Of a stretch of DNA of 64,000 nt, positions 1-64,000 are shown one piece after another (within the stretch, counting starts at the first letter, position 1; each line of letters starts with the position of its first letter). The notes under the pieces were generated by a model. It was not told the DNA's origin and did not search any database. It worked only from the letters and a program-made list of their open reading frames with translations. Origin of the DNA: Ruminococcaceae bacterium UBA1227 (GTDB lineage Bacteria; Bacillota; Clostridia; Oscillospirales; Acutalibacteraceae); assembly GCA_002309175.1 (NCBI GenBank), contig DBWX01000011.1, forward strand, positions 18,233 through 82,232. The letters run 5' to 3'. The translations under genes were made by a program, and so were the position numbers.

Positions 1-156
1 TGGGATAATGCCGCAGCCTGTTCCCAGGTCGACGCATCTGTCGCTCTTCTTCGGCTTTGAAAAATCGGCAAGGAGTATCGCATCCGTTCCGAAACCATGC
101 GTTTTGGAGCAGATAAGTCTTATTCCGTTGCCTAAGTTTTCGATGAATTCAGCCAT
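1..156 (-). CDS. SAM-dependent methyltransferase, N-terminal fragment (COG4123 / tRNA1(Val) m6A37 methyltransferase-like); continues past window start
   Basis: Hand translation from ATG at 154-156 on the minus strand gives MAEFIENLGNGIRLICSKTHGFGTDAILLADFSKPKKSDRCVDLGTGCGIIP, open to position 1. GGAGAA RBS upstream. VDLGTGxG is SAM-binding motif I. Absent from the ORF track because the window edge cuts it. Confidence 0.5.
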   Translation of the reverse strand, partial: MAEFIENLGNGIRLICSKTHGFGTDAILLADFSKPKKSDRCVDLGTGCGIIP

Positions 157-169
157 GTTTTTCTCCAAC

Positions 170-202
170 AAAAAAGACTTGGGGCGAACCCCAAGTCCTT
201 TT
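170..202 (-). terminator. Rho-independent terminator after ferredoxin gene
   Basis: GACTTGGGG-CGAA-CCCCAAGTC hairpin flanked by an A-run and a T-run, so it gives a U-tract on the minus strand. Confidence 0.6.
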
Positions 203-220
203 CGTCATTTCAGTTTGCGA

Positions 221-388
221 TTATGCCTGCTCAATTGCTCCTGTCGGGCAAGTGTCAGCACAAGAACCACAGTCGATGCATGTAGCAGCGTCGATTGAAT
301 AGATGTCGCCTTCAGAGATAGCCTCTACGGGGCAACCGTCTTTGCAAGAACCGCAAGCTACGCAAGAATCAGTAATTTTGTATGCCAT
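221..388 (-). CDS. 2x[4Fe-4S] clostridial-type ferredoxin (55 aa)
   Basis: Two CxxCxxCxxxCP motifs (CVACGSCKDGCP, CIDCGSCADTCP). AGGAGG RBS precedes the ATG at 388 (MAYKITD), which I prefer over the track start at 448. Confidence 0.9.
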   Translation of the reverse strand: MAYKITDSCVACGSCKDGCPVEAISEGDIYSIDAATCIDCGSCADTCPTGAIEQA

Positions 389-419
389 ACAATTTACCTC
401 CTTTAACGTTGGTAAATAC

Positions 420-448
420 ATTTTATACACAATATAGTGGTTTTGCAA
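420..448 (-). promoter_or_regulatory. sigma-A-like promoter for ferredoxin gene
   Basis: On the minus strand: TTGCAA (443-448), 17-nt spacer, TAAAAT (420-425), about 30 nt upstream of the start codon. Confidence 0.45.
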
Positions 449-520
449 GTGGGTTGCGCATATTTTAATGTTATTTTTTTGACAAAAAAGTATGGGTTTT
501 TAATTCAATTTTTTCCTTTG

Positions 521-2059
521 TTACAGGGCTTTCAGTATTTTTTCAACTGCCTCGTCAATGGTGCCGTTGTTCTCGATTTCCGCATCGGCCGCATCCTGGT
601 AGAGGGGCAGTCTTATTTTCTGCATTTCCATCAGTGTCTCAGGGCTCTTTGAAAGGGGCCTGTCATCTGTGGGAAGCAGGGAAATATCGCGGCGTATGAA
701 GAAAATCTTGCCGTTCTGGTGAAGGGCGGGGTAGTTGTTTCTGTCGAGTATTGCGCCTCCGCCGAGGGCGATTACCTTGCCGCTCTCCTTGCAGTTCTCG
801 AGGATGGCGGTGTGTTCGAGATTGCGGAAGGTTTCTTCGCCGTATTTGTTTATGATCTCGGCCACGCTCTTCTTCTGTTCGGATTCGATAACTTTATCAA
901 TGTCTATTACCTCACGTCCGGTGGCCTCGCCGATGGCCTCGGCAATAGTTGTCTTGCCGCAGCCGGGCATGCCGGTGAGGATGATGTTTTCGTTCTGCTT
1001 GTAGAGCATGGTTGTAACATCCTCAACGGTCGCGTTTATCATATTGCGGTCGAAGAAGAGGTTGTAGCTCTCGCGCGCCTGGGCGACGAGCATGGAAAGA
1101 CCGCCTACATGCGGGATTCCGAGCTCCTCGGCCTCGAGGAGAAGGGCGGTGCGGAGAGGGTTGTAGATAACATCTATGACTGCACAGCAGCGCGGGAAAC
1201 TCTTGAGTGATACGAGTTTTTCCAGGTTGTCGGGGTACATGCCGACGGGTGTCGCGTTTACGACTATCTCGGCATCGAAGTGTATGGCAAGGGCCTCGTA
1301 GTCGTTGAAGCCCTCACGTGAGAGGATGACTATTTCACGGGCACCGAGATCCTCAAGTGCGCAGCGTGCTGCCTTCGAGGTGCCTCCGTTTCCGAGGATG
1401 ATACATTTTTTGCCCGCGATGTTTATGTTCGCGCGCTCAACCATGTATTTGAAACCGGCTATGTCGGTGTTGTAGGCATGGAGTTTGCCCTTCTTCATTA
1501 CGACCGTATTGGCTGCGCCTATGCGGAGGACGTCGTCGGAGAGTTCCTGACAGAAGGCGAGGATGGCGGTCTTGTACGGCATGGTTACGTTGAGACCGGC
1601 AATGTCCGAGCGAGATATGAAAGTCTCGAGTTCCTCCGGGTCAACGTCAAGGAGCCTGTAGTCATAGGCTACGCGGCCGCGCAGACCGAGTTCCTTGTGA
1701 ATCTGCTCGGAGTAACTGTGCCCGAGGTGCTGGCCGAGGAGACCGTATACGCCGGGCATCTGTACTACCTTGCGCTTTTCGTCCTCGTTATATGCCTTTA
1801 CCCAGTGCTCCTGGTAGTCCTTTGACAACTCGAGCATTGCGCGGAAAAGAGCGGTTGAATAGGTTGAAAATTCACCGCTGCACTCTGCGACGTGCTCCAC
1901 AATCTCGTATTCTCTCTGCGTATCCTCGACGGGCATGTTGCGCTCAGCCTTGTACTCGGCAACCTGCTCGGAGAGTTTCATACGCTCAAGAAAGCGGGAG
2001 AGTATGTCGTCATCAATTCTGTCAATGCGGGCTCTCACTTCATCTAAGTTTTCAATCAT
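521..2059 (-). CDS. Trifunctional fusion: chorismate mutase (AroQ type) / shikimate dehydrogenase / shikimate kinase
   Basis: N-terminal RIDRIDDDILSRFLERMKLSEQVAEYK (AroQ chorismate mutase helix). Central GLLGQHLGHSYSEQIH, NVTMPYK and NTDIAGF (AroE). C-terminal P-loop GMPGCGKTT (AroK). Confidence 0.85.
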   Translation of the reverse strand: MIENLDEVRARIDRIDDDILSRFLERMKLSEQVAEYKAERNMPVEDTQREYEIVEHVAECSGEFSTYSTALFRAMLELSKDYQEHWVKAYNEDEKRKVVQMPGVYGLLGQHLGHSYSEQIHKELGLRGRVAYDYRLLDVDPEELETFISRSDIAGLNVTMPYKTAILAFCQELSDDVLRIGAANTVVMKKGKLHAYNTDIAGFKYMVERANINIAGKKCIILGNGGTSKAARCALEDLGAREIVILSREGFNDYEALAIHFDAEIVVNATPVGMYPDNLEKLVSLKSFPRCCAVIDVIYNPLRTALLLEAEELGIPHVGGLSMLVAQARESYNLFFDRNMINATVEDVTTMLYKQNENIILTGMPGCGKTTIAEAIGEATGREVIDIDKVIESEQKKSVAEIINKYGEETFRNLEHTAILENCKESGKVIALGGGAILDRNNYPALHQNGKIFFIRRDISLLPTDDRPLSKSPETLMEMQKIRLPLYQDAADAEIENNGTIDEAVEKILKAL

Positions 2060-3027
2060 AGTCTGTTCTCCTCACTAAGGATTTCAAGGATGACAATGGC
2101 CGCTGCCGCTTCAACCGCGGGCAGAGCGCGCGGTACCACGCAGGGGTCATGCCGTCCTTTTACGGTGATTGTTGTTTCTTCATTTGTCTTTAAGTTTACC
2201 GTCTGCTGCGGGATGGCTATCGACGGTGTTGGCTTGAATGCCACTCTGAATGTCACGGGCATTCCCGTTGATATTCCGCCGAGGATTCCTCCGCAGTTGT
2301 TTGTTTTTGTGATGACCCTGCCGTCTTCAATGGCGAAGGGGTCATTTGACTCCGAGCCCTTCATGGCAGCCGCGGCAAAGCCTGCGCCGAATTCCACGCC
2401 TTTTACGGCGGGGATGGCGAAGAGGGCGGAGGCGAGTCTCGATTCGAGACCTCCGTCGAAAGGTCCGCCGACACCGGCGGGGAGGCCGCGGATTTCGGCC
2501 TTTACAATGCCGCCCACGGAGTCGCCTTCGGCTTTGGCGTGCTCTGCATCACCCATGGCGTCTATGACGGCGGTTATGGTGATGCCGCGCTCTTCAAGCG
2601 CCTGGAGGCAGATGCCTCCGAGCACGCAGAGAGGGGCCGTGAGGCGGCCTGAAAACTGTCCTCCGCCTGCGCTCTCGCAGTTTTCACCGTATTTTACGAA
2701 TGCGGTGTAGTCCGCGTGTCCGGGGCGAGGGGTGTACTTCAGGTCCTCGTAGTCCTTCTTGTTTGCGTCCTCATTCTTTATGACGGCTTCAAGCATTTCG
2801 CCCGTGGTGACGAGCGTGTCACTGTCCTTTTTTGCCACACCGGAGCGAAACTCCGGTATGTCGCTTTCCTTTCTGGCGGACACGCCGTCGGATGTGCCCG
2901 GGCGTCTTCTGTCAAGAAAATGCTGAAGTTTTGAAATGCTGAACTCTTCACCGGCGATGAAGTCCTGCGCTCTGACGCCGACCTCAGGGCCGTGTGAGGT
3001 TCCGAAATATACGATGTTAAATGACAC
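2056..3027 (-). CDS. aroC: Chorismate synthase
   Basis: GTSHGP, RPGHADY, GGGQFSGRLTA and KGRHDPCVVPRA motifs. Overlaps both neighbouring aro genes by a few nt. Confidence 0.85.
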   Translation of the reverse strand: MSFNIVYFGTSHGPEVGVRAQDFIAGEEFSISKLQHFLDRRRPGTSDGVSARKESDIPEFRSGVAKKDSDTLVTTGEMLEAVIKNEDANKKDYEDLKYTPRPGHADYTAFVKYGENCESAGGGQFSGRLTAPLCVLGGICLQALEERGITITAVIDAMGDAEHAKAEGDSVGGIVKAEIRGLPAGVGGPFDGGLESRLASALFAIPAVKGVEFGAGFAAAAMKGSESNDPFAIEDGRVITKTNNCGGILGGISTGMPVTFRVAFKPTPSIAIPQQTVNLKTNEETTITVKGRHDPCVVPRALPAVEAAAAIVILEILSEENRL

Positions 3028-4270
3028 TTATCTTACCTCCGAGGTTCTCTATGTCCCTGAAGAAGGAGGGATAAGACTTGTCGACTGCCCTGGCTTCGTT
3101 GATTATGACAGGCTGAGTGCACCTTGTCGATGCAATTGTCGCCGCCATTACAATGCGGTGATCACCGAAGGATTCTACGGTGCCTCCGGTCAGGGGCTTC
3201 GGCCATATGATGATACCGTCGGCCGTGTCCTCCGCTCTGCCTCCGAGCGAGTTTATCATGGCGCAGACTGAGGTCAGTCTGTCGCTCTCCTTCAGGCGGA
3301 GGCGCGCTGCGCCCGTGAAGGTTGTCATGCCGTCGGCAAAGGCTGCCGCGACGGACAGGGCGGGGAGAAGGTCGGGCGTGTTTACGAGATCGATCTCATA
3401 ATTCTTGACACCGCGTATGTTCTCTCCTTCAATCTCCGCGGTGTAGAGGCTCAAAAAGTCCAGTATGCTCTTGTCACGCTGGAGCGAGTTGAAGCGGAGA
3501 TTGTTTATCGTTACGTCGTTTCCGAGGAAGTTTGCAACATAGAAGAAGGCGGCATTTGACCAGTCACCTTCAATGGTCAGTGTGCCGGGTGAGATTAATC
3601 CGTCGCCCTTCTTTACAATTGAGAAGAGGCCTTCTTTCGGCGAGACCGTCGCAATGCCGAAGTCGGCGAGGGCCTTTATCGTGAGCTCGACATAGCCGTG
3701 TGAGAGAAGAGGAGTCGTGAGTTTTATTGAAGACTTCTCCTCAAAGAGCGGGAGAGCGAGCAGAAGGCCCGAGACATACTGTGAACTCAGGTCGCCCGTG
3801 ACTTCAAATGTTCCGGGCTGCAGTCTGCCGGTCGCAGTAAAGGGCAGGGTGTCGGATGAGAATGAAACCCCGTGCGATTCAAGTGCATTCTTGAGACTGC
3901 CTATGGGGCGCTCGGTCAGACGATCGTTTCCTTTGAAGGTCACTTTGTCGCAGAGCGCCGTGGCGACCGGCATGAGAAAACGGAGGGTCGAACCGCTCTC
4001 CTTACAGTCTAATACGGGATGGTCCGCGACCTCCTTTATGGGGGTCACGAAAACTTCGGAACTGTCCACATCTATACCGGCGCCGAGCGCGCGGAGGCAG
4101 TCGATTGTCGCTTTCACGTCGTTTGAAAGCGAGTCAGTCGGATTGCCGAGCGTGAGTCTGCAAGGCGCGTCAGCGAGCGCGGCACAGATAAGCACCCGGT
4201 GAAGTTCCGATTTCGAATTTATTGCATTAACTTCTCCGCAGAGGGGAGAAGGGGTAATTTCGAGAATCAT
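3017..4270 (-). CDS. aroA: 3-phosphoshikimate 1-carboxyvinyltransferase (EPSP synthase)
   Basis: 417 aa. KESGSTLRFL, LKESDRL and GDHRIVMA motifs. Sits inside the aro operon. Confidence 0.9.
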   Translation of the reverse strand: MILEITPSPLCGEVNAINSKSELHRVLICAALADAPCRLTLGNPTDSLSNDVKATIDCLRALGAGIDVDSSEVFVTPIKEVADHPVLDCKESGSTLRFLMPVATALCDKVTFKGNDRLTERPIGSLKNALESHGVSFSSDTLPFTATGRLQPGTFEVTGDLSSQYVSGLLLALPLFEEKSSIKLTTPLLSHGYVELTIKALADFGIATVSPKEGLFSIVKKGDGLISPGTLTIEGDWSNAAFFYVANFLGNDVTINNLRFNSLQRDKSILDFLSLYTAEIEGENIRGVKNYEIDLVNTPDLLPALSVAAAFADGMTTFTGAARLRLKESDRLTSVCAMINSLGGRAEDTADGIIIWPKPLTGGTVESFGDHRIVMAATIASTRCTQPVIINEARAVDKSYPSFFRDIENLGGKISVI

Positions 4271-5320
4271 TTATTTCACTCCAAGGCAGAGTATATTATG
4301 AAGGTCTGAAACGGGCAGTGTAATAAGTTTGCATTGACCCGGCTTTTCCGGGAAGATCAGGTCTATCTCAGAACCCCTGCGCTTTTTGTCCGATAGCGCG
4401 GAGTTTTCAAGGTCATCGGGGGAGATTATGGTGTCCGTCGGCAGGGCGCATGCCCTGACGAGTTCTTCGAGCGCGGCCGCCGTGCCGGCTTCGGTATAGC
4501 CGAGCTTTTCGCCCGCGCGGGCCATGGCGCACATGCCGGTTGCCACTGCTGCGCCGTGGCGGACGGCATATCGTGAGGCGTGCTCAATGGCATGGCCTAT
4601 TGTGTGGCCGAAGTTTAAGTATTTGCGGCGGCCGTTGTCAAAAAAGTCCTCTTCTACGAAAGAGAGCTTCGTCCTTACGGACTCGGTGACAAGGTCATCC
4701 ATGACGGGTTTTAATGAGTCTCTCATATTTTCCGAGGCGATTCTTTCAGTGAGAAGTTTCATTATCTTCTCATTGCCGAGCATCGCGTATTTTATCACTT
4801 CGGCAAGACCGTCGCCGAAGTATTTATCTTCAAGTGTGTCAAGTGTGTCCGTGTCCGCGATTACGCAGAGCGGTTTTCTGAAAGCTCCGCAGAGATTCTT
4901 GCCAGCGTCGAGGTCGATTCCCGTCTTTCCTCCGACGGAGGAGTCGACCATCGAGAGGAGGGTCGTCGGAAGCTGGACATAGTCTATGCCGCGCATATAT
5001 GTCGCGGCTGCAAAACCCGTGAGGTCGCCGACGACGCCTCCGCCTAAGGCGACGGCTATGTCGGAGCGGGTTATCTCGCCGTCAGCGAGGAAGTTTACGA
5101 TCTTTTCATATGTCTCAAAGTTCTTTGACTGCTCTCCGGCCTCGAAGGCGAAGATCAAAGGCTCAAAGCCCGCGGCTTTGAGTGAGTCGGCAACTGTCGT
5201 GACATAGAGGGCACCGACCGTGTAATCTGTGACCAGTGCCGCACGGCAGGGCTTATGGGCGGCGAGTATTACATCGCCGCAGTTTTTTAAAAGTCCGCTG
5301 CCAATGTGGATGTCCTTCAT
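4271..5320 (-). CDS. aroB: 3-dehydroquinate synthase
   Basis: [20 protein letters not shown] nucleotide-binding motif and [11 protein letters not shown] metal site. Stop abuts the aroA start. Confidence 0.9.
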
Positions 5321-6123
5321 TTTACGGCCGCCTTAACCTTCTGAGCTTTTTTGACAATTGATTCAAACTTATCCGGCTTTAAGGCCTGCTCCGCGTCGCA
5401 GAGGGCCTCAACCGGTCTGTCGTGTACTTCTATTATGAGTCCGTCTGCGCCTGCGGCGACAGCCGCGAGAGAGAGGGGCTCTATGAGTTCGTATCTGCCT
5501 GCCGGGTGTGAGGGGTCAGCGATTACCGGCAGGTGAGTAAGTGTCTTGAGTGAGGGGACGGAACTTACGTCGAAGGTGAATCTCGTGTAAGTTTCAAAGG
5601 TGCGTATACCGCGTTCGCAGAGGATGACGCGCTCGTTGCCGGCAGCCATTATGTGCTCGGCTGAGGAGAGTACCTCCTCATATGTGCATCCGAAGCCGCG
5701 CTTTAAGAGAATCGGCTGCGGCACCTTGCCGAGCGCGTGCAGCAGACCGAAGTTCTGCATGTTCTTTGCGCCGACCTGGATAATGTCAATATCCCTGAAA
5801 AGGTCGAGCTGTGTCTCGTCGGTTATCTCCGAGACGGTGGGAAGTCCCGCTTCGCGCCCCGCCTTTATCAGATACTCAAGGCCTTCGGCCTCGAGTCCCT
5901 GGAAGGTGTAGGGCGAGGTGCGCGGTTTGAAAGCTCCGCCGCGCAGCATTGTGGCGCCGGCGGCTTTCACGGCCTTCGCTATACGCACTATCTGGTCCTC
6001 TGACTCTATCGAGCAGGGACCGGCAATCAGCGCGAGGCCGCCGTCGCCTATAGCGGCTCCGCCGACTTCGATTATTGTATTTTCAGGATGATATTCACGT
6101 GATGTCAGATGAAAATCAGCCAT
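5317..6123 (-). CDS. aroF: 3-deoxy-7-phosphoheptulonate (DAHP) synthase, type I-beta
   Basis: [22 protein letters not shown] and IADPSH motifs. 4-nt overlap with aroB. Confidence 0.9.
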
Positions 6124-6739
6124 TGAATTTTCCTTCTTCCGCTGAGATACTCAGGATATTGTCCTGTATCAGCCATACGCCGAATATGACGAGGAGGATA
6201 CAGTGCCCGAGTATCAGCAATTTATATGTTGATGAATCAAGGTATGGTGAGATTACGAAAGAGTCCGCGTAGACTTTCACTGCGGCAAACAGCAGATGCA
6301 GCGACAGTGACAGGTCCAGGGACCGCGTCTTTAAGAACAGTCCGACCGAAATCAGTCCGAGACCGAGCGCAAAGAGCAGGTTTAAACCGAAACCGTCGAT
6401 GATGTTTGCCATGGTGAATCCGGCTATAATGGGGAAGAGTTCAGAGTAGGTAATCTTGTCCTCCGAAGGACTCTTAAAAAAACTTATGCCTGCGCCGACA
6501 ATCAGGAACTGCATCCAGATTGCCGTGAAGATGGCATAGAGCGCCCGTTCCAGAAAGATTCCGAAGGGGAGCGTCAGGTCAGTCTCGCCCCTCTCTATGA
6601 GCCAGAGCAGAAGGACCGGCACAAGGCAGATGAAGAAGACCGGATTGTCACTCTCGGGCTCGGCGGGCGCGGTATTTGTTTTTTTGTAAAGGATAAATGC
6701 CGCAATCGCAAGCACGATTGAAACAATCAGCTTAATCAT
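6116..6739 (-). CDS. Hypothetical polytopic membrane protein (about 6 TM)
   Basis: Hydrophobic segments throughout. 8-nt overlap with the DAHP synthase start. No family recognised. Confidence 0.6.
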
Positions 6740-6751
6740 TTCTTAACTGTC

Positions 6752-7207
6752 TTATTTCTCCTGTAAAAGCTTTGAGACTTCCTCAACGAATGTGCTGACG
6801 TCTTTGAACTGTCTGTATACTGAGGCGAAGCGTACATAGGCAACCTCGTCGATATCCTTGAGTTTTGCCATACAGAGTTCGCCGATCTTGTCGGATGTAA
6901 CTTCCCTGTCAAGGGAGTTCTGAAGCTGAGCCTCAATGTCTGTTACGGCATCTTCGATTGTCTGGAGGGATACGGGACGTTTCTCACAGGCACGGAGGAT
7001 ACCGGCCATAAGCTTGTTCCTGTCAAACTGCTCGCGCGACTTGTCCTTCTTCACAACAATGAGGGGAACATTCTCGATGACCTCGTAGGTTGTGAAGCGC
7101 TTTCCGCACTTAATACACTCACGGCGGCGGCGAATGCGCTCGCCCTCGTCAGTCGGACGGGAATCAATTACTTTACTTTCTTCGAATCCGCAAAATGGAC
7201 ATTTCAT
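6752..7207 (-). CDS. nrdR: Transcriptional repressor NrdR
   Basis: MKCPFCG...[12 protein letters not shown] zinc ribbon plus ATP-cone. I prefer the ATG at 7207 to the TTG at 7219 used by the track. Confidence 0.9.
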
Positions 7208-7355
7208 TTTCTGCACCAACCCATCTTAATTACTTATATATTTTGTATATAAAAATATATAGATACACAAATTATAGCATTAAAGCCATTTAACTGCAAT
7301 ATAAATTGTATATAATGACCAAAAAGGCGTTTCGATTTGTAAATAATTTTTTCCA

Positions 7356-7384
7356 TTGCCTTTATACTCCAAAAAATGTATAAT
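7356..7384 (+). promoter_or_regulatory. sigma-A-like promoter for tRNA-Ser
   Basis: TTGCCT (7356-7361), 17-nt spacer, TATAAT (7379-7384), 30 nt upstream of the tRNA 5' end. Confidence 0.45.
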
Positions 7385-7413
7385 AAACGGGCGCCGAAAA
7401 AAGCGCAGTCTTT

Positions 7414-7506
7414 GGAGAGTTGTCCGAGCTGGCCGAAGGAGCACGATTGGAAATCGTGTAGACGGTTAAAGCTGTCTCGAGGGTTCGAATCCCTTGCTCT
7501 CCGCCA
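7414..7506 (+). tRNA. tRNA-Ser(GGA), CCA encoded
   Basis: Cloverleaf folded by hand. Acceptor GGAGAGT/GCTCTCC, anticodon stem CACGA/TCGTG with loop TTGGAAA, long variable arm, T arm GAGGG-TTCGAAT-CCCTT, discriminator G + CCA. Confidence 0.93.
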
Positions 7507-7510
7507 CGAA

Positions 7511-7537
7511 GAACCGGCCGAAGCGCCGGTTCTTTTT
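7511..7537 (+). terminator. Rho-independent terminator after tRNA-Ser
   Basis: GAACCGGC-CGAAGC-GCCGGTTC hairpin followed by TTTTT. Confidence 0.7.
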
Positions 7538-7551
7538 CTTTGGAGGTACAC

Positions 7552-8325
7552 ATGGCAAATAAGATACTCTTCCTCGGTACCGGAGCCAATGACTGGCTCA
7601 TTGAAAAACGCATGCCCGGTACTTATTTCCGCCGCTATACGGCAGCGCTTGTAAACGGGGAACTGCTTATAGACTGCGGACCGCATATCTATGACTATGT
7701 CGAGGAGTGCGGAGACCCGCATCTGCTGGACAATGTAAAAACCGTCGTCATCACTCACCGCCATTCAGACCACTTCTCTCCGGCGAGCCTTATGAGGCTT
7801 GCGAGAAACCATGGTTTTGATATTGTCTGTGACGATTTCTGCTTTGAGCAGATTCCCGACAAGACGGGTATAAACCGTGTACAGGTTCCGCTCTACAAAA
7901 AGACGGCGATAGGCGGGTACAGGTTCATTGCACTGCCGGCGAACCACGACGTTCGCGGAGCGGGCAAGGACGCGCGTCACTTTGTCATTACGATGCCGGA
8001 CGGCAAAGAACTCTACTACGGTCTTGACGGCACCTGGTTCACCACGTCCGAGTGGCTCGTTTTAAAGAAGCATAAGTGCGATCTCATGGTCTTTGACTGC
8101 ACGATAGGCAGGAAAAAGGATGCCAGGGTATTTGAGCACAACAATGTCTCGATGGTACGCATGATGGCGAAGCAGGTGAGAAAGAAAGATGTGCTGGCTC
8201 CGGGCGGAAAGATCGTAGCTTCGCACTTTTCAAGGAAACTCATGCCTTCGCATTTCAACACTAAACTCTGGCTCGGCCTTTTCGGCATAAAGGCTGCCGA
8301 AGACGGCATGGAAATCGAATTTTAA
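7552..8325 (+). CDS. MBL-fold metallo-hydrolase
   Basis: HxHxDH motif (THRHSDHF). GGAGG RBS precedes the ATG at 7552 (MANKILFLG), preferred over the TTG at 7540. Confidence 0.75.
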   Translation: MANKILFLGTGANDWLIEKRMPGTYFRRYTAALVNGELLIDCGPHIYDYVEECGDPHLLDNVKTVVITHRHSDHFSPASLMRLARNHGFDIVCDDFCFEQIPDKTGINRVQVPLYKKTAIGGYRFIALPANHDVRGAGKDARHFVITMPDGKELYYGLDGTWFTTSEWLVLKKHKCDLMVFDCTIGRKKDARVFEHNNVSMVRMMAKQVRKKDVLAPGGKIVASHFSRKLMPSHFNTKLWLGLFGIKAAEDGMEIEF

Positions 8326-8330
8326 ACAGG

Positions 8331-8361
8331 AAAAGGACCTCCCGGCGGGAGGTCCTTTTTT
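8331..8361. terminator. Bidirectional terminator between convergent genes
   Basis: AAAA-GGACCTCCC-GGC-GGGAGGTCC-TTTTTT. Confidence 0.7.
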
Positions 8362-8376
8362 CTGCTTTATTAAGTT

Positions 8377-9132
8377 TTATGCATCGACCGTCTCGGTTGT
8401 TACCTCGGAGCTTTTCTCGCGATTGAGGGCAAAGCCGGAGAAGGAATCGATGTCGCGCTGTTCGTTTATTGCGCGGTAGCAGTCGTAGTATTCAAATGCG
8501 GAATCCATGCAGAAACGTGAGAGACAGATTTTACCACCATGACCCTGCCACTGACGGAAGTCAATCTGAGGATCGAAGATATAGTTTTCACCGTCGAGAA
8601 CGATGATGGCCCAGGTGTGAGGGCCGCCTGCATAGTATCCCTGGACAGTGTAGCACTCAAAACCGATGGCACGCATCATTACCATGAATGCGGCGGAAAA
8701 CTCGGTGCATGTGCCGTGTCCCGTTGTGAGAATTCCCTTTGCGCGGCCTACGTTTCTGTTGTCGTAGTCGCTGGCATAAGAGACCTCAGAGGGTATGTAT
8801 GAGCCGTAGTAGGAGAATTTGGTCTCCATATACTTGTAGACTTCAAGTACCTTCTCATAGTTCGACATGGACTCGTTGATGAGCTTGCCGAGTATTTCGG
8901 ATACCTGTTCGTCCAGTTCCTTGTCGTTTGTAACCATAGGGTTCAGCTCTGCCGCATTGAGGAGAGCTTCCTCCCTGATGTTGTATTTAACTACATCGTT
9001 AGGGTTAGTAATTTTCTCTACAACTGCTTCTTTTTCAAGCGAAGCTGCGCGTGTGACTGTCTCTGTCGCAACTTCTGCGCTGCTGCTTCTTGCCTGGATG
9101 GCAACGACGGAAAATGCCGTAACTACGAGCAT
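8377..9132 (-). CDS. Secreted transglutaminase-like cysteine peptidase-fold protein
   Basis: GHGTCTEFSAAFMVMMRAIG ... PHTWAIIVLDG ... FDPQ matches the Cys-His-Asp transglutaminase core. Hydrophobic N-terminus. The true start may lie upstream, since an in-frame KSRLIASI precedes the ATG but has no canonical start codon. Confidence 0.65.
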   Translation of the reverse strand: MLVVTAFSVVAIQARSSSAEVATETVTRAASLEKEAVVEKITNPNDVVKYNIREEALLNAAELNPMVTNDKELDEQVSEILGKLINESMSNYEKVLEVYKYMETKFSYYGSYIPSEVSYASDYDNRNVGRAKGILTTGHGTCTEFSAAFMVMMRAIGFECYTVQGYYAGGPHTWAIIVLDGENYIFDPQIDFRQWQGHGGKICLSRFCMDSAFEYYDCYRAINEQRDIDSFSGFALNREKSSEVTTETVDA

Positions 9133-9195
9133 TATCGAAGCAATCAGTCTTGATTTGAGTTTGTAAATAGTAACACTTCCTAATTTGTAATTTGT

Positions 9196-9212
9196 TGTAA
9201 CCGTTTTGTAAC
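9196..9212 (+). promoter_or_regulatory. Candidate OmpR/WalR-type response-regulator site TGTAAC-N5-TGTAAC
   Basis: Exact direct repeat TGTAAC CGTTT TGTAAC. Further TGTAAA, TGTAAT and an inverted GTTACA lie within 9162-9252. Confidence 0.25.
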
Positions 9213-9364
9213 TTTTCGGTCAACGGGGAGTATATTAACAGAAAAAGTTACAAATTGCAACCTTTTTTTCGGAAAATTGAGAAAAATCCATTGTTTCAAT
9301 TAGGTATTTATATGCTATACTTTTACTTGTATATAATATTGATTCCCAAGGAGGCGACGTTTTT

Positions 9365-10846
9365 TTGACGCGTCTTTTACGTTTTAAGGGGCTTGTTCTC
9401 GCACTTTTGATGACACTCTGTCTCACTGCCTGCAGCGGCGGAGGCGGAGAGCCCGAAACCACCACAAAGAAACCCGCAGGTCAGAAGGAGAAGCCCATGG
9501 AGGCTATCTCGCTGGTCTGTGATCAGATTGATGACGGCTCCGATACGCTCGACGCCTATACACAGCATATCTTCCTCGGCTCACGCGAACTCGAGTACGA
9601 GTACGCCGCCCTTTCGGATGCTCTTTCAAAGCTCAATGCCGCGAACGACGAGCAGTCGAACATGGAAATCGAGAAACTTCAGAAGGACTCTGAGGAGTAC
9701 AAGGCAAAATACGGCATAGAATTCTTCCCCGGCGAAGTCTACTCCCGCAGACAGTTCATACCGCGCCGCGCGGACACGACTGTCGTCAGCCTGCTTATGC
9801 TCTGCGAGTACTATGACGGCACATCTGACATGCGCTCGGAGTATTTGTCGCTCAACTACGACACGAAGACGGGAAAGCAGCTTTATCTCGGCGATGTATT
9901 CCCCACGTTTGAGAAAATCCTTCCGGCAATCTCAGAGTCACTCAAGAAATCCTACCCCAAGGCCGACTTCCTCGAGGAGAATCTGACCAAGGCGATAAGG
10001 GCGCTCTATGAGGCGGATGCCATAGAGTTCACCATTGACTATGAGGGTATAACATTCTACTTCAACTCCGGTGTCCTGGCTGACGAGTCCGACGGAGTGC
10101 TCACTGCATCGTTTAAGTACAACAGTTTCAGGGACAATATCAACAAGAAGTTTACCGAGGTTCCGAAGGTTTACAGCTACTGCTTCACCGACGTTGTGCC
10201 GAACTACAGGTCCGTTGCCGTCGATGTCGATTCGGACAATCTCCTCGGCGGCTACAAGTCGATGGAACTTGAGTTTGACGAGACCGAGACCAAACTGCCC
10301 GACTTCGCCTGTCAGGCATATCGAGCATACATTGTTCATATGGACAAGGGCGACGAATACATCTACGTTGACACGAAGACTGAGACAGGCTACGGCGACC
10401 TCTATGTCTACAGTCTCGGCGCCAAGAATCTGTATGAACTCAAGCATATAAAGAATTCCTCGATTTTCGCGACGGGCATCGGCGACAGCGCTCCGTGCTA
10501 CACGGATCTTTTTACGAATCCGAAGAAGTTCCGCCTCGGCACCCGCTGCGACATGCTTGCCACGAGTGTCGCGAAGAACGATTACAAGGTCGGCTCAGAC
10601 GGCCTCCCGGTTCTCCGCAACCCGGAAGCCTGGTACACCATCGACAGCATGCATCAGTACACGCTGCGCTCGGATATCCGTGACAACGAAGGTGTTCTCA
10701 TCAAATCCGGCTCATCATTTATTTTCGTATATACTGACCTTTCCGACACGGTCGTGTTTGTGACCGAGGAGGGTCTTGAACATACCTTCAACCTCTCGAA
10801 GATCAATGTCAACAGGACGGTTGACGGTATAGAATACACAGAATAG
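9365..10846 (+). CDS. Lipoprotein, function unknown (possible DUF3298/RsiV-like fold in N-terminal half)
   Basis: Lipobox LTAC|SGGGG after a basic/hydrophobic leader. TTG start 10 nt after AGGAGG. Confidence 0.65.
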   Translation: MTRLLRFKGLVLALLMTLCLTACSGGGGEPETTTKKPAGQKEKPMEAISLVCDQIDDGSDTLDAYTQHIFLGSRELEYEYAALSDALSKLNAANDEQSNMEIEKLQKDSEEYKAKYGIEFFPGEVYSRRQFIPRRADTTVVSLLMLCEYYDGTSDMRSEYLSLNYDTKTGKQLYLGDVFPTFEKILPAISESLKKSYPKADFLEENLTKAIRALYEADAIEFTIDYEGITFYFNSGVLADESDGVLTASFKYNSFRDNINKKFTEVPKVYSYCFTDVVPNYRSVAVDVDSDNLLGGYKSMELEFDETETKLPDFACQAYRAYIVHMDKGDEYIYVDTKTETGYGDLYVYSLGAKNLYELKHIKNSSIFATGIGDSAPCYTDLFTNPKKFRLGTRCDMLATSVAKNDYKVGSDGLPVLRNPEAWYTIDSMHQYTLRSDIRDNEGVLIKSGSSFIFVYTDLSDTVVFVTEEGLEHTFNLSKINVNRTVDGIEYTE

Positions 10847-10858
10847 GAGGGAAAGCCC

Positions 10859-11974
10859 GTGAAAAAATATAACTGCCCGAACTGTTCGGCTGAGCTTTAC
10901 TGGGATGCGAAAGCGAATGCGCTCAAGTGCGAATACTGCGACAAGTCGTACCAGCCCGCAGAGCTTGACGCCCTTTTAGCGAAGGCCGACGAAATAAAGG
11001 GCAAGAAGAAGGAAAAACCCGCGGAGGACCGCGCGGAAAAGGTGACGCGCGAGACGACCGATCAGGACAGGGCTTCGGATGATTCGACGAAGACCGGTTA
11101 TGATGACCTTGTCGTCTATCAGTGTGAAAACTGCGGGGCGGAAGTCATCACTTCCAAATCCACGGTCGCCACGACCTGTGCGTTCTGCGGCCGCGCAATC
11201 TCACTCTCCAACAAGATGGTCGGTGACTTTAAGCCCGATGAGGTCATTCCTTTTGCAGTCGATGAGAAAAAGGCAAAGGATATCTACAAAACCTATGCAA
11301 AGAAGGGCGGACTTACACCGAATGCCTTCACAAAGACCGGCGTTATCAAAAAGTGCAAGGGTATCTATGTGCCCTTCTGGCTCCACTCATATGACGAGAC
11401 CGCGGATGTCGTTCTGGCATGCGAGAATGTCACGAGCCACAAGAGCGGCGACGACAAAATCGTCGAGCATGAGATGTACACGGTCAACATGGAAGTGGGC
11501 TCAAGATTCTCCAGTATTCCCACTGACGGTCTTAAGAATCTGAGCGATGAGCTCATGGCTCAGATTGAACCTTTTGACTATTCGAAACTCGTCGCTTTTA
11601 ACCCCGCTTATATGGCAGGTTTCTATGCTGAAGAGTACGATGAAAACGCCGAGCAGAAGATAGGCGAGGCGCAGGCGCGCTCCAAGGAGGCAGTGTCCGC
11701 CCAGGCCATTGACCAGGCGGGACCGTACATGCAGAAGAGCGTGTCCTCCTACCATCCCACATACAGCAATGTCGTATCAAAATACGCAATGCTTCCCATC
11801 TGGATGTTCAATGTCGATTACAAGGGCAAGCTCTGGCAGTTTGCCGTAAACGGCGAGACGGGAAAGATAGCGGGCAAACTCCCGATAAGCAAGCTCAAGG
11901 TTGCTGCCGCGGCAGGCGGCGGATTCCTCGGAACGCAGCTGATAGCAATGGTTATCAGACTGCTGACGATGTAA
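10859..11974 (+). CDS. Double zinc-ribbon membrane protein, YdjG-like
   Basis: CPNC..x..CEYC and CENC..x..CAFC ribbons at the N-terminus. C-terminal TM (GGGFLGTQLIAMVIRLL). Sits upstream of TPM and SPFH genes, as in B. subtilis ydjGHI. Confidence 0.55.
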   Translation: MKKYNCPNCSAELYWDAKANALKCEYCDKSYQPAELDALLAKADEIKGKKKEKPAEDRAEKVTRETTDQDRASDDSTKTGYDDLVVYQCENCGAEVITSKSTVATTCAFCGRAISLSNKMVGDFKPDEVIPFAVDEKKAKDIYKTYAKKGGLTPNAFTKTGVIKKCKGIYVPFWLHSYDETADVVLACENVTSHKSGDDKIVEHEMYTVNMEVGSRFSSIPTDGLKNLSDELMAQIEPFDYSKLVAFNPAYMAGFYAEEYDENAEQKIGEAQARSKEAVSAQAIDQAGPYMQKSVSSYHPTYSNVVSKYAMLPIWMFNVDYKGKLWQFAVNGETGKIAGKLPISKLKVAAAAGGGFLGTQLIAMVIRLLTM

Positions 11975-11986
11975 GGGGGTGCTGAC

Positions 11987-12820
11987 ATGAAGAAGAGACT
12001 TTTATCATTCATTGCGGCACTCGCACTTGTATTTGTACTTGCTTTACCTGCATTTGCAGAGGGCTATACATCGCCCGTAACGGGTTATGACTACAGCTAT
12101 TTCGCCATTGACTATGATGCGATGCTGGACTCTGCTCATAAATATGCCAATGTCTATGATTTCGCGGATCTCCTCACAGACGAGGGAGAGAGAGACCTTC
12201 AGGCGCGCGCGGACCAGCGCAGGGCCGAAGGCTACTCCGTTTACTTCGTGACCTATGACGAGGCATACGGCAGGTCAATCATGACCTTCACCGATGACCT
12301 CTACGACTACTACATCACAAAGCTCGATTTTGACAAGCAGGTCACCGGCGTAATGTATGCCATTGACATGGACAACCGCGAGGTCTATATCAACACCGGC
12401 GGTGCTCTTGCCGATTCCATCTCAACGGATAAGGCATACTCACTCCTTGACAAGACTTATCAGTACGCGTCAGACAAGGATTACTACACCTGTCTTCTGA
12501 AGACGGATGAGGTTACCATGAAGTACCTCAATCCGACACTTCTGGATAAGATTATTCCCACACCTCTGTCCGGCATCATATCTGCAATTGTTTCCGTTGT
12601 TACCGGTCTCGGCATGTTCGCGAGACACAACAAAAACAATAAGATAATTGCCGGTTCCAACTACCTCGGTGCTTTCAATGTGGTAAACAACAACGCGGTA
12701 TTCGCAGGCAACAGGCGTGAGGTCATACATGACTTCTACAAGCAGAGCTCCTCAGGAGGCGGCGGAAGCCACTCCTCCGGCGGAGGCGGCTCGCACGGCG
12801 GAGGAGGCCACGGATTTTAA
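11987..12820 (+). CDS. TPM-domain protein (YgcG/YdjH-like) with Gly/His-rich tail
   Basis: Signal peptide, then the VYDFADLLTDEGERDL...YFVT TPM pattern, a TM segment, and a C-terminal SSGGGGSHSSGGGGSHGGGGHGF tail. Confidence 0.7.
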   Translation: MKKRLLSFIAALALVFVLALPAFAEGYTSPVTGYDYSYFAIDYDAMLDSAHKYANVYDFADLLTDEGERDLQARADQRRAEGYSVYFVTYDEAYGRSIMTFTDDLYDYYITKLDFDKQVTGVMYAIDMDNREVYINTGGALADSISTDKAYSLLDKTYQYASDKDYYTCLLKTDEVTMKYLNPTLLDKIIPTPLSGIISAIVSVVTGLGMFARHNKNNKIIAGSNYLGAFNVVNNNAVFAGNRREVIHDFYKQSSSGGGGSHSSGGGGSHGGGGHGF

Positions 12821-13506
12821 TGGCTGTTTACGATATGCTCAAGGACAAACTTATCCGTGTGCTGCGCCGTGAGGTGGCCGACGTGGTCGTCGGCGCGACG
12901 GGCCTGACGCCGTCTGAGGCGGTCGAGGTGGCGAAGGTCGCCACCACGCTTGCAAAGGGCGCACAGACCCCATCACCGAAATCCATTTCAGGAGCCACCG
13001 ACATCTTCCTGAAGAAGATAATGGCCGACTTCCCGAATTTCAGCAACAGTGATGCCGAAAAGGCGCTCTCAGAGTGTATTCACGAATACATCGACATAAA
13101 GTATGAGGGCAAGACACAGTTTGAAATGCCGAATGTGGCAAGGGGTGTCGAGACCACGATTGACCGCTCGCGGGAAGACTGTAAAATCGGCAATATCGTC
13201 ATCCACAGATTCGCAATTGCCGACTATGAAAAATCCGAGGAATATGCTACAATTAGTTATCAGGCAGCCTGCGGTTTCGATGTCATAACGGGCATCCCGG
13301 AAAACGACAGGCACCTCGAGAAGAGGTACAAGCTTGATTACTCTTTAAGATTCGTGCAAGACGGCGAATCGGCCGTTTCGTATATCTGTCCGAACTGCAA
13401 CGCCACGCTCGGCGCAAAAGTCAGGGATGACTGCCCGTACTGCGGGGCGCATGTGGTCTGGGACACAATTTACTCTTGGTATATAGCTTCTATAACAGAA
13501 GATTGA
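12820..13506 (+). CDS. Hypothetical protein with C-terminal zinc ribbon (possibly Tim44-like/NTF2 fold)
   Basis: CPNCNATLGAKVRDDCPYCGAHV at the C-terminus. Its ATG overlaps the TAA of the upstream gene (TAATG). Confidence 0.5.
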   Translation: MAVYDMLKDKLIRVLRREVADVVVGATGLTPSEAVEVAKVATTLAKGAQTPSPKSISGATDIFLKKIMADFPNFSNSDAEKALSECIHEYIDIKYEGKTQFEMPNVARGVETTIDRSREDCKIGNIVIHRFAIADYEKSEEYATISYQAACGFDVITGIPENDRHLEKRYKLDYSLRFVQDGESAVSYICPNCNATLGAKVRDDCPYCGAHVVWDTIYSWYIASITED

Positions 13507-13522
13507 AAGGAGAACAAACACT

Positions 13523-14803
13523 ATGGGACTTAAAAAAGTTGCTGAGGCAGCTGCTGCTGCAACAGGTCTTACCGGTGCCATCCAGACCGTGGTTCAGTCT
13601 GCGGCATGGAAAGAGTATTTCCAGTCAGGCGATATGTCAGACGGCATACTCATGAAGCGCGGTGAGAAAATCATGGCCGACGGTACAAAGAATACCAAGG
13701 CTGATGCAAACCTCATCTCTGCAGGTTCGGGCATCGACATTCAGGAAGGACAGGCAATGATCCTTGTCGAGAACGGCAAGATTGTTGAGTTCTGCGCTGA
13801 GCCCGGACGCTACACATTTGACGAGTCCACGGCTCCGTCATTCATCCCGTCAGGTGACGGTTCATTCAAGGAAAACCTTGTAGAGAACATCAAGAAGCTC
13901 GGCAAGGAAGTTGCTGATCAGTGGATGGCCGGCGGCCAGCGCTTCAGCTCACAGAGAGTATTCTTCATCAATATGTGCGAACTCATCGCCGCTCCCGTAA
14001 AATGGGGCTGCGGAGACATCGGTTTCCATCACACCGGTGCCATGGGCGAGCAGCTCGACATCACAATCAAGGGCAACGGACAGCTCACACTCAAGGTTTC
14101 CGATCCGCTTCTCTTCTTCCAGAACATCGGCGCTCAGTATGTCGGTGTTGAGGGTGATGTAGTTGTCTCCATCAACGATGAAGGCATCCTTTCAAACCTC
14201 AAGTCAGGCATTCTTGACAAGATAGGTGAGGCTGTTTCCACACTCGGTACACAGCAGGCTGTTGCCTACACGGCAATCGGTTCTCACTCAAGCGAAATCA
14301 AGGATCTCATAAACGTAAACCTCTCATCTGAGTGGGCCGGCGAACGCGGCTTCGAAGTCTGCACATTCACCGTAAATGGTGCATTCATGCCGACAGACGA
14401 AGACAAGGCTACACTTAAGGAGATGCAGAGATCCTTCAACATGGGTGCAAACGTCAACGCGGCCAACTACGATGTCCAGAAGACAATGGCCGAAGGCGTC
14501 AAGGCAGCCGGCGAAAACGGAGGCGATGGCGGTTCTATGATGGGTATGGGTCTCGGTATCGGTGCCATAGGCAATACAGGCCTCGGCCAGATAGTCAACC
14601 AGAATCCTGCTCCGGCAGCGGCTCCCGCTGCGGCACCTGCAGCAGGCTGGACATGCGAATGCGGCACAGCCAACAGCGGCAACTTCTGCACAAACTGCGG
14701 TAAGGCAAAGCCCGAAGCTCCCGCAGGCGCTTTCTGCCCCGAGTGCGGCACAAAGCTCCCCGAAGGCGCTAAGTTCTGCACAAACTGCGGCAAACAGCTG
14801 TAA
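13523..14803 (+). CDS. SPFH/Band-7-like protein with C-terminal double zinc ribbon (YdjI / COG4260-like)
   Basis: 426 aa. PAAAPAAAPAA linker followed by CECG..CTNCG and CPECG..CTNCG ribbons. The body resembles the SPFH 'virion core protein-like' family as I remember it. Confidence 0.6.
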   Translation: MGLKKVAEAAAAATGLTGAIQTVVQSAAWKEYFQSGDMSDGILMKRGEKIMADGTKNTKADANLISAGSGIDIQEGQAMILVENGKIVEFCAEPGRYTFDESTAPSFIPSGDGSFKENLVENIKKLGKEVADQWMAGGQRFSSQRVFFINMCELIAAPVKWGCGDIGFHHTGAMGEQLDITIKGNGQLTLKVSDPLLFFQNIGAQYVGVEGDVVVSINDEGILSNLKSGILDKIGEAVSTLGTQQAVAYTAIGSHSSEIKDLINVNLSSEWAGERGFEVCTFTVNGAFMPTDEDKATLKEMQRSFNMGANVNAANYDVQKTMAEGVKAAGENGGDGGSMMGMGLGIGAIGNTGLGQIVNQNPAPAAAPAAAPAAGWTCECGTANSGNFCTNCGKAKPEAPAGAFCPECGTKLPEGAKFCTNCGKQL

Positions 14804-14816
14804 TTCATAAAAGATT

Positions 14817-14845
14817 AAGGCTCCTCTTGTGAGGAGCCTTTTTTT
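14817..14845 (+). terminator. Rho-independent terminator
   Basis: AAGGCTCCTC-TTGT-GAGGAGCCTT followed by TTTTT. Confidence 0.75.
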
Positions 14846-14886
14846 ATGTTAAAATATCTTGGTATCATTTAATAGGGGGTTTTCCC

Positions 14887-15654
14887 ATGCTTCTTGTTAT
14901 TGATGCGGGTAACACAAATGTCACAATAGGTGTGTACAGAGAGGAAGAACTCCTCTTCGTGTCCCGACTGGCTACTGACCCGACAATGACTGAGGATCAG
15001 TTTGCAATAGCTCTGAGCAATCTCTTTAAATTAAACGGCATAGAGGGCGTAACCTTCAGGGGCGCAGTAATAAGCTCTGTTGTTCCCGAACTGACGAGGG
15101 CCATAAAGCGCGGAGCGCGTAAGGTCACCGAGTCGGAGCCGATAGTCCTGGGCCCCGGTGTAAAGACCGGCCTCGACATCCGTATCGACAACCCGACGGA
15201 GCTCGGTGCAGACCTCGCGGCCACGGCTGTGGGCGCGCTCGGAAAGTATGAACTTCCGTGTATAATACTTGACCTCGGCACCGCGACGAAGGTCACGGTT
15301 TTAGGCGAGGACGGTGCCTTCCTCGGCTGCGCGATAGCTCCCGGTATGCTGATCTCCTTAAACGCCCTTGCGAAAGGCGCTTCGCAGCTTTCGAGCATCG
15401 CTCTCAAATCGCCTCGGGCGACAATCGGCACGAACACCGTTGAGTCCATGCGCGCAGGTCTTGTTCACGGCACCGCCGAAATGCTTGACGGACTCATAGA
15501 CCGCATGAACAGAGAGCTTACGACGGAAGCCAAGACAATAGTCGCCACGGGCGGCCTCTGCACTGTTGTCGCAAAACACTGCAGACATGAAATGGTAATC
15601 GATCAGAACCTCCTCCTTGAGGGTCTGAGAAAAGTATATGAAAAGAACAATTAA
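14887..15654 (+). CDS. coaX: Type III pantothenate kinase
   Basis: MLLVIDAGNTN N-terminus, GADL, and DLGTATK actin-fold phosphate motifs. Confidence 0.9.
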   Translation: MLLVIDAGNTNVTIGVYREEELLFVSRLATDPTMTEDQFAIALSNLFKLNGIEGVTFRGAVISSVVPELTRAIKRGARKVTESEPIVLGPGVKTGLDIRIDNPTELGADLAATAVGALGKYELPCIILDLGTATKVTVLGEDGAFLGCAIAPGMLISLNALAKGASQLSSIALKSPRATIGTNTVESMRAGLVHGTAEMLDGLIDRMNRELTTEAKTIVATGGLCTVVAKHCRHEMVIDQNLLLEGLRKVYEKNN

Positions 15655-15673
15655 AATTGGAGATGAGACTGAA

Positions 15674-16597
15674 ATGGCAGTAACAAAGACCGAATTCACC
15701 TACACATCATCAGTCGGCGACCTTGAAATCCACGCTGTAAAGTGGATTCCCGAGAACGCGAAAGCTATCCTCAACATAACTCACGGTATGGCAGAATATA
15801 TCGACCGTTATGAAGGCTTCGCGGAGTTCCTTGCGGCGAACGGTTATGCCGTATACGGCCACGACCACATCGGCCACGGCAAATCAATTTCCGACAAGTA
15901 TAAGGCCGGCTACTTCGGCGAGAACAATGCCGAAGGTACGGTATTTGTAGATGACAACAAACTCATTGTCGACATAGCAAAAGAGGAAAACCCGGGTCTT
16001 CCCGTATTCTTCTTCGGTCACTCAATGGGTTCCTTCGTAGCAAGAAAGTATATCGCTCTCTACGGTGAGGAACTCAAGGGCGCCGTTGTCTGCGGTACAG
16101 GCGGACCCAACCCCGCGGCAGGCATCGCAATCTTCCTTGCGGGCTTCCTCGGCAAAGTAAAGGGCGCACAGGCTGACGGCACATTCATTAACAATGTCGC
16201 TTTCGGTTCATACAACAACAAGACGGATAAGAGAACTCCTTTTGACTGGCTCACAAAGGACGAGGCAATCGTTGACAAATACATCGCCGATCCTCTCTGC
16301 GGCTTCTGTTTCTCAAACAACGGCTTCAAAGATATGCTCGGCATGCTTAAGTTCATCAATTCCGCTGACTGTTACAACATGACTTCAAAGACTCTTCCCA
16401 TCTTACTTGTTGCCGGTGCGGACGATCCCGTCGGTGAGTACGGCAAGGGTGTTGAAAAGGTCTTTGAGGCATACAAGGCAAACGGCAACCCGGTAGAGTG
16501 CAAACTCTATGAGGGCGACAGACATGAAATCTTAAACGAGTTCGACAAGGAGACCGTCATGAACGATATCCTTGCATGGCTTGACAAAAATGTCTAA
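15674..16597 (+). CDS. Alpha/beta hydrolase (lysophospholipase / monoacylglycerol lipase-like)
   Basis: GHSMGS nucleophile elbow and HG oxyanion motif. ATG at 15674 preferred over the track start, which overlaps coaX. Confidence 0.8.
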   Translation: MAVTKTEFTYTSSVGDLEIHAVKWIPENAKAILNITHGMAEYIDRYEGFAEFLAANGYAVYGHDHIGHGKSISDKYKAGYFGENNAEGTVFVDDNKLIVDIAKEENPGLPVFFFGHSMGSFVARKYIALYGEELKGAVVCGTGGPNPAAGIAIFLAGFLGKVKGAQADGTFINNVAFGSYNNKTDKRTPFDWLTKDEAIVDKYIADPLCGFCFSNNGFKDMLGMLKFINSADCYNMTSKTLPILLVAGADDPVGEYGKGVEKVFEAYKANGNPVECKLYEGDRHEILNEFDKETVMNDILAWLDKNV

Positions 16598-17054
16598 ACA
16601 GGAAAAAGATATTCTTCTCAAGACGAAGCCCATGGGTTTCGACAAGAAGAAGACAATGGACTACATTGAAAAAATTCAGCTTGAGAATGAGGGCTTAAAG
16701 CGCCAGGTCCAGGACCTGAGCGCCAAGCAGAGTGCGCTTTTAAAGGAGAATGCCATGCTCCGCGCGCGCCTTGAAGTCGGTTCCGGTTTTGCAGCCGATA
16801 TTCCCGCCCCGTCTCAGGATTCTGAACCCGACCCCGAGCCCGATCTTCTTGACGGATACGGTGAACAGGTCAGCAAGCGCATTGTGACTGAAAACCTTTC
16901 AGACCTCGATGCCGACCCCATGTTCGAGATGCCGTATGAGACTGTCGGCAATTCGTCACACAACGTTGAAAAGCGTGACGGCAAGACCATAGTCACCTCA
17001 AAGAAGAATATCGAGAAACGCGGCGGAAAAACTTATATCAGCTCCAAGAAATAA
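16590..17054 (+). CDS. Coiled-coil protein with DivIVA-like N-terminal motif
   Basis: MGFDKKKTMDYIEKIQ resembles the DivIVA RGYdxxeVDxFL motif and is followed by heptad-like sequence. ATG at 16590 overlaps the upstream stop. Confidence 0.35.
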   Translation: MSKQEKDILLKTKPMGFDKKKTMDYIEKIQLENEGLKRQVQDLSAKQSALLKENAMLRARLEVGSGFAADIPAPSQDSEPDPEPDLLDGYGEQVSKRIVTENLSDLDADPMFEMPYETVGNSSHNVEKRDGKTIVTSKKNIEKRGGKTYISSKK

Positions 17055-17062
17055 TTGAAATG

Positions 17063-17097
17063 AAAAAGCCTCAGGATCAGTATCCTGAGGCTTTTTT
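17063..17097. terminator. Bidirectional Rho-independent terminator
   Basis: AAAAA-GCCTCAGGAT-CAGT-ATCCTGAGGC-TTTTTT. Confidence 0.75.
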
Positions 17098-17104
17098 GTT
17101 TTGT

Positions 17105-17290
17105 TATCACCCGCCGAGCCGGGGTCCCGGAAATATTAACCTGCATATAGGCAGGTGGGTGCCCACTGTCCACTACCGTGCTCCCAACGTCCCGCAAAAG
17201 AAACGGGGAGGTCTGCACTCCATTTCCAAGTTAAGCTCCCTTTTAGTGTGTGTTGGGTTAGTATTCGGGAGAATCGAACCCGGCAGGCTT
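17105..17290 (-). ncRNA. Candidate structured sRNA, possibly 6S RNA (ssrS-like)
   Basis: About 185 nt with no ORF, between convergent genes. On the minus strand the 5' end CCUGCCGGG pairs with the 3' end CUCGGCGGG, and the helix extends through UCCCG/CGGGA and AAUA..UAACC/GGUUA..UAUU. G-U pairs favour the minus strand. An A/C-rich bubble lies in the middle. The bidirectional terminator at 17063-17097 closes it. Confidence 0.3.
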
Positions 17291-17296
17291 TTTCGC

Positions 17297-17611
17297 TTAT
17301 TCTTCGTCCTCTCCGACCAGGAAAGGATATTTCTTCTTTATGCGCTCGAACATGATGTCACCGATTTCGAAGAGCTCCTCCTCATCCTCAATCTGCTGAA
17401 GATAAGTTTCGCCGTCTTCTTCTATAACTTCAAGAACAAAGAGTTCGTCATCTCCGTCGAGAATCTCCTCGTCATCACCGTAGACGGGGAGGAGGGCGAC
17501 ATAGTGTTTTCCGCCGTCAGACTCTATGCGGTCGAGTTCCTCAAACATGTGCTCGACACCGTCGTCATCAGTTACCGTAATGATATCGGGATTGTATTCC
17601 TGTTCTGTCAT
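17297..17611 (-). CDS. DUF1292 family acidic protein
   Basis: 104 aa, very acidic. The ITVTDDDGVEHMFEELDRIE...YVALLP pattern is typical of DUF1292 (YrzB-like). Confidence 0.7.
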   Translation of the reverse strand: MTEQEYNPDIITVTDDDGVEHMFEELDRIESDGGKHYVALLPVYGDDEEILDGDDELFVLEVIEEDGETYLQQIEDEEELFEIGDIMFERIKKKYPFLVGEDEE

Positions 17612-17721
17612 AAGCTCACTTCCAATCGTGTTTTAGCTACCTTTATTTTACTGATACAGTGGCAAAATGTCAAATTGACGCGCCCGTTTTAAGAGTGGTA
17701 AAAAAAGGCGGTTTATGGTAA

Positions 17722-19752
<2,031 letters not shown>

Positions 19753-19764
19753 AGGAGGAAAACC

Positions 19765-21150
19765 ATGGGAAAGACACAGGTAACAGTCCGCAAACTGAAT
19801 GCGCCGCATCAGACGGAGAGTATGACGAAGTACCTGCCGCTGTCTGATGAACAGGTGGCTGAGATCAAAACTGCCGTAAAAGAGATTTTCGATGCAAACG
19901 GCGGAGCTTCCATGCTTAAAAAGAGCAGGGATGTCTTTATCAAGCCGAACGGTATTGACGGAAAAGCCTACTGCTACACGAGACCCGAGCTCATTGAGGC
20001 GGTAATCGAGTACTGGAAGGCAAACGGCGCCCGTGACATCTATCTTTTTGAAGATTCAACCCAAAGCAACTACACGCGCATAGTTTATGAGGTAACCGGT
20101 TACGCTAAAGTGTGTAAGCGAACCGGCGCAAAACCCGTTTTTCTTGACGAGGGAAAGATGAAGATTCTTGAGTTCAAGGGCCGCGACGACTATATGAACA
20201 ACAAGTTCGCGATGCCGGAGTTTGTCATCAAGAACCTCATCGAAGGCAGGGATGACAATCTCTACATAAGCCTGCCGAAGCTGAAGACACACTCCATGGC
20301 GGGTGTGACACTCGGAGTCAAGAACCAGTGGGCGTTTCCGAAACAGTTTGACCGCAGACCCGATCACAACTACAACCTGCCGTATAAACTTATTGACGTC
20401 CTTTCATACGTGAGACCTGATTTTACTATAATCGAGGGCGTGGAAGGCACTATCTACGGCCACTATCCCGTAACATCACTGGCAGACAAATGTGTCCTGC
20501 CTCTCGGCGTGCTTGTCGCGGGCAAAAATGTTGTTGCGACGGACATGGTGGGAGCCGCAATATTCGGTCTGGGTCTTGAGGATGTTCCTCATCTTAAACT
20601 TGCTGTTGAGAAGGGCTATTCCGAAGGTGTGACGTCTCTTGACGACATTGATATTATCGGTGACATGTCACCTTATACGACCAAGTATCCGACGGATCTC
20701 TATGACGCCTTCCCGGACGATGTAAAAATCATCGAAGGAAAGACCATGACATGCAAGGAGGGCTGCAAGAATAACCCGCTGACCCTGCTTCAGGTAATGT
20801 ACAATGACTTCGGAGGAAAAGGCGGCTGGACAATGGTTATCGGCAAGGGCCATGACACTGCCGAGATAGATGCCATAAAGGGAAAGGTTCTCGTAGTCGG
20901 CCACTGTGCCATTGAAGAGGTCGGTGACAGGCTCGTGGAGCGGCTCGGAAAGAAGAATGTCTTCTTCAGCGGAGAGTGTAATGACCTCGCCGCATCCGCA
21001 GCGGCCATGTTCTACCTCATGAAGGTCAATCCGCTGGTCTTTGTACCCGTTCCGACACTCACTTCGCTTCGCTGTCTTGCGCTCGCGAAACTTCACGGAA
21101 CAACGGCAAACGTGCCGTCAATTCTTTCAAACAGAATAAAGACCGTTTAA
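19765..21150 (+). CDS. DUF362 domain-containing protein
   Basis: VFIKPNG and the following pattern are typical of DUF362. 12 nt after ligA, with a GGAGGA RBS. Confidence 0.55.
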   Translation: MGKTQVTVRKLNAPHQTESMTKYLPLSDEQVAEIKTAVKEIFDANGGASMLKKSRDVFIKPNGIDGKAYCYTRPELIEAVIEYWKANGARDIYLFEDSTQSNYTRIVYEVTGYAKVCKRTGAKPVFLDEGKMKILEFKGRDDYMNNKFAMPEFVIKNLIEGRDDNLYISLPKLKTHSMAGVTLGVKNQWAFPKQFDRRPDHNYNLPYKLIDVLSYVRPDFTIIEGVEGTIYGHYPVTSLADKCVLPLGVLVAGKNVVATDMVGAAIFGLGLEDVPHLKLAVEKGYSEGVTSLDDIDIIGDMSPYTTKYPTDLYDAFPDDVKIIEGKTMTCKEGCKNNPLTLLQVMYNDFGGKGGWTMVIGKGHDTAEIDAIKGKVLVVGHCAIEEVGDRLVERLGKKNVFFSGECNDLAASAAAMFYLMKVNPLVFVPVPTLTSLRCLALAKLHGTTANVPSILSNRIKTV

Positions 21151-21157
21151 GACAAAA

Positions 21158-21197
21158 TAAAAACCGCTCATCGGGAAACCGATGAGCGGTTGTTTTT
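21158..21197. terminator. Bidirectional Rho-independent terminator
   Basis: AAAAACCGCTCATCGG-GAAA-CCGATGAGCGGTTGTTTTT between convergent genes. Confidence 0.75.
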
Positions 21198-21201
21198 ATG
21201 T

Positions 21202-22437
21202 TCAGATGTCGATTTTCATCTGTGCGCCGGCCTTGTTTTCGCGCTGTGCGTTGTGCTTCTCGAGGAGGTTGTGGATTTTCTCCTGGGGATTTAAAAGGCC
21301 GGAGATGGAAATGTCGTGGTTGATTGTGTCGATGATAAGAGCAATGTACTTGGACATCTCAACTTCGGTGTACCACTCGCGTTCCTTGAGTTCGGGGGTC
21401 CTGTAGACGAGGTTTGTTGTCAGGACCTTCTCTATGTTGCCGCGTCTGTGGGCTTCATCGAAAATGTCGAGGCCGTTGCAGAAAAGGCCGAAGCAGGTGC
21501 AGACATAGATACGGTTTGCGCCGAGGCCTTTAAGCTTTTCTGCAACCTCAAGCATCGACTCGCCTGAGGAGATCATATCGTCGACGACGATTATGTCCTT
21601 GCCCGCGACGTTCGTGCCCAGAAATTCGTGGGCAAGAATCGGGTTGCGTCCGTCGACGATTCTTGTGTAGTCGCGGCGCTTGTAGAACATGCCGAGTTCA
21701 ACACCGAGTACTGTCGCATAGTGGATGGCACGGCCCATACCGCCTTCATCCGGGGATACGACCATCATGTTCTCGGGGTCGAAGTTTATGTCGGGTGAGC
21801 TCTTTATGAGAGCCTTGATCATCTGGTAAATGGGGGAGATGTTTTCAAAACCGTTTATGGGGATGGAGTTCTGTACTCTCGGGTCATGCGCGTCGAAGGT
21901 GATGATACTGTCAACGCCCATTGAGACGAGTTCCTGAAGTGCCATTGCGCAGTCGAGGGACTCACGGGATGCGCGCTTGTGCTGTCTGCCCTCGTAGAGC
22001 ATGGGCATTACAACGGTTATGCGGTGAGCCTTGCCGCCGATTGCATTTATTACGCGTTTCAGGTTGGCAAAGTGGTCGTCCGGGCTCATCGGTACGTCCA
22101 TGCCGTACATCTTGTAGGTGACACCGTAGTTGAAAACGTCAACGAGAATGAAGATGTCATAACCGCGCACCGTGTGGTTGATAACGGCCTTGCTTTCGCC
22201 TGAACCGAAGCGGGGACATGCATAGTTGATGAGGTATGAATCCTCGGCATAGCCTTCAATGTTGAGCGGCGAGTTTTTCATCGTGAGGTTTTCGGAACGC
22301 CATTTTACGATGTAGCTGTCGATTTTCGCAGCGAGCTCTTCGCATCCGGGAAGAGCAATAATTCCGAGTTTTCCGTAGGGAATTTTGGTAAATTCCGAGC
22401 TTTCAGGCAGGTCGAAAGCGGAAACATCGTTTATCAT
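21202..22437 (-). CDS. prs: Ribose-phosphate pyrophosphokinase (long form, 411 aa)
   Basis: DAHDPRVQN and VVDDMISSGESM (PRPP-binding loop). About 90 aa longer than classical Prs. Confidence 0.75.
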   Translation of the reverse strand: MINDVSAFDLPESSEFTKIPYGKLGIIALPGCEELAAKIDSYIVKWRSENLTMKNSPLNIEGYAEDSYLINYACPRFGSGESKAVINHTVRGYDIFILVDVFNYGVTYKMYGMDVPMSPDDHFANLKRVINAIGGKAHRITVVMPMLYEGRQHKRASRESLDCAMALQELVSMGVDSIITFDAHDPRVQNSIPINGFENISPIYQMIKALIKSSPDINFDPENMMVVSPDEGGMGRAIHYATVLGVELGMFYKRRDYTRIVDGRNPILAHEFLGTNVAGKDIIVVDDMISSGESMLEVAEKLKGLGANRIYVCTCFGLFCNGLDIFDEAHRRGNIEKVLTTNLVYRTPELKEREWYTEVEMSKYIALIIDTINHDISISGLLNPQEKIHNLLEKHNAQRENKAGAQMKIDI

Positions 22438-22619
22438 AAGTAATCTAACCCCCGTCTATTTTTTAACAAACAATTATACACAAAGATTTTAACATAACTT
22501 ACAGAAGGTGACAACGGAAAAAAGCAACAAAAAAAACAGGTTTGAGAGCGAAAAAATATGCAATTCAAAATACGTCAAAAAGATAACAAGGAATTGGCCT
22601 TTTTTTGCCCTTCACTTTG

Positions 22620-22648
22620 TTGAATTAGCCAAAATTTGTTGTTATAAT
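22620..22648 (+). promoter_or_regulatory. sigma-A-like promoter of V-ATPase operon
   Basis: TTGAAT (22620-22625), 17-nt spacer, TATAAT (22643-22648). Confidence 0.5.
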
Positions 22649-22717
22649 ATCTAAGTTAATACATGCGTGTATATTATTGCGCGCAAAACTTATTAAAAGA
22701 AAGGGTGATATGGAGGA

Positions 22718-23029
22718 ATGGCTTCAGAAATGATTAACAGGGTCCTTGACGCAGAGAAAACGGCTGCCGACAAGGAGACGGCCGCACGCGCAAAGGCTGC
22801 TGACATAGTAAAGGCTGCGGAAGCGGAGGCCAAGGCTGCTGCTGAAGCCGGAAAGGTTGCTGCAGCAAAGGAGAAAGAGCAGATTATCGCTCAGGCACAG
22901 AAGAAGGCAGATGAAATCTATGCCGACGCGCATGCTCAGGCTGTTCAGAAGAACGAAGCTCTCATCAAGAAGAGCGAGGAGAAGATGGACGAGTCTATCG
23001 CAGCCGTAATTAAGCACATTATCCCATAA
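22718..23029 (+). CDS. V/A-type ATPase peripheral-stalk subunit (G/H-like; E. hirae NtpF position)
   Basis: 103 aa, Ala/Lys/Glu-rich, predicted single long helix. First gene of the operon. Confidence 0.55.
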   Translation: MASEMINRVLDAEKTAADKETAARAKAADIVKAAEAEAKAAAEAGKVAAAKEKEQIIAQAQKKADEIYADAHAQAVQKNEALIKKSEEKMDESIAAVIKHIIP

Positions 23030-23071
23030 ACGCATTGGGAGACATTTTTTAAGTAAGGAGGTGTATCTTGA

Positions 23072-25632
<2,561 letters not shown>

Positions 25633-25678
25633 TTATACACAGTTGACTTTTAACAATCGTTGATTAGGAGGTTTATTA

Positions 25679-26269
25679 ATGGCAGGGTTAGATAAAATCA
25701 TTGAAAGAATTGCACAAGACTCTGCTGCAAAATGTGACGGTATCATCTTCGATGCTCAGTCTGAAGCCGCGAAGATAAAGGATGCCGCTGCACAGATGGC
25801 CGAAAATGACAAGGCGGCGACCATAGAAGCTGCCAACAAGGAAGCGAAAGCCCTTGTTGACATGGCTGAGTCGGGCGCCGAACTCGAAGGCAAGAAACTT
25901 CTTCTCGCCACAAGAGTTGAAATCATTGAGAAGGCCATTGACGTAGCCTCCAAAAAATTGGGTTCAATGCCCGATGATGAGTATTTTGCAGCACTCTATG
26001 CTCTCGTAAAGAAATATGCGCAGAGCGGAGAGGGTACGATGCTTCTTTCAGAGAGAGACCTGGGACGTCTTCCCAAGGACTTTGAAAAGAAAATCAATGC
26101 CGACCTTGAAAAGGGCAACAAGATTGTCGTCTCCAAGGATCCGGCGAATATCTCTGACGGCTTTATTCTCGTTTACGGAGATATTGAAATCAACTGCAGC
26201 TTTGAGGCTCTCATTGAAGATTCAAGAGATGCCATCAAAGATGAACTCAACAGCATAATTTTTGCCTAA
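25679..26269 (+). CDS. ntpE: V/A-type ATPase subunit E
   Basis: 196 aa. N-terminal long charged helix plus a C-terminal globular domain. Operon position. Confidence 0.8.
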   Translation: MAGLDKIIERIAQDSAAKCDGIIFDAQSEAAKIKDAAAQMAENDKAATIEAANKEAKALVDMAESGAELEGKKLLLATRVEIIEKAIDVASKKLGSMPDDEYFAALYALVKKYAQSGEGTMLLSERDLGRLPKDFEKKINADLEKGNKIVVSKDPANISDGFILVYGDIEINCSFEALIEDSRDAIKDELNSIIFA

Positions 26270-26299
26270 ATCACATTATTGCAAAAGGAGGACGCGAGT

Positions 26300-27274
26300 A
26301 TGAATCGCGAATATGATTACACTTATGCAGTAGCGCGTGTGAGGGCAAATGAGCTGTCACTTTTAAGTGCGGCCGACATAGAGCAGCTTATTGTTGCCGG
26401 TGATTACAAGACCACCATGCACAAGCTCTCCGACTCCGGCTGGGGCGAGATAAAGGACATCTACGACTATGCGGGTTATCTCGAAAATTACTTCGCAAAG
26501 ACGTGGAACTTCCTCGTAGAGATCATGGGCGATATCCATGAACTCGATCTGCTTCTCATCAAGAATGACATGCAGAACCTCAAAGCGGCACTTAAGAGTA
26601 TTGTATCTCGGCATGACGCGAAAGATTTATACGTCCAGTCCACTGTGTATGACACACAGGAAATCGTAAAGGCAGTCGATGAGCGTTCATTCAAAGATCT
26701 GCCGGACTTCATGCAGAAGCCCGCAGAGGAGGCATATGAAGTGCTTACCGCGACCGCAAACGGTCAGCTCGCGGACGCTATAATCGACAAGGCCACACTT
26801 GAGAGAATCAAGTATCTCGGCGTGAAGTCCGGCAGCCCGGTTCTCGCGGAACTCGCAGAGCGTATGTGCGCAACAGCGAACATAAAGATCGCTCTCCGCT
26901 GCGCGAATACCGGCAAGTCCAAGGACTTTGTTGAGCGTTCTCTCTGTGAATGTGACACCATTGCAAAACACAAACTCGTAGAGACCTCTCTCGAGGGCGT
27001 GGACGCGGTTTTGAACTATCTCAATGATACTTCCTATGCCGTAGCAGGCGAGAAGTTCAAAGAGAGCACATCCGTGTTTGAAAAGTGGTGCGACGACATT
27101 CTCATGGAATGCGTAAACGAGGCTCGTTACACGGCTTTCGGCATTGACCCGATAGTTGCTTACTACGTAGCCCGTGACGCAGAGATCAAAACAGTTCGTA
27201 TAATTCTTTCAGCCAAGATTAACAATCTTCCCGCAGATGTTATCAGAGAGAGGGTGAGAGCGCTTTATGTATAA
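26300..27274 (+). CDS. ntpC: V/A-type ATPase subunit C (d-subunit)
   Basis: About 324 aa, helical. AAGGAGG RBS before the ATG at 26300 (MNREYDY). Confidence 0.8.
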   Translation: MNREYDYTYAVARVRANELSLLSAADIEQLIVAGDYKTTMHKLSDSGWGEIKDIYDYAGYLENYFAKTWNFLVEIMGDIHELDLLLIKNDMQNLKAALKSIVSRHDAKDLYVQSTVYDTQEIVKAVDERSFKDLPDFMQKPAEEAYEVLTATANGQLADAIIDKATLERIKYLGVKSGSPVLAELAERMCATANIKIALRCANTGKSKDFVERSLCECDTIAKHKLVETSLEGVDAVLNYLNDTSYAVAGEKFKESTSVFEKWCDDILMECVNEARYTAFGIDPIVAYYVARDAEIKTVRIILSAKINNLPADVIRERVRALYV

Positions 27275-27584
27275 AATTGCTGCAATAGGCGAGAAGTCAA
27301 GCATCTACGGCTTTGCTTCAATAGGCCTTGAAATCTATCCCATCGAAGAGCCGCAGGCTGCCATTCATCAGATCAGAAGAATGGTCGAAGGCGGATATGC
27401 AGTTATTTTCATCACTGAAGAACTTGCAACTTCGATAGAAAGCGAACTCGACCGTTATCGTGAATTGCCCACACCGGCAATCATTCCCATTCCGGGCATC
27501 CAGGGAAATACAGGTCTTGGTATGAGAAACGTCAGCAAGTCTGTTGAACAGGCAGTTGGCTCAGATATACTTTCAGACGCGTAA
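27267..27584 (+). CDS. ntpG: V/A-type ATPase subunit F
   Basis: 105 aa. MYKIAAIGEKSSIYGF...VIFITE pattern. Overlaps the subunit C stop. Confidence 0.8.
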   Translation: MYKIAAIGEKSSIYGFASIGLEIYPIEEPQAAIHQIRRMVEGGYAVIFITEELATSIESELDRYRELPTPAIIPIPGIQGNTGLGMRNVSKSVEQAVGSDILSDA

Positions 27585-27633
27585 CGCGTATTTCAAAATT
27601 CAGCCGTAAACAGAAAGGGCAAGTGATAGAATT

Positions 27634-29397
27634 ATGAGTAAAGGTACTATTACCAAAGTCTCCGGCCCGCTTGTTATTGCCGATGGCATGCGCGACGCAA
27701 ACATGTACGACGTTGTACGTGTAAGTGACGAGAGACTTATTGGTGAAATAATTGAAATGCACGAAGACCGTGCTTCTATCCAGGTTTACGAGGAGACTTC
27801 AGGTCTCGGAACAGGCACAGCCGTTGAATCAACAGGTGAGCCTCTTTCCGTTGAACTCGGTCCTGGACTTATTACAACAATCTACGACGGTATTCAGAGA
27901 CCCCTTGAGAGCATCATGGCTCAGACAGGCAACAACTTAAAGAGAGGTATTGAAGTTCCGTCACTCAACCGTGAGAAGAAATGGCACTTCGTACCGAAGG
28001 TTGCCGAAGGCGACACGGTTGTACCCGGTGATATCATCGGTACCGTTCAGGAGACAGAGGTTGTTGAACACAGAATTATGGTTCCGCCCCGCTCAAAGGG
28101 TGGCGTAATTAAATCGATCAAGGAAGGCGACTTCACAGTCACAGAGACAGTCGCGGTTCTTGATAACGGCGAAGAGATCCAGCTTATGCAGAAGTGGCCC
28201 GTACGTGTAGGCCGCCCCTATGCAAGAAAGCTCGACCCGACTATCCCTCTTGTAACCGGTCAGCGTGTTGTTGACGCGCTCTTCCCGCTTGCAAAGGGCG
28301 GTTGTGCAGCCATCCCCGGACCTTTCGGTTCAGGTAAGACAGTTACACAGCACCAGCTCGCAAAATGGGCTGACGCCGAGATCGTTGTTTACATCGGTTG
28401 CGGCGAGCGCGGTAACGAGATGACAGACGTTCTTCTTGAGTTCCCCGAACTTATCGACCCTCATACCGGTAAGTCACTCATGGAGCGTACCGTTCTTATC
28501 GCAAACACATCGGATATGCCTGTTGCTGCCCGTGAGGCATCAGTTTACACAGGTATCACAATAGCTGAGTACTTCCGTGATATGGGTTACTCAGTAGCCC
28601 TCATGGCTGACTCCACATCCCGTTGGGCAGAGGCCCTTCGTGAGATGTCCGGTCGTCTTGAGGAAATGCCCGGTGAAGAAGGTTACCCGGCATACCTCGG
28701 TTCCCGTATCGCTCAGTTCTATGAGCGTGCAGGTCGTGTTATCTCCCTCGGTTCAGACGAGCGCGAAGGTGCCCTCTCGGCAATCGGCGCCGTATCCCCT
28801 CCGGGCGGTGATATTTCCGAGCCCGTATCCCAGGCTACTCTTCGTATCGTTAAGGTTTACTGGGGTCTTGATGCAGCTCTCGCATACAAGAGACACTTCC
28901 CGGCCATCAACTGGCTGACATCTTATTCGCTCTATGCGGACAAGCTCGGTAAGTGGTTCAACGCCGAAGTTGCAGAAGACTGGACAGCACTTCGTACCAA
29001 GATGATGACACTCCTCTCAGAGGAAGCAGAACTCGACGAAATCGTTAAGATGGTTGGTATGGATGCTCTTTCAGATCCTGACCGTCTTAAGATGGAAGCA
29101 GCCCGCTCTATCCGTGAGGACTTCCTTCATCAGGTAGCTTTCGACCCGGTTGACACTTACTCTTCACCCAAGAAGATGCACTACATGATGACACTCGTCG
29201 TAAACTTCTACGAGCGCTCAGCTGACGCACTTTCAAAGGGTGCCTCAATCAAAGACATCATCGACCTTCCCGTACGTGAAGCCATCGGTCGTTTCAAGTA
29301 CATCAAGGAAGAGGAGATAGATGCAGAATTCGAGAAGATCGATGCTCGTCTCAACTCCGAGCTTGCCGATGCTCTCAATAAGGAGGAGGACTATTAA
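27634..29397 (+). CDS. ntpA: V/A-type ATPase catalytic subunit A
   Basis: Walker A GPFGSGKT. 587 aa, with the non-homologous insert typical of A subunits. Confidence 0.95.
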
Positions 29398-30770
29398 TGC
29401 CAAAAGAGTATAGAACCATACAAGAGGTAGCAGGTCCTCTTATGATCGTTCGTGATGTAGAAAACGTCACATACAACGAACTTGGCGAAATAGAGCTTGC
29501 AAACGGCGACAAGCGCCGCTGCAGAGTTCTTGAAGTTGACGGCTCCAACGCAGTTGTACAGCTTTTCGAGAGCTCAACAGGTATCAACCTCTCCGACTCC
29601 AAGGTTCGTTTCTCAGGACGTCAGATGGAAATCGGTGTTTCCACCGACATGCTCGGCCGTGTATTTGACGGTCTCGGCAACCCCATCGACGGCGGTCCCG
29701 AAATCATCCCCGATAAAAGACTTGACGTAAACGGCGCTCCCATGAACCCTGCAGCCCGTGCGTTCCCGTCTGAGTTCATTCAGACAGGCGTTTCCGCCAT
29801 CGACGGTCTTAACACCCTCGTCCGCGGACAGAAGCTCCCCATCTTCTCAGGTTCGGGTCTTCCGCACGCTGAGCTCGCTGCTCAGATCGCCCGTCAGGCA
29901 AAGGTACGCGGCAAGGACGAGCAGTTCGCCGTTGTATTCGCCGCTCTCGGTATCACTTTCGAGGAGCAGAACTTCTTCGTAGAGTCCTTCCGTGAGACAG
30001 GCGCCATCGACAGAACAGTCATGTTCTCCAACCTCGCAAACGACCCCGCTGTTGAGCGTATAGCCACTCCCAAGATGGCTCTTACAACAGCTGAGTATCT
30101 CGCTTTCGAGAAGGGCATGCACGTTCTCGTCATCATGACAGATATCACAAACTATGCTGATGCTCTTCGTGAGATTTCAGCAGCCCGTAAGGAAGTTCCG
30201 GGCCGTCGTGGTTATCCGGGTTACCTCTACACCGACCTCGCTACAATGTATGAGCGTGCCGGTCGTCAGAAGGGTAAGGATGGTTCCATCACCATGATTC
30301 CCATCCTTTCAATGCCTGAGGATGATAAGACTCACCCGATTCCCGACCTTACAGGATACATCACAGAGGGCCAGATTATGCTCTCCCGTGACCTTGACCG
30401 CCGCGGTATTCAGCCTCCGGTAGACGTACTGCCTTCGCTTTCACGTCTTAAGGATAAGGGTACCGGCGAAGGAAAGACACGTAAGGACCACTCCAACACA
30501 ATGAACCAGCTGTTCGCTGCTTACTCACGCGGTAAGGACGCCAAGGAACTTATGACGATCCTCGGTGAGGCAGCTCTGACTGAGATTGACCTTCTCTATG
30601 CTAAGTTCGCCGATGAGTTTGAGAAGCGTTATGTCTCCCAGGGCTATCAGACGAACCGCTCCATTGAAGAGACTCTTGACCTCGGTTGGGAACTCCTTCG
30701 TATTCTTCCGCGTGCGGAACTCAAACGTATCTCCGATGCATTACTCGATGAGTACTATGACAAAAAGTAA
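29397..30770 (+). CDS. ntpB: V/A-type ATPase subunit B
   Basis: 457 aa. [15 protein letters not shown] motif. The start overlaps the A-subunit stop. Confidence 0.95.
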
Positions 30771-30785
30771 AGTAGGTGAAGCCTT

Positions 30786-31448
30786 GTGGCAAGACTCAAT
30801 GTAAACCCTACCCGCATGGAGCTCACCAACATAAAGAACAAGCTTAAGACGGCGCGAAAGGGCCATAAGCTTCTCAAGGACAAGAGAGATGAACTCATGC
30901 GTCAGTTCATCGAACTGGTCCGCGAGAACAAGGAAATCCGTCGCGAAGTCGAAAAGGGCATCCAGGCCGCAAACGCCCATATGGCGGTTGCCCGTTCGGT
31001 AATGTCCGATGAAGCTTTAAATGTTGCGCTTATGCTTCCCATGCAGGAGATGAGCCTTGAGATAACCGAAAAGAATGTCATGAGCGTTATGATTCCCGTC
31101 TTTGAAACAAAGTTCAAGACTGCGGATGAGAACGATATCTACTCATACGGTTATGCATTCACTTCAAGTGATCTGGATGACGCTGTTAAGGCATTATCCG
31201 ACATCATGCCTAAAATGCTGAGACTCGCTGAGGTCGAGAAATCCTGCCAGCTCATGGCTGCCGAGATTGAAAAGACCAGACGCCGTGTTAACGCGCTCGA
31301 GCATGTACTTATTCCTCAGTATGAGGAGACAATCAAGTACATCCGTATGAAACTTGATGAGAACGACCGTGCGACCACGACACGACTCATGAAGGTCAAG
31401 GATATGATGCTTGAAGAGGCTCATCACTACAGCGAAAAAGAGGCTTAA
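30786..31448 (+). CDS. ntpD: V/A-type ATPase subunit D
   Basis: MARLNVNPTRMEL...LLKDKRDEL central-stalk coiled coil. GTG start. Confidence 0.9.
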   Translation: MARLNVNPTRMELTNIKNKLKTARKGHKLLKDKRDELMRQFIELVRENKEIRREVEKGIQAANAHMAVARSVMSDEALNVALMLPMQEMSLEITEKNVMSVMIPVFETKFKTADENDIYSYGYAFTSSDLDDAVKALSDIMPKMLRLAEVEKSCQLMAAEIEKTRRRVNALEHVLIPQYEETIKYIRMKLDENDRATTTRLMKVKDMMLEEAHHYSEKEA

Positions 31449-31470
31449 GGCCGAAATCGCAAAATAAATC

Positions 31471-31496
31471 GGCCCCCTTGAACAAGGGGGCCTTTT
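31471..31496 (+). terminator. Rho-independent terminator of V-ATPase operon
   Basis: GGCCCCCTT-GAAC-AAGGGGGCC followed by TTTT. Confidence 0.7.
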
Positions 31497-31510
31497 ATTA
31501 TGCACTTTGC

Positions 31511-31538
31511 TTGACTTTTATGTGCAAGAGTGTAAAAT
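31511..31538 (+). promoter_or_regulatory. sigma-A-like promoter of MarR/OhrR operon
   Basis: TTGACT (31511-31516), 16-nt spacer, TAAAAT (31533-31538). Confidence 0.5.
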
Positions 31539-31557
31539 ACTATTTATATAAATTGAA

Positions 31558-31571
31558 TACAATTTATTGTA
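31558..31571 (+). promoter_or_regulatory. OhrR-type operator palindrome TACAAT-TT-ATTGTA
   Basis: Perfect inverted repeat 20 nt downstream of the -10. It matches the TACAATT-AATTGTA core I recall for B. subtilis OhrR. Confidence 0.45.
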
Positions 31572-31620
31572 ATTCCAAATTAATATTTAATCGATAAAAG
31601 ACTTATACGGGGGATATGAC

Positions 31621-32169
31621 ATGGCACAGGAAAAACTGAAAGACAAAGCTATGGAGGCTTTTGCCGAAGAGGAGCTTTTAAAGCTCGACAACCAGCTTTG
31701 TTTTGCTCTTTATGTATGCTCAAAAGAGGTTATAAAGCGCTATAAACCCTTGCTTGAACCCTTTGGTCTCACATATACCGGCTACATCACCATGATGGCT
31801 CTCTGGGACAAGGACAATGTCAATGTCAAGGAACTCGGTGCCCGTCTCTTCCTGGATTCGGGTACACTTACCCCTTTGCTCAAAAAGCTTGAGGCACAGG
31901 AGTATATTGAAAGAACACGTGATCCCGAAGATGAAAGAAATATCATCGTCACCCTGACCGAAAAGGGCAGGAACCTAAAAGGAAAAATAAGCTGTGTCCC
32001 GATGCAGATGCTTGACGACATGGAGATGGGAAGCATAAAGGCAGTTGTGCTCATGAAGACCCTTCGCCAGCTTATGGACGAGTTTAAGGATGAGGATTAT
32101 CCCGAAGACGCAAAAAAGCCCGCAGGAAAGAAAAAGGCATCCGGCGAGCGCTATTTCTGGTGCTGGTAA
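31621..32169 (+). CDS. MarR-family regulator, OhrR-like (1-Cys type) with extended basic C-terminal tail
   Basis: LDNQLCFALY redox cysteine motif and wHTH (VKELGARLFLDSGTLTPLLKKLE). About 40 extra C-terminal residues. Confidence 0.8.
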   Translation: MAQEKLKDKAMEAFAEEELLKLDNQLCFALYVCSKEVIKRYKPLLEPFGLTYTGYITMMALWDKDNVNVKELGARLFLDSGTLTPLLKKLEAQEYIERTRDPEDERNIIVTLTEKGRNLKGKISCVPMQMLDDMEMGSIKAVVLMKTLRQLMDEFKDEDYPEDAKKPAGKKKASGERYFWCW

Positions 32170-32175
32170 TATAAT

Positions 32176-33114
32176 ATGAAATACATTATTATTGCCCTCT
32201 CTGCCGCTGCACTCATCTACACTGTCCTCATGATAGTGTTCGGCTACAGGAGAACAAAGAAGTTCTTCAATGGTAAAGTAACGACGAATTACCATACCCA
32301 TACGACCTTCTGTGACGGAAAAAATACGCCCGAGGAATATGTTCTTAAAGCTATCGACTCGGGAATGACCGTCCTGGGTTTTTCAGCCCATTCACACCTT
32401 CCGACAGAACCCGAATGGACCCTGTCGAAAGAGGGGGAGGAAGACTACAGAAAAACCATCCTTGAACTTAAGGAAAAGTATAAGGACAAAATTGACATCC
32501 GCCTCGGAATAGAGCAGGACTACTGGTCAGACACAAGTGACCTCAAAGCCTATGACTACGTCATCGGTGCGGTTCACTCCGTTAACGGGGATGACACGAC
32601 ATGGTCCTCAATTGACTACACTCATGAGAACTTTCTCTACGGTGTTGAGCACTACTTTAACAATGACAGAATAGCTGCCGCAGAGCGCTATTTCGAACTT
32701 GTTTCCGACCTCTATGACAAAACAAAATGTGACATAATCGCTCACTTCGATCTCATCACGATTTTCAATGAAAAAGAAATTGAAGAGACAGGCAAGCCCT
32801 TCGTTGACTCAGAGGATCCCCGCTTCATTGCGGCCGAGCGTAAGGCTCTCGAAAGACTTGCAAAAACGCCTGTCATCTTCGAAATCAACACCGGCGGCAT
32901 GTCACGCGGCCGCATGACCCACCCGTACCCTTCGGACCGCGTTTTAGAGTTACTCGGCGAGCGTCAGATCCCGGTAATTCTCTCCTCTGATGCCCACAAA
33001 ACCGAAGACCTCACCTACGGCTTTGACGAGTCCCTCAGACTCGTTGAGAAATACAACCTCAACCTCATCACCGACTATAAAGATGTCAGAAACCGACAGG
33101 AGGAATCCAAATGA
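32176..33114 (+). CDS. PHP-domain phosphoesterase, HisJ (histidinol-phosphatase) family, with N-terminal TM anchor
   Basis: NYHTHTTFCDG, GFSAHS and SSDAH metal motifs. The N-terminus IIIALSAAALIYTVLMIVFGY is hydrophobic. Confidence 0.75.
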   Translation: MKYIIIALSAAALIYTVLMIVFGYRRTKKFFNGKVTTNYHTHTTFCDGKNTPEEYVLKAIDSGMTVLGFSAHSHLPTEPEWTLSKEGEEDYRKTILELKEKYKDKIDIRLGIEQDYWSDTSDLKAYDYVIGAVHSVNGDDTTWSSIDYTHENFLYGVEHYFNNDRIAAAERYFELVSDLYDKTKCDIIAHFDLITIFNEKEIEETGKPFVDSEDPRFIAAERKALERLAKTPVIFEINTGGMSRGRMTHPYPSDRVLELLGERQIPVILSSDAHKTEDLTYGFDESLRLVEKYNLNLITDYKDVRNRQEESK

Positions 33115-34307
33115 AAAAACTTATCGCGCTTTTAATGGCACTTATCATGGTCTTCTCTCTCTGCGCTTGCGGAGCCAAGGGAAAAAAGGCCGACAACGGC
33201 AAGGAAAACTCCGGCAAGTCTTCCTCTTCAGACTCGGGCTCCAAGGAGCAGAAGGAGATTAAGAACGACTATACAGGTGAGTATGTCCTTCAGTTCTACT
33301 CATCTGATACGAAATCATATTTTTATGATACACTTCAGAATATGGCGGCCCAGGGAGATGCAGAGCTTGGTACTCTGACTCTTAATGATGACGGAACAGG
33401 CCACATCACTTATTTTGATGCTGATGCTGACATCACCTGGACGGATAAGGCAATTACACTTAACGGACAGGACCTGGATTTTACTTATGAGAATAAGACA
33501 ATCTATCTCTATGATGCCGCAAATACAGGTCTTGAGTTCTCTAAGGTAAGCCACCTCGAACGCTACAACCTCACTGTAGAGACCAATGAGTCAAGAGAAC
33601 CTGCTGAAGAATCCGACTATGTAATCAGTGAACCCGAAGTGACATATTATGTGTCGGGAATACATCCTGAAATGTTTGTATCCGTTCAGATTGAGAATAA
33701 ATCGGACACAAATCTCCTGGTAGAGGACGTCTTTTTCAGCGCTTACGGCAAAGACGGCAAGCAGACAGGTTTCTTCAGCCTTAACACTGTATGTCAGCCT
33801 ATAATCCCTCCGGGAGAAAAGGGTTACTTTGCTACCTGCTATACATATCAGGATGAAGAAAAATATGTCAGCACTTTGATAACGGAAAAATCCTTCCCGA
33901 AGGATGGCACCGTTAAGATTGACGAAGTAGATATTTGTAAATGGACAGGCGAGTTCAAACAGTATGACGCACAGGTAACCAATGTGGTCAAATTCCAGTC
34001 CGATCAGACAGATCCGGGTGCTATGATCCACAGACCGAACGGTATCGTAACAATTCCGTCCGGCACGGACATCCAGGATATTTACGTCTACACATACTGC
34101 TTCGACAAGAACGGCAAGCTCGTAGGTATAAGCCATCAGTTTGCCTGTGAGGAGAGCGTAAACCCCGTCAACTTCTTTGAGGCGACAGGGGACGGCAAAG
34201 CCAAGTTCCAGATGAACCTGAACGGTCCTATCAACGACCACACCTTCCCCCAGGACAGCATAGCCACCTACACCGTCCAGGCCTCCTCACCCCACGATTT
34301 CTACTAA
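33111..34307 (+). CDS. Lipoprotein, function unknown
   Basis: Lipobox SLCAC|G. 4-nt overlap with the upstream gene. Confidence 0.65.
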   Translation: MKKLIALLMALIMVFSLCACGAKGKKADNGKENSGKSSSSDSGSKEQKEIKNDYTGEYVLQFYSSDTKSYFYDTLQNMAAQGDAELGTLTLNDDGTGHITYFDADADITWTDKAITLNGQDLDFTYENKTIYLYDAANTGLEFSKVSHLERYNLTVETNESREPAEESDYVISEPEVTYYVSGIHPEMFVSVQIENKSDTNLLVEDVFFSAYGKDGKQTGFFSLNTVCQPIIPPGEKGYFATCYTYQDEEKYVSTLITEKSFPKDGTVKIDEVDICKWTGEFKQYDAQVTNVVKFQSDQTDPGAMIHRPNGIVTIPSGTDIQDIYVYTYCFDKNGKLVGISHQFACEESVNPVNFFEATGDGKAKFQMNLNGPINDHTFPQDSIATYTVQASSPHDFY

Positions 34308-34312
34308 AAAAC

Positions 34313-34347
34313 AAAAGCAGTTCGCTCATTCGAGCGAACTGCTTTTT
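34313..34347 (+). terminator. Rho-independent terminator
   Basis: AAAAGCAGTTCGCTC-ATTC-GAGCGAACTGC followed by TTTTT. Confidence 0.75.
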
Positions 34348-34537
34348 CTTTTCCGGCATACATATTTTGCTGTTTCCGTTAAAAACAGGCGAAAAAATAA
34401 GTAACCGCCCAGCTGTCACTGAGCGGTTACTTTAAGTAATTTCTCAAACAACAAACCGTCTGTACGGTCTGCCTTCGTCCATATTATACCAAAACTACAT
34501 CGCCCAGTCAATGTAATTGAATAAGGCGCTTAAGGCA

Positions 34538-34578
34538 TAAAAAATCAACCTCTTACAGCGTGTAAGAGGTTGATTTTT
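34538..34578 (-). terminator. Rho-independent terminator directly after tRNA-Leu CCA end
   Basis: ATCAACCTCTTACA-GCG-TGTAAGAGGTTGAT hairpin with an A-run at 34538-34543, which gives a U-tract on the minus strand. Confidence 0.65.
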
Positions 34579-34892
34579 TGGTGCCGGTAACCGGGGTCGA
34601 ACCGGTACGGTGTTGCCACCGAGGGATTTTCGTACCACTCTATGTCGCCATAGCCACTTTCGTGTTGTGGTCTGGAGCTCGTCTTCACCATATCTCTCGA
34701 CTTAGGTGGTCGGTGTAAGCTCTCTACACTCGGTCATATGACCTAGCACGGCGTTCTCTGAGCGCCTTCGCCGTTTTAGCCGACTTCTGCACTGACAGTT
34801 TCCCATCAGGCACTCTCTGAGAATAATCTCAGTCTGCAAATTGCAGAGCTCAGATTAAAGTCCCTTGCGTCTGCCAATTCCGCCATACCGGC
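34579..34892 (-). tRNA. tRNA-Leu(UAA) gene interrupted in the anticodon loop by a group I intron (exons 34892-34858 and 34630-34579)
   Basis: Joined exons give an 87-nt class II tRNA. Acceptor GCCGGTA/TACCGGC, D arm GCG-GAATTGGCAGA-CGC, anticodon stem AGGGA/TCCCT with loop CTTAAAA, variable arm GGTG-GCAA-CACC, T arm ACCGG-TTCGACC-CCGGT, discriminator A + CCA. Confidence 0.85.
34631..34857 (-). ncRNA. Group I self-splicing intron (IC3-like), 227 nt, no ORF
   Basis: Inserted between U34 and A35. The 5' exon ends in U, which can form a U-G wobble in P1 (exon ACUU with intron GAGU at 34815-34812, extended by UCUGAG/CUCAGA). The last intron nt is G. There are several GC hairpins, including a GGGAAAC loop. 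The stretches GUGUAGAGA, CCACCUAAG and UAUGG resemble tRNA IC3 introns as I recall them. Confidence 0.72.
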
Positions 34893-34908
34893 ATCTGTGC
34901 GCTTGCAT

Positions 34909-34937
34909 ATTTTAACATAGCGGGGGCAGGTTTTCAA
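34909..34937 (-). promoter_or_regulatory. sigma-A-like promoter of tRNA-Leu
   Basis: On the minus strand: TTGAAA (34932-34937), 17-nt spacer, TAAAAT (34909-34914), 16 nt upstream of the tRNA 5' end. Confidence 0.5.
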
Positions 34938-35062
34938 GGTTTGCCACAGCATTATCTTAATATAAATTTAACTTTCGGTTATATTGAAATAATACCTATA
35001 ATTGTGATATGATAAATTGAATTATTGTTTATTTTGGGAAAATATGTTTAGAGGTATTGTAA

Positions 35063-35872
35063 ATGGGCATTTTTAAGAGCATTATCGGCGGCGGTTATGT
35101 TGACGAGAGAGAGCTCGAACCTAACTTCTGCGAGTACAGTGAAATCTTCGGCAAGAAGAAGGCACTGGTCACCTGCGACCTGAACTTTCTCGATACACTG
35201 CCGAACAACGCGCTGCCGTGCTGCCTGAAATTCCAGATGGACGTGTATATACAGGACTACCTGCCAACGCTGATCTCTGAGTCGGAGGCCTCATATGTCG
35301 CCATGGTGCGCTCATCAATTTCGGAGCACATAGGCGGAAGGTATGTCGGCCAGGGAATAATCGGCTCGTCCGGCACGGTATTCCTGATGTTTTATATTCC
35401 CGAGCGCTTCGCCGCAACCGCGAAGAAGATGCTCTCCCAGGTTTTCATGGGCTCATTCAGACATGTTGAGATGGATGTTGTCTATGACCCGGAGGGAAAT
35501 CAGTACAAGAAGTACCTTTATCCCAATGAGCTGCAGCTTAAAAAGAGCAACAATGCGAAAATCTTAAAGCAGCTTCGGACGTACGGCGATGACGGCGAGA
35601 CACCCAGACCGGTAAGGTTTTATTTCTCGTTTCCGTCAAAGAATTCGGCCATGAACTTCTACTCCGAGAGTACGGAGAGGGGCTTCGTCTACGGGGACAT
35701 AACGGAGACCGAGCCGCCTGAAGGCATGGTGCTTCCGAGGTACAGGCTCAAACTCGTAAAGACGATTCCGTTTAACATAGAGCTGCTGGAGCGGGTTGAC
35801 AACTATCTGCTTAAACTTGCGGCCAAGCACGGGGGAGAGTATCTCTCACTCGAGACGGATATTGTGGAATAA
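35063..35872 (+). CDS. Two-domain protein, DUF695-like N-terminus and RraB-like C-terminus
   Basis: The overall pattern (…FYIPE… ; C-terminal RPVRFYFSFPS…A..F..E…GF) recalls the DUF695 + regulator of RNase activity B families. Weak, from memory only. Confidence 0.4.
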   Translation: MGIFKSIIGGGYVDERELEPNFCEYSEIFGKKKALVTCDLNFLDTLPNNALPCCLKFQMDVYIQDYLPTLISESEASYVAMVRSSISEHIGGRYVGQGIIGSSGTVFLMFYIPERFAATAKKMLSQVFMGSFRHVEMDVVYDPEGNQYKKYLYPNELQLKKSNNAKILKQLRTYGDDGETPRPVRFYFSFPSKNSAMNFYSESTERGFVYGDITETEPPEGMVLPRYRLKLVKTIPFNIELLERVDNYLLKLAAKHGGEYLSLETDIVE

Positions 35873-35891
35873 ATTATTGTGAGGTTTTGAA

Positions 35892-36482
35892 ATGTTTGAT
35901 CAGACACTCGCTCCCAAAGAGGGCGAACTTAAAGCAGTCATAAATACGAATATGGGTACCGTTAAGGTGCGCCTCTTCCCGGAATACGCTCCGAAGGCGG
36001 TTGAGAACTTCACCACCCTTGCGAAGAACGGCTACTATGACGGCACAATCTTCCACAGGGTCATAAAGGACTTCATGATCCAGGGCGGCGATCCGACGGG
36101 CACAGGCCGCGGCGGCGAGTCTATCTGGGGCGACAAGTTCGAGGACGAGTTCACGAGTGAACTCCACAACTATCGCGGAGCCCTTTCAATGGCCAACGCG
36201 GGCCCGTGCACAAACGGATCGCAGTTCTTTATAGTTCAGCTCTGCGACTGCGACTATTCAATGCTTCAGCAGATGAAGGCTTTGCCGAATGAGTTCCCCG
36301 CAGAGTGCGTTGAGAAGTACGAGCAGCTCGGCGGCACGCCCTGGCTTGACTATCATCACACGGTATTCGGCCATGTCTATGAGGGCATGGATGTCGTAGA
36401 CGCCATTGCAGGCGTTGAGGTCGGTTTTGCCGACAAGCCGAAGAATGACGTAAAAATACTTTCCATCGATATCGAGGAGTAA
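35892..36482 (+). CDS. ppiB: Peptidyl-prolyl cis-trans isomerase, cyclophilin type
   Basis: FHRVIKDFMIQGGDPTGTGRGGESIWG and SMANAGPCTNGSQFFI motifs. Confidence 0.9.
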   Translation: MFDQTLAPKEGELKAVINTNMGTVKVRLFPEYAPKAVENFTTLAKNGYYDGTIFHRVIKDFMIQGGDPTGTGRGGESIWGDKFEDEFTSELHNYRGALSMANAGPCTNGSQFFIVQLCDCDYSMLQQMKALPNEFPAECVEKYEQLGGTPWLDYHHTVFGHVYEGMDVVDAIAGVEVGFADKPKNDVKILSIDIEE

Positions 36483-36485
36483 ATA

Positions 36486-36974
36486 ATGAGAATCGGACAC
36501 GGTTATGATGTACACAGGCTGGTCGAGGACAGACCCCTGATTATAGGCGGTGTGAGTATTCCCTTTGAGAAGGGTCTGCTCGGGCACTCCGATGCGGATG
36601 TCCTGCTGCACGCCGTGGCGGACGCTTTGCTCGGCGCCGCCGCACTCGGTGACATCGGGAAACTGTTTCCCGACACCGACGAGCGCTTTTCCGGCGCCGA
36701 CAGCAGAGTCCTGTTGAGGGAGGTTGTCGCCCGCGTCAACGAGGCCGGCTTTGCCGTTTCGAACATTGACGCGACGGTACTGGCCCAGGCGCCGAAACTT
36801 CGGGGCTTTATTGATCAGATGAGGGAAAACATAGCAGGCGACTGCGGCCTGTCCCCTGACGCGGTGAGCGTCAAGGCGACAACCGAGGAGGGACTCGGTT
36901 TCACCGGAGAGGGCCTCGGAATTGCGGCACATGCCGTATGTCTGCTGGAAGAGAGGAGGAAGGACAATGAGTAA
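36486..36974 (+). CDS. ispF: 2-C-methyl-D-erythritol 2,4-cyclodiphosphate synthase
   Basis: [12 protein letters not shown] and [11 protein letters not shown] zinc/active-site motifs. Confidence 0.92.
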
Positions 36975-37824
36975 TATTTCAGCTCTGTTCGAGAAAATCG
37001 TAAGTATTATCTCGACTTATTCCTGGCTGTCTGACACGCTTGACATCTTACTCATCACATTGCTCTTCTACTCAATCTTCAAGATGATAAGTGACTCGCG
37101 TGCACTGACATTCGCGAAGGGTATCTTCGTGTTTGTCGTTCTTTACGGCATTGTCACATTGCTCAACATGCAGGCATCCTCATACCTGTTTAAGACCGTA
37201 TTTGACAATATCCTTCTGATACTCGTCGTCATCTTTGCCCCTGAGATAAGAAAGCTTCTCGAAAACATGGGCAAGACGACGAAGGCTATCTCTTCACTGA
37301 AGGGTATTATCAGCAAGACAACATATAACCAGAAGGCTACGGAGTATAACGAGCGTGTAGACAAGGCCGTAAACGAGATATTCCGCGCGGTTTCTGATAT
37401 GAGTGACAAGCGCATAGGCGCGCTCATGGTATTTGAGAAGGACACTCCTCTGGGTGAGATTGCCGACAGGGGTACAAAACTTGACGCGGAAATCACATCT
37501 GAGATGATAGGCAATATCTTCTATCCGAAGGCTCCTCTCCATGACGGAGCTGCCATTATCAGGGACTGCAAGCTCTATGCTGCGGGATGTATCCTTCCGC
37601 TTACTTCAAGGCCGATATCATCTGACCTCGGCACACGCCACAGGGCCGCTGTCGGTATGTCAGAGCAGAGCGATGCATTGGTCCTTGTAATCTCAGAGGA
37701 GACCGGTGCAATCTCCATTGCACGTAACGGTCATCTTACGCGAAACATCACCGACGGTGAGGCGCGTGAGAAACTCCTTGAGTTTCTGAAGATTCCGGTG
37801 GGAGGTGACAAGCGTGGCAAATGA
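36967..37824 (+). CDS. cdaA: Diadenylate cyclase CdaA
   Basis: Three N-terminal TMs. DAC motifs HDGAAII and GTRHRAA. ATG at 36967 preceded by GGAGGAAGG, overlapping the ispF stop. Confidence 0.9.
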
Positions 37825-38824
37825 GAAGAAGAGCACAAATAAAGGTCTCATCCAGAGACTGCTCGAAAATCCGAAATCCAGGCTTGTAATCTCCTTCATA
37901 CTGGCCTCAGTCGTATGGATTTCAATCGCCATCAATCAGGCGCCCGAAGTTGAGCGCGTGGTTGAGAACGTAAAAGTAACAATAGACGACAGCGTACCCT
38001 CACAGCTCGGCTATGAGGCCTTCGGTGTCGATGAACTCTACATCGACATCACCGTAAAGGGCAAGCGCTATCTTGTCGGTGACAATGTACTGTCAGCAAA
38101 TGACTTCACTGTCACGGCAGTTACATCGCACGTTGACGCGCCCGGTGTCTACTCGCTCCAGCTTAAAGCCACGGCGAAGAATCCCGACGCATCCTACACC
38201 ATAGTCTCAAAGTCCATGGACAACGTGGAAGTTTACTTTGACACACCGAAGACCGCGGAGTTCCTGGTAGAGACAAATGTTGAGTGTCTTGCCGAGAACC
38301 TCATCGCTTCCGATGAGTATATTACGGCGGACCCGATACCTTCAGTTGAGAAGATCTCCGTTTCCGGCCCAGCGACAGAGGTTGAGAAAATTCAGCACAT
38401 AGTCGCGACCGTTCAGACGAAGGGCAACCTCAAGGCCACCGAGACCCTGCCTGCTGTTTTGACAGTTGCGGATGCCTACGGAGCCGAAATCAGATATCTT
38501 ACTTTAACACCGAGCGCTGATGATATCACAATCACCATCCCGGTCTATACTCTCGCCGAACTTCCGGTAACCGTTGATTTTGAGAAGGTACCGGCGAACT
38601 ACCTGACCAACCCGCCCGAGGTGACATATCTTCCCGAGACTGTACAGGTTGCGGTTGATGCGAAGAAGCTCTCTTCGCTCGATGCGGTCAGCATAGGTAC
38701 GATTGACTTCTCCAAACTTGAGGAAGGGGTCAACAGAATCAGCATGGATCTCTCCGGCATGAAGGATGCAATCCCGATTGATCCGGATCAGAAAGTCGAG
38801 GTTGTAATCAGACTCGGCGAATAA
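37805..38824 (+). CDS. cdaR: CdaA regulatory protein CdaR (YbbR-like repeats)
   Basis: N-terminal TM plus repeated beta-rich YbbR-like segments. Overlaps the cdaA stop, the conserved cdaA-cdaR arrangement. Confidence 0.75.
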   Translation: MTSVANEKKSTNKGLIQRLLENPKSRLVISFILASVVWISIAINQAPEVERVVENVKVTIDDSVPSQLGYEAFGVDELYIDITVKGKRYLVGDNVLSANDFTVTAVTSHVDAPGVYSLQLKATAKNPDASYTIVSKSMDNVEVYFDTPKTAEFLVETNVECLAENLIASDEYITADPIPSVEKISVSGPATEVEKIQHIVATVQTKGNLKATETLPAVLTVADAYGAEIRYLTLTPSADDITITIPVYTLAELPVTVDFEKVPANYLTNPPEVTYLPETVQVAVDAKKLSSLDAVSIGTIDFSKLEEGVNRISMDLSGMKDAIPIDPDQKVEVVIRLGE

Positions 38825-38856
38825 TTTGAAATCACGAAGAAAGGGGGCGGCGCTTT

Positions 38857-40215
38857 ATGAAAAGAAAATACTGGTATGCTATTTATGCCGTTGCGCTGGC
38901 GCTGCTTCCGGTTCTTCTGTTCTTTGCAATACAGCTTGAATCTCCGACGGATCTCCTGGCGCCGCCCGGGCTCACGGGCGACAAGCTCGAGATTCAGCGT
39001 GCCTTTGAGGCCTCTGTCCAGGAAAAGTCCGGCATAATCCTTCAGTACCCGACGGCGGGCGACTACCGCTCCGCCTATGTCCTGAAGGATATCGACGGTG
39101 ACGGACAGGACGAGGCCATAGTCTTCTACACGCTCAAATCAGATGAGTCGACCGTGCGCGTAAATGTGCTTGACCGGGTCGGCGACAAATGGAAGAGTGT
39201 CTATGATGAGCCGGGTTACGGCGCCAAGGTCATCTCAATTGACTTTGACGACCTGAACAAGGACGGCCACATGGAACTTCTGACCTGCTGGAGTATTTTT
39301 GAAACAACCACTGCGAAGACTCTCACCATTCATTCGGTGACAAAGGACGATGAGGGAGTGCTCGAACTTGATGCTCTCGTAAACCAGTCCTATACCTACA
39401 GAGCCATAGCCGATATGGATTCGGACGGCTTCAATGAGGTCCTGGTAACCTGGCTTGACACTACGGACCAGAACCTGCCCAAGTCCTACGCGAGCCTCCT
39501 TAAACAGGCTCCGGACGGAACAATCTCGCAGATAGGACAGAACGTGTCGCTTGACGCCTCTGTCTCTGCCTACCACTCACTTAAACTCGAAACTACCGCG
39601 GACGGAAAGTCAATCGCTTTCCTGGACGCTTATAAGGGCGACGACGCCATGATTACCGAGGTAATCTGGTGGGATGACACGGAGCGGGCCCTTGTTGCTC
39701 CTCTGCTCGATTCCGACACGCTCTCGAACAGCCTGACCCTGCGCAGTCCCGCAGTCCCGTCAATGGATATCGATGAGGACGGGGCCATGGAGATACCGAT
39801 TATCGCAAATGACGGCGGAGCGCAGGTTGCAAAAGAAGTGGCCATGCCGCTCTTTGCCTGGTCAGTGCCTGCTCCGGACGGTTTAAGCCCCATATCTTAC
39901 GGATTCGTAAACACTACACTCGGATGTTACTTTGAGGTCCCTGCGGACTTCAAGGATTATATGCTCGCGTATCGTCTGTCCGACGACTCCTGTACGACGT
40001 TCTACAGAAGTGATGACGGAGAGGAGAGGGCGGAACCGCTCTTTACTTTCCTTGTCAAGAAGAATGCCGACATGAACGAGTCTGACACATATACATTCAA
40101 GGTCGTACACGGCGGCATGGCCGTATATGGTACTTTGACGAGCGTAGGAGAGGCCATGGGCTTCACCAATGAACTCATAGAAAACAGTTTCACTTTTTTT
40201 GACACTTTGACATAG
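38857..40215 (+). CDS. Membrane-anchored protein with FG-GAP/VCBS-like Asp-rich repeats
   Basis: N-terminal TM. Four DxDGDG-type motifs: DIDGDGQDEAIVF, DLNKDGHMELL, DMDSDGFNEVLV, DIDEDGAMEIP. Confidence 0.5.
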   Translation: MKRKYWYAIYAVALALLPVLLFFAIQLESPTDLLAPPGLTGDKLEIQRAFEASVQEKSGIILQYPTAGDYRSAYVLKDIDGDGQDEAIVFYTLKSDESTVRVNVLDRVGDKWKSVYDEPGYGAKVISIDFDDLNKDGHMELLTCWSIFETTTAKTLTIHSVTKDDEGVLELDALVNQSYTYRAIADMDSDGFNEVLVTWLDTTDQNLPKSYASLLKQAPDGTISQIGQNVSLDASVSAYHSLKLETTADGKSIAFLDAYKGDDAMITEVIWWDDTERALVAPLLDSDTLSNSLTLRSPAVPSMDIDEDGAMEIPIIANDGGAQVAKEVAMPLFAWSVPAPDGLSPISYGFVNTTLGCYFEVPADFKDYMLAYRLSDDSCTTFYRSDDGEERAEPLFTFLVKKNADMNESDTYTFKVVHGGMAVYGTLTSVGEAMGFTNELIENSFTFFDTLT

Positions 40216-40228
40216 AGAGGTAATTTGT

Positions 40229-40927
40229 ATGAAGAGAATTCTTGTTGCTGAAGATGAAGCCGCTATCCGCGAGTTTATTGTCATAAACTTAAAGCGCAGC
40301 GGCTATACGGTCACGGAGGCCGAGAACGGCCGCGAGGCCATAGAGGCGTACGAGGCCGCCAAGGGTGACTTTGATGTCGCTCTCCTCGACATAATGATGC
40401 CGGAGATGGACGGTATAGAGGTGTGCAAACGCCTCCGCGAGAAGTCATCAAGTCTCGGCATCATCATGCTGACTGCAAAGACCGAGGAGATGGACAAAGT
40501 CACCGGTCTTCTTGTCGGCGCCGACGACTACGTCACAAAGCCGTTTTCACCGGCCGAGCTCATGGCCCGCGTGGATTCGGTTCACCGCCGCGTGGTTATG
40601 AACGCGGGCGGTTCAAATGCCGCGCCGTCCGTCATTGAGCTCGGCGAGTTCGTGCTCGATATCCGCGCACGAACCCTGACCAAAAACGGTGAACTTGTCG
40701 ACCTGACCCAGGTTGAGTTCCAGATTATGGAATATTTCTTCAAGAACCCCTCGGCCGCACTTTCGCGTACCGACATCCTCAAGGAGGTCTGGGGCGCCTC
40801 ATACTACGGCGAGGAGAAGATAGTCGACGTCAACATAAGACGTCTGCGTATAAAGATAGAGGATACTCCTTCGAATCCGAGACACCTGACAACGGTCTGG
40901 GGACTCGGATACAAGTGGGTTGTATAA
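40229..40927 (+). CDS. OmpR-family response regulator
   Basis: Receiver domain (DIMMPEMDG, LTAK, GADDYVTKPF) plus a winged-helix C-terminus (VWGLGYKW). Confidence 0.9.
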   Translation: MKRILVAEDEAAIREFIVINLKRSGYTVTEAENGREAIEAYEAAKGDFDVALLDIMMPEMDGIEVCKRLREKSSSLGIIMLTAKTEEMDKVTGLLVGADDYVTKPFSPAELMARVDSVHRRVVMNAGGSNAAPSVIELGEFVLDIRARTLTKNGELVDLTQVEFQIMEYFFKNPSAALSRTDILKEVWGASYYGEEKIVDVNIRRLRIKIEDTPSNPRHLTTVWGLGYKWVV

Positions 40928-40965
40928 ATTTCACTCATTAAATCTCTTTGAAAGGAGGGACACGA

Positions 40966-42498
40966 TTGGCAGCTTTGGAAGAAGAGAAAAAAGAACAGAA
41001 AAAAGCGGAAAAGCGACCTCTTTCCGGTATTGCCAGACGTTGGGTGCTCAACACCTTTCTCATCGTCTGGATTATCCTTCTGATATTTGCCGTTGTGTTC
41101 CTTATTATCATTCAGCGGTTTTATATGTCGACCGTGACGAACAAGCTCTCTTCGCAGTATTCGAACTCGGTCGCAAATTACTTCTCTCAATACATAGGCG
41201 GCACCTCGGACAGGTTTGAGACAGGTGCCCGCGAATACGTTCAGAACTTCCAGCAGAAAGATGTCATGGAAGTCTGGGTTATCGACAACACGGGCCGTGT
41301 TGTCGTATCTTCATCCGGGTTCAGTATTGAACCCCAGACAATTCCGGACTATGAGGCGGCGCTGAAAAGCGAGTCCCGTACGGCAACCTACAAGGGTGCG
41401 AGCAGTTCGGGCGAGTCCATAGCGGCTCAGACCTTCCTGCTGCCGACTTCAAACGGCGAGGAGACGGGCGCGGTGCGCTACATCATCTCCCTTACCGACC
41501 TTGAAAACCAGCAGGGAAAACTTTTCATAATCATATTTTTCGTATTTCTGATACTCGTTCTCATAATCATCATTTCGGGTATTCTGTTCATCGACTCGAT
41601 AATCAGTCCCGTAAATGAGATAAACAAGATAGCGACACGCGTCGCCGAGGGTGACCTCACTGCCCGCGCACCGCCGCAGAAATATGAGGACGAAATCTCC
41701 GAACTTGCAAACAACATAAACTACATGGTAGATGAGATAAGTTCCACCGACAAAATGAAGAATGACTTCATTTCCACCGTGTCACACGAGATGAAGACCC
41801 CGCTTACGGCCATAAAGGGCTGGGGCGAGACTCTGCTCGATGTAGGGGACACCGATCCCGAACTCACGAAGCGCGGAATAGAAGTTATCATAAACGAGTC
41901 GGGTCGTCTGACAAACGTCGTAAATGACCTGCTCGACCTCTCACGCATCGTAAACGGCCGTCTGACGCTCAGAACGGACCGTATAGACGCTTTGGCCGAA
42001 CTTGACGAGACAATCTTCGTCTTCAAGGAAAGGTCGATGCGCGAGGGCATAGAGCTCATTTACAACGCCCCGCACAACCCGACGCCCATGGTCGGCGATG
42101 CCGACCGCTTAAAGCAGGTATTCGTAAATATTCTGGACAACGCCTTCAAGTACAACGAGCAGGGCGGCAAGGTCTTCGTCTCGGCTGAGATTATACCGGG
42201 CGAAGAAGGCGCAGCTACGCTGAAAGTTACGGTTGAAGACACCGGCTGCGGCATTTCGGAGGAGGATCTTCCGAAGGTCAAGCAGAAGTTCTACAAGTCC
42301 AATATCTCAGTTAAGGGCAGCGGCATAGGCCTCGCCGTCTGCGATGAGATAGTTACAATGCACAACGGTACGCTCGATATCGCTTCAGTACTCGGCGAGG
42401 GCACTACCGTGACCGTGACGTTGCCTATCGAATATGTCGAGGTGGCGGATAAGATACCTGCGGCAAATGAAACAGAAGAGGAGCAGTCAGATGCCTGA
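40966..42498 (+). CDS. Sensor histidine kinase (2 TM, HAMP, HisKA, HATPase_c)
   Basis: H-box SHEMKTPLTAI, N box DNAFKYN, G boxes EDTGCGI and GSGIGLA. I prefer the TTG at 40966, 7 nt after AGGAGGG, to the TTG at 40948. Confidence 0.85.
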   Translation: MAALEEEKKEQKKAEKRPLSGIARRWVLNTFLIVWIILLIFAVVFLIIIQRFYMSTVTNKLSSQYSNSVANYFSQYIGGTSDRFETGAREYVQNFQQKDVMEVWVIDNTGRVVVSSSGFSIEPQTIPDYEAALKSESRTATYKGASSSGESIAAQTFLLPTSNGEETGAVRYIISLTDLENQQGKLFIIIFFVFLILVLIIIISGILFIDSIISPVNEINKIATRVAEGDLTARAPPQKYEDEISELANNINYMVDEISSTDKMKNDFISTVSHEMKTPLTAIKGWGETLLDVGDTDPELTKRGIEVIINESGRLTNVVNDLLDLSRIVNGRLTLRTDRIDALAELDETIFVFKERSMREGIELIYNAPHNPTPMVGDADRLKQVFVNILDNAFKYNEQGGKVFVSAEIIPGEEGAATLKVTVEDTGCGISEEDLPKVKQKFYKSNISVKGSGIGLAVCDEIVTMHNGTLDIASVLGEGTTVTVTLPIEYVEVADKIPAANETEEEQSDA

Positions 42499-43456
42499 TT
42501 CCAGGAAAACTTTAATAGGCGGACAGGCCCTCATTGAGGGCATCGTAATGCGCGGAAAGCACGTAGCTGCGATGGGTATCCGTCTTCCAAACGGAGAGAT
42601 AGAGATAACCGAGAAGGAACTCCATCCTCTCAGTGATAAATATAAAATAGCGGGTGTCCCGGTAATCCGCGGCGTAGTGAATTTCGTCGAGTCCATAACC
42701 TTCGGTTACAAGTGTCTCATGGAATCCGCCGAGAAGTCCGGCCTTGAGGATACCGAGTCCGAGTCGAAGGTCGACAAGTGGCTGAATGAGCATTTCAGCG
42801 ACAAGGTAATGCCCGTAATCGGCGTCATTTCGGCCGTTTTGGGCGTGGCGCTCGCTCTCGGTCTCTTTATGTACCTGCCCGCTCTCATAAATGACCTTCT
42901 CGACAAATATGTCTTCTCGGGCGGCATAGCGAAGCACAATCTCCAGCCCCTGGTTGAAGGTATCATCAAGATAATCATCTTCGTCTTCTATATGTGGGCA
43001 GTCTCGCAGATGAAGGACATAAAGCGCGTGTTCATGTACCATGGTGCGGAGCACAAGACCATCTTCTGCTACGAGAACAATGAGGAGCTCACCGTGGAGA
43101 ACGTCAGGAAGCAGATCCGCTTCCATCCGCGCTGCGGAACGAGCTTTATGTTCGTGCTCATGATTTTGAGTATTTTCATAGCGACAATCCTCGTCCTGAT
43201 CTTCCCCTGGCTTCGCGCGAGCAGAATAGTCTGGGTGCTTGCAAAACTCCTCGTTTTGCCTGTAGTTATGGGAATCGGCTATGAGTATATAAAGTACGCG
43301 GGACGTCACGATAACGTCTGTACGAAGGTAGGTTCGGCCCCCGGTCTGTGGATGCAGCGCATCTCCACCGTGGAGCCTGATGACAGTATGATAGAGGTCG
43401 GAATTGCGGCCTTCAAATACGTGCTTGAGCACGATGAGGATCTGGATATCAAATGA
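42491..43456 (+). CDS. DUF1385 domain membrane protein
   Basis: IGGQALIEGIVMRG and YHGAEHKTI motifs. Typical neighbour of prmC. ATG at 42491 overlaps the kinase stop. Confidence 0.8.
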   Translation: MPDSRKTLIGGQALIEGIVMRGKHVAAMGIRLPNGEIEITEKELHPLSDKYKIAGVPVIRGVVNFVESITFGYKCLMESAEKSGLEDTESESKVDKWLNEHFSDKVMPVIGVISAVLGVALALGLFMYLPALINDLLDKYVFSGGIAKHNLQPLVEGIIKIIIFVFYMWAVSQMKDIKRVFMYHGAEHKTIFCYENNEELTVENVRKQIRFHPRCGTSFMFVLMILSIFIATILVLIFPWLRASRIVWVLAKLLVLPVVMGIGYEYIKYAGRHDNVCTKVGSAPGLWMQRISTVEPDDSMIEVGIAAFKYVLEHDEDLDIK

Positions 43457-44247
43457 CGGAAAAACTGCTTGAAAAATCCGTATATGAGAAACTGTGCGGC
43501 GTCGTCGATCCCGACGACGCCTCTGTTGATGCGCGCGAGCTCTGCCGCGCTTTCTCCGGGGACGCCCTTTGGGCGGCCGTCGAAAGGCGCCTCTCGGGCG
43601 AGCCGCTTCAGTATATTATCGGTGAGTGGGACTTCTATAATTGCACATTCCGTGTAGGCGAGGGAGTGCTTATTCCGCGTCCTGAGACGGAACTGCTTGT
43701 CGATGAGACATTGGAATTCCTGAAAGGACGCAGTGACGGGGCACAGACGGTGCTCGACCTCTGTTCCGGAAGCGGTTGCATAGCAATATCAATCGCGAAA
43801 AACTGCCCCGAGGCGAAGGTCCTCGCGGTCGAAAAAAGTCCCGCTGCGTTTGAGTTTTTAAAGCAGAATATAATCCTGAATCAGGTGAAGGTGAGTGCCT
43901 TCAATGATGACATTCTCGAAGGCTGCGGTCATCTTACAAAAGGCCGCTTTGACGTGATTGTCTCAAACCCTCCGTATGTGCGAAAAAGTGAGATTGAAAC
44001 CCTGCAGACAGAGGTTCTGCGGGAGCCCGTCGAGGCACTCGACGGGGGAGAAGACGGCCTCGTCTTCTACCGTGCGATCGCTGATCGCTGGCTCCCGCTT
44101 GTCCGGCCCGGAGGCCTTTTGATCGTCGAATGCGGCGAGGACCAGGCTGAAGATGTAAAGAGCATCTTTTCGGCCGCATCCGACGGGGCGGTGTACACGC
44201 TCGACGATTTTGCCGGAATACATCGCGCAGTGGCAATAAAACCTTGA
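43453..44247 (+). CDS. prmC: Release factor glutamine N5-methyltransferase
   Basis: NPPY catalytic motif and LDLCSGSGCI SAM motif. Confidence 0.85.
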   Translation: MTEKLLEKSVYEKLCGVVDPDDASVDARELCRAFSGDALWAAVERRLSGEPLQYIIGEWDFYNCTFRVGEGVLIPRPETELLVDETLEFLKGRSDGAQTVLDLCSGSGCIAISIAKNCPEAKVLAVEKSPAAFEFLKQNIILNQVKVSAFNDDILEGCGHLTKGRFDVIVSNPPYVRKSEIETLQTEVLREPVEALDGGEDGLVFYRAIADRWLPLVRPGGLLIVECGEDQAEDVKSIFSAASDGAVYTLDDFAGIHRAVAIKP

Positions 44248-44321
44248 CGGTTTATAAGTTTTTTAGTATTCTATTATATGTATTATTTTGCGTATTAGAT
44301 ATTAAATGAGGAGGATAGCCC

Positions 44322-44990
44322 ATGCTGCTTCGCGCTCTTACCAGCGGAGATATACTGACAATAGCAGTAACAGTTGTGGCTGCAGTCTTTCTCATTTTCG
44401 TTTGTATACCCGTACATGAACTTGCGCATGGCTTCGTTGCCTATAAGCGCGGAGACAAGAGCATAAAGGCCTCAGGCCAGCTCTCGCTCGACCCGCTGGC
44501 GCATATTGACCCCTTAGGTGCAGTGATGATTGCCCTCATCGGCTTCGGCTGGGGCAAACCCTGCAGAGTAAACCCGTACGCCTTCAAGAATCCCAAGAAG
44601 GAAATGGCAATAATTGCCGCCTCGGGTCCTCTCTCAAACCTGCTCCTCGGCCTGGTGCTCATTTTCGTCCGTGTGCTGCTCAATGCCATCGCACCGAATT
44701 TCATGGGCATCGTCATGGGTCAGGCGGTTGACATCTTTCTCCAGGTCACAGCTCAGATTACCATCTGGCTCGGAGTACTGAACCTTCTGCCCATACCCAT
44801 GTTTGACGGTTTTACCATTGTCCGCGCGTTTTTAAAACCCCAAACGGAAGAAATGGTATTACAGAATCAGCAGATGATAATGATTATTGTCATCATTCTC
44901 TTCTTCACGAGAATCCTGGCCATACCCGTTGAGTTCCTCTCAAACTACATTATCAAATTGTTCTACTGGCTCTGCACCCTGCCGTTTTAA
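44322..44990 (+). CDS. Site-2 protease family (M50) membrane metalloprotease
   Basis: HELAHG zinc motif in a TM segment. Polytopic. Confidence 0.75.
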   Translation: MLLRALTSGDILTIAVTVVAAVFLIFVCIPVHELAHGFVAYKRGDKSIKASGQLSLDPLAHIDPLGAVMIALIGFGWGKPCRVNPYAFKNPKKEMAIIAASGPLSNLLLGLVLIFVRVLLNAIAPNFMGIVMGQAVDIFLQVTAQITIWLGVLNLLPIPMFDGFTIVRAFLKPQTEEMVLQNQQMIMIIVIILFFTRILAIPVEFLSNYIIKLFYWLCTLPF

Positions 44991-44999
44991 GGGGGAGCC

Positions 45000-45716
45000 A
45001 TGGAAAAGATTAACTACAAGCTTGAGGTATTTGAAGGCCCCATGGACCTGCTCTTAAGCCTCATCACCAAGCATAAGCTTGACATTATGGACATCCCCAT
45101 CGTCACTCTCGTTGACCAGTACACGGAGTACGTGAGGGCAATGCAGGAGTCAGACATGGAAGTCGCCTCCGAGTTCCTCGAGATGGCCGCAAGACTCGTC
45201 TACATCAAGACGGTGTCGCTGCTGCCTAAACACGAGGAGGCGGAACAGCTCAAAGCCGAGCTCCAGGGCGAGCTCCTCGAGTACCGAGACTGCCAGCTCA
45301 TGGCAGGCAAACTTGCGGACGAGGCCAAAGGCTTTGACTTCATCGGCAGAAAGGCCGATGTCATAGACAGGGACACCACATACAGGTTGTTCCATGAGCC
45401 GGATGAACTTTTCAGGGCTTATATCTCAGCCCTCGGCAAAGGCGCCAGGAAACTGCCGCCCCCGGCTTCATCATTTACCGCAATCGTATCGAAGAAGATC
45501 GTATCCGTATCTTCCAAGATTGTCTTTATACTTCGCCGCGCGCTCAAGGGCGGCAACCTGAGTTTCAGGTCGCTTATTGAGGCCTCTGAGTCCCGCTCGG
45601 ACATGGTCGCGACCTTCCTCGCGGTCCTCGAACTCCTCAAGGCCGGCCGTATGACCGCGCAGGGCGAGGGCGACGATATGAAATTCACACTTAACAACGA
45701 GAAGAACGGGAGTTGA
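45000..45716 (+). CDS. scpA: Segregation and condensation protein A
   Basis: FEGPMDLLLSLI N-terminal kleisin motif. Followed by scpB with a 4-nt overlap. Confidence 0.85.
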   Translation: MEKINYKLEVFEGPMDLLLSLITKHKLDIMDIPIVTLVDQYTEYVRAMQESDMEVASEFLEMAARLVYIKTVSLLPKHEEAEQLKAELQGELLEYRDCQLMAGKLADEAKGFDFIGRKADVIDRDTTYRLFHEPDELFRAYISALGKGARKLPPPASSFTAIVSKKIVSVSSKIVFILRRALKGGNLSFRSLIEASESRSDMVATFLAVLELLKAGRMTAQGEGDDMKFTLNNEKNGS

Positions 45717-46279
45717 GAAACTTGAACGCTAAGACACTGCAGGCAAGCGTGGAGGCCATTCTCTTCGCAGCCGGCGATCCGGTGCCCGTATCCCGTCTCT
45801 CAAGCGCACTCGAGATAGAACCCGAACTTGCCGAACAGGTCCTTCTAAACCTGAAGGCCGAGTATGACGAACGCGACGGAGGAATCTGTATCCTCCACCT
45901 CGGCGACAAGTTCCAGATGTGCACGCGCACCGAGTTCTCTGAAGAGGTCCGTCGCGTCCTCGAGATGCGCCGCAACGTGCCCCTCTCGCAGGCTGCCTTT
46001 GAAGTCCTTGCGGTTGTGGCATACAACCAGCCCGTGACAAAGTCATTCATCGAACAGGTTCGCGGAGTTGACTGTTCCGGAGTAATTACATCGCTTACCG
46101 AAAAAGACCTCATTGAGGAGAAGGGCAGACTCGATCTCCCCGGCAAGCCGATAGTCTACGGTACAACACCGGCGTTTTTACGCTGTTTTTGTATGGAGTC
46201 TCTCGATGAGCTCCCCGCGCTTCCCGGTTCCGAGGAACCCGAGGCGACAGAGGAGGAGCCCGAAGAGGACACCGAATAA
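45713..46279 (+). CDS. scpB: Segregation and condensation protein B
   Basis: EAILFAAGDPV and LS.AALE.LA.IAY.QPVT-like pattern. Acidic tail. Confidence 0.85.
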   Translation: MRNLNAKTLQASVEAILFAAGDPVPVSRLSSALEIEPELAEQVLLNLKAEYDERDGGICILHLGDKFQMCTRTEFSEEVRRVLEMRRNVPLSQAAFEVLAVVAYNQPVTKSFIEQVRGVDCSGVITSLTEKDLIEEKGRLDLPGKPIVYGTTPAFLRCFCMESLDELPALPGSEEPEATEEEPEEDTE

Positions 46280-46326
46280 ATCAGTTCAAAATTATTCAAA
46301 ATATACACAGGGGGAGGTGTTGATTA

Positions 46327-47340
46327 TTGGTACTTCTTAAAATCCTCTTTTGGCTTATTTTTATCGTACTTGTGCTTGCGGTACTTATCATCGGATTTGT
46401 TCTTTTTGCCCTCTCGGTCAAAATTCAGCTTATCGGTGACTACGCAGACGAGAAGAAGAGATTCTGGGTCAAGTACGGCATTATTAAGCTGAAAATTTAC
46501 CCCGAGATGTTCTCCGAAAAGGCCAAGAGGCGCCGCGCGAAGCTGATGGGTCACATCCGCTCCTGGTTCGGCCCTACGGCAAGAAAGGTCTCAAACAAGG
46601 CCAAGGCAAAGGCCACAGAGAAGTTTGAGGAGACAAAGGAGAAGAAGTCCGCCGAGAAAGATCTGAACACGGCGGTACAGATCCGCGAAGAGGAGAAACG
46701 CATCGAAGAGGAGGAGCGCAGGCTGAACGAGGAGATCCCTCGCGCACAGGCTTCTTACGAGGCTGCAGTTGAAGCCGAAGAGAAGGGCGAGCCTCTGCCT
46801 AATGTCGTTAACCAGGATGAAGTCTCAAAGATCGAAAGTATCAAGACTTCATGGAAAGCCGCGGATATTCCGGGCACATACGACAAGGTTAAGAGTTTCC
46901 TTTCCGGTTTCTCAACCGACTCTATTCTCGCTCTGATATCTTCACTCGGAAGCGATACCGGCCACACACTCGGCAAGGTCGGAAGAAGAATCGTAATCAA
47001 ACGTTTTAATGTGGGACTTGTAGTCAGCGGAAAGGATGCCGCTTCGACAGCATTAAAGTACGGCCGCATAGCCGCAGTTGCCTATCCGTCACTCGGAAGG
47101 ATTATGAACAGTCTTAATACGAAAGATGTCAGTCTCGATATGACGCCTGACTATCTCGCGAAGAAAGACAGCGGCGAAATCCATGTGACCGTGGCCTTCC
47201 GTCCTCTGTTCCTGTTCACACCGTTTATCGGTCTCGTACCGAGACTCGGAAAAGACGGTTTCAAGTTCTACAGGGACTACAGCAAGACAAAGAAAGTCAA
47301 GTCGAAAAACGCCTCGCAGGCAGGCTCTGCAGTGGCTTAA
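46327..47340 (+). CDS. DUF2953/YtfI-like sporulation-associated membrane protein
   Basis: N-terminal TM. Position immediately upstream of the ytfJ/gerW homologue, as in Bacillus. Long charged insert. TTG start after GGGGGAGG. Confidence 0.45.
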   Translation: MVLLKILFWLIFIVLVLAVLIIGFVLFALSVKIQLIGDYADEKKRFWVKYGIIKLKIYPEMFSEKAKRRRAKLMGHIRSWFGPTARKVSNKAKAKATEKFEETKEKKSAEKDLNTAVQIREEEKRIEEEERRLNEEIPRAQASYEAAVEAEEKGEPLPNVVNQDEVSKIESIKTSWKAADIPGTYDKVKSFLSGFSTDSILALISSLGSDTGHTLGKVGRRIVIKRFNVGLVVSGKDAASTALKYGRIAAVAYPSLGRIMNSLNTKDVSLDMTPDYLAKKDSGEIHVTVAFRPLFLFTPFIGLVPRLGKDGFKFYRDYSKTKKVKSKNASQAGSAVA

Positions 47341-47380
47341 GATAACAACCAATCAATTAAAATAAACTGAGGTGCTTAAA

Positions 47381-47743
47381 ATGAAAGAAACAGCAACAGC
47401 AGGAATGCTCCAGACAACAATCGAGAAAGTAAAGGACATGATTGATGTCTCCACAATCATCGGCGATCCCGTTTACACTGAGTCGGGTCTTACAATCATC
47501 CCCGTTTCAAAGGTAACATACGGCTTCGCAAGCGGCGGCACAGACTTCCCTTCAAAGAACAGGGAACTCTTCGGCGGCGCAGGCGGTGCAGGCGTCACAA
47601 TCACTCCTGTTGCATTCCTTCTCATCCAGAACGGCCAGGTAACTCTTAAGCATATCACTGCTTATGACAACGCCGCTGAGAGAATGGTTAACCTTATGCC
47701 CGAGATGTTCGACAAGGTAACCGGCCTCATCAAGAAAAACTGA
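47381..47743 (+). CDS. ytfJ: GerW/YtfJ family sporulation protein
   Basis: IIGDPV...IIPVSKV..GF..GG...GGGAGGGV.I.PVAFL pattern. ATG at 47381, 7 nt after GAGGTG. Confidence 0.8.
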   Translation: MKETATAGMLQTTIEKVKDMIDVSTIIGDPVYTESGLTIIPVSKVTYGFASGGTDFPSKNRELFGGAGGAGVTITPVAFLLIQNGQVTLKHITAYDNAAERMVNLMPEMFDKVTGLIKKN

Positions 47744-47761
47744 TTGAAATGCTGAATAATA

Positions 47762-47786
47762 GCGGGGCTGACCGGGTCGGCCCCGC
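47762..47786 (+). terminator. GC-rich hairpin after ytfJ (weak U-tract)
   Basis: GCGGGGC-TGACCGGGTCG-GCCCCGC. The downstream tract ATTAGTCG is poor, so terminator function is uncertain. Confidence 0.35.
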
Positions 47787-47829
47787 ATTAGTCGTATATT
47801 GAGGGTACTTGAAAGAGGGGTTTTTCTGC

Positions 47830-48558
47830 GTGTCTGACGATAAAATAAGACTCCAGAAGTACATGGCGGACTGCGGCATAGCAAGCCGCAGGAAATCGGA
47901 GGAACTCATAGCCTCCGGCAAGGTGAAGGTCAACGGAAAGGTCGCTTCAATCGGCGACAAGGTTGACCCGAAAAAAGACAAGGTTTCGGTAGAGGGGCAG
48001 GCTGTCCATGCCGAGACTGAGTTTCGCTATATCATGCTCAACAAACCCCGCGGATTCATTACGACGATGAGCGACGAGCGCGGCCGCAAGTGTGTGGCCG
48101 AACTTGTCTCCGATGTCGGCGTGCGGGTCTTTCCGGTCGGACGTCTCGACAAGGACTCGGAAGGGCTTTTGCTCCTGACGAATGACGGAGAGTTCGCGAA
48201 CAATCTGACGCACCCCTCAAAGCATGTTCCGAAGACCTACAGAGTTACCGTCCGACCGGCCATAAACGAGGAGATACTGAATCACCTCATGACCGGTATC
48301 ATGATTGACGGCAGGACAACTCTGCCCGCGCAGGTTAAGGTCCTGACACAGGAACCGGACCGCGTGGTGCTTGAGATAGTCATCTGTGAGGGCAGGAACA
48401 GGCAGATAAGAAAGATGTGCGAAGCGGAGGGCCTTACCGTCGCGCGCCTTAAGCGCACGGCCGTAGGTCCGGTAAAGCTCGGCATGCTCAAACAGGGCGC
48501 CTGGCGCGACCTGACTCCGCAGGAGCTGAAATCCCTTCGCAACGCAAGGAGAAAGTAA
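47830..48558 (+). CDS. rluB: 23S rRNA pseudouridine synthase B (RsuA/RluB family)
   Basis: S4 domain (RLQKYMADCGIASRR) and catalytic GRLDKDSEGLLLLTNDG. GTG at 47830 after GAAAGAGGGG preferred. Confidence 0.85.
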   Translation: MSDDKIRLQKYMADCGIASRRKSEELIASGKVKVNGKVASIGDKVDPKKDKVSVEGQAVHAETEFRYIMLNKPRGFITTMSDERGRKCVAELVSDVGVRVFPVGRLDKDSEGLLLLTNDGEFANNLTHPSKHVPKTYRVTVRPAINEEILNHLMTGIMIDGRTTLPAQVKVLTQEPDRVVLEIVICEGRNRQIRKMCEAEGLTVARLKRTAVGPVKLGMLKQGAWRDLTPQELKSLRNARRK

Positions 48559-48559
48559 T

Positions 48560-49438
48560 ATGACAAGAAGCATGACAGGCTTCGGTCGCGCTCAGCGTGA
48601 CACGGAGAATCTCTTTGTCTCCGTTGAACTCAAGAGCGTGAACCACAGGTATTTTGAACTTTACTCACGCGTGCCGAGAGCATACGGTTTCCTTGATGAG
48701 AAGATTAAGTCATATCTCCAGAACCGTGTTGCCAGGGGCAAGATAGAATGCAATGTCGTAATTGAGACTTCGGATTCCGATTACGCTCAGGTGCGTGTAA
48801 ATCATTCACTTGCTGAGGCCTACATCGCAGCGCTGAACGAGCTTGAGGAGAAGTACAACATAAAGAACGATGTGTCCGTCACGTCGCTCTCGCGCTTCCC
48901 TGACGTGCTCTCCGTTCACAAGAGCGAGGCTGATGAGGACGCCATATGGGAGGCAGTGAAAGAGGTGCTCGAAACCGCGACGGACAACTTTGTCGCGATG
49001 CGCGAGCGCGAGGGTGAGAAACTCCGCGAGGATATCTGCTCACGCGCTGACACCATCCTTGAGAAGGTGGCCTTCGTTGAGGCGCGCTCGCCCGAGACGG
49101 TGAAAGAGTACAACGAGAAGATGAAACAGCGTATCCGCGAACTCATAGATGACGCCACGGTCGACGATCAGAGGCTTCTTCAGGAGGCTGCAATCTTTGC
49201 CGACAAGGTGGCCGTTGATGAGGAGACGGTGCGTCTGAGAAGCCATATAGAGCAGCTTAAGGCCATGTTCGATGAGACTGAGGCCATAGGCAAGAAGATG
49301 GACTTCCTCGTTCAGGAAATAAACCGTGAGGCCAACACCATAGGCTCCAAGGCCGCTGATTTTGAAATCGGAAAGACGGTAGTGGAGATAAAGGCAGAGG
49401 TCGAAAAGATAAGGGAACAGGTACAGAACATAGAGTAG
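48560..49438 (+). CDS. yicC: YicC family stress-induced endoribonuclease
   Basis: MTRSMTGFGRA N-terminus and EINREANTIGSKA C-terminal motif. Confidence 0.85.
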   Translation: MTRSMTGFGRAQRDTENLFVSVELKSVNHRYFELYSRVPRAYGFLDEKIKSYLQNRVARGKIECNVVIETSDSDYAQVRVNHSLAEAYIAALNELEEKYNIKNDVSVTSLSRFPDVLSVHKSEADEDAIWEAVKEVLETATDNFVAMREREGEKLREDICSRADTILEKVAFVEARSPETVKEYNEKMKQRIRELIDDATVDDQRLLQEAAIFADKVAVDEETVRLRSHIEQLKAMFDETEAIGKKMDFLVQEINREANTIGSKAADFEIGKTVVEIKAEVEKIREQVQNIE

Positions 49439-49449
49439 GACGAAGGCTC

Positions 49450-49704
49450 ATGAAACTTGTTAACATAGGTTTTGGAAACTGTGTGAATGCGGACCGCATA
49501 ATCGCTCTTTTAAGTCCGGATTCCGCGCCTGTAAAACGAATAATAGGTGACTGCAAGGAGAAGGGTACCCTCATCGATGCCTCACAGGGCAGGAAGACGA
49601 GGACAGTGCTCATCATGGACAACGACGAGGTTGTCCTCTCATACCTTCAGCCCGAGACTCTTACACAGAGAATTAACGGCGAGGAGGCAGAGGAGAATGA
49701 GTAA
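49450..49704 (+). CDS. remA: RemA/DUF370 family regulator
   Basis: MKLVNIGFGN.V...RIIA...P.SAP.KR.I and GRKTR motifs. Confidence 0.85.
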   Translation: MKLVNIGFGNCVNADRIIALLSPDSAPVKRIIGDCKEKGTLIDASQGRKTRTVLIMDNDEVVLSYLQPETLTQRINGEEAEENE

Positions 49705-50404
49705 TGTCGGAGGTTTCCTTCTGATCTTCTCCGGACCTTCGGGCTCCGGTAAGGACACCATCCTGCACAAGATAATGGAGCGCGACGACAAGACCGTCGT
49801 TTCTGTCTCCATGACCACCCGTGCCCCGCGCGAGGGAGAGCAGGACGGCAAGGACTATTATTTCGTGACCAAAGAGGAATTTGAAGAGCATATCAAAAAC
49901 GGCGATATGCTCGAGTGGGCCCGCTACGGTGAGAACTATTACGGCACCCCCAAAGCACCGATCCTGAACTGGATTAACGAGGGCAAGACGGTGGTTCTCG
50001 AAATAGAGGTCCAGGGCGCTGACAAGATCAGGGAGCAGTTCCCCGATGTGCGTTCGATGTTCCTTATGCCGCCGTCACTCCACGTCCTTGAAAAGCGCCT
50101 CCGTGACAGAAAGACAAACACGGAGGAGGACATAAAAAGGCGACTGGAGACGGCCAAGGAGGAAATAGGCCGCGCCAACGACTATGACTATATTATTGTG
50201 AACAACCGGCTGGAAGATGCAGTAGAGGACGCCATGGAAATCATTCTTCGTCACAGGCGTCATCTGCGTGAAAATGACAGCGGAGACGAGTTCTACTACG
50301 GATACCAGTACAAGGATGAAGTAGAATACATAAACGAGGTGGCGCGTGTGCTGCCGCCCGTGGAAGACTTTTCGGAAAGAGGTTTAAAAGATGGCAGAGA
50401 ATAA
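49697..50404 (+). CDS. gmk: Guanylate kinase
   Basis: P-loop SGPSGSGKDT, TTRAPREGE and YYGTP. ATG at 49697 overlaps the remA stop. The track's upstream extension lies inside remA. Confidence 0.9.
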   Translation: MSNVGGFLLIFSGPSGSGKDTILHKIMERDDKTVVSVSMTTRAPREGEQDGKDYYFVTKEEFEEHIKNGDMLEWARYGENYYGTPKAPILNWINEGKTVVLEIEVQGADKIREQFPDVRSMFLMPPSLHVLEKRLRDRKTNTEEDIKRRLETAKEEIGRANDYDYIIVNNRLEDAVEDAMEIILRHRRHLRENDSGDEFYYGYQYKDEVEYINEVARVLPPVEDFSERGLKDGRE

Positions 50405-50627
50405 GAGATTCAATCCCGATCTTCGTGAGATCCTTCATGACGGTGAGGCTCACCAGATAAGCCGTTATTCACTTGTAACGGCGACAGCCAAGCTCGCGAG
50501 AGAGATCAGCGACAAGGCTGCCGAGGAGCACGAGATTGTAATGGAGAAGCCCGTATCAACGGCTCTCGATAAACTTCTCTCAGGCGAATACGTAATTGAG
50601 GAACCTGAGGAGATCAAAGACCTTTAA
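50391..50627 (+). CDS. rpoZ: DNA-directed RNA polymerase subunit omega
   Basis: 78 aa. SRYSLVTATAKLAREI motif. Conserved position after gmk. Confidence 0.8.
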   Translation: MAENKRFNPDLREILHDGEAHQISRYSLVTATAKLAREISDKAAEEHEIVMEKPVSTALDKLLSGEYVIEEPEEIKDL

Positions 50628-50641
50628 GGAGGAGACAGGGC

Positions 50642-52840
50642 ATGACTGTAGCGCGCGTCGCCGTGCAGAATGCGGCTTATCATTTCGATGAGCTTTACAG
50701 TTATGCCGTGCCCGAGGGAAAGAACGTACAGGTCGGCTGTCGTGTCATGGTGCCGTTCGGCAGGGGTGACACGGCACGGCAGGCAGTGGTCATCGAAATG
50801 ACAAGCGAAGACGAGGGGGACACACCGCTCAAGAACCTGGGTGCCGTCCTCGATGAGACACCGCTTTTTGACGAGAAGATGATCCGTCTTGCGCTCTTCA
50901 TGAAAGAGCGCACATTCTGCACTGTCTACGACGCGCTTCGTACAATGCTTCCCGGACTCTCACACAAACCCTCTGATGCCACCGTGAAGATGGCGAGGCT
51001 CACGGGTGAGGAACTTCCTAAATACACCGACAAACAGCAGGCTGTAATTGACTGCCTGAAGGGCACTACAGGTGAAATTTCCGTCAAGGAGATTCTCTAC
51101 TTTACCGGTGTCTCCGCAGCGGTTGTCGACAACCTGAGAAAACGCGGTGTAATCGAATACTACGAGAAGGAGGTCTTCCGCCGCCCCTATGAGGAAGAGG
51201 TGACGGAGACTGAGAGAGTAAAACTCTCAAAGAGCCAGAAGAACGCCTTTGACAACATGATGAACATGTTTGAGAACGGTGGCGGCACGAGCCTTCTCTA
51301 CGGTGTCACCGGAAGCGGCAAGACCCAGGTGTATCTGCGCCTCATAGACGAGGTGGAGAAGACCGGACGCGGAATAATCGTCATGGTCCCCGAAATCTCC
51401 CTGACACCCCAGACACTCAGTATTTTCCACAGGCGCTATGGCGACAAAGTGGCCGTATTCCACAGCGCGCTCTCTGACGGAGAGCGCCTTGATGAGTGGA
51501 AACGGGTCAGAAAAGGACTTGCGAAAATCGTCGTAGGTACGCGGTCTGCCGTTTTTGCGCCATTTGAAAAACTCGGCCTCGTCATAATAGACGAGGAGCA
51601 GGAGCACACATACAAGTCCGAGCAGAGCCCGCGCTACCACGCGAGAGACATAGCGAAATACCGCTGCGCCGAGGACGGTGCTCTCCTCGTGCTCGCTTCC
51701 GCGACGCCGAGTCTCGAGACATATACTCTTGCCAAAAACGGCAAGTACGCCTTAAGCGTTTTAACGGACAGGTACGGCTCTGCCGAACTGCCGACGGTAG
51801 AGACCGTCGACATGTGCCGCGAGCGCTTTGACGGCAACAAGAGCGAGATAAGCAGAACGCTTCTCTCGGCCCTCGTAAAGAACTTTGAGGAAGGACATCA
51901 GTCAATCGTCCTGCTCAATCGCCGCGGCTACCACACATACGCCGCGTGTGACTCATGCGGCGAGGTAATGATGTGCCCGAACTGCAGCATAGGACTGACA
52001 TACCACCGTCATTCCGGCCGCCTCATGTGCCACTATTGCGGCTACAGTGTCCCGTTTACCACGGTCTGTCCCTCCTGCGGGGCAAACGACGTCCGTTATA
52101 CGGGAGCCGGCACACAGCGCTTTGAGGAGGAGATAGACAGGCTTCTGCCTGATGCCCGCATTCTGCGAATGGATGCCGACACAACCCTTCAGAAGCACTC
52201 ATACGACGAGAAACTCGCGGCTTTCAGAAACCACGAGTATGACGTGATGATAGGCACGCAGATGGTCGCCAAAGGCCTTGACTTTGAAAATGTCACCTTA
52301 GTCGGCGTCCTCTCTGCGGACCAGCAGCTCTACAATGACGACTACAAGTCGATGGAGACTACATTTGACCTACTCACACAGGTCATAGGCAGGGCCGGAA
52401 GGGGCAAGTACCCGGGTCGCGCCATCATCCAGACAATAAAGCCGCAAAACGACGTAATTATACTTGCGACGCGCCAGGATTTCGATGCCTTCTACAACAC
52501 CGAAATCACCATGCGAAAGGCCTGTGTCTTCCCGCCGTTTTGCAACCTCTGCTTCATAAGTTTCCAGGGAGCAAAGGAGGAGAGAGTGCTTAAAGCGGGC
52601 ACGAATTTCCTGAAAAACATAGAGAAGAAAGTTAAGACGGACGAGTACAAAGATTTAAAACTCATCTGCCTCGGCCCCATGCCGGAGCGCGTGGTCAAGG
52701 TCTCAAACAAGTACAGATACCGTCTCACCATAAAGTGTAAAAACAATGCGCATTTTCGCCGTTTTCTCTCGGAACTCCTGATGGATTTCGCGAGGGATAA
52801 AGAAAATTCCGGCGTAAACGCAATTCCCGATATCATATGA
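50642..52840 (+). CDS. priA: Primosomal replication restart helicase PriA
   Basis: Walker A GVTGSGKT, IIDEEQE, Cys-rich zinc insert (CDSCG..CPNC..CHYCG..CPSCG). Confidence 0.92.
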   Translation: MTVARVAVQNAAYHFDELYSYAVPEGKNVQVGCRVMVPFGRGDTARQAVVIEMTSEDEGDTPLKNLGAVLDETPLFDEKMIRLALFMKERTFCTVYDALRTMLPGLSHKPSDATVKMARLTGEELPKYTDKQQAVIDCLKGTTGEISVKEILYFTGVSAAVVDNLRKRGVIEYYEKEVFRRPYEEEVTETERVKLSKSQKNAFDNMMNMFENGGGTSLLYGVTGSGKTQVYLRLIDEVEKTGRGIIVMVPEISLTPQTLSIFHRRYGDKVAVFHSALSDGERLDEWKRVRKGLAKIVVGTRSAVFAPFEKLGLVIIDEEQEHTYKSEQSPRYHARDIAKYRCAEDGALLVLASATPSLETYTLAKNGKYALSVLTDRYGSAELPTVETVDMCRERFDGNKSEISRTLLSALVKNFEEGHQSIVLLNRRGYHTYAACDSCGEVMMCPNCSIGLTYHRHSGRLMCHYCGYSVPFTTVCPSCGANDVRYTGAGTQRFEEEIDRLLPDARILRMDADTTLQKHSYDEKLAAFRNHEYDVMIGTQMVAKGLDFENVTLVGVLSADQQLYNDDYKSMETTFDLLTQVIGRAGRGKYPGRAIIQTIKPQNDVIILATRQDFDAFYNTEITMRKACVFPPFCNLCFISFQGAKEERVLKAGTNFLKNIEKKVKTDEYKDLKLICLGPMPERVVKVSNKYRYRLTIKCKNNAHFRRFLSELLMDFARDKENSGVNAIPDII

Positions 52841-52850
52841 GGTAAGAATA

Positions 52851-53333
52851 ATGGCATTGAGAAAAATCGTTACGAAAGAGGACCCCATACTCAAGAAGAA
52901 ATGCAGACCTGTCGAGAAGTTCGACGACCGTCTTCACATGCTTCTTGATGACATGGCGGAGACCATGTATGCCGCTGACGGCGTAGGTCTTGCCGCGCCG
53001 CAGGTAGGCATGCTCAGAAGGGTTGTCGTGATGGACATAGGCGAGGGTCTTCTTGAACTCGTAAATCCCGAAATAATCGAAAGGGAAGGAGAACAGTGCG
53101 CCGAAGAGGGCTGCCTCTCCATACCCGGAGAATACTATGAGACCATCCGTCCCGCATACGTTAAAGTGAAGGCGCAGGACAGGAACGGCGAGTGGCATGA
53201 GTACGAGGGAGAAGAGCTTAAGGCACGTTGTTTCTGCCATGAACTCGACCACCTCGACGGAGTGCTTTTCACCGAGCGTTTAAACCCGAATCCGACCCCG
53301 AAAGAGGAGCCGAAACCGGCTGAGGAAAAGTAA
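52851..53333 (+). CDS. def: Peptide deformylase
   Basis: GLAAPQ, EGCLSIPG and HELDHLDG motifs. Confidence 0.92.
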   Translation: MALRKIVTKEDPILKKKCRPVEKFDDRLHMLLDDMAETMYAADGVGLAAPQVGMLRRVVVMDIGEGLLELVNPEIIEREGEQCAEEGCLSIPGEYYETIRPAYVKVKAQDRNGEWHEYEGEELKARCFCHELDHLDGVLFTERLNPNPTPKEEPKPAEEK

Positions 53334-54253
53334 TGAGAGTAGTTTTCATGGGCACCCCTGACTTTGCCGTCCCGATTCTTGAGAGGCTGGCGGCGAAGCA
53401 TGAAGTGGCAGGGGTATTCCCCCAGCCTGACAAGCCGAAGGGCAGGCATATGACCCTGACCCCTTCAGATGTCAAGGTGAAGGCGGAAGAACTGAAAATT
53501 CCCGTTTTTCAGCCCGAGAGTTTAAAGCACGGCGAGGCCATGCCCGTACTCGAGGACCTGAAACCGGATGTCATAGTCGTTGCCGCATACGGACAGATTC
53601 TTAAAAGCGATGTCCTGAATTTCCCGAAATACGGCTGTGTAAACGCCCACGGCTCACTTCTTCCGAAGTACCGCGGAGCAGCGCCCATTCAGCGCGCGGT
53701 CATTGACGGCGAGACCGAGACCGGAATCACCGCAATGCTAATGGATGAGGGCCTTGACACGGGCGATGTACTGAATGTCAAAACGACAAAAATCGGAGAG
53801 AACGAAACCGCCGGAGAGCTCTTTGACAGACTTGCGTTACTCGCTGCCGACACCATTGAAGAGACCCTCGAAAACATTGAGGAATTCAGGAAAAGCGCGA
53901 AAAAACAGGACGATGAAAAGTCCTGCTACGCGAAGATGCTGACCAAGGACGAGTGCCCTATAGACTGGACAAAAACCGCGCAGGAAATTCATAATCAGGT
54001 GCGCGGTCTTAATCCCTGGCCGACAGCCACGACAACGCTTGACGGCGCAACTTTCAAGGTCCACACAACAAGAAAAACAGACAACAGAACCACCGAAAAA
54101 CCCGGTACGATAAGAACTGAAAAAGACAGACTCTTTGTCGCAACGGGAGACAATAAAGAAATAGAAATAACTGAAATTCAACCCCAAAACGGCAGGAGAA
54201 TGAGCGCGGAGGCGTATCTTCTCGGCCACACACTGGAAGGAGTGTTCGAATAA
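53333..54253 (+). CDS. fmt: Methionyl-tRNA formyltransferase
   Basis: MRVVFMGTPDFAVP and HGSLLPKYRGAAPIQ motifs. Confidence 0.92.
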   Translation: MRVVFMGTPDFAVPILERLAAKHEVAGVFPQPDKPKGRHMTLTPSDVKVKAEELKIPVFQPESLKHGEAMPVLEDLKPDVIVVAAYGQILKSDVLNFPKYGCVNAHGSLLPKYRGAAPIQRAVIDGETETGITAMLMDEGLDTGDVLNVKTTKIGENETAGELFDRLALLAADTIEETLENIEEFRKSAKKQDDEKSCYAKMLTKDECPIDWTKTAQEIHNQVRGLNPWPTATTTLDGATFKVHTTRKTDNRTTEKPGTIRTEKDRLFVATGDNKEIEITEIQPQNGRRMSAEAYLLGHTLEGVFE

Positions 54254-54963
54254 TGTATTGGGACCCTTTATATTATCTCGTTATAATCATGTTCTTCATC
54301 GCCATGGCGGCGTCCAACAAGGTTAAGAGAACCTATTCGAGATATGCTCAGGTAATGAGTTCAAAGAACATCACCGCGGAGCGCGCGGTACAGATGGTGC
54401 TCAATTATTACGGCATAACCGATGTCGGTATTGAGCGCATCCCCGGTGAACTCACCGACAACTTCAATCCGAAGACAAACATAATCAGCCTTTCCGAGTC
54501 AGTCGCGGGCAGCACAAGTGTCGCTGCCATAGGCGTTGCCTGCCATGAGGCCGGCCACGCCGCACAGCACGCGACAGGATACCTTCCCATAAAGATCAGG
54601 AACTCAATCGTCCCCGTCTGCAATATCGGCTCAATGCTCGGTATACCGATAGCTATTATCGGTGTCGTTCTTCAGTCGATGCAGGGTATGTTTGATCTCG
54701 GTCAGACCCTCGTCTACGTAGGCATCATCATGTATGCCTTCGTATTTGTATTCCAGTTTGTAACCCTTCCTACGGAGCTTGACGCAAGCCACCGTGCCCT
54801 CAAGGTAATAGAGGAACAGGGTATTCTCGAAGGAGACGAGAGAGTCGGTGCCAAAAAGGTGCTTACCGCAGCCGCAATGACATATGTCGTTGCCCTCGCA
54901 ACTGCCCTTGTAAACCTGCTGAGATTTGCATCCATTTTCCTTGGAAGAGGACGCAGGAGATAA
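54253..54963 (+). CDS. Membrane zinc metallopeptidase (Zn_peptidase_2 / YugP-like)
   Basis: HEAGHAAQH motif between TM segments. Confidence 0.75.
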   Translation: MYWDPLYYLVIIMFFIAMAASNKVKRTYSRYAQVMSSKNITAERAVQMVLNYYGITDVGIERIPGELTDNFNPKTNIISLSESVAGSTSVAAIGVACHEAGHAAQHATGYLPIKIRNSIVPVCNIGSMLGIPIAIIGVVLQSMQGMFDLGQTLVYVGIIMYAFVFVFQFVTLPTELDASHRALKVIEEQGILEGDERVGAKKVLTAAAMTYVVALATALVNLLRFASIFLGRGRRR

Positions 54964-54966
54964 GAT

Positions 54967-56154
54967 ATGAAGAGTGCAAGACAGTTCGCTCTTGAAACAC
55001 TTCTCAAAATTGAACAGCAGAATTCGTATTCGAATTTATCAATTGCCGGTGTGCTTGAGGGGAATACCCTCGAGGGCGCCGACAAGGCATTTTTCACGGC
55101 ACTTGTATACGGTGTGCTGGAGAGAAAACTGACACTTGACTACAACCTTGAAAAATGCCTTACACAGCCGATAAAACGGCTGAAGCCGGAGGTCCTCTGT
55201 ATACTCCGGCTCGGCGCCCTCCAGCTTTTATTCATGGACAAAATTCCCGCGAGGGCAGCCATAAACGAGTCCGTCGAACTGACCAAGAAAAACAGGGCTC
55301 AGTACGCGAGCGGGCTGGTAAATGCAGTCCTGCGGAAAGTTGACGAAAACAAATTACAACTGCCGGATGAGACGGACGAAAATTACCTTGAAATCAAGTA
55401 TTCCTGCCCGCAGGAACTCATAGATCTCTGGATAAACGCATACGGAAAAGAGAAGACCGTCGGCATACTTGAGCATGCGAACGGTCCTCAGAAGATATAT
55501 GCAAGACACAGGACCGAAGGGCTGAAAATAATCGACAGTCCGGATGAGCTGACAAGCGATATGCACATCCAGGACAAGTCCTCGCAGCTTTGCTGCGAAG
55601 CCTTAAACCCGCAGCCCGGTGAGCGCATATTTGACATGTGCGCGGCGCCCGGCGGAAAAACATTCACGATTGCCGAGCTCATGAACGACGAAGGCGAGGT
55701 CTTCGCCTTCGATATCCATGAGCACCGCGTAAAGCTCATCAGGGCCGGCGCCGCCCGCTTGAACCTCCTCTCAGTGAGGGCGCAGGTAAACGACGCGGAG
55801 CAGTACAAAGAGGCCCTCGGTCATGCCGACAGAGTCCTCTGTGACGTGCCTTGCAGCGGTCTCGGAGACATCGGAAGGAAACCCGAGATTCGTTACAAAA
55901 AAGTTAAGGATATTGAAAAGTTACCGCTTTTACAATATAATATATTAGTTAATAGCGCGCGCTATGTTAAAGAGGGCGGCACCCTTCTTTATTCAACCTG
56001 CGCCTTAAACCCGCAGGAGAATGAAGAGGTGGTGAAACGCTTCCTTGACGAAAGCGCGAACTTCACCCTGAAGGAGCAGAGAACAATCTTCCCTCAGGAT
56101 GAGGACTGTGACGGCTTCTTCTATGCCGTTCTCAAAAAGGAGTCCGCAGATTGA
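54967..56154 (+). CDS. rsmB: 16S rRNA (cytosine-C5)-methyltransferase RsmB
   Basis: NusB-like N-terminus. DMCAAPGGKT, DVPCSG and YSTCAL motifs. Confidence 0.85.
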   Translation: MKSARQFALETLLKIEQQNSYSNLSIAGVLEGNTLEGADKAFFTALVYGVLERKLTLDYNLEKCLTQPIKRLKPEVLCILRLGALQLLFMDKIPARAAINESVELTKKNRAQYASGLVNAVLRKVDENKLQLPDETDENYLEIKYSCPQELIDLWINAYGKEKTVGILEHANGPQKIYARHRTEGLKIIDSPDELTSDMHIQDKSSQLCCEALNPQPGERIFDMCAAPGGKTFTIAELMNDEGEVFAFDIHEHRVKLIRAGAARLNLLSVRAQVNDAEQYKEALGHADRVLCDVPCSGLGDIGRKPEIRYKKVKDIEKLPLLQYNILVNSARYVKEGGTLLYSTCALNPQENEEVVKRFLDESANFTLKEQRTIFPQDEDCDGFFYAVLKKESAD

Positions 56155-57203
56155 AAACGGATATTAAATCACTGACACTTGCCGAACTCGAAGACCTGGC
56201 AAAAGAGCTGGGACTTCAGAAGTTTCGCGCAAAGCAGATATATGAGTGGCTTCACAGACAGTGCGCCGAGTCCTTTGAGGAGATGACCAATCTCTCAAAG
56301 GAGCAGAGAGCAAAACTCGATGAACTCTGCGAGATCAAAAACTGCAGCATCGAGAAAAAACTCGTCTCGAAACTCGACGGCACGAAAAAGTACCTCTTCA
56401 GGTTAAACGACGGTGAATTTATCGAATCCGTCCTCATGAAGTACAAGTACGGCTACACCGTATGTGTCTCGAGCCAGGTGGGCTGCAATATGAAGTGTTC
56501 CTTCTGTGCCAGCACCATTGACGGCTGTGTGAGAAACCTCGCCCCGAGCGAGATCTTAAGCCAGGTGTACGCCATAACCCGCGACAACAGGAAAGAGGAC
56601 AAGGAGTTCCGTGTCTCGCACATAGTCCTCATGGGCATGGGTGAGCCCCTCGACAACTATGACAATGTCCTGCGTTTCCTCGAACTCATAACAAACGGGG
56701 ACGGCCTGAACATAGGCGCGAGAAACATAAGCATCTCGACCTGCGGCATAGTCCCGAAAATCTACGACCTCATTGAAAAGCATCCGCAGTACACTCTCTC
56801 GGTGAGCCTCCACGCTCCGAACGACGAGATAAGGGACAGGATAATGCCCGTCAACAGGAAGTGGAACACTGAGGAACTTCTTGAGGCCTGCAGGGTCTAC
56901 ACGAAACAGACAAGCAGACGTATCTCTTTCGAGTACGCCATGATGAAAGACATAAACGATACGGACGAGTGTGCAAAGGAACTCGCGAAAAGGCTTAAAG
57001 GCATGCTTTGCCATGTAAACCTTATCCCGGCAAACGAAGTCCGTGAGAATGACTACGAAAGAAGCAACAATGAGAGAATAAAGGAATTTTCAAAGATTCT
57101 CGAAGCAGGCGGCATAACCACCACCATAAGGCGCAGCCTCGGCGGTGACATAGACGCCTCCTGCGGACAACTCAGAAGGCAAACGAAAGGAGGGGAGTCA
57201 TGA
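56151..57203 (+). CDS. rlmN: 23S rRNA/tRNA adenine-C2 methyltransferase RlmN (radical SAM)
   Basis: CNMKCSFCAS CxxxCxxC cluster, GMGEPL, and C-terminal DIDASCGQL. Confidence 0.92.
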   Translation: MKTDIKSLTLAELEDLAKELGLQKFRAKQIYEWLHRQCAESFEEMTNLSKEQRAKLDELCEIKNCSIEKKLVSKLDGTKKYLFRLNDGEFIESVLMKYKYGYTVCVSSQVGCNMKCSFCASTIDGCVRNLAPSEILSQVYAITRDNRKEDKEFRVSHIVLMGMGEPLDNYDNVLRFLELITNGDGLNIGARNISISTCGIVPKIYDLIEKHPQYTLSVSLHAPNDEIRDRIMPVNRKWNTEELLEACRVYTKQTSRRISFEYAMMKDINDTDECAKELAKRLKGMLCHVNLIPANEVRENDYERSNNERIKEFSKILEAGGITTTIRRSLGGDIDASCGQLRRQTKGGES

Positions 57204-57928
57204 GAATATCCGCAAAGACAGATGTCGGCAAGGTGCGTCCGAACAACCAGGACTCATACGCCGCCGGTGAATTCCAGAACGGGGTCACCTGGGTGGTTGT
57301 GTGTGACGGAATGGGCGGCTACCGTGGCGGCAACATAGCGAGTTCCGCGGCAGTAAAGACCATTTCGGAACGGATAACAGGCAGCTACAGGGAGAACATG
57401 ACATCCTCGTCCATCAAGAACCTGCTTGTGACTTCAATCACGAACGCCAACTTTGAAATCTTCGACATGGCTGCCGCCAACGAGGAACTCAAGGGAATGG
57501 GCACAACGGTTGTCGCGGCGCTAATCACGAAGAAAGCAATCTACATCGCACATGCCGGAGACAGCAGGGCATACCTGGCGGCCGACGGCAAGCTGAGACA
57601 GATAACGAAAGACCACTCGGTGGTACAGGAACTCGTGGACAGCGGGGAGATAACCAGGGAACAGGCCATGGATCACCCGCAGAAGAACCTGATAACCCGT
57701 GCCCTCGGAGTGGAGGAAATAGTCAAGGTGGATTTCACCGTAGAAGACATTAAAGGAGATGAAACCCTGCTCATTTGCACGGACGGCCTCACGAACGAGG
57801 TCACTGAGGATGAGATTCTGCGGGTTCTGTCCGAGAAACCGTTCGAAGAAGTCGCCGACACACTTGTCGACATGGCAAACGAAAACGGCGGCAACGACAA
57901 CATTACAGCCGTAGCAATTACGAGATAG
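57200..57928 (+). CDS. stp: PP2C-family Ser/Thr phosphatase
   Basis: VVCDGMGG, GTTVVAA, CTDGLTN and NGGNDNITAV motifs. Confidence 0.9.
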   Translation: MRISAKTDVGKVRPNNQDSYAAGEFQNGVTWVVVCDGMGGYRGGNIASSAAVKTISERITGSYRENMTSSSIKNLLVTSITNANFEIFDMAAANEELKGMGTTVVAALITKKAIYIAHAGDSRAYLAADGKLRQITKDHSVVQELVDSGEITREQAMDHPQKNLITRALGVEEIVKVDFTVEDIKGDETLLICTDGLTNEVTEDEILRVLSEKPFEEVADTLVDMANENGGNDNITAVAITR

Positions 57929-57939
57929 GGGGCTTGTGT

Positions 57940-60120
57940 ATGGATACTTACGTAGGAAAAAGGCTTGATGGCCGTTACGAAATCAGAGAAATAATCGGCG
58001 TGGGCGGCATGGCTGTCGTGTACAAGGCATACGACAACATAGATGACCGCATTGTCGCCATCAAAATACTCAAGGAGGAGTTCCTCGCCAACGAGGAGTT
58101 CCGCAGAAGGTTCAAAAACGAATCAAAGGCGATTGCCGTACTGTCACACCCGAATATTGTAAAGGTGTACGATGTATCCTTCGGCGACCGTCTTCAGTAC
58201 ATCGTGATGGAATACATTGAGGGTATCACTCTCAAGGAGTACATTGAGCAGCAGAAGGTCATAAACTGGAAGGAAGCAGTCCACTTTACGACCCAGATTC
58301 TCCGCGCTCTCCAGCATGCCCATGACAAGGGTATTGTTCATCGCGATGTAAAGCCCCAGAACATAATGCTCCTTCAAAACGGCAATATCAAAGTGACCGA
58401 CTTCGGCATTGCCCGTTTTTCACGCGGTGAGACCCGCACAATGAACGAGTCAGCTATAGGCTCCGTTCACTATATAAGCCCCGAGCAGGCGCGCGGCGAG
58501 ATAACAGACGACAAGGCTGACATCTACTCGGTCGGCGTAGTCCTGTACGAGATGATAACGGGAAGACTTCCGTTCGAGTCCGACAGCGCCGTATCAGTGG
58601 CAATAATGCAGCTTCAGAACGAGGCCGTTCATCCGCGTGAGATCAATCCGCAGATTCCCGTAGGCCTCGAGCAGATAACTCTTCGCGCAATGCAGAAGAA
58701 TGCCAAGGACCGCTATCAGTCCGCGGCTGAAATGCTCCTCGACCTCGATGAGTTCAAACGCAACCCTTCAGTCAAGTTTGACTACTCATACTTCGTCGAC
58801 AAGGAGCCCACACAGTTCATAAGCCAGCAGGAGGCTGCCAAGGTCATCGCGACACCTGTCGCGAAGACACATGTCCAGCCCGTCCAGATTGACGAAGAGG
58901 ACGAGTATGACGATGACGACTCGGTACAGAACAGAGTTCTGCCGATCCTCGTCGGTGTCGCTTCGGCCCTCCTCGCTGTAATAGTCATCATCATAATCAT
59001 CCTCGCCCTCTTCACCGATATCTTCAAGAACGACAAGATTGAAGTACCTGACCTCCTCGGTAAGGACTATGCCTCAGAGGTAGAGGGCAACAAGAAATAT
59101 GCTGACTGGGAATTCGACGTCAAGTATGTCACATCCACGGACACGAAGTACCAGGGCGGCCAGATCTGCAAGCAGAGCCCGTACAAGGGTGCAAAGGCCA
59201 AGAAGGGTTCAGTCATCAAGATTGAAGTCGTCTCAAACGGCTCACAGGTAGAGATACCCGAAATCAACGGACTTGAACTCGGAACGGCGAAACAGGCGCT
59301 CATTGCAGCCGGATTTGTCAACACGAAGGTAGTACCTGAGTACACCGACGACTACAAAGAAGGCCTCGTAATAAGCTCAGAGCCCGCACAGGGCACAAAG
59401 GCCGACACCTCAACGATGATAATCATCAATGTCGCCGCCCCTGCAAAGGACAACCCTGACCTCAAGGAAGTACCGTCAGTCGTAGGCCTCAACTACAACA
59501 AGGACAAGGCTGACATTGAAGAGTACTTCTCAAGCGTCAACCTGAAGCTCGGCACGGTCAAGGAAGAAGATTCGAAAGAACCTGCCGGCACCGTCATCCA
59601 GCAGAGCATAGATGCCAAGGAAAAAGTACCTGCCGGCACAAAGGTAGACATCATCATCTCCTCCGGCAAGGCACCTTCAAGCACAGGTACAATCAGCTTC
59701 ACGCTTCCTGTATCACCCGACGACCTTGAACTCAAGATCTACGTCGGGAACGAGCTCTATGACACAAAGACGCTCAATTGCAACGGCTCCAAGTTCTCAT
59801 ACAAGCTCACCGGCTCAGGCGAGACTAAGAACGTAGTCTGCAAACTTGACGGCCAGACCATCTATACCTGCACAATCGACTTCTCCACAGACCCGGCTAC
59901 AATCACAAACGCCAAGGAGACTCCGATTAAGGTAAGAGTTGCAGTGCCGAACGTTGTAGGCAAGACCGTAGCTGATGCTAAACAGATCCTGAACTCCTCA
60001 GGTTTCACAAACATCAAGTTTGCCGGTGAATACCAGGATACTGACAAGGTAGTTGCCATGATGCCGATAGCCGGCACAAAGGCATATACAACTGACGCAA
60101 TCACACTGGTTGCGAACTAG
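57940..60120 (+). CDS. prkC: Ser/Thr protein kinase PrkC with four PASTA repeats
   Basis: Hanks motifs GVGGMAVVYKA, HRDVKPQN, DFGIA and SPEQ. One TM. Four PASTA-like repeats (IEVPDLLGK, VEIPEINGL, KEVPSVVGL, VAVPNVVGK). ATG at 57940 preferred. Confidence 0.9.
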   Translation: MDTYVGKRLDGRYEIREIIGVGGMAVVYKAYDNIDDRIVAIKILKEEFLANEEFRRRFKNESKAIAVLSHPNIVKVYDVSFGDRLQYIVMEYIEGITLKEYIEQQKVINWKEAVHFTTQILRALQHAHDKGIVHRDVKPQNIMLLQNGNIKVTDFGIARFSRGETRTMNESAIGSVHYISPEQARGEITDDKADIYSVGVVLYEMITGRLPFESDSAVSVAIMQLQNEAVHPREINPQIPVGLEQITLRAMQKNAKDRYQSAAEMLLDLDEFKRNPSVKFDYSYFVDKEPTQFISQQEAAKVIATPVAKTHVQPVQIDEEDEYDDDDSVQNRVLPILVGVASALLAVIVIIIIILALFTDIFKNDKIEVPDLLGKDYASEVEGNKKYADWEFDVKYVTSTDTKYQGGQICKQSPYKGAKAKKGSVIKIEVVSNGSQVEIPEINGLELGTAKQALIAAGFVNTKVVPEYTDDYKEGLVISSEPAQGTKADTSTMIIINVAAPAKDNPDLKEVPSVVGLNYNKDKADIEEYFSSVNLKLGTVKEEDSKEPAGTVIQQSIDAKEKVPAGTKVDIIISSGKAPSSTGTISFTLPVSPDDLELKIYVGNELYDTKTLNCNGSKFSYKLTGSGETKNVVCKLDGQTIYTCTIDFSTDPATITNAKETPIKVRVAVPNVVGKTVADAKQILNSSGFTNIKFAGEYQDTDKVVAMMPIAGTKAYTTDAITLVAN

Positions 60121-61023
60121 GTGAGTATGGTAAAAAACACCCAAAACGGAACAATCATAAAAGGCATAGGCGGTTTCTATTATGTGGAAACCGCCGAAGG
60201 CATTTTTGAGTGTAAGGCCAGAGGTGTCTTCAGAAAAGAAAAAATCACCCCCATGGTGGGTGACAATGTCGTAATAACAGTAAATGATAATACGGACAAC
60301 ACAATTGATGAGATAAAAGAGCGCAGAAGTTTTCTCCTGAGGCCTCCTGTCGCCAATATCGACCAATTGATAATAGTTGTCTCCTGTACACAGCCGAGAC
60401 CGAATACGCTGCTTGTGGACCGTCTGACGGCCATTGCAGTGAAAAATAATATCGAGCCCGTAATCGTCCTGAATAAAATTGACCTCGCTGACGTAGAAGA
60501 TCTGAAAGATATTTACAAAAAAACCGTCTTTAATGTCATAGAGGCCTGCGGAAAGACAGGCGAGGGCACGGAAGAGATTAAGGAAATACTCAAAAACAAG
60601 ATCTCCGCTTTCACGGGCAACTCGGGTGTGGGCAAGTCTACATTGCTCAATCAGATAGACCCGCATCTCAATCTTGAGACGAATGAGATTTCACAGAAGC
60701 TCGGCCGCGGCAAGCACACAACCAGGGAGTGCACGCTCATAAAACTGGATGACAGCACATATGTCGCAGACACGCCCGGTTTCGCCTCGCTCGAACTTTT
60801 AAAGCAGGAAGTAATCCTTAAAGAGGACCTCCAGTACTGCTTCCCCGAGTTTGAGGACTTTATCGACAGCTGCAAATTCGCAACCAACTGTTCCCACACG
60901 ACGGACAAGGGCTGCGCAGTAATAAAAGCAGTGGAAGACGGCATTATTTCAAAATCCCGACACGACTCATACAAGGCTTTGTACAACGAAGTCAAGGACT
61001 TAAAGGAGTGGCAGGTAAAATGA
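60121..61023 (+). CDS. rsgA: Ribosome small-subunit-dependent GTPase A
   Basis: Circularly permuted GTPase: NKIDL, then GNSGVGKSTL. C-terminal zinc motif C..C.H...C. The start may be GTG 60121 or ATG 60127. Confidence 0.9.
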   Translation: MSMVKNTQNGTIIKGIGGFYYVETAEGIFECKARGVFRKEKITPMVGDNVVITVNDNTDNTIDEIKERRSFLLRPPVANIDQLIIVVSCTQPRPNTLLVDRLTAIAVKNNIEPVIVLNKIDLADVEDLKDIYKKTVFNVIEACGKTGEGTEEIKEILKNKISAFTGNSGVGKSTLLNQIDPHLNLETNEISQKLGRGKHTTRECTLIKLDDSTYVADTPGFASLELLKQEVILKEDLQYCFPEFEDFIDSCKFATNCSHTTDKGCAVIKAVEDGIISKSRHDSYKALYNEVKDLKEWQVK

Positions 61024-62030
61024 AAGTAATCAAGGCAATATTCAAAGTGCTGCTTTGCCTTGTCCTTCTGGTTGGCCTCACAATAGGCGGCCTCAACATA
61101 TGGATAAGGACGGCAAGCGCATCGTTCTATAAAAACAGCGAAAAGGAATTTCAGATTCCGGGGCTCAGCGAAGGGTTCGTCCCGAAAGGCATAACCTATG
61201 ACGAGAACTCCGGCTACTACTTAGTCAGCGGCAGCATGTCTGACAACTCCGCTTCGCGCATCTACACCATAGACCCCGCTACAAGCGATTTCACATATGT
61301 TGAACTGAAGACGGCAGGCGGGGAGGCCGACACGCCGAGCGCTGCCGGCATCGCGGTTCACGGCCGTTACGTGTTCCTTTCCACCGGAACGGAACTCGTA
61401 AACGTGTACAGGCTCGCGGAGGTCACGGACTCAGACTTAAGCTCCGCGACCTCGTTTGCGACCTTCACCGCCGCGAACCGCCCCGAAAGTCTCTTCATTC
61501 ACAACGACTACATCTTCATGGGTGAGTACTACAACAAGGAAGGCTATGACACTCCCGGCAGTCACAAGTATGAATCCGACAATGGTGAGCAGCTCAATGC
61601 CGTAATGCTCATGTATGACATCACGGCGCTCGTCCAGGCCCTGTCCGAGAGCGAGCAGGCCGCGCTCCAACCGGAGGCAGCATATGCCGTGCCTGACAAC
61701 TGCACCGGCATGTGCGTTTTAAAGAGCGGCCAGCTCTGCCTGTCCTCCGCCAAAGGTATGAAGAGCTCAACCCTCCGTATCTACGACGACCCGATGAAGA
61801 CAAATCTCACATCCGACAACACATTTTCCGCATTGAACGGGGAGAAGGTACCCCTCTACTATGTCGACAGCGACAGCATGCTTAAAGAGATCTCAGTGCC
61901 TCCCATGGCGCAGGAACTCGTAACCCAGGGCGACAAGATTCTCGTCCTCACAAGCGCCGCTTCGAACAAATCCATGTTCGGAAAACTGACCGGAGCGGGC
62001 ACATGCAGGTCCTTTATCCCCGAATTCTGA
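61020..62030 (+). CDS. Hypothetical membrane-anchored extracytoplasmic protein
   Basis: ATG at 61020 overlaps the rsgA stop (ATGA), with AAGGAG upstream. N-terminal TM. No family recognised. Confidence 0.5.
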   Translation: MKVIKAIFKVLLCLVLLVGLTIGGLNIWIRTASASFYKNSEKEFQIPGLSEGFVPKGITYDENSGYYLVSGSMSDNSASRIYTIDPATSDFTYVELKTAGGEADTPSAAGIAVHGRYVFLSTGTELVNVYRLAEVTDSDLSSATSFATFTAANRPESLFIHNDYIFMGEYYNKEGYDTPGSHKYESDNGEQLNAVMLMYDITALVQALSESEQAALQPEAAYAVPDNCTGMCVLKSGQLCLSSAKGMKSSTLRIYDDPMKTNLTSDNTFSALNGEKVPLYYVDSDSMLKEISVPPMAQELVTQGDKILVLTSAASNKSMFGKLTGAGTCRSFIPEF

Positions 62031-62096
62031 CCAAAAAACGCAAATATACATATGTGCATTTTTCACAAAAGTTTTTGACAAAATGTAAAATTTGTG

Positions 62097-62125
62097 TTGA
62101 CAAGGTAGAAAATTCATGATATAGT
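62097..62125 (+). promoter_or_regulatory. sigma-A-like promoter upstream of sipW
   Basis: TTGACA (62097-62102), 17-nt spacer, TATAGT (62120-62125). A second TGgTATAAT lies at 62159-62167. Confidence 0.45.
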
Positions 62126-62187
62126 TCTCGTGGAGTGCAATATAATATATAATGCACGTGGTATAATTCACATGGAGGTACAGCCAC

Positions 62188-63117
62188 ATGTCTGAAAATC
62201 TGAGAAAGGAAAAGCCGGCGAAAAGCGTTGGTCACATAGTGCTGACGGTTCTGGGTGCGATACTCTGTATCATCTTCCTCCCGATCCTGGTCATGAACAC
62301 TATCCTGATCATCAAAGGCGCCATGGATGACTCGAAGCCACCATCGGTATTCGGTTATACGCCACTTGTCGTTCTGTCCGGATCAATGGACGACGGCAGC
62401 GCGAATGCCATACTCGTTGGCGATTTGATTCTCGTTCATGACTGTGACGCCACGAAGCTTCAGGTGAATGACGTAATCGCATTCATGGAAGGCGACTACG
62501 CAGTAACCCACAGAATCATCGCTGTAAACGAAGACGGCACGTACACCACACAGGGTGACGCCAACAACGTACAAGATGCCAACCCGGTTGCACCGGACCA
62601 CGTCATCGGTAAGTACGAACGGCGCTTCCAGGGAGTGGGCAATGCAGTCCTCTTCATACAGAGCCCCAAGGGCATGCTGGTTTGCATCGGCATTCCTCTT
62701 GCACTCTTCGTCATATATGACGTAATCAGAAGGCAAATGCTCCTGAAGAAGGAGAGAATCAAACAGGATCAGCTCAAACAAGAAATTGAAGAGCTTAAAC
62801 AAAATCCTAATCAAGTTGATTTGCCTCGGGAGGTGCTCAAAAAACCTCAGGAAGAGGCCCTGGTTGATGCCGAGCCAATCGTCTTCCTTGACGATGATGA
62901 CTTGGACGCACCTCAGCCCGGACCTGCGCCTGAAAGACGGCCGAACTCTGAAATTCTTGAAAACAACAACATCGGAATTTCAAACAATGCCGAGGGTTTA
63001 AACAGGAGTAACGAACCTGCACCTCAAAAAGCTAAAGTCAAAATCGAGGCTCCCCACAAGACTGCTACGACTAAGAAGTCCACAGTTGTAAAGGTAAAAG
63101 CCTCAAAGAAAAAGTAA
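62188..63117 (+). CDS. sipW: Signal peptidase I, SipW (ER/archaeal) type, with about 129-aa charged C-terminal extension
   Basis: VLSGSM serine box and VTHRII histidine box. Two TMs. Residues 181-309 are low-complexity K/E/P/N-rich. Confidence 0.75.
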   Translation: MSENLRKEKPAKSVGHIVLTVLGAILCIIFLPILVMNTILIIKGAMDDSKPPSVFGYTPLVVLSGSMDDGSANAILVGDLILVHDCDATKLQVNDVIAFMEGDYAVTHRIIAVNEDGTYTTQGDANNVQDANPVAPDHVIGKYERRFQGVGNAVLFIQSPKGMLVCIGIPLALFVIYDVIRRQMLLKKERIKQDQLKQEIEELKQNPNQVDLPREVLKKPQEEALVDAEPIVFLDDDDLDAPQPGPAPERRPNSEILENNNIGISNNAEGLNRSNEPAPQKAKVKIEAPHKTATTKKSTVVKVKASKKK

Positions 63118-63165
63118 ATCAACTTATTCCACAAACATTGAAATAAACCTAGGAGGTTTTTATAC

Positions 63166-63855
63166 ATGAAAAAGAACGTAATATTCCGCATCGCTGCTAT
63201 CGTGCTTATGTGCACACTCGTAACAGCTTGCTTCGCTTCTTCAACATTCGCTAAGTACACAAGCCAGGCTACAGCTAAAGGTAACGATCTTGTTGTAGCA
63301 ATGTGGTCATTCAAACTCAATGATCAGGAAATTGCAACCTCTGCACCTTTAACAGCTGATCCTTTCAACCTTTTCACAACTCATGTAAATGATACTGCTG
63401 ATGACGCACAGGAAGTTGATGTTAAGGACGAACTTATTGCTCCTGGTACAAAGGGCGATTTCAAGCTTAAGGTTCAGAACACATCTGAAGTAACCGCTGA
63501 GTATGTAATTAAAGTCAAGAGAGACGTTGTTGCTCCTGACGCAACTCTCAAGGGTTATCTTGAGGATGCCATTACTGTTAAGTATGGCACTACTACAATT
63601 GATTGGACAACAGCTGATACTAATGGTTGGGTAACACTTCCTAAGGATGCTACTAATAATATCCTTGCTATTGGTTCCGCAGCTAAGGAACTTCCTTTCA
63701 CTTGGGAGTGGGCATTTGAGCGCACAGACAAAGATACTACAGATACTGCTCTTGGTATTGCAGCACGTGCTACTGATGGTACAAACAATAACTCTGTAAA
63801 GTATAACCTTCAGTTCCAGATCGTTGCAAATCAGGTTGACTCGACTAATTCCTAA
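63166..63855 (+). CDS. Secreted protein with SipW-cognate signal peptide (TasA/CalY/BsaA-like matrix fibre candidate)
   Basis: The N-terminus ...VTACFASSTFAKYTSQA resembles the (G)TFAxF(T/S) SipW-dependent class of signal peptides. Beta-rich and Thr/Asp-rich mature part. Lies immediately downstream of sipW. Confidence 0.55.
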   Translation: MKKNVIFRIAAIVLMCTLVTACFASSTFAKYTSQATAKGNDLVVAMWSFKLNDQEIATSAPLTADPFNLFTTHVNDTADDAQEVDVKDELIAPGTKGDFKLKVQNTSEVTAEYVIKVKRDVVAPDATLKGYLEDAITVKYGTTTIDWTTADTNGWVTLPKDATNNILAIGSAAKELPFTWEWAFERTDKDTTDTALGIAARATDGTNNNSVKYNLQFQIVANQVDSTNS

Positions 63856-63961
63856 TTTTGTCCAATTTAGCAACACAAAACAAACACACAAACGTCTAAT
63901 GTTTAAGTAAACAAACGAGTTTAAACAACTCACAGCTAAAGTCAAATAATTAACAACGGGA

Positions 63962-64000
63962 TGCCCCGTCGCCCGAAAGATGGGTGACGGGGCACCTTTT
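63962..64000 (+). terminator. Rho-independent terminator (T-tract cut by window end)
   Basis: TGCCCCGTCGCCC-GAAAGAT-GGGTGACGGGGCA followed by CCTTTT. Confidence 0.6.

Follow-up and report, generated by a model that had tools for sequence, protein, structure and literature searches.

We report that a tRNA-Leu(UAA) gene in a 64,000-nt stretch of Clostridia DNA (the window, to which all positions refer) is split on the minus strand by an insert of 227 nt. We regard it as highly probable that this insert represents a bacterial tRNA-type (IC3) group I intron, that it occupies the classical Leu.3Ug position of a chromosomal tRNA-Leu(UAA) gene, that it belongs to a pseudoknotted subclass, here referred to as type A, and that its history is one of mobility followed by vertical inheritance. 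A tRNA-Leu intron beyond cyanobacteria and Proteobacteria is no longer surprising; thousands have been catalogued. Type A, however, is apparently an undescribed structural subclass and would represent a naturally rewired form of an extensively studied ribozyme core, in which a pseudoknot involving the substrate-helix loop takes over from a core helix. The covariation behind this rewiring is unusually clean, and with a size of about 225 nt type A offers a compact test case for alternative P1 docking and P4-P6 assembly.

The split tRNA-Leu(UAA) gene and its insert

Joining the minus-strand segments 34892-34858 and 34630-34579 gives an 87-nt tRNA-Leu(UAA) with an encoded CCA. The 5' exon (35 nt; from the sequence and ARAGORN) has U34 as its last base and the 3' exon (52 nt; ARAGORN) includes the CCA. 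For the in-silico spliced 87-mer ARAGORN predicted a tRNA-Leu(taa) with a long variable arm and CCA, and when introns were allowed on the unspliced DNA it placed a 227-nt intron at position 34/35, where a slide of 1 nt in the call resulted in the gene being labelled Phe(gaa); with default settings ARAGORN missed the split gene. The exon and intron coordinates given in an earlier interpretation made from the DNA letters (referred to as the sequence-only reading) were exact, and its 87-nt tRNA-Leu(UAA) with CCA was confirmed by ARAGORN. The insertion point lies between U34 and A35 (CUU/…g/AAAA), i.e. it is of the Leu.3Ug class, and is the same as that of the cyanobacterial and plastid tRNA-Leu(UAA) intron, as that reading had suggested. 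The intron itself (34857-34631; delimited by ARAGORN, the covariation fold and the seed profile) is devoid of an endonuclease ORF, the longest stop-free stretch being 50 codons. Both of the end residues previously pointed out are seen in the sequence, U (34858) at the end of the 5' exon and G (34631) at the end of the intron, and this terminal G (omega G), which precedes the 3' splice site, is invariant in 27/27 relatives. The predicted junction of the ligated exons reads …GGGACUU/AAAAUCCC….

The gene was also thought to have its own expression signals, and candidates for these are present. A promoter-like TTGAAA-17-TAAAAT with a TG (extended -10) is located at 34937-34909, 17 nt upstream of the tRNA 5' end (a consensus match only), and a hairpin resembling a terminator, with an 18-bp stem, a CGC loop and a U-run after it, covers 34578-34539. 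The hairpin was read from the sequence and is absent from the list generated by the terminator scan.

To identify the insert we used an nhmmer profile based on 13 seed introns from Williams 2020; the profile represents sequence only and the seeds were chosen independently of the window. In the 64-kb window it gave a single significant match, 34815-34661 on the minus strand (E = 5.2e-7, 23.7 bits), which extends from the guide sequence through P9. A candidate for a second group I intron near 60.8 kb (nhmmer, E = 0.01) was dismissed as a chance match, the other core motifs not being nearby. The sequence-only reading had anticipated a match to the Rfam model RF00028, but none was found in the window at the gathering score, and none for 34450-35000 even at E ≤ 10. 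Likewise, no Rfam 15 family matches the insert, and the run at E ≤ 10 gave only chance matches to the terminator hairpin. In a control with related split tRNAs the RF00028 cut-off was reached in only 3/16, at 50-57 bits vs the cut-off of 50, and because 13/16 were missed we discount the null result as evidence against a group I intron. RF00028 is insensitive to this intron class and is a detection tool, not a defining property; according to Williams 2020 (bioRxiv 10.1101/2020.01.27.920355) no Rfam seed is bacterial. The consequence for annotation is a blind spot: RF00028 and default tRNA finders miss the gene entirely, and genomes of this lineage would therefore seem to lack tRNA-Leu(UAA).

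A motif scan gave matches in at least 120 species genomes, several of them Clostridia. Of 120 genome matches, 111 had the core motif within a tRNA split by an intron, which makes the association between motif and tRNA more than chance. The same architecture was seen in more than 40 independent assemblies.

Fold of the core and the pairing at the P5 position

The relatives used for the comparative fold were gathered with patterns derived from the window sequence, which means that motif conservation is in part built in by the search; the patterns placed no constraint on the pseudoknot hexamer or on most helix positions. With the P1-P9 fold, 98.6% of the cells were paired on six sequences (29 covarying pairs) and 98.3% on 27 distinct sequences (23 covarying pairs), vs 27-44% in controls where the partners were slid 1-3 columns. 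P2, P6, P7, P8, P9a, P9b and the pseudoknot were all recovered by RNAalifold, to which none of them had been supplied. Covariation shows the core helices P3, P4, P6, P7, P8 and P9, with two, three, three, three and one covarying pairs on 27 sequences in P3, P4, P7, P8 and P9, respectively, and with 4/4 in P6 on six sequences. A consistent P3-P7 fold, which the sequence-only reading had named as something to look for, is present and covaries. The MFE fold of the single sequence (z = -3.8) did not recover the group I core and is uninformative alone.

P1 is formed by the exon ACUU and intron U+1 (34861-34857) pairing with the internal guide sequence AGAGU (34816-34812; from the sequence and the fold alignment), with a U34.G78 wobble at the 5' splice site (34858). 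The previously proposed pairing of GAGU (34815-34812) with the exon ACUU, which puts a U.G wobble at the splice site, is borne out insofar as P1 is identical in 27/27 relatives, i.e. the pairing is consistent but without covariation. The type-A L1 is expanded to about 40 nt vs about 7 nt and contains two hairpins and the pseudoknot strand: H1 (UCUGCA-AUU-UGCAGA, 34847-34833) was identified from the fold alignment and RNAalifold, and H2 (CUGAGA-UUAU-UCUCAG, 34832-34817) from internal covariation (CUGGG/CCCAG, CUGGA/UCCAG). P2 (34811-34789), where 7/9 pairs covary, is capped by a GAAA tetraloop (34802-34799), which corresponds to the GGGAAAC loop that had been noticed before.

P3 consists of GUCGG (34784-34780) and its partner CCGAC (34713-34709; fold alignment), with 2/5 pairs covarying and 100% paired. 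P4 (ACGGCG/CGCCGU, 34774-34748), likewise 100% paired and with 3/6 pairs covarying, closes a 15-nt apical loop, AAGGC-GCUCAGA-GAA. An alternative P4 register, in which a second GGCG pairs with CGCC, was rejected; one relative, L065, covaries only with the ACGGCG/CGCCGU register. As a separate observation, the invariant GGC (34766-34764) could pair with a GCC that adjoins the guide sequence; both sides are invariant and we do not claim this pairing.

In the P6 hairpin (GGUC-AUAU-GACC, 34743-34732) all four pairs covary. J6/7, GAGUGUAGA, and the 5' strand of P7, GAGCU (34722-34718), together cover 34731-34718 and have the same register as GUAGAGACUA in Azoarcus. This strand pairs with 34679-34675 (3/5 pairs covary), where the P7 3' strand AGCUC follows J8/7 AAGACG (34685-34675 for both; fold alignment and seed profile). 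GUAGAGA-P7 and GAAGAC…UCCAG are in register with the Azoarcus seed, and guanosine binding is predicted. The P8 hairpin (34708-34686; assigned from the fold and from the Azoarcus P8 motif and spacing) carries CCUAAG...UAUGG, an 11-nt GAAA-receptor motif. This receptor and the L2 GAAA tetraloop are both conserved in type A, and the tetraloop probably docks on the receptor. P9 (ACCAC/GUGGU, 34671-34634; fold alignment) encloses P9a (CAC-GAAA-GUG) and P9b (CUAUG-GCGA-CAUAG). P9b is invariant, and the loop of P9a is not conserved, being GAAA in the window and UUCAA, AACA or UUUUAUUAA in close relatives.

Type A has no P5 hairpin. P4 closes the 15-nt loop, the seed-profile alignment has a gap at P5, and no P5 hairpin was found in any of the 42 copies with a long-range pairing between this loop and L1. 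This pairing involves UCUGAGC at intron nt 4-10 (34854-34848) and GCUCAGA in the P4 loop (34763-34757; covariation and RNAalifold), the latter at the position of the P5 3' strand. On the 27 sequences 189/189 cells are paired and 4/7 pairs have compensatory changes. The exact complement of the loop hexamer is present at intron nt 4-9 in 27/27 metagenomic and 15/15 viral-contig copies, and the hexamer occurs in seven variants in the metagenomic set, while a viral copy has an eighth. Judging from its position in the sequence the pseudoknot would stack on P4 in place of P5 and thereby tie P1 to the P4-P6 domain. The sequence-only reading had assigned UCUGAG/CUCAGA (34853-34848 with 34821-34816) to a helix stacked on P1, but this helix is not conserved in relatives. 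It is unsupported because the CUCAGA strand is part of the covarying local hairpin H2 and UCUGAG(C) covaries with the P4 loop; UCUGAG is not complementary to the CUCAGA of H2 in L017, L081, L101, L065 and most metagenomic copies.

Known introns, predicted splicing and alternative readings

The cyanobacterial Leu.3Ug introns (Anabaena/Nostoc, and the Synechococcus seed Sel1.Leu.3Ug) and the window intron have the insertion point CUU/…G/AAAA, U-1, the terminal G, an IC3-type core and the lack of an ORF in common. Sel1 is 40% identical to the window intron over the 102-nt 3' domain and, as judged by sequence identity, the window intron is not close to this one cyanobacterial Leu intron compared. 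Moreover, in the classical cyanobacterial Leu intron L1 is short and P5 is a normal hairpin, whereas the window intron has two hairpins in an L1 of 40 nt and a pseudoknot for P5, and its host DNA is a Clostridia chromosome. Proteobacterial Leu.3Ug/Leu.3Cg introns and the tRNA-Leu(UAA) introns of canonical "type B" in other Clostridia (L008, L018 and L048) interrupt the same tRNA at the same site; they are 60-70% identical to the window intron in the 3' domain and share P2, P8 and P9b features with it. These introns have a short L1 and the canonical arrangement …CAAAUUCGGGG-AA-P5-AAU-CCCGAG-CCAAG-P6…, whereas type A replaces the whole segment.

The Azoarcus pre-tRNA-Ile(CAU) IC3 seed (Aol6.Ile2.5Ug) contains GUGUAGAGA-11 nt-CCACCUAAG-8 nt-UAUGGUGAAG, and the spacing is identical in the window. 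The sequence-only reading had rightly recognised GUGUAGAGA, CCACCUAAG and UAUGG, which have the same spacing in Aol6.Ile2.5Ug as given in the Williams 2020 supplement. The two introns also share the L2 GAAA tetraloop, the 11-nt receptor in P8, the P7 register and a compact size of about 200-230 nt, whereas the Azoarcus intron interrupts another tRNA at another position of the anticodon loop and is 54% identical to the window intron in the 3' domain. The Azoarcus P5 has a second receptor-type motif, CCUAAG…UAUGG, while type A is without either P5 or motif. In Azoarcus the L9 GAAA tetraloop docks on the P5 receptor; this contact has no counterpart in type A, where the P9a loop is variable and there is no P5 receptor. 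Larger group I introns have long-range loop-loop pairings, e.g. P13 and P14 in Tetrahymena (IC1) and P11 in subgroup IA. In these, as would be the case in type A, Watson-Crick pairing of distant loops stabilises the folded ribozyme; however, P13, P14 and P11 add to a complete core, whereas the type-A pairing uses the P1 loop and would replace the core helix P5. A shallow literature search gave no description of a pseudoknot between L1 and the P4 loop, or of one replacing P5.

Conservation suggests that the window intron may be active in splicing, and the overall route would be the standard group I pathway. The pre-tRNA would be transcribed from its own promoter, and P1, including the U.G wobble at the splice site, would arise from pairing of the guide AGAG(U) with the exon end (A)CUU and U+1. 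A free guanosine docked in P7 would attack after U34, and the terminal G (34631) would then occupy the same site. Ligation of the exons would restore the 7-nt anticodon loop CUUAAAA.

A real intron that is without P5 and the L9-P5 contact might need a host or phage protein, such as a chaperone or a maturase-like factor, to fold, as is the case for some group I introns that are devoid of peripheral domains. Some group I introns do need proteins, e.g. CYT-18 in the case of Neurospora mitochondrial introns, and apart from this precedent the absent P5 hairpin, the L9a loop that is not conserved as a tetraloop, and the RF00028 score below reporting level are in keeping with such a dependence. We nevertheless find it unlikely: the pseudoknot provides a helix exactly at the P5 position, L2 and P8 retain an intact tetraloop-receptor pair, the chromosomal copies have no candidate cofactor gene linked to the intron, and Azoarcus-type introns of similar size self-splice. 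In principle, an intron that has lost P5 and the L9-P5 contact could be less active on its own. Instead of replacing P5, the pairing between nt 4-10 and the loop of P4 might represent a regulatory or alternative conformer, i.e. an inactive state that keeps the splice-site nucleotides off P1, or a folding intermediate. Its 5' strand begins only 3 nt past the splice site and, in the window and L034, unlike in other relatives, the H2 3' strand is a second potential partner for the hexamer. This competing partner is, however, absent from most relatives, and with the pairing kept in 42/42 copies and a P5 hairpin in none, the missing core helix is more simply explained by replacement; we give the conformer reading a low probability.

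With only 64 kb of the genome visible there is room for a second, intact and working tRNA-Leu(UAA), such that the split gene could be a decaying pseudogene with an inactive relic intron. We consider this very improbable, given that the exons, U-1, the terminal G and all core helices are kept across species whose flanking proteins are 67-77% identical, that the changes are compensatory and not disruptive, that the promoter-like and terminator-like signals are intact, and that the same locus is a tRNA-Leu(UAA) gene in intron-less relatives. Finally, there is hardly any probability left for the insert not being of group I at all, but a chance insertion, an assembly artefact or an element of another class with coincidental motifs. 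The RF00028 null would fit such a reading, which is effectively refuted by the fold covariation, including that of the P3/P7 pseudoknotted core, together with the independent seed profile (E = 5e-7); the shared architecture of the more than 40 independent assemblies also speaks against it.

Host lineage, distribution and probable mobility

The intron resides in a gut bacterium of the Clostridia that is a relative of Candidatus Limimonas (Acutalibacteraceae). The genes that flank the group I intron-containing gene are syntenic with those of seven intron-bearing loci, with 67-77% amino-acid identity, and these include two Candidatus Limimonas genomes. Altogether, the same or a similar intron was found in at least nine Clostridia species genomes and in 27 metagenomic copies. 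The core of the sequence-only reading, an ORF-less IC3-type group I intron in a Clostridia chromosome, holds, but its notion that bacterial tRNA group I introns are textbook cases only for cyanobacteria and a few proteobacteria is outdated, considering these at least nine Clostridia genomes and the 5,292 such introns mapped in the 2020 survey, in which Leu.3Ug is a classical type (Williams 2020, bioRxiv 10.1101/2020.01.27.920355).

In six relatives, whose RraB-like protein shows 47-67% identity, tRNA-Leu(UAA) is uninterrupted and immediately follows the HisJ gene; in three of these six the intron-less gene is directly upstream of the RraB-like gene. One of these intron-less tRNA-Leu(UAA) genes exactly matches the sequence obtained by joining the exons of intron-bearing relatives.

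Type-A introns on IMG/VR contigs were found to harbour endonuclease genes, an HNH ORF (phrog_10822, E = 1.5e-52) and a LAGLIDADG ORF (PF03161, E = 1.7e-30), and in the phage-like relatives P6 is the site of an insert of ~500 nt with an HNH ORF. The viral status of the endonuclease-bearing contigs is based on the IMG/VR call, tRNA arrays and few PHROG matches, and no structural genes were seen in the examined stretches of them. A blastn search against phage GenBank records gave matches to the tRNA exons only and no intron homologue. Phage group I introns with homing endonucleases also have HNH/LAGLIDADG ORFs in peripheral parts; unlike these, the window copy is chromosomal and without an ORF, and the phage-like type-A copies interrupt a tRNA gene in tRNA arrays, not a protein-coding gene.

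Our data favour horizontal movement followed by vertical inheritance for type A. Mobile type-A introns with HNH or LAGLIDADG endonucleases would reside in the tRNA-Leu(UAA) of large phage-like contigs, the window lineage would have gained an intron that is absent from sister lineages, and the ORF-less copy would now be inherited vertically in that lineage. More tentatively, and with somewhat less than even confidence, we suggest that type A is an undescribed subclass of introns in which P5 is formed in trans, by a pseudoknot of the P4 apical loop with nucleotides close behind the 5' splice site, which escapes the Rfam model, and which may have spread among gut Firmicutes by way of large phages (possibly stop-codon-recoded) that have endonuclease-bearing copies in their tRNA-Leu(UAA); the literature search gave nothing relevant on intron-split tRNAs in recoded phages. 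With respect to whether the intron at this site is ancient or mobile, one syntenic locus has alleles both with and without the intron, there are chromosomal copies that lack an ORF as well as phage-like copies that bear endonucleases, and intron similarity does not track tRNA similarity. Specifically, intron and exon identity are weakly correlated within type A (r = 0.41), and in some type-A pairs introns that are 80-89% identical are located in tRNAs that are only 54-60% identical.

The split tRNA-Leu(UAA) gene and its surroundings

On the minus strand of the window, positions 34892-34858 and 34630-34579 join into 87 nt that ARAGORN folds as a tRNA-Leu(UAA) whose variable arm is long and whose CCA is encoded, and on the unspliced DNA with introns allowed the program places an intron of 227 nt between bases 34 and 35 of the anticodon. 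The last base of the 5' exon is U and the last base of the insert is G; because the junction reads U|U, sliding it by one base yields the ARAGORN label Phe(gaa). The default ARAGORN scan of the window missed this gene and made a single call, tRNA-Ser(GGA) at 7414-7506. The insert has no ORF, its longest stop-free stretch being 50 codons. A promoter-like TTGAAA-17-TAAAAT (34937-34909, minus strand) matches the consensus, and an 18-bp hairpin with a U-run, as read from the sequence, lies 3' of the CCA (34578-34539, minus strand). The coordinates and motifs listed in the sequence-only reading were all found, and its observation of a split tRNA gene is confirmed.

Just 3' of the tRNA-Leu terminator there is a near-consensus promoter-like TTGACT-17-TATAAT with a TG element (34511-34483, minus strand), and approximately 50 nt past it a 15-bp terminator-like hairpin (34432-34399, minus strand) followed by a T-run. 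Since the region lacks an ORF and no gene lies downstream on that strand, 34392-34511 (minus strand) could encode a candidate small RNA of approximately 85 nt; it is approximately 95% conserved in the related locus L144, and an Rfam search of it gave no match. The sole Rfam family found in the window at gathering score is 6S RNA (RF00013; 17104-17292, minus strand; 57.8 bits vs a cut-off of 46.4).

Evidence for a bacterial tRNA-type group I intron

We searched with the pattern GUGYAGAGA-N9-14-CCUAAG-N6-12-UAUGGNGAAG, which covers J6/7, P7, P8 and J8/7. It matches at least 120 species genomes, and among the matches listed 111 of 120 lie inside an intron-split tRNA (Leu-UAA, Leu-CAA, Met/Ile-CAU, Arg-CCU, Ser, Thr and others). 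A sequence profile was also built from 13 seed introns of IC3 type that belong to the curated alignment of Williams. These seeds were chosen independently of the window and copied manually out of the supplement, and two of them may be off by 1 nt at the 3' end. Against the 64-kb window the profile gave one significant match, 34815-34661 on the minus strand (E=5.2e-7), which extends from the guide sequence as far as P9 and is gapped where P5 is expected. A second intron was considered at 60839-60863 (minus strand), where UCAAACUCGGGGAAGC resembles J3/4-P4 of a canonical IC3 intron (nhmmer, E=0.01), and rejected as a chance match since the 300 nt around it contain no further core motif.

The window and five genome relatives (71-95% identity) served to test a P1-P9 structure drawn by hand. 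In these six sequences 98.6% of the positions were paired, with compensatory changes in 29 of 70 pairs, vs 30-39% in controls where the partner was slid by 1-3 columns. The well-aligned helices gave 98.3% vs 27-44% when slid on alignment A2, which comprises 27 distinct sequences of the subclass we call type A, and covarying pairs were found there in P2 (7), P3 (2), P4 (3), P7 (3), P8 (3) and P9 (1). With no structure supplied, RNAalifold recovered P2, P6, P7, P8, P9a, P9b, both hairpins of L1 and the arms of the tRNA. P1, in which ACUU·U pairs with AGAGU and the splice site carries a U.G, fits the fold, but is invariant across the set, so covariation gives no test of it. The P7 and J8/7 segments are in register with those of the Azoarcus intron, which also has an L2 GAAA tetraloop and a P8 CCUAAG…UAUGG receptor like those in the window.

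The RF00028 match by which the sequence-only reading had proposed to check the insert was not obtained, neither at gathering score over the whole window nor at E<=10 over 34450-35000. A control run of the same Rfam library on 16 loci with related intron-split tRNAs brought just 3 of them to the cut-off of 50 (50.2-56.9 bits), and those missed include classical types such as Rhizobium tRNA-Arg(CCU) and Comamonas tRNA(CAU). According to Williams (bioRxiv 10.1101/2020.01.27.920355), who had to search down to 18-20 bits and then built a new model, the Rfam seeds include no bacterial sequence. The RF00028 miss is not decisive against a group I intron. The boundaries, the core fold, the tetraloop-receptor motifs and the match to the independent profile place the insert among group I introns and in their bacterial tRNA IC3 group; two IC3 features, the P5 hairpin and the L9-P5 contact, are absent, and RF00028 does not score it.

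The insert is almost certainly a group I intron, and judging from its conservation it is likely to splice, autonomously or not. The boundaries, the covarying core fold and the independent profile bear out the sequence-only reading on what the element is; two other parts of its interpretation, an extended P1 and the rarity of such an intron, did not hold.

Type-A architecture and a probable P4-loop pseudoknot

Most recovered tRNA-Leu(UAA) introns share a canonical layout, with an L1 of 7-10 nt and then …CAAAUUCGGGG-AA-P5 hairpin-AAU-CCCGAG-CCAAG-P6, as seen in the Proteobacteria and in other Clostridia (L008, L018 and L048 among the loci retrieved). In the window and its relatives L1 is approximately 40 nt and holds two hairpins, and P4 (ACGGCG/CGCCGU) encloses a 15-nt loop without a P5 hairpin. 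The loop strand GCUCAGA (34763-34757, minus strand) is complementary to UCUGAGC at intron nt 4-10 (34854-34848, minus strand).

To examine this pairing, metagenomes were scanned for the type-A signature with the six loop positions set to N. The scan gave 27 distinct split tRNA-Leu(UAA) genes. In every one of the 27, intron nt 4-9 read as the hexamer's exact reverse complement, and the seventh pair forms as G-C in 25 copies and as G.U in two. All 15 viral-contig copies have the complement too, and they raise the number of hexamer variants from the seven of the metagenomes to eight. On A2 all 189 of 189 cells of the helix are paired, individual positions showing as many as three kinds of pair, and RNAalifold predicts the helix unprompted. 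The pseudoknot very probably forms. The sequence-only reading had instead paired UCUGAG with CUCAGA (34821-34816) as an extension of P1; in relatives the CUCAGA segment makes up the 3' strand of an internally covarying hairpin and cannot pair with nt 4-10, and the helix was rejected.

The loop strand, followed by GAA and the P4 3' strand, occupies the place of the P5 3' strand before J5/4. From this position, and not from a structure, we infer that the pseudoknot would stack on P4 as P5 does and tether P1 to the P4-P6 domain. A functional replacement of P5 by the pseudoknot is a reading we moderately favour. The layout is in no Rfam family and in none of the 26 Williams seeds, and a shallow literature search found no description of it. 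Existing bacterial models may already detect type A, the fold still being undescribed.

When intron sequence alone is compared over the 102-nt 3' domain, the window copy is 77-94% identical to type-A introns, 68-72% to other Clostridia tRNA introns, about 60% to proteobacterial Leu introns, 54% to the Azoarcus Ile intron and 40% to the cyanobacterial Leu seed Sel1. Among the matches listed, the closest non-type-A relative (72%) is in L095, an 8-kb Lachnospiraceae contig with approximately 16 tRNA genes in a dense array, one of them intron-split and labelled SeC(tca) by ARAGORN.

Novelty, locus history and mobility

An intron at this site, Leu.3Ug, counts among the four classical IC3 types in tRNA genes, and 5,292 split tRNA genes were mapped by Williams in about 80,000 genomes (bioRxiv 10.1101/2020.01.27.920355). 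Since at least nine species genomes of Clostridia carry the core motif, a copy in this class is not exceptional, and with that catalogue the rarity premise falls. The kind of element is already known, and the type-A layout is an apparently undescribed form of the bacterial tRNA group I intron; the earlier framing is ordinary, and the value lies in the rewiring of the core, the blind spot that it reveals in annotation and the tie to endonuclease-bearing phage-like copies. At least 13 genome matches (L014, L023, L025, L037 and nine others) are split tRNA-Leu(CAA) genes with a 5' exon ending in C, which fits Leu.3Cg, a type with C-1 in place of U-1 whose splicing, according to Williams, needs to be tested (bioRxiv 10.1101/2020.01.27.920355).

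The flanking genes (MarR-type regulator, HisJ-family phosphatase, lipoprotein-like ORF, RraB-family protein, PPIase, IspF, CdaA and CdaR-like) are syntenic with seven intron-bearing loci at 67-77% amino-acid identity, two of these being Candidatus Limimonas genomes (Clostridia; Acutalibacteraceae). L144 is essentially the window's species, with a 95% identical lipoprotein and an intron differing at few positions. In six more distant relatives (L182-L187; RraB 47-67% identical) the block is kept and an uninterrupted tRNA-Leu(UAA) directly follows HisJ, that of L184 being identical to the joined exons of the intron-bearing L017, L081 and L101. The same block thus bears a split or an uninterrupted gene, i.e. 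a conserved locus with the intron present or absent. Relative to the flanking genes, the tRNA in the window and six intron-bearing relatives is oriented opposite to that in the six intron-less ones; in the intron-bearing L034 it follows the intron-less arrangement. This suggests inversion or replacement of a small tRNA cassette. In Candidatus Limimonas egerieequi two skipping-rope RNAs (RF02924; L101:2855-2933 and L101:3363-3441, plus strand; 75.6 and 72.9 bits) sit between HisJ and the split tRNA-Leu, where the window has the lipoprotein-like gene.

Type A is also found on 15 IMG/VR contigs of 9.7-196 kb, in dense tRNA arrays that include tRNA(CUA). Eight of the 15 carry an approximately 500-nt insert in the P6 region, which in L192 codes for an intact HNH endonuclease of 171 aa (phrog_10822, E=1.5e-52; Pfam HNH above cut-off), and L196 has a 201-aa LAGLIDADG endonuclease (PF03161, E=1.7e-30) inserted after the P7 5' strand. 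Genes beside the intron match phage protein families; as the stretches examined held no phage structural genes, the phage status is mainly the IMG/VR classification. Across type A, intron-core and tRNA-exon identity correlate weakly (r=0.41), and some pairs have tRNAs 54-60% identical yet introns 80-89% identical; in the window's own clade the two track together. These data fit a picture in which endonuclease-bearing copies would move horizontally, the intron would have been gained in an ancestor of the window's lineage, and loss of the ORF would have been followed by vertical inheritance.

In the intronic HNH ORFs of L190 and L193 an in-frame TAG (CAG in L197 and L198) stands where the intact L192 has Gln, and CUA-anticodon tRNA genes, "Pyl" according to ARAGORN, occur in the type-A contig arrays L188, L191, L193, L198 and L201. 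Both are consistent with possible TAG-to-Gln recoding, which if true would delay endonuclease expression. On the 183-kb contig that also holds L201, a type-A intron (L160:1-343, minus strand) lies in a UAA-anticodon tRNA whose variable loop of only 5 nt makes it class I in shape, which bacterial tRNA-Leu is not. The general IC3 core motif is also present on 77 IMG/VR contigs (L203-L279).
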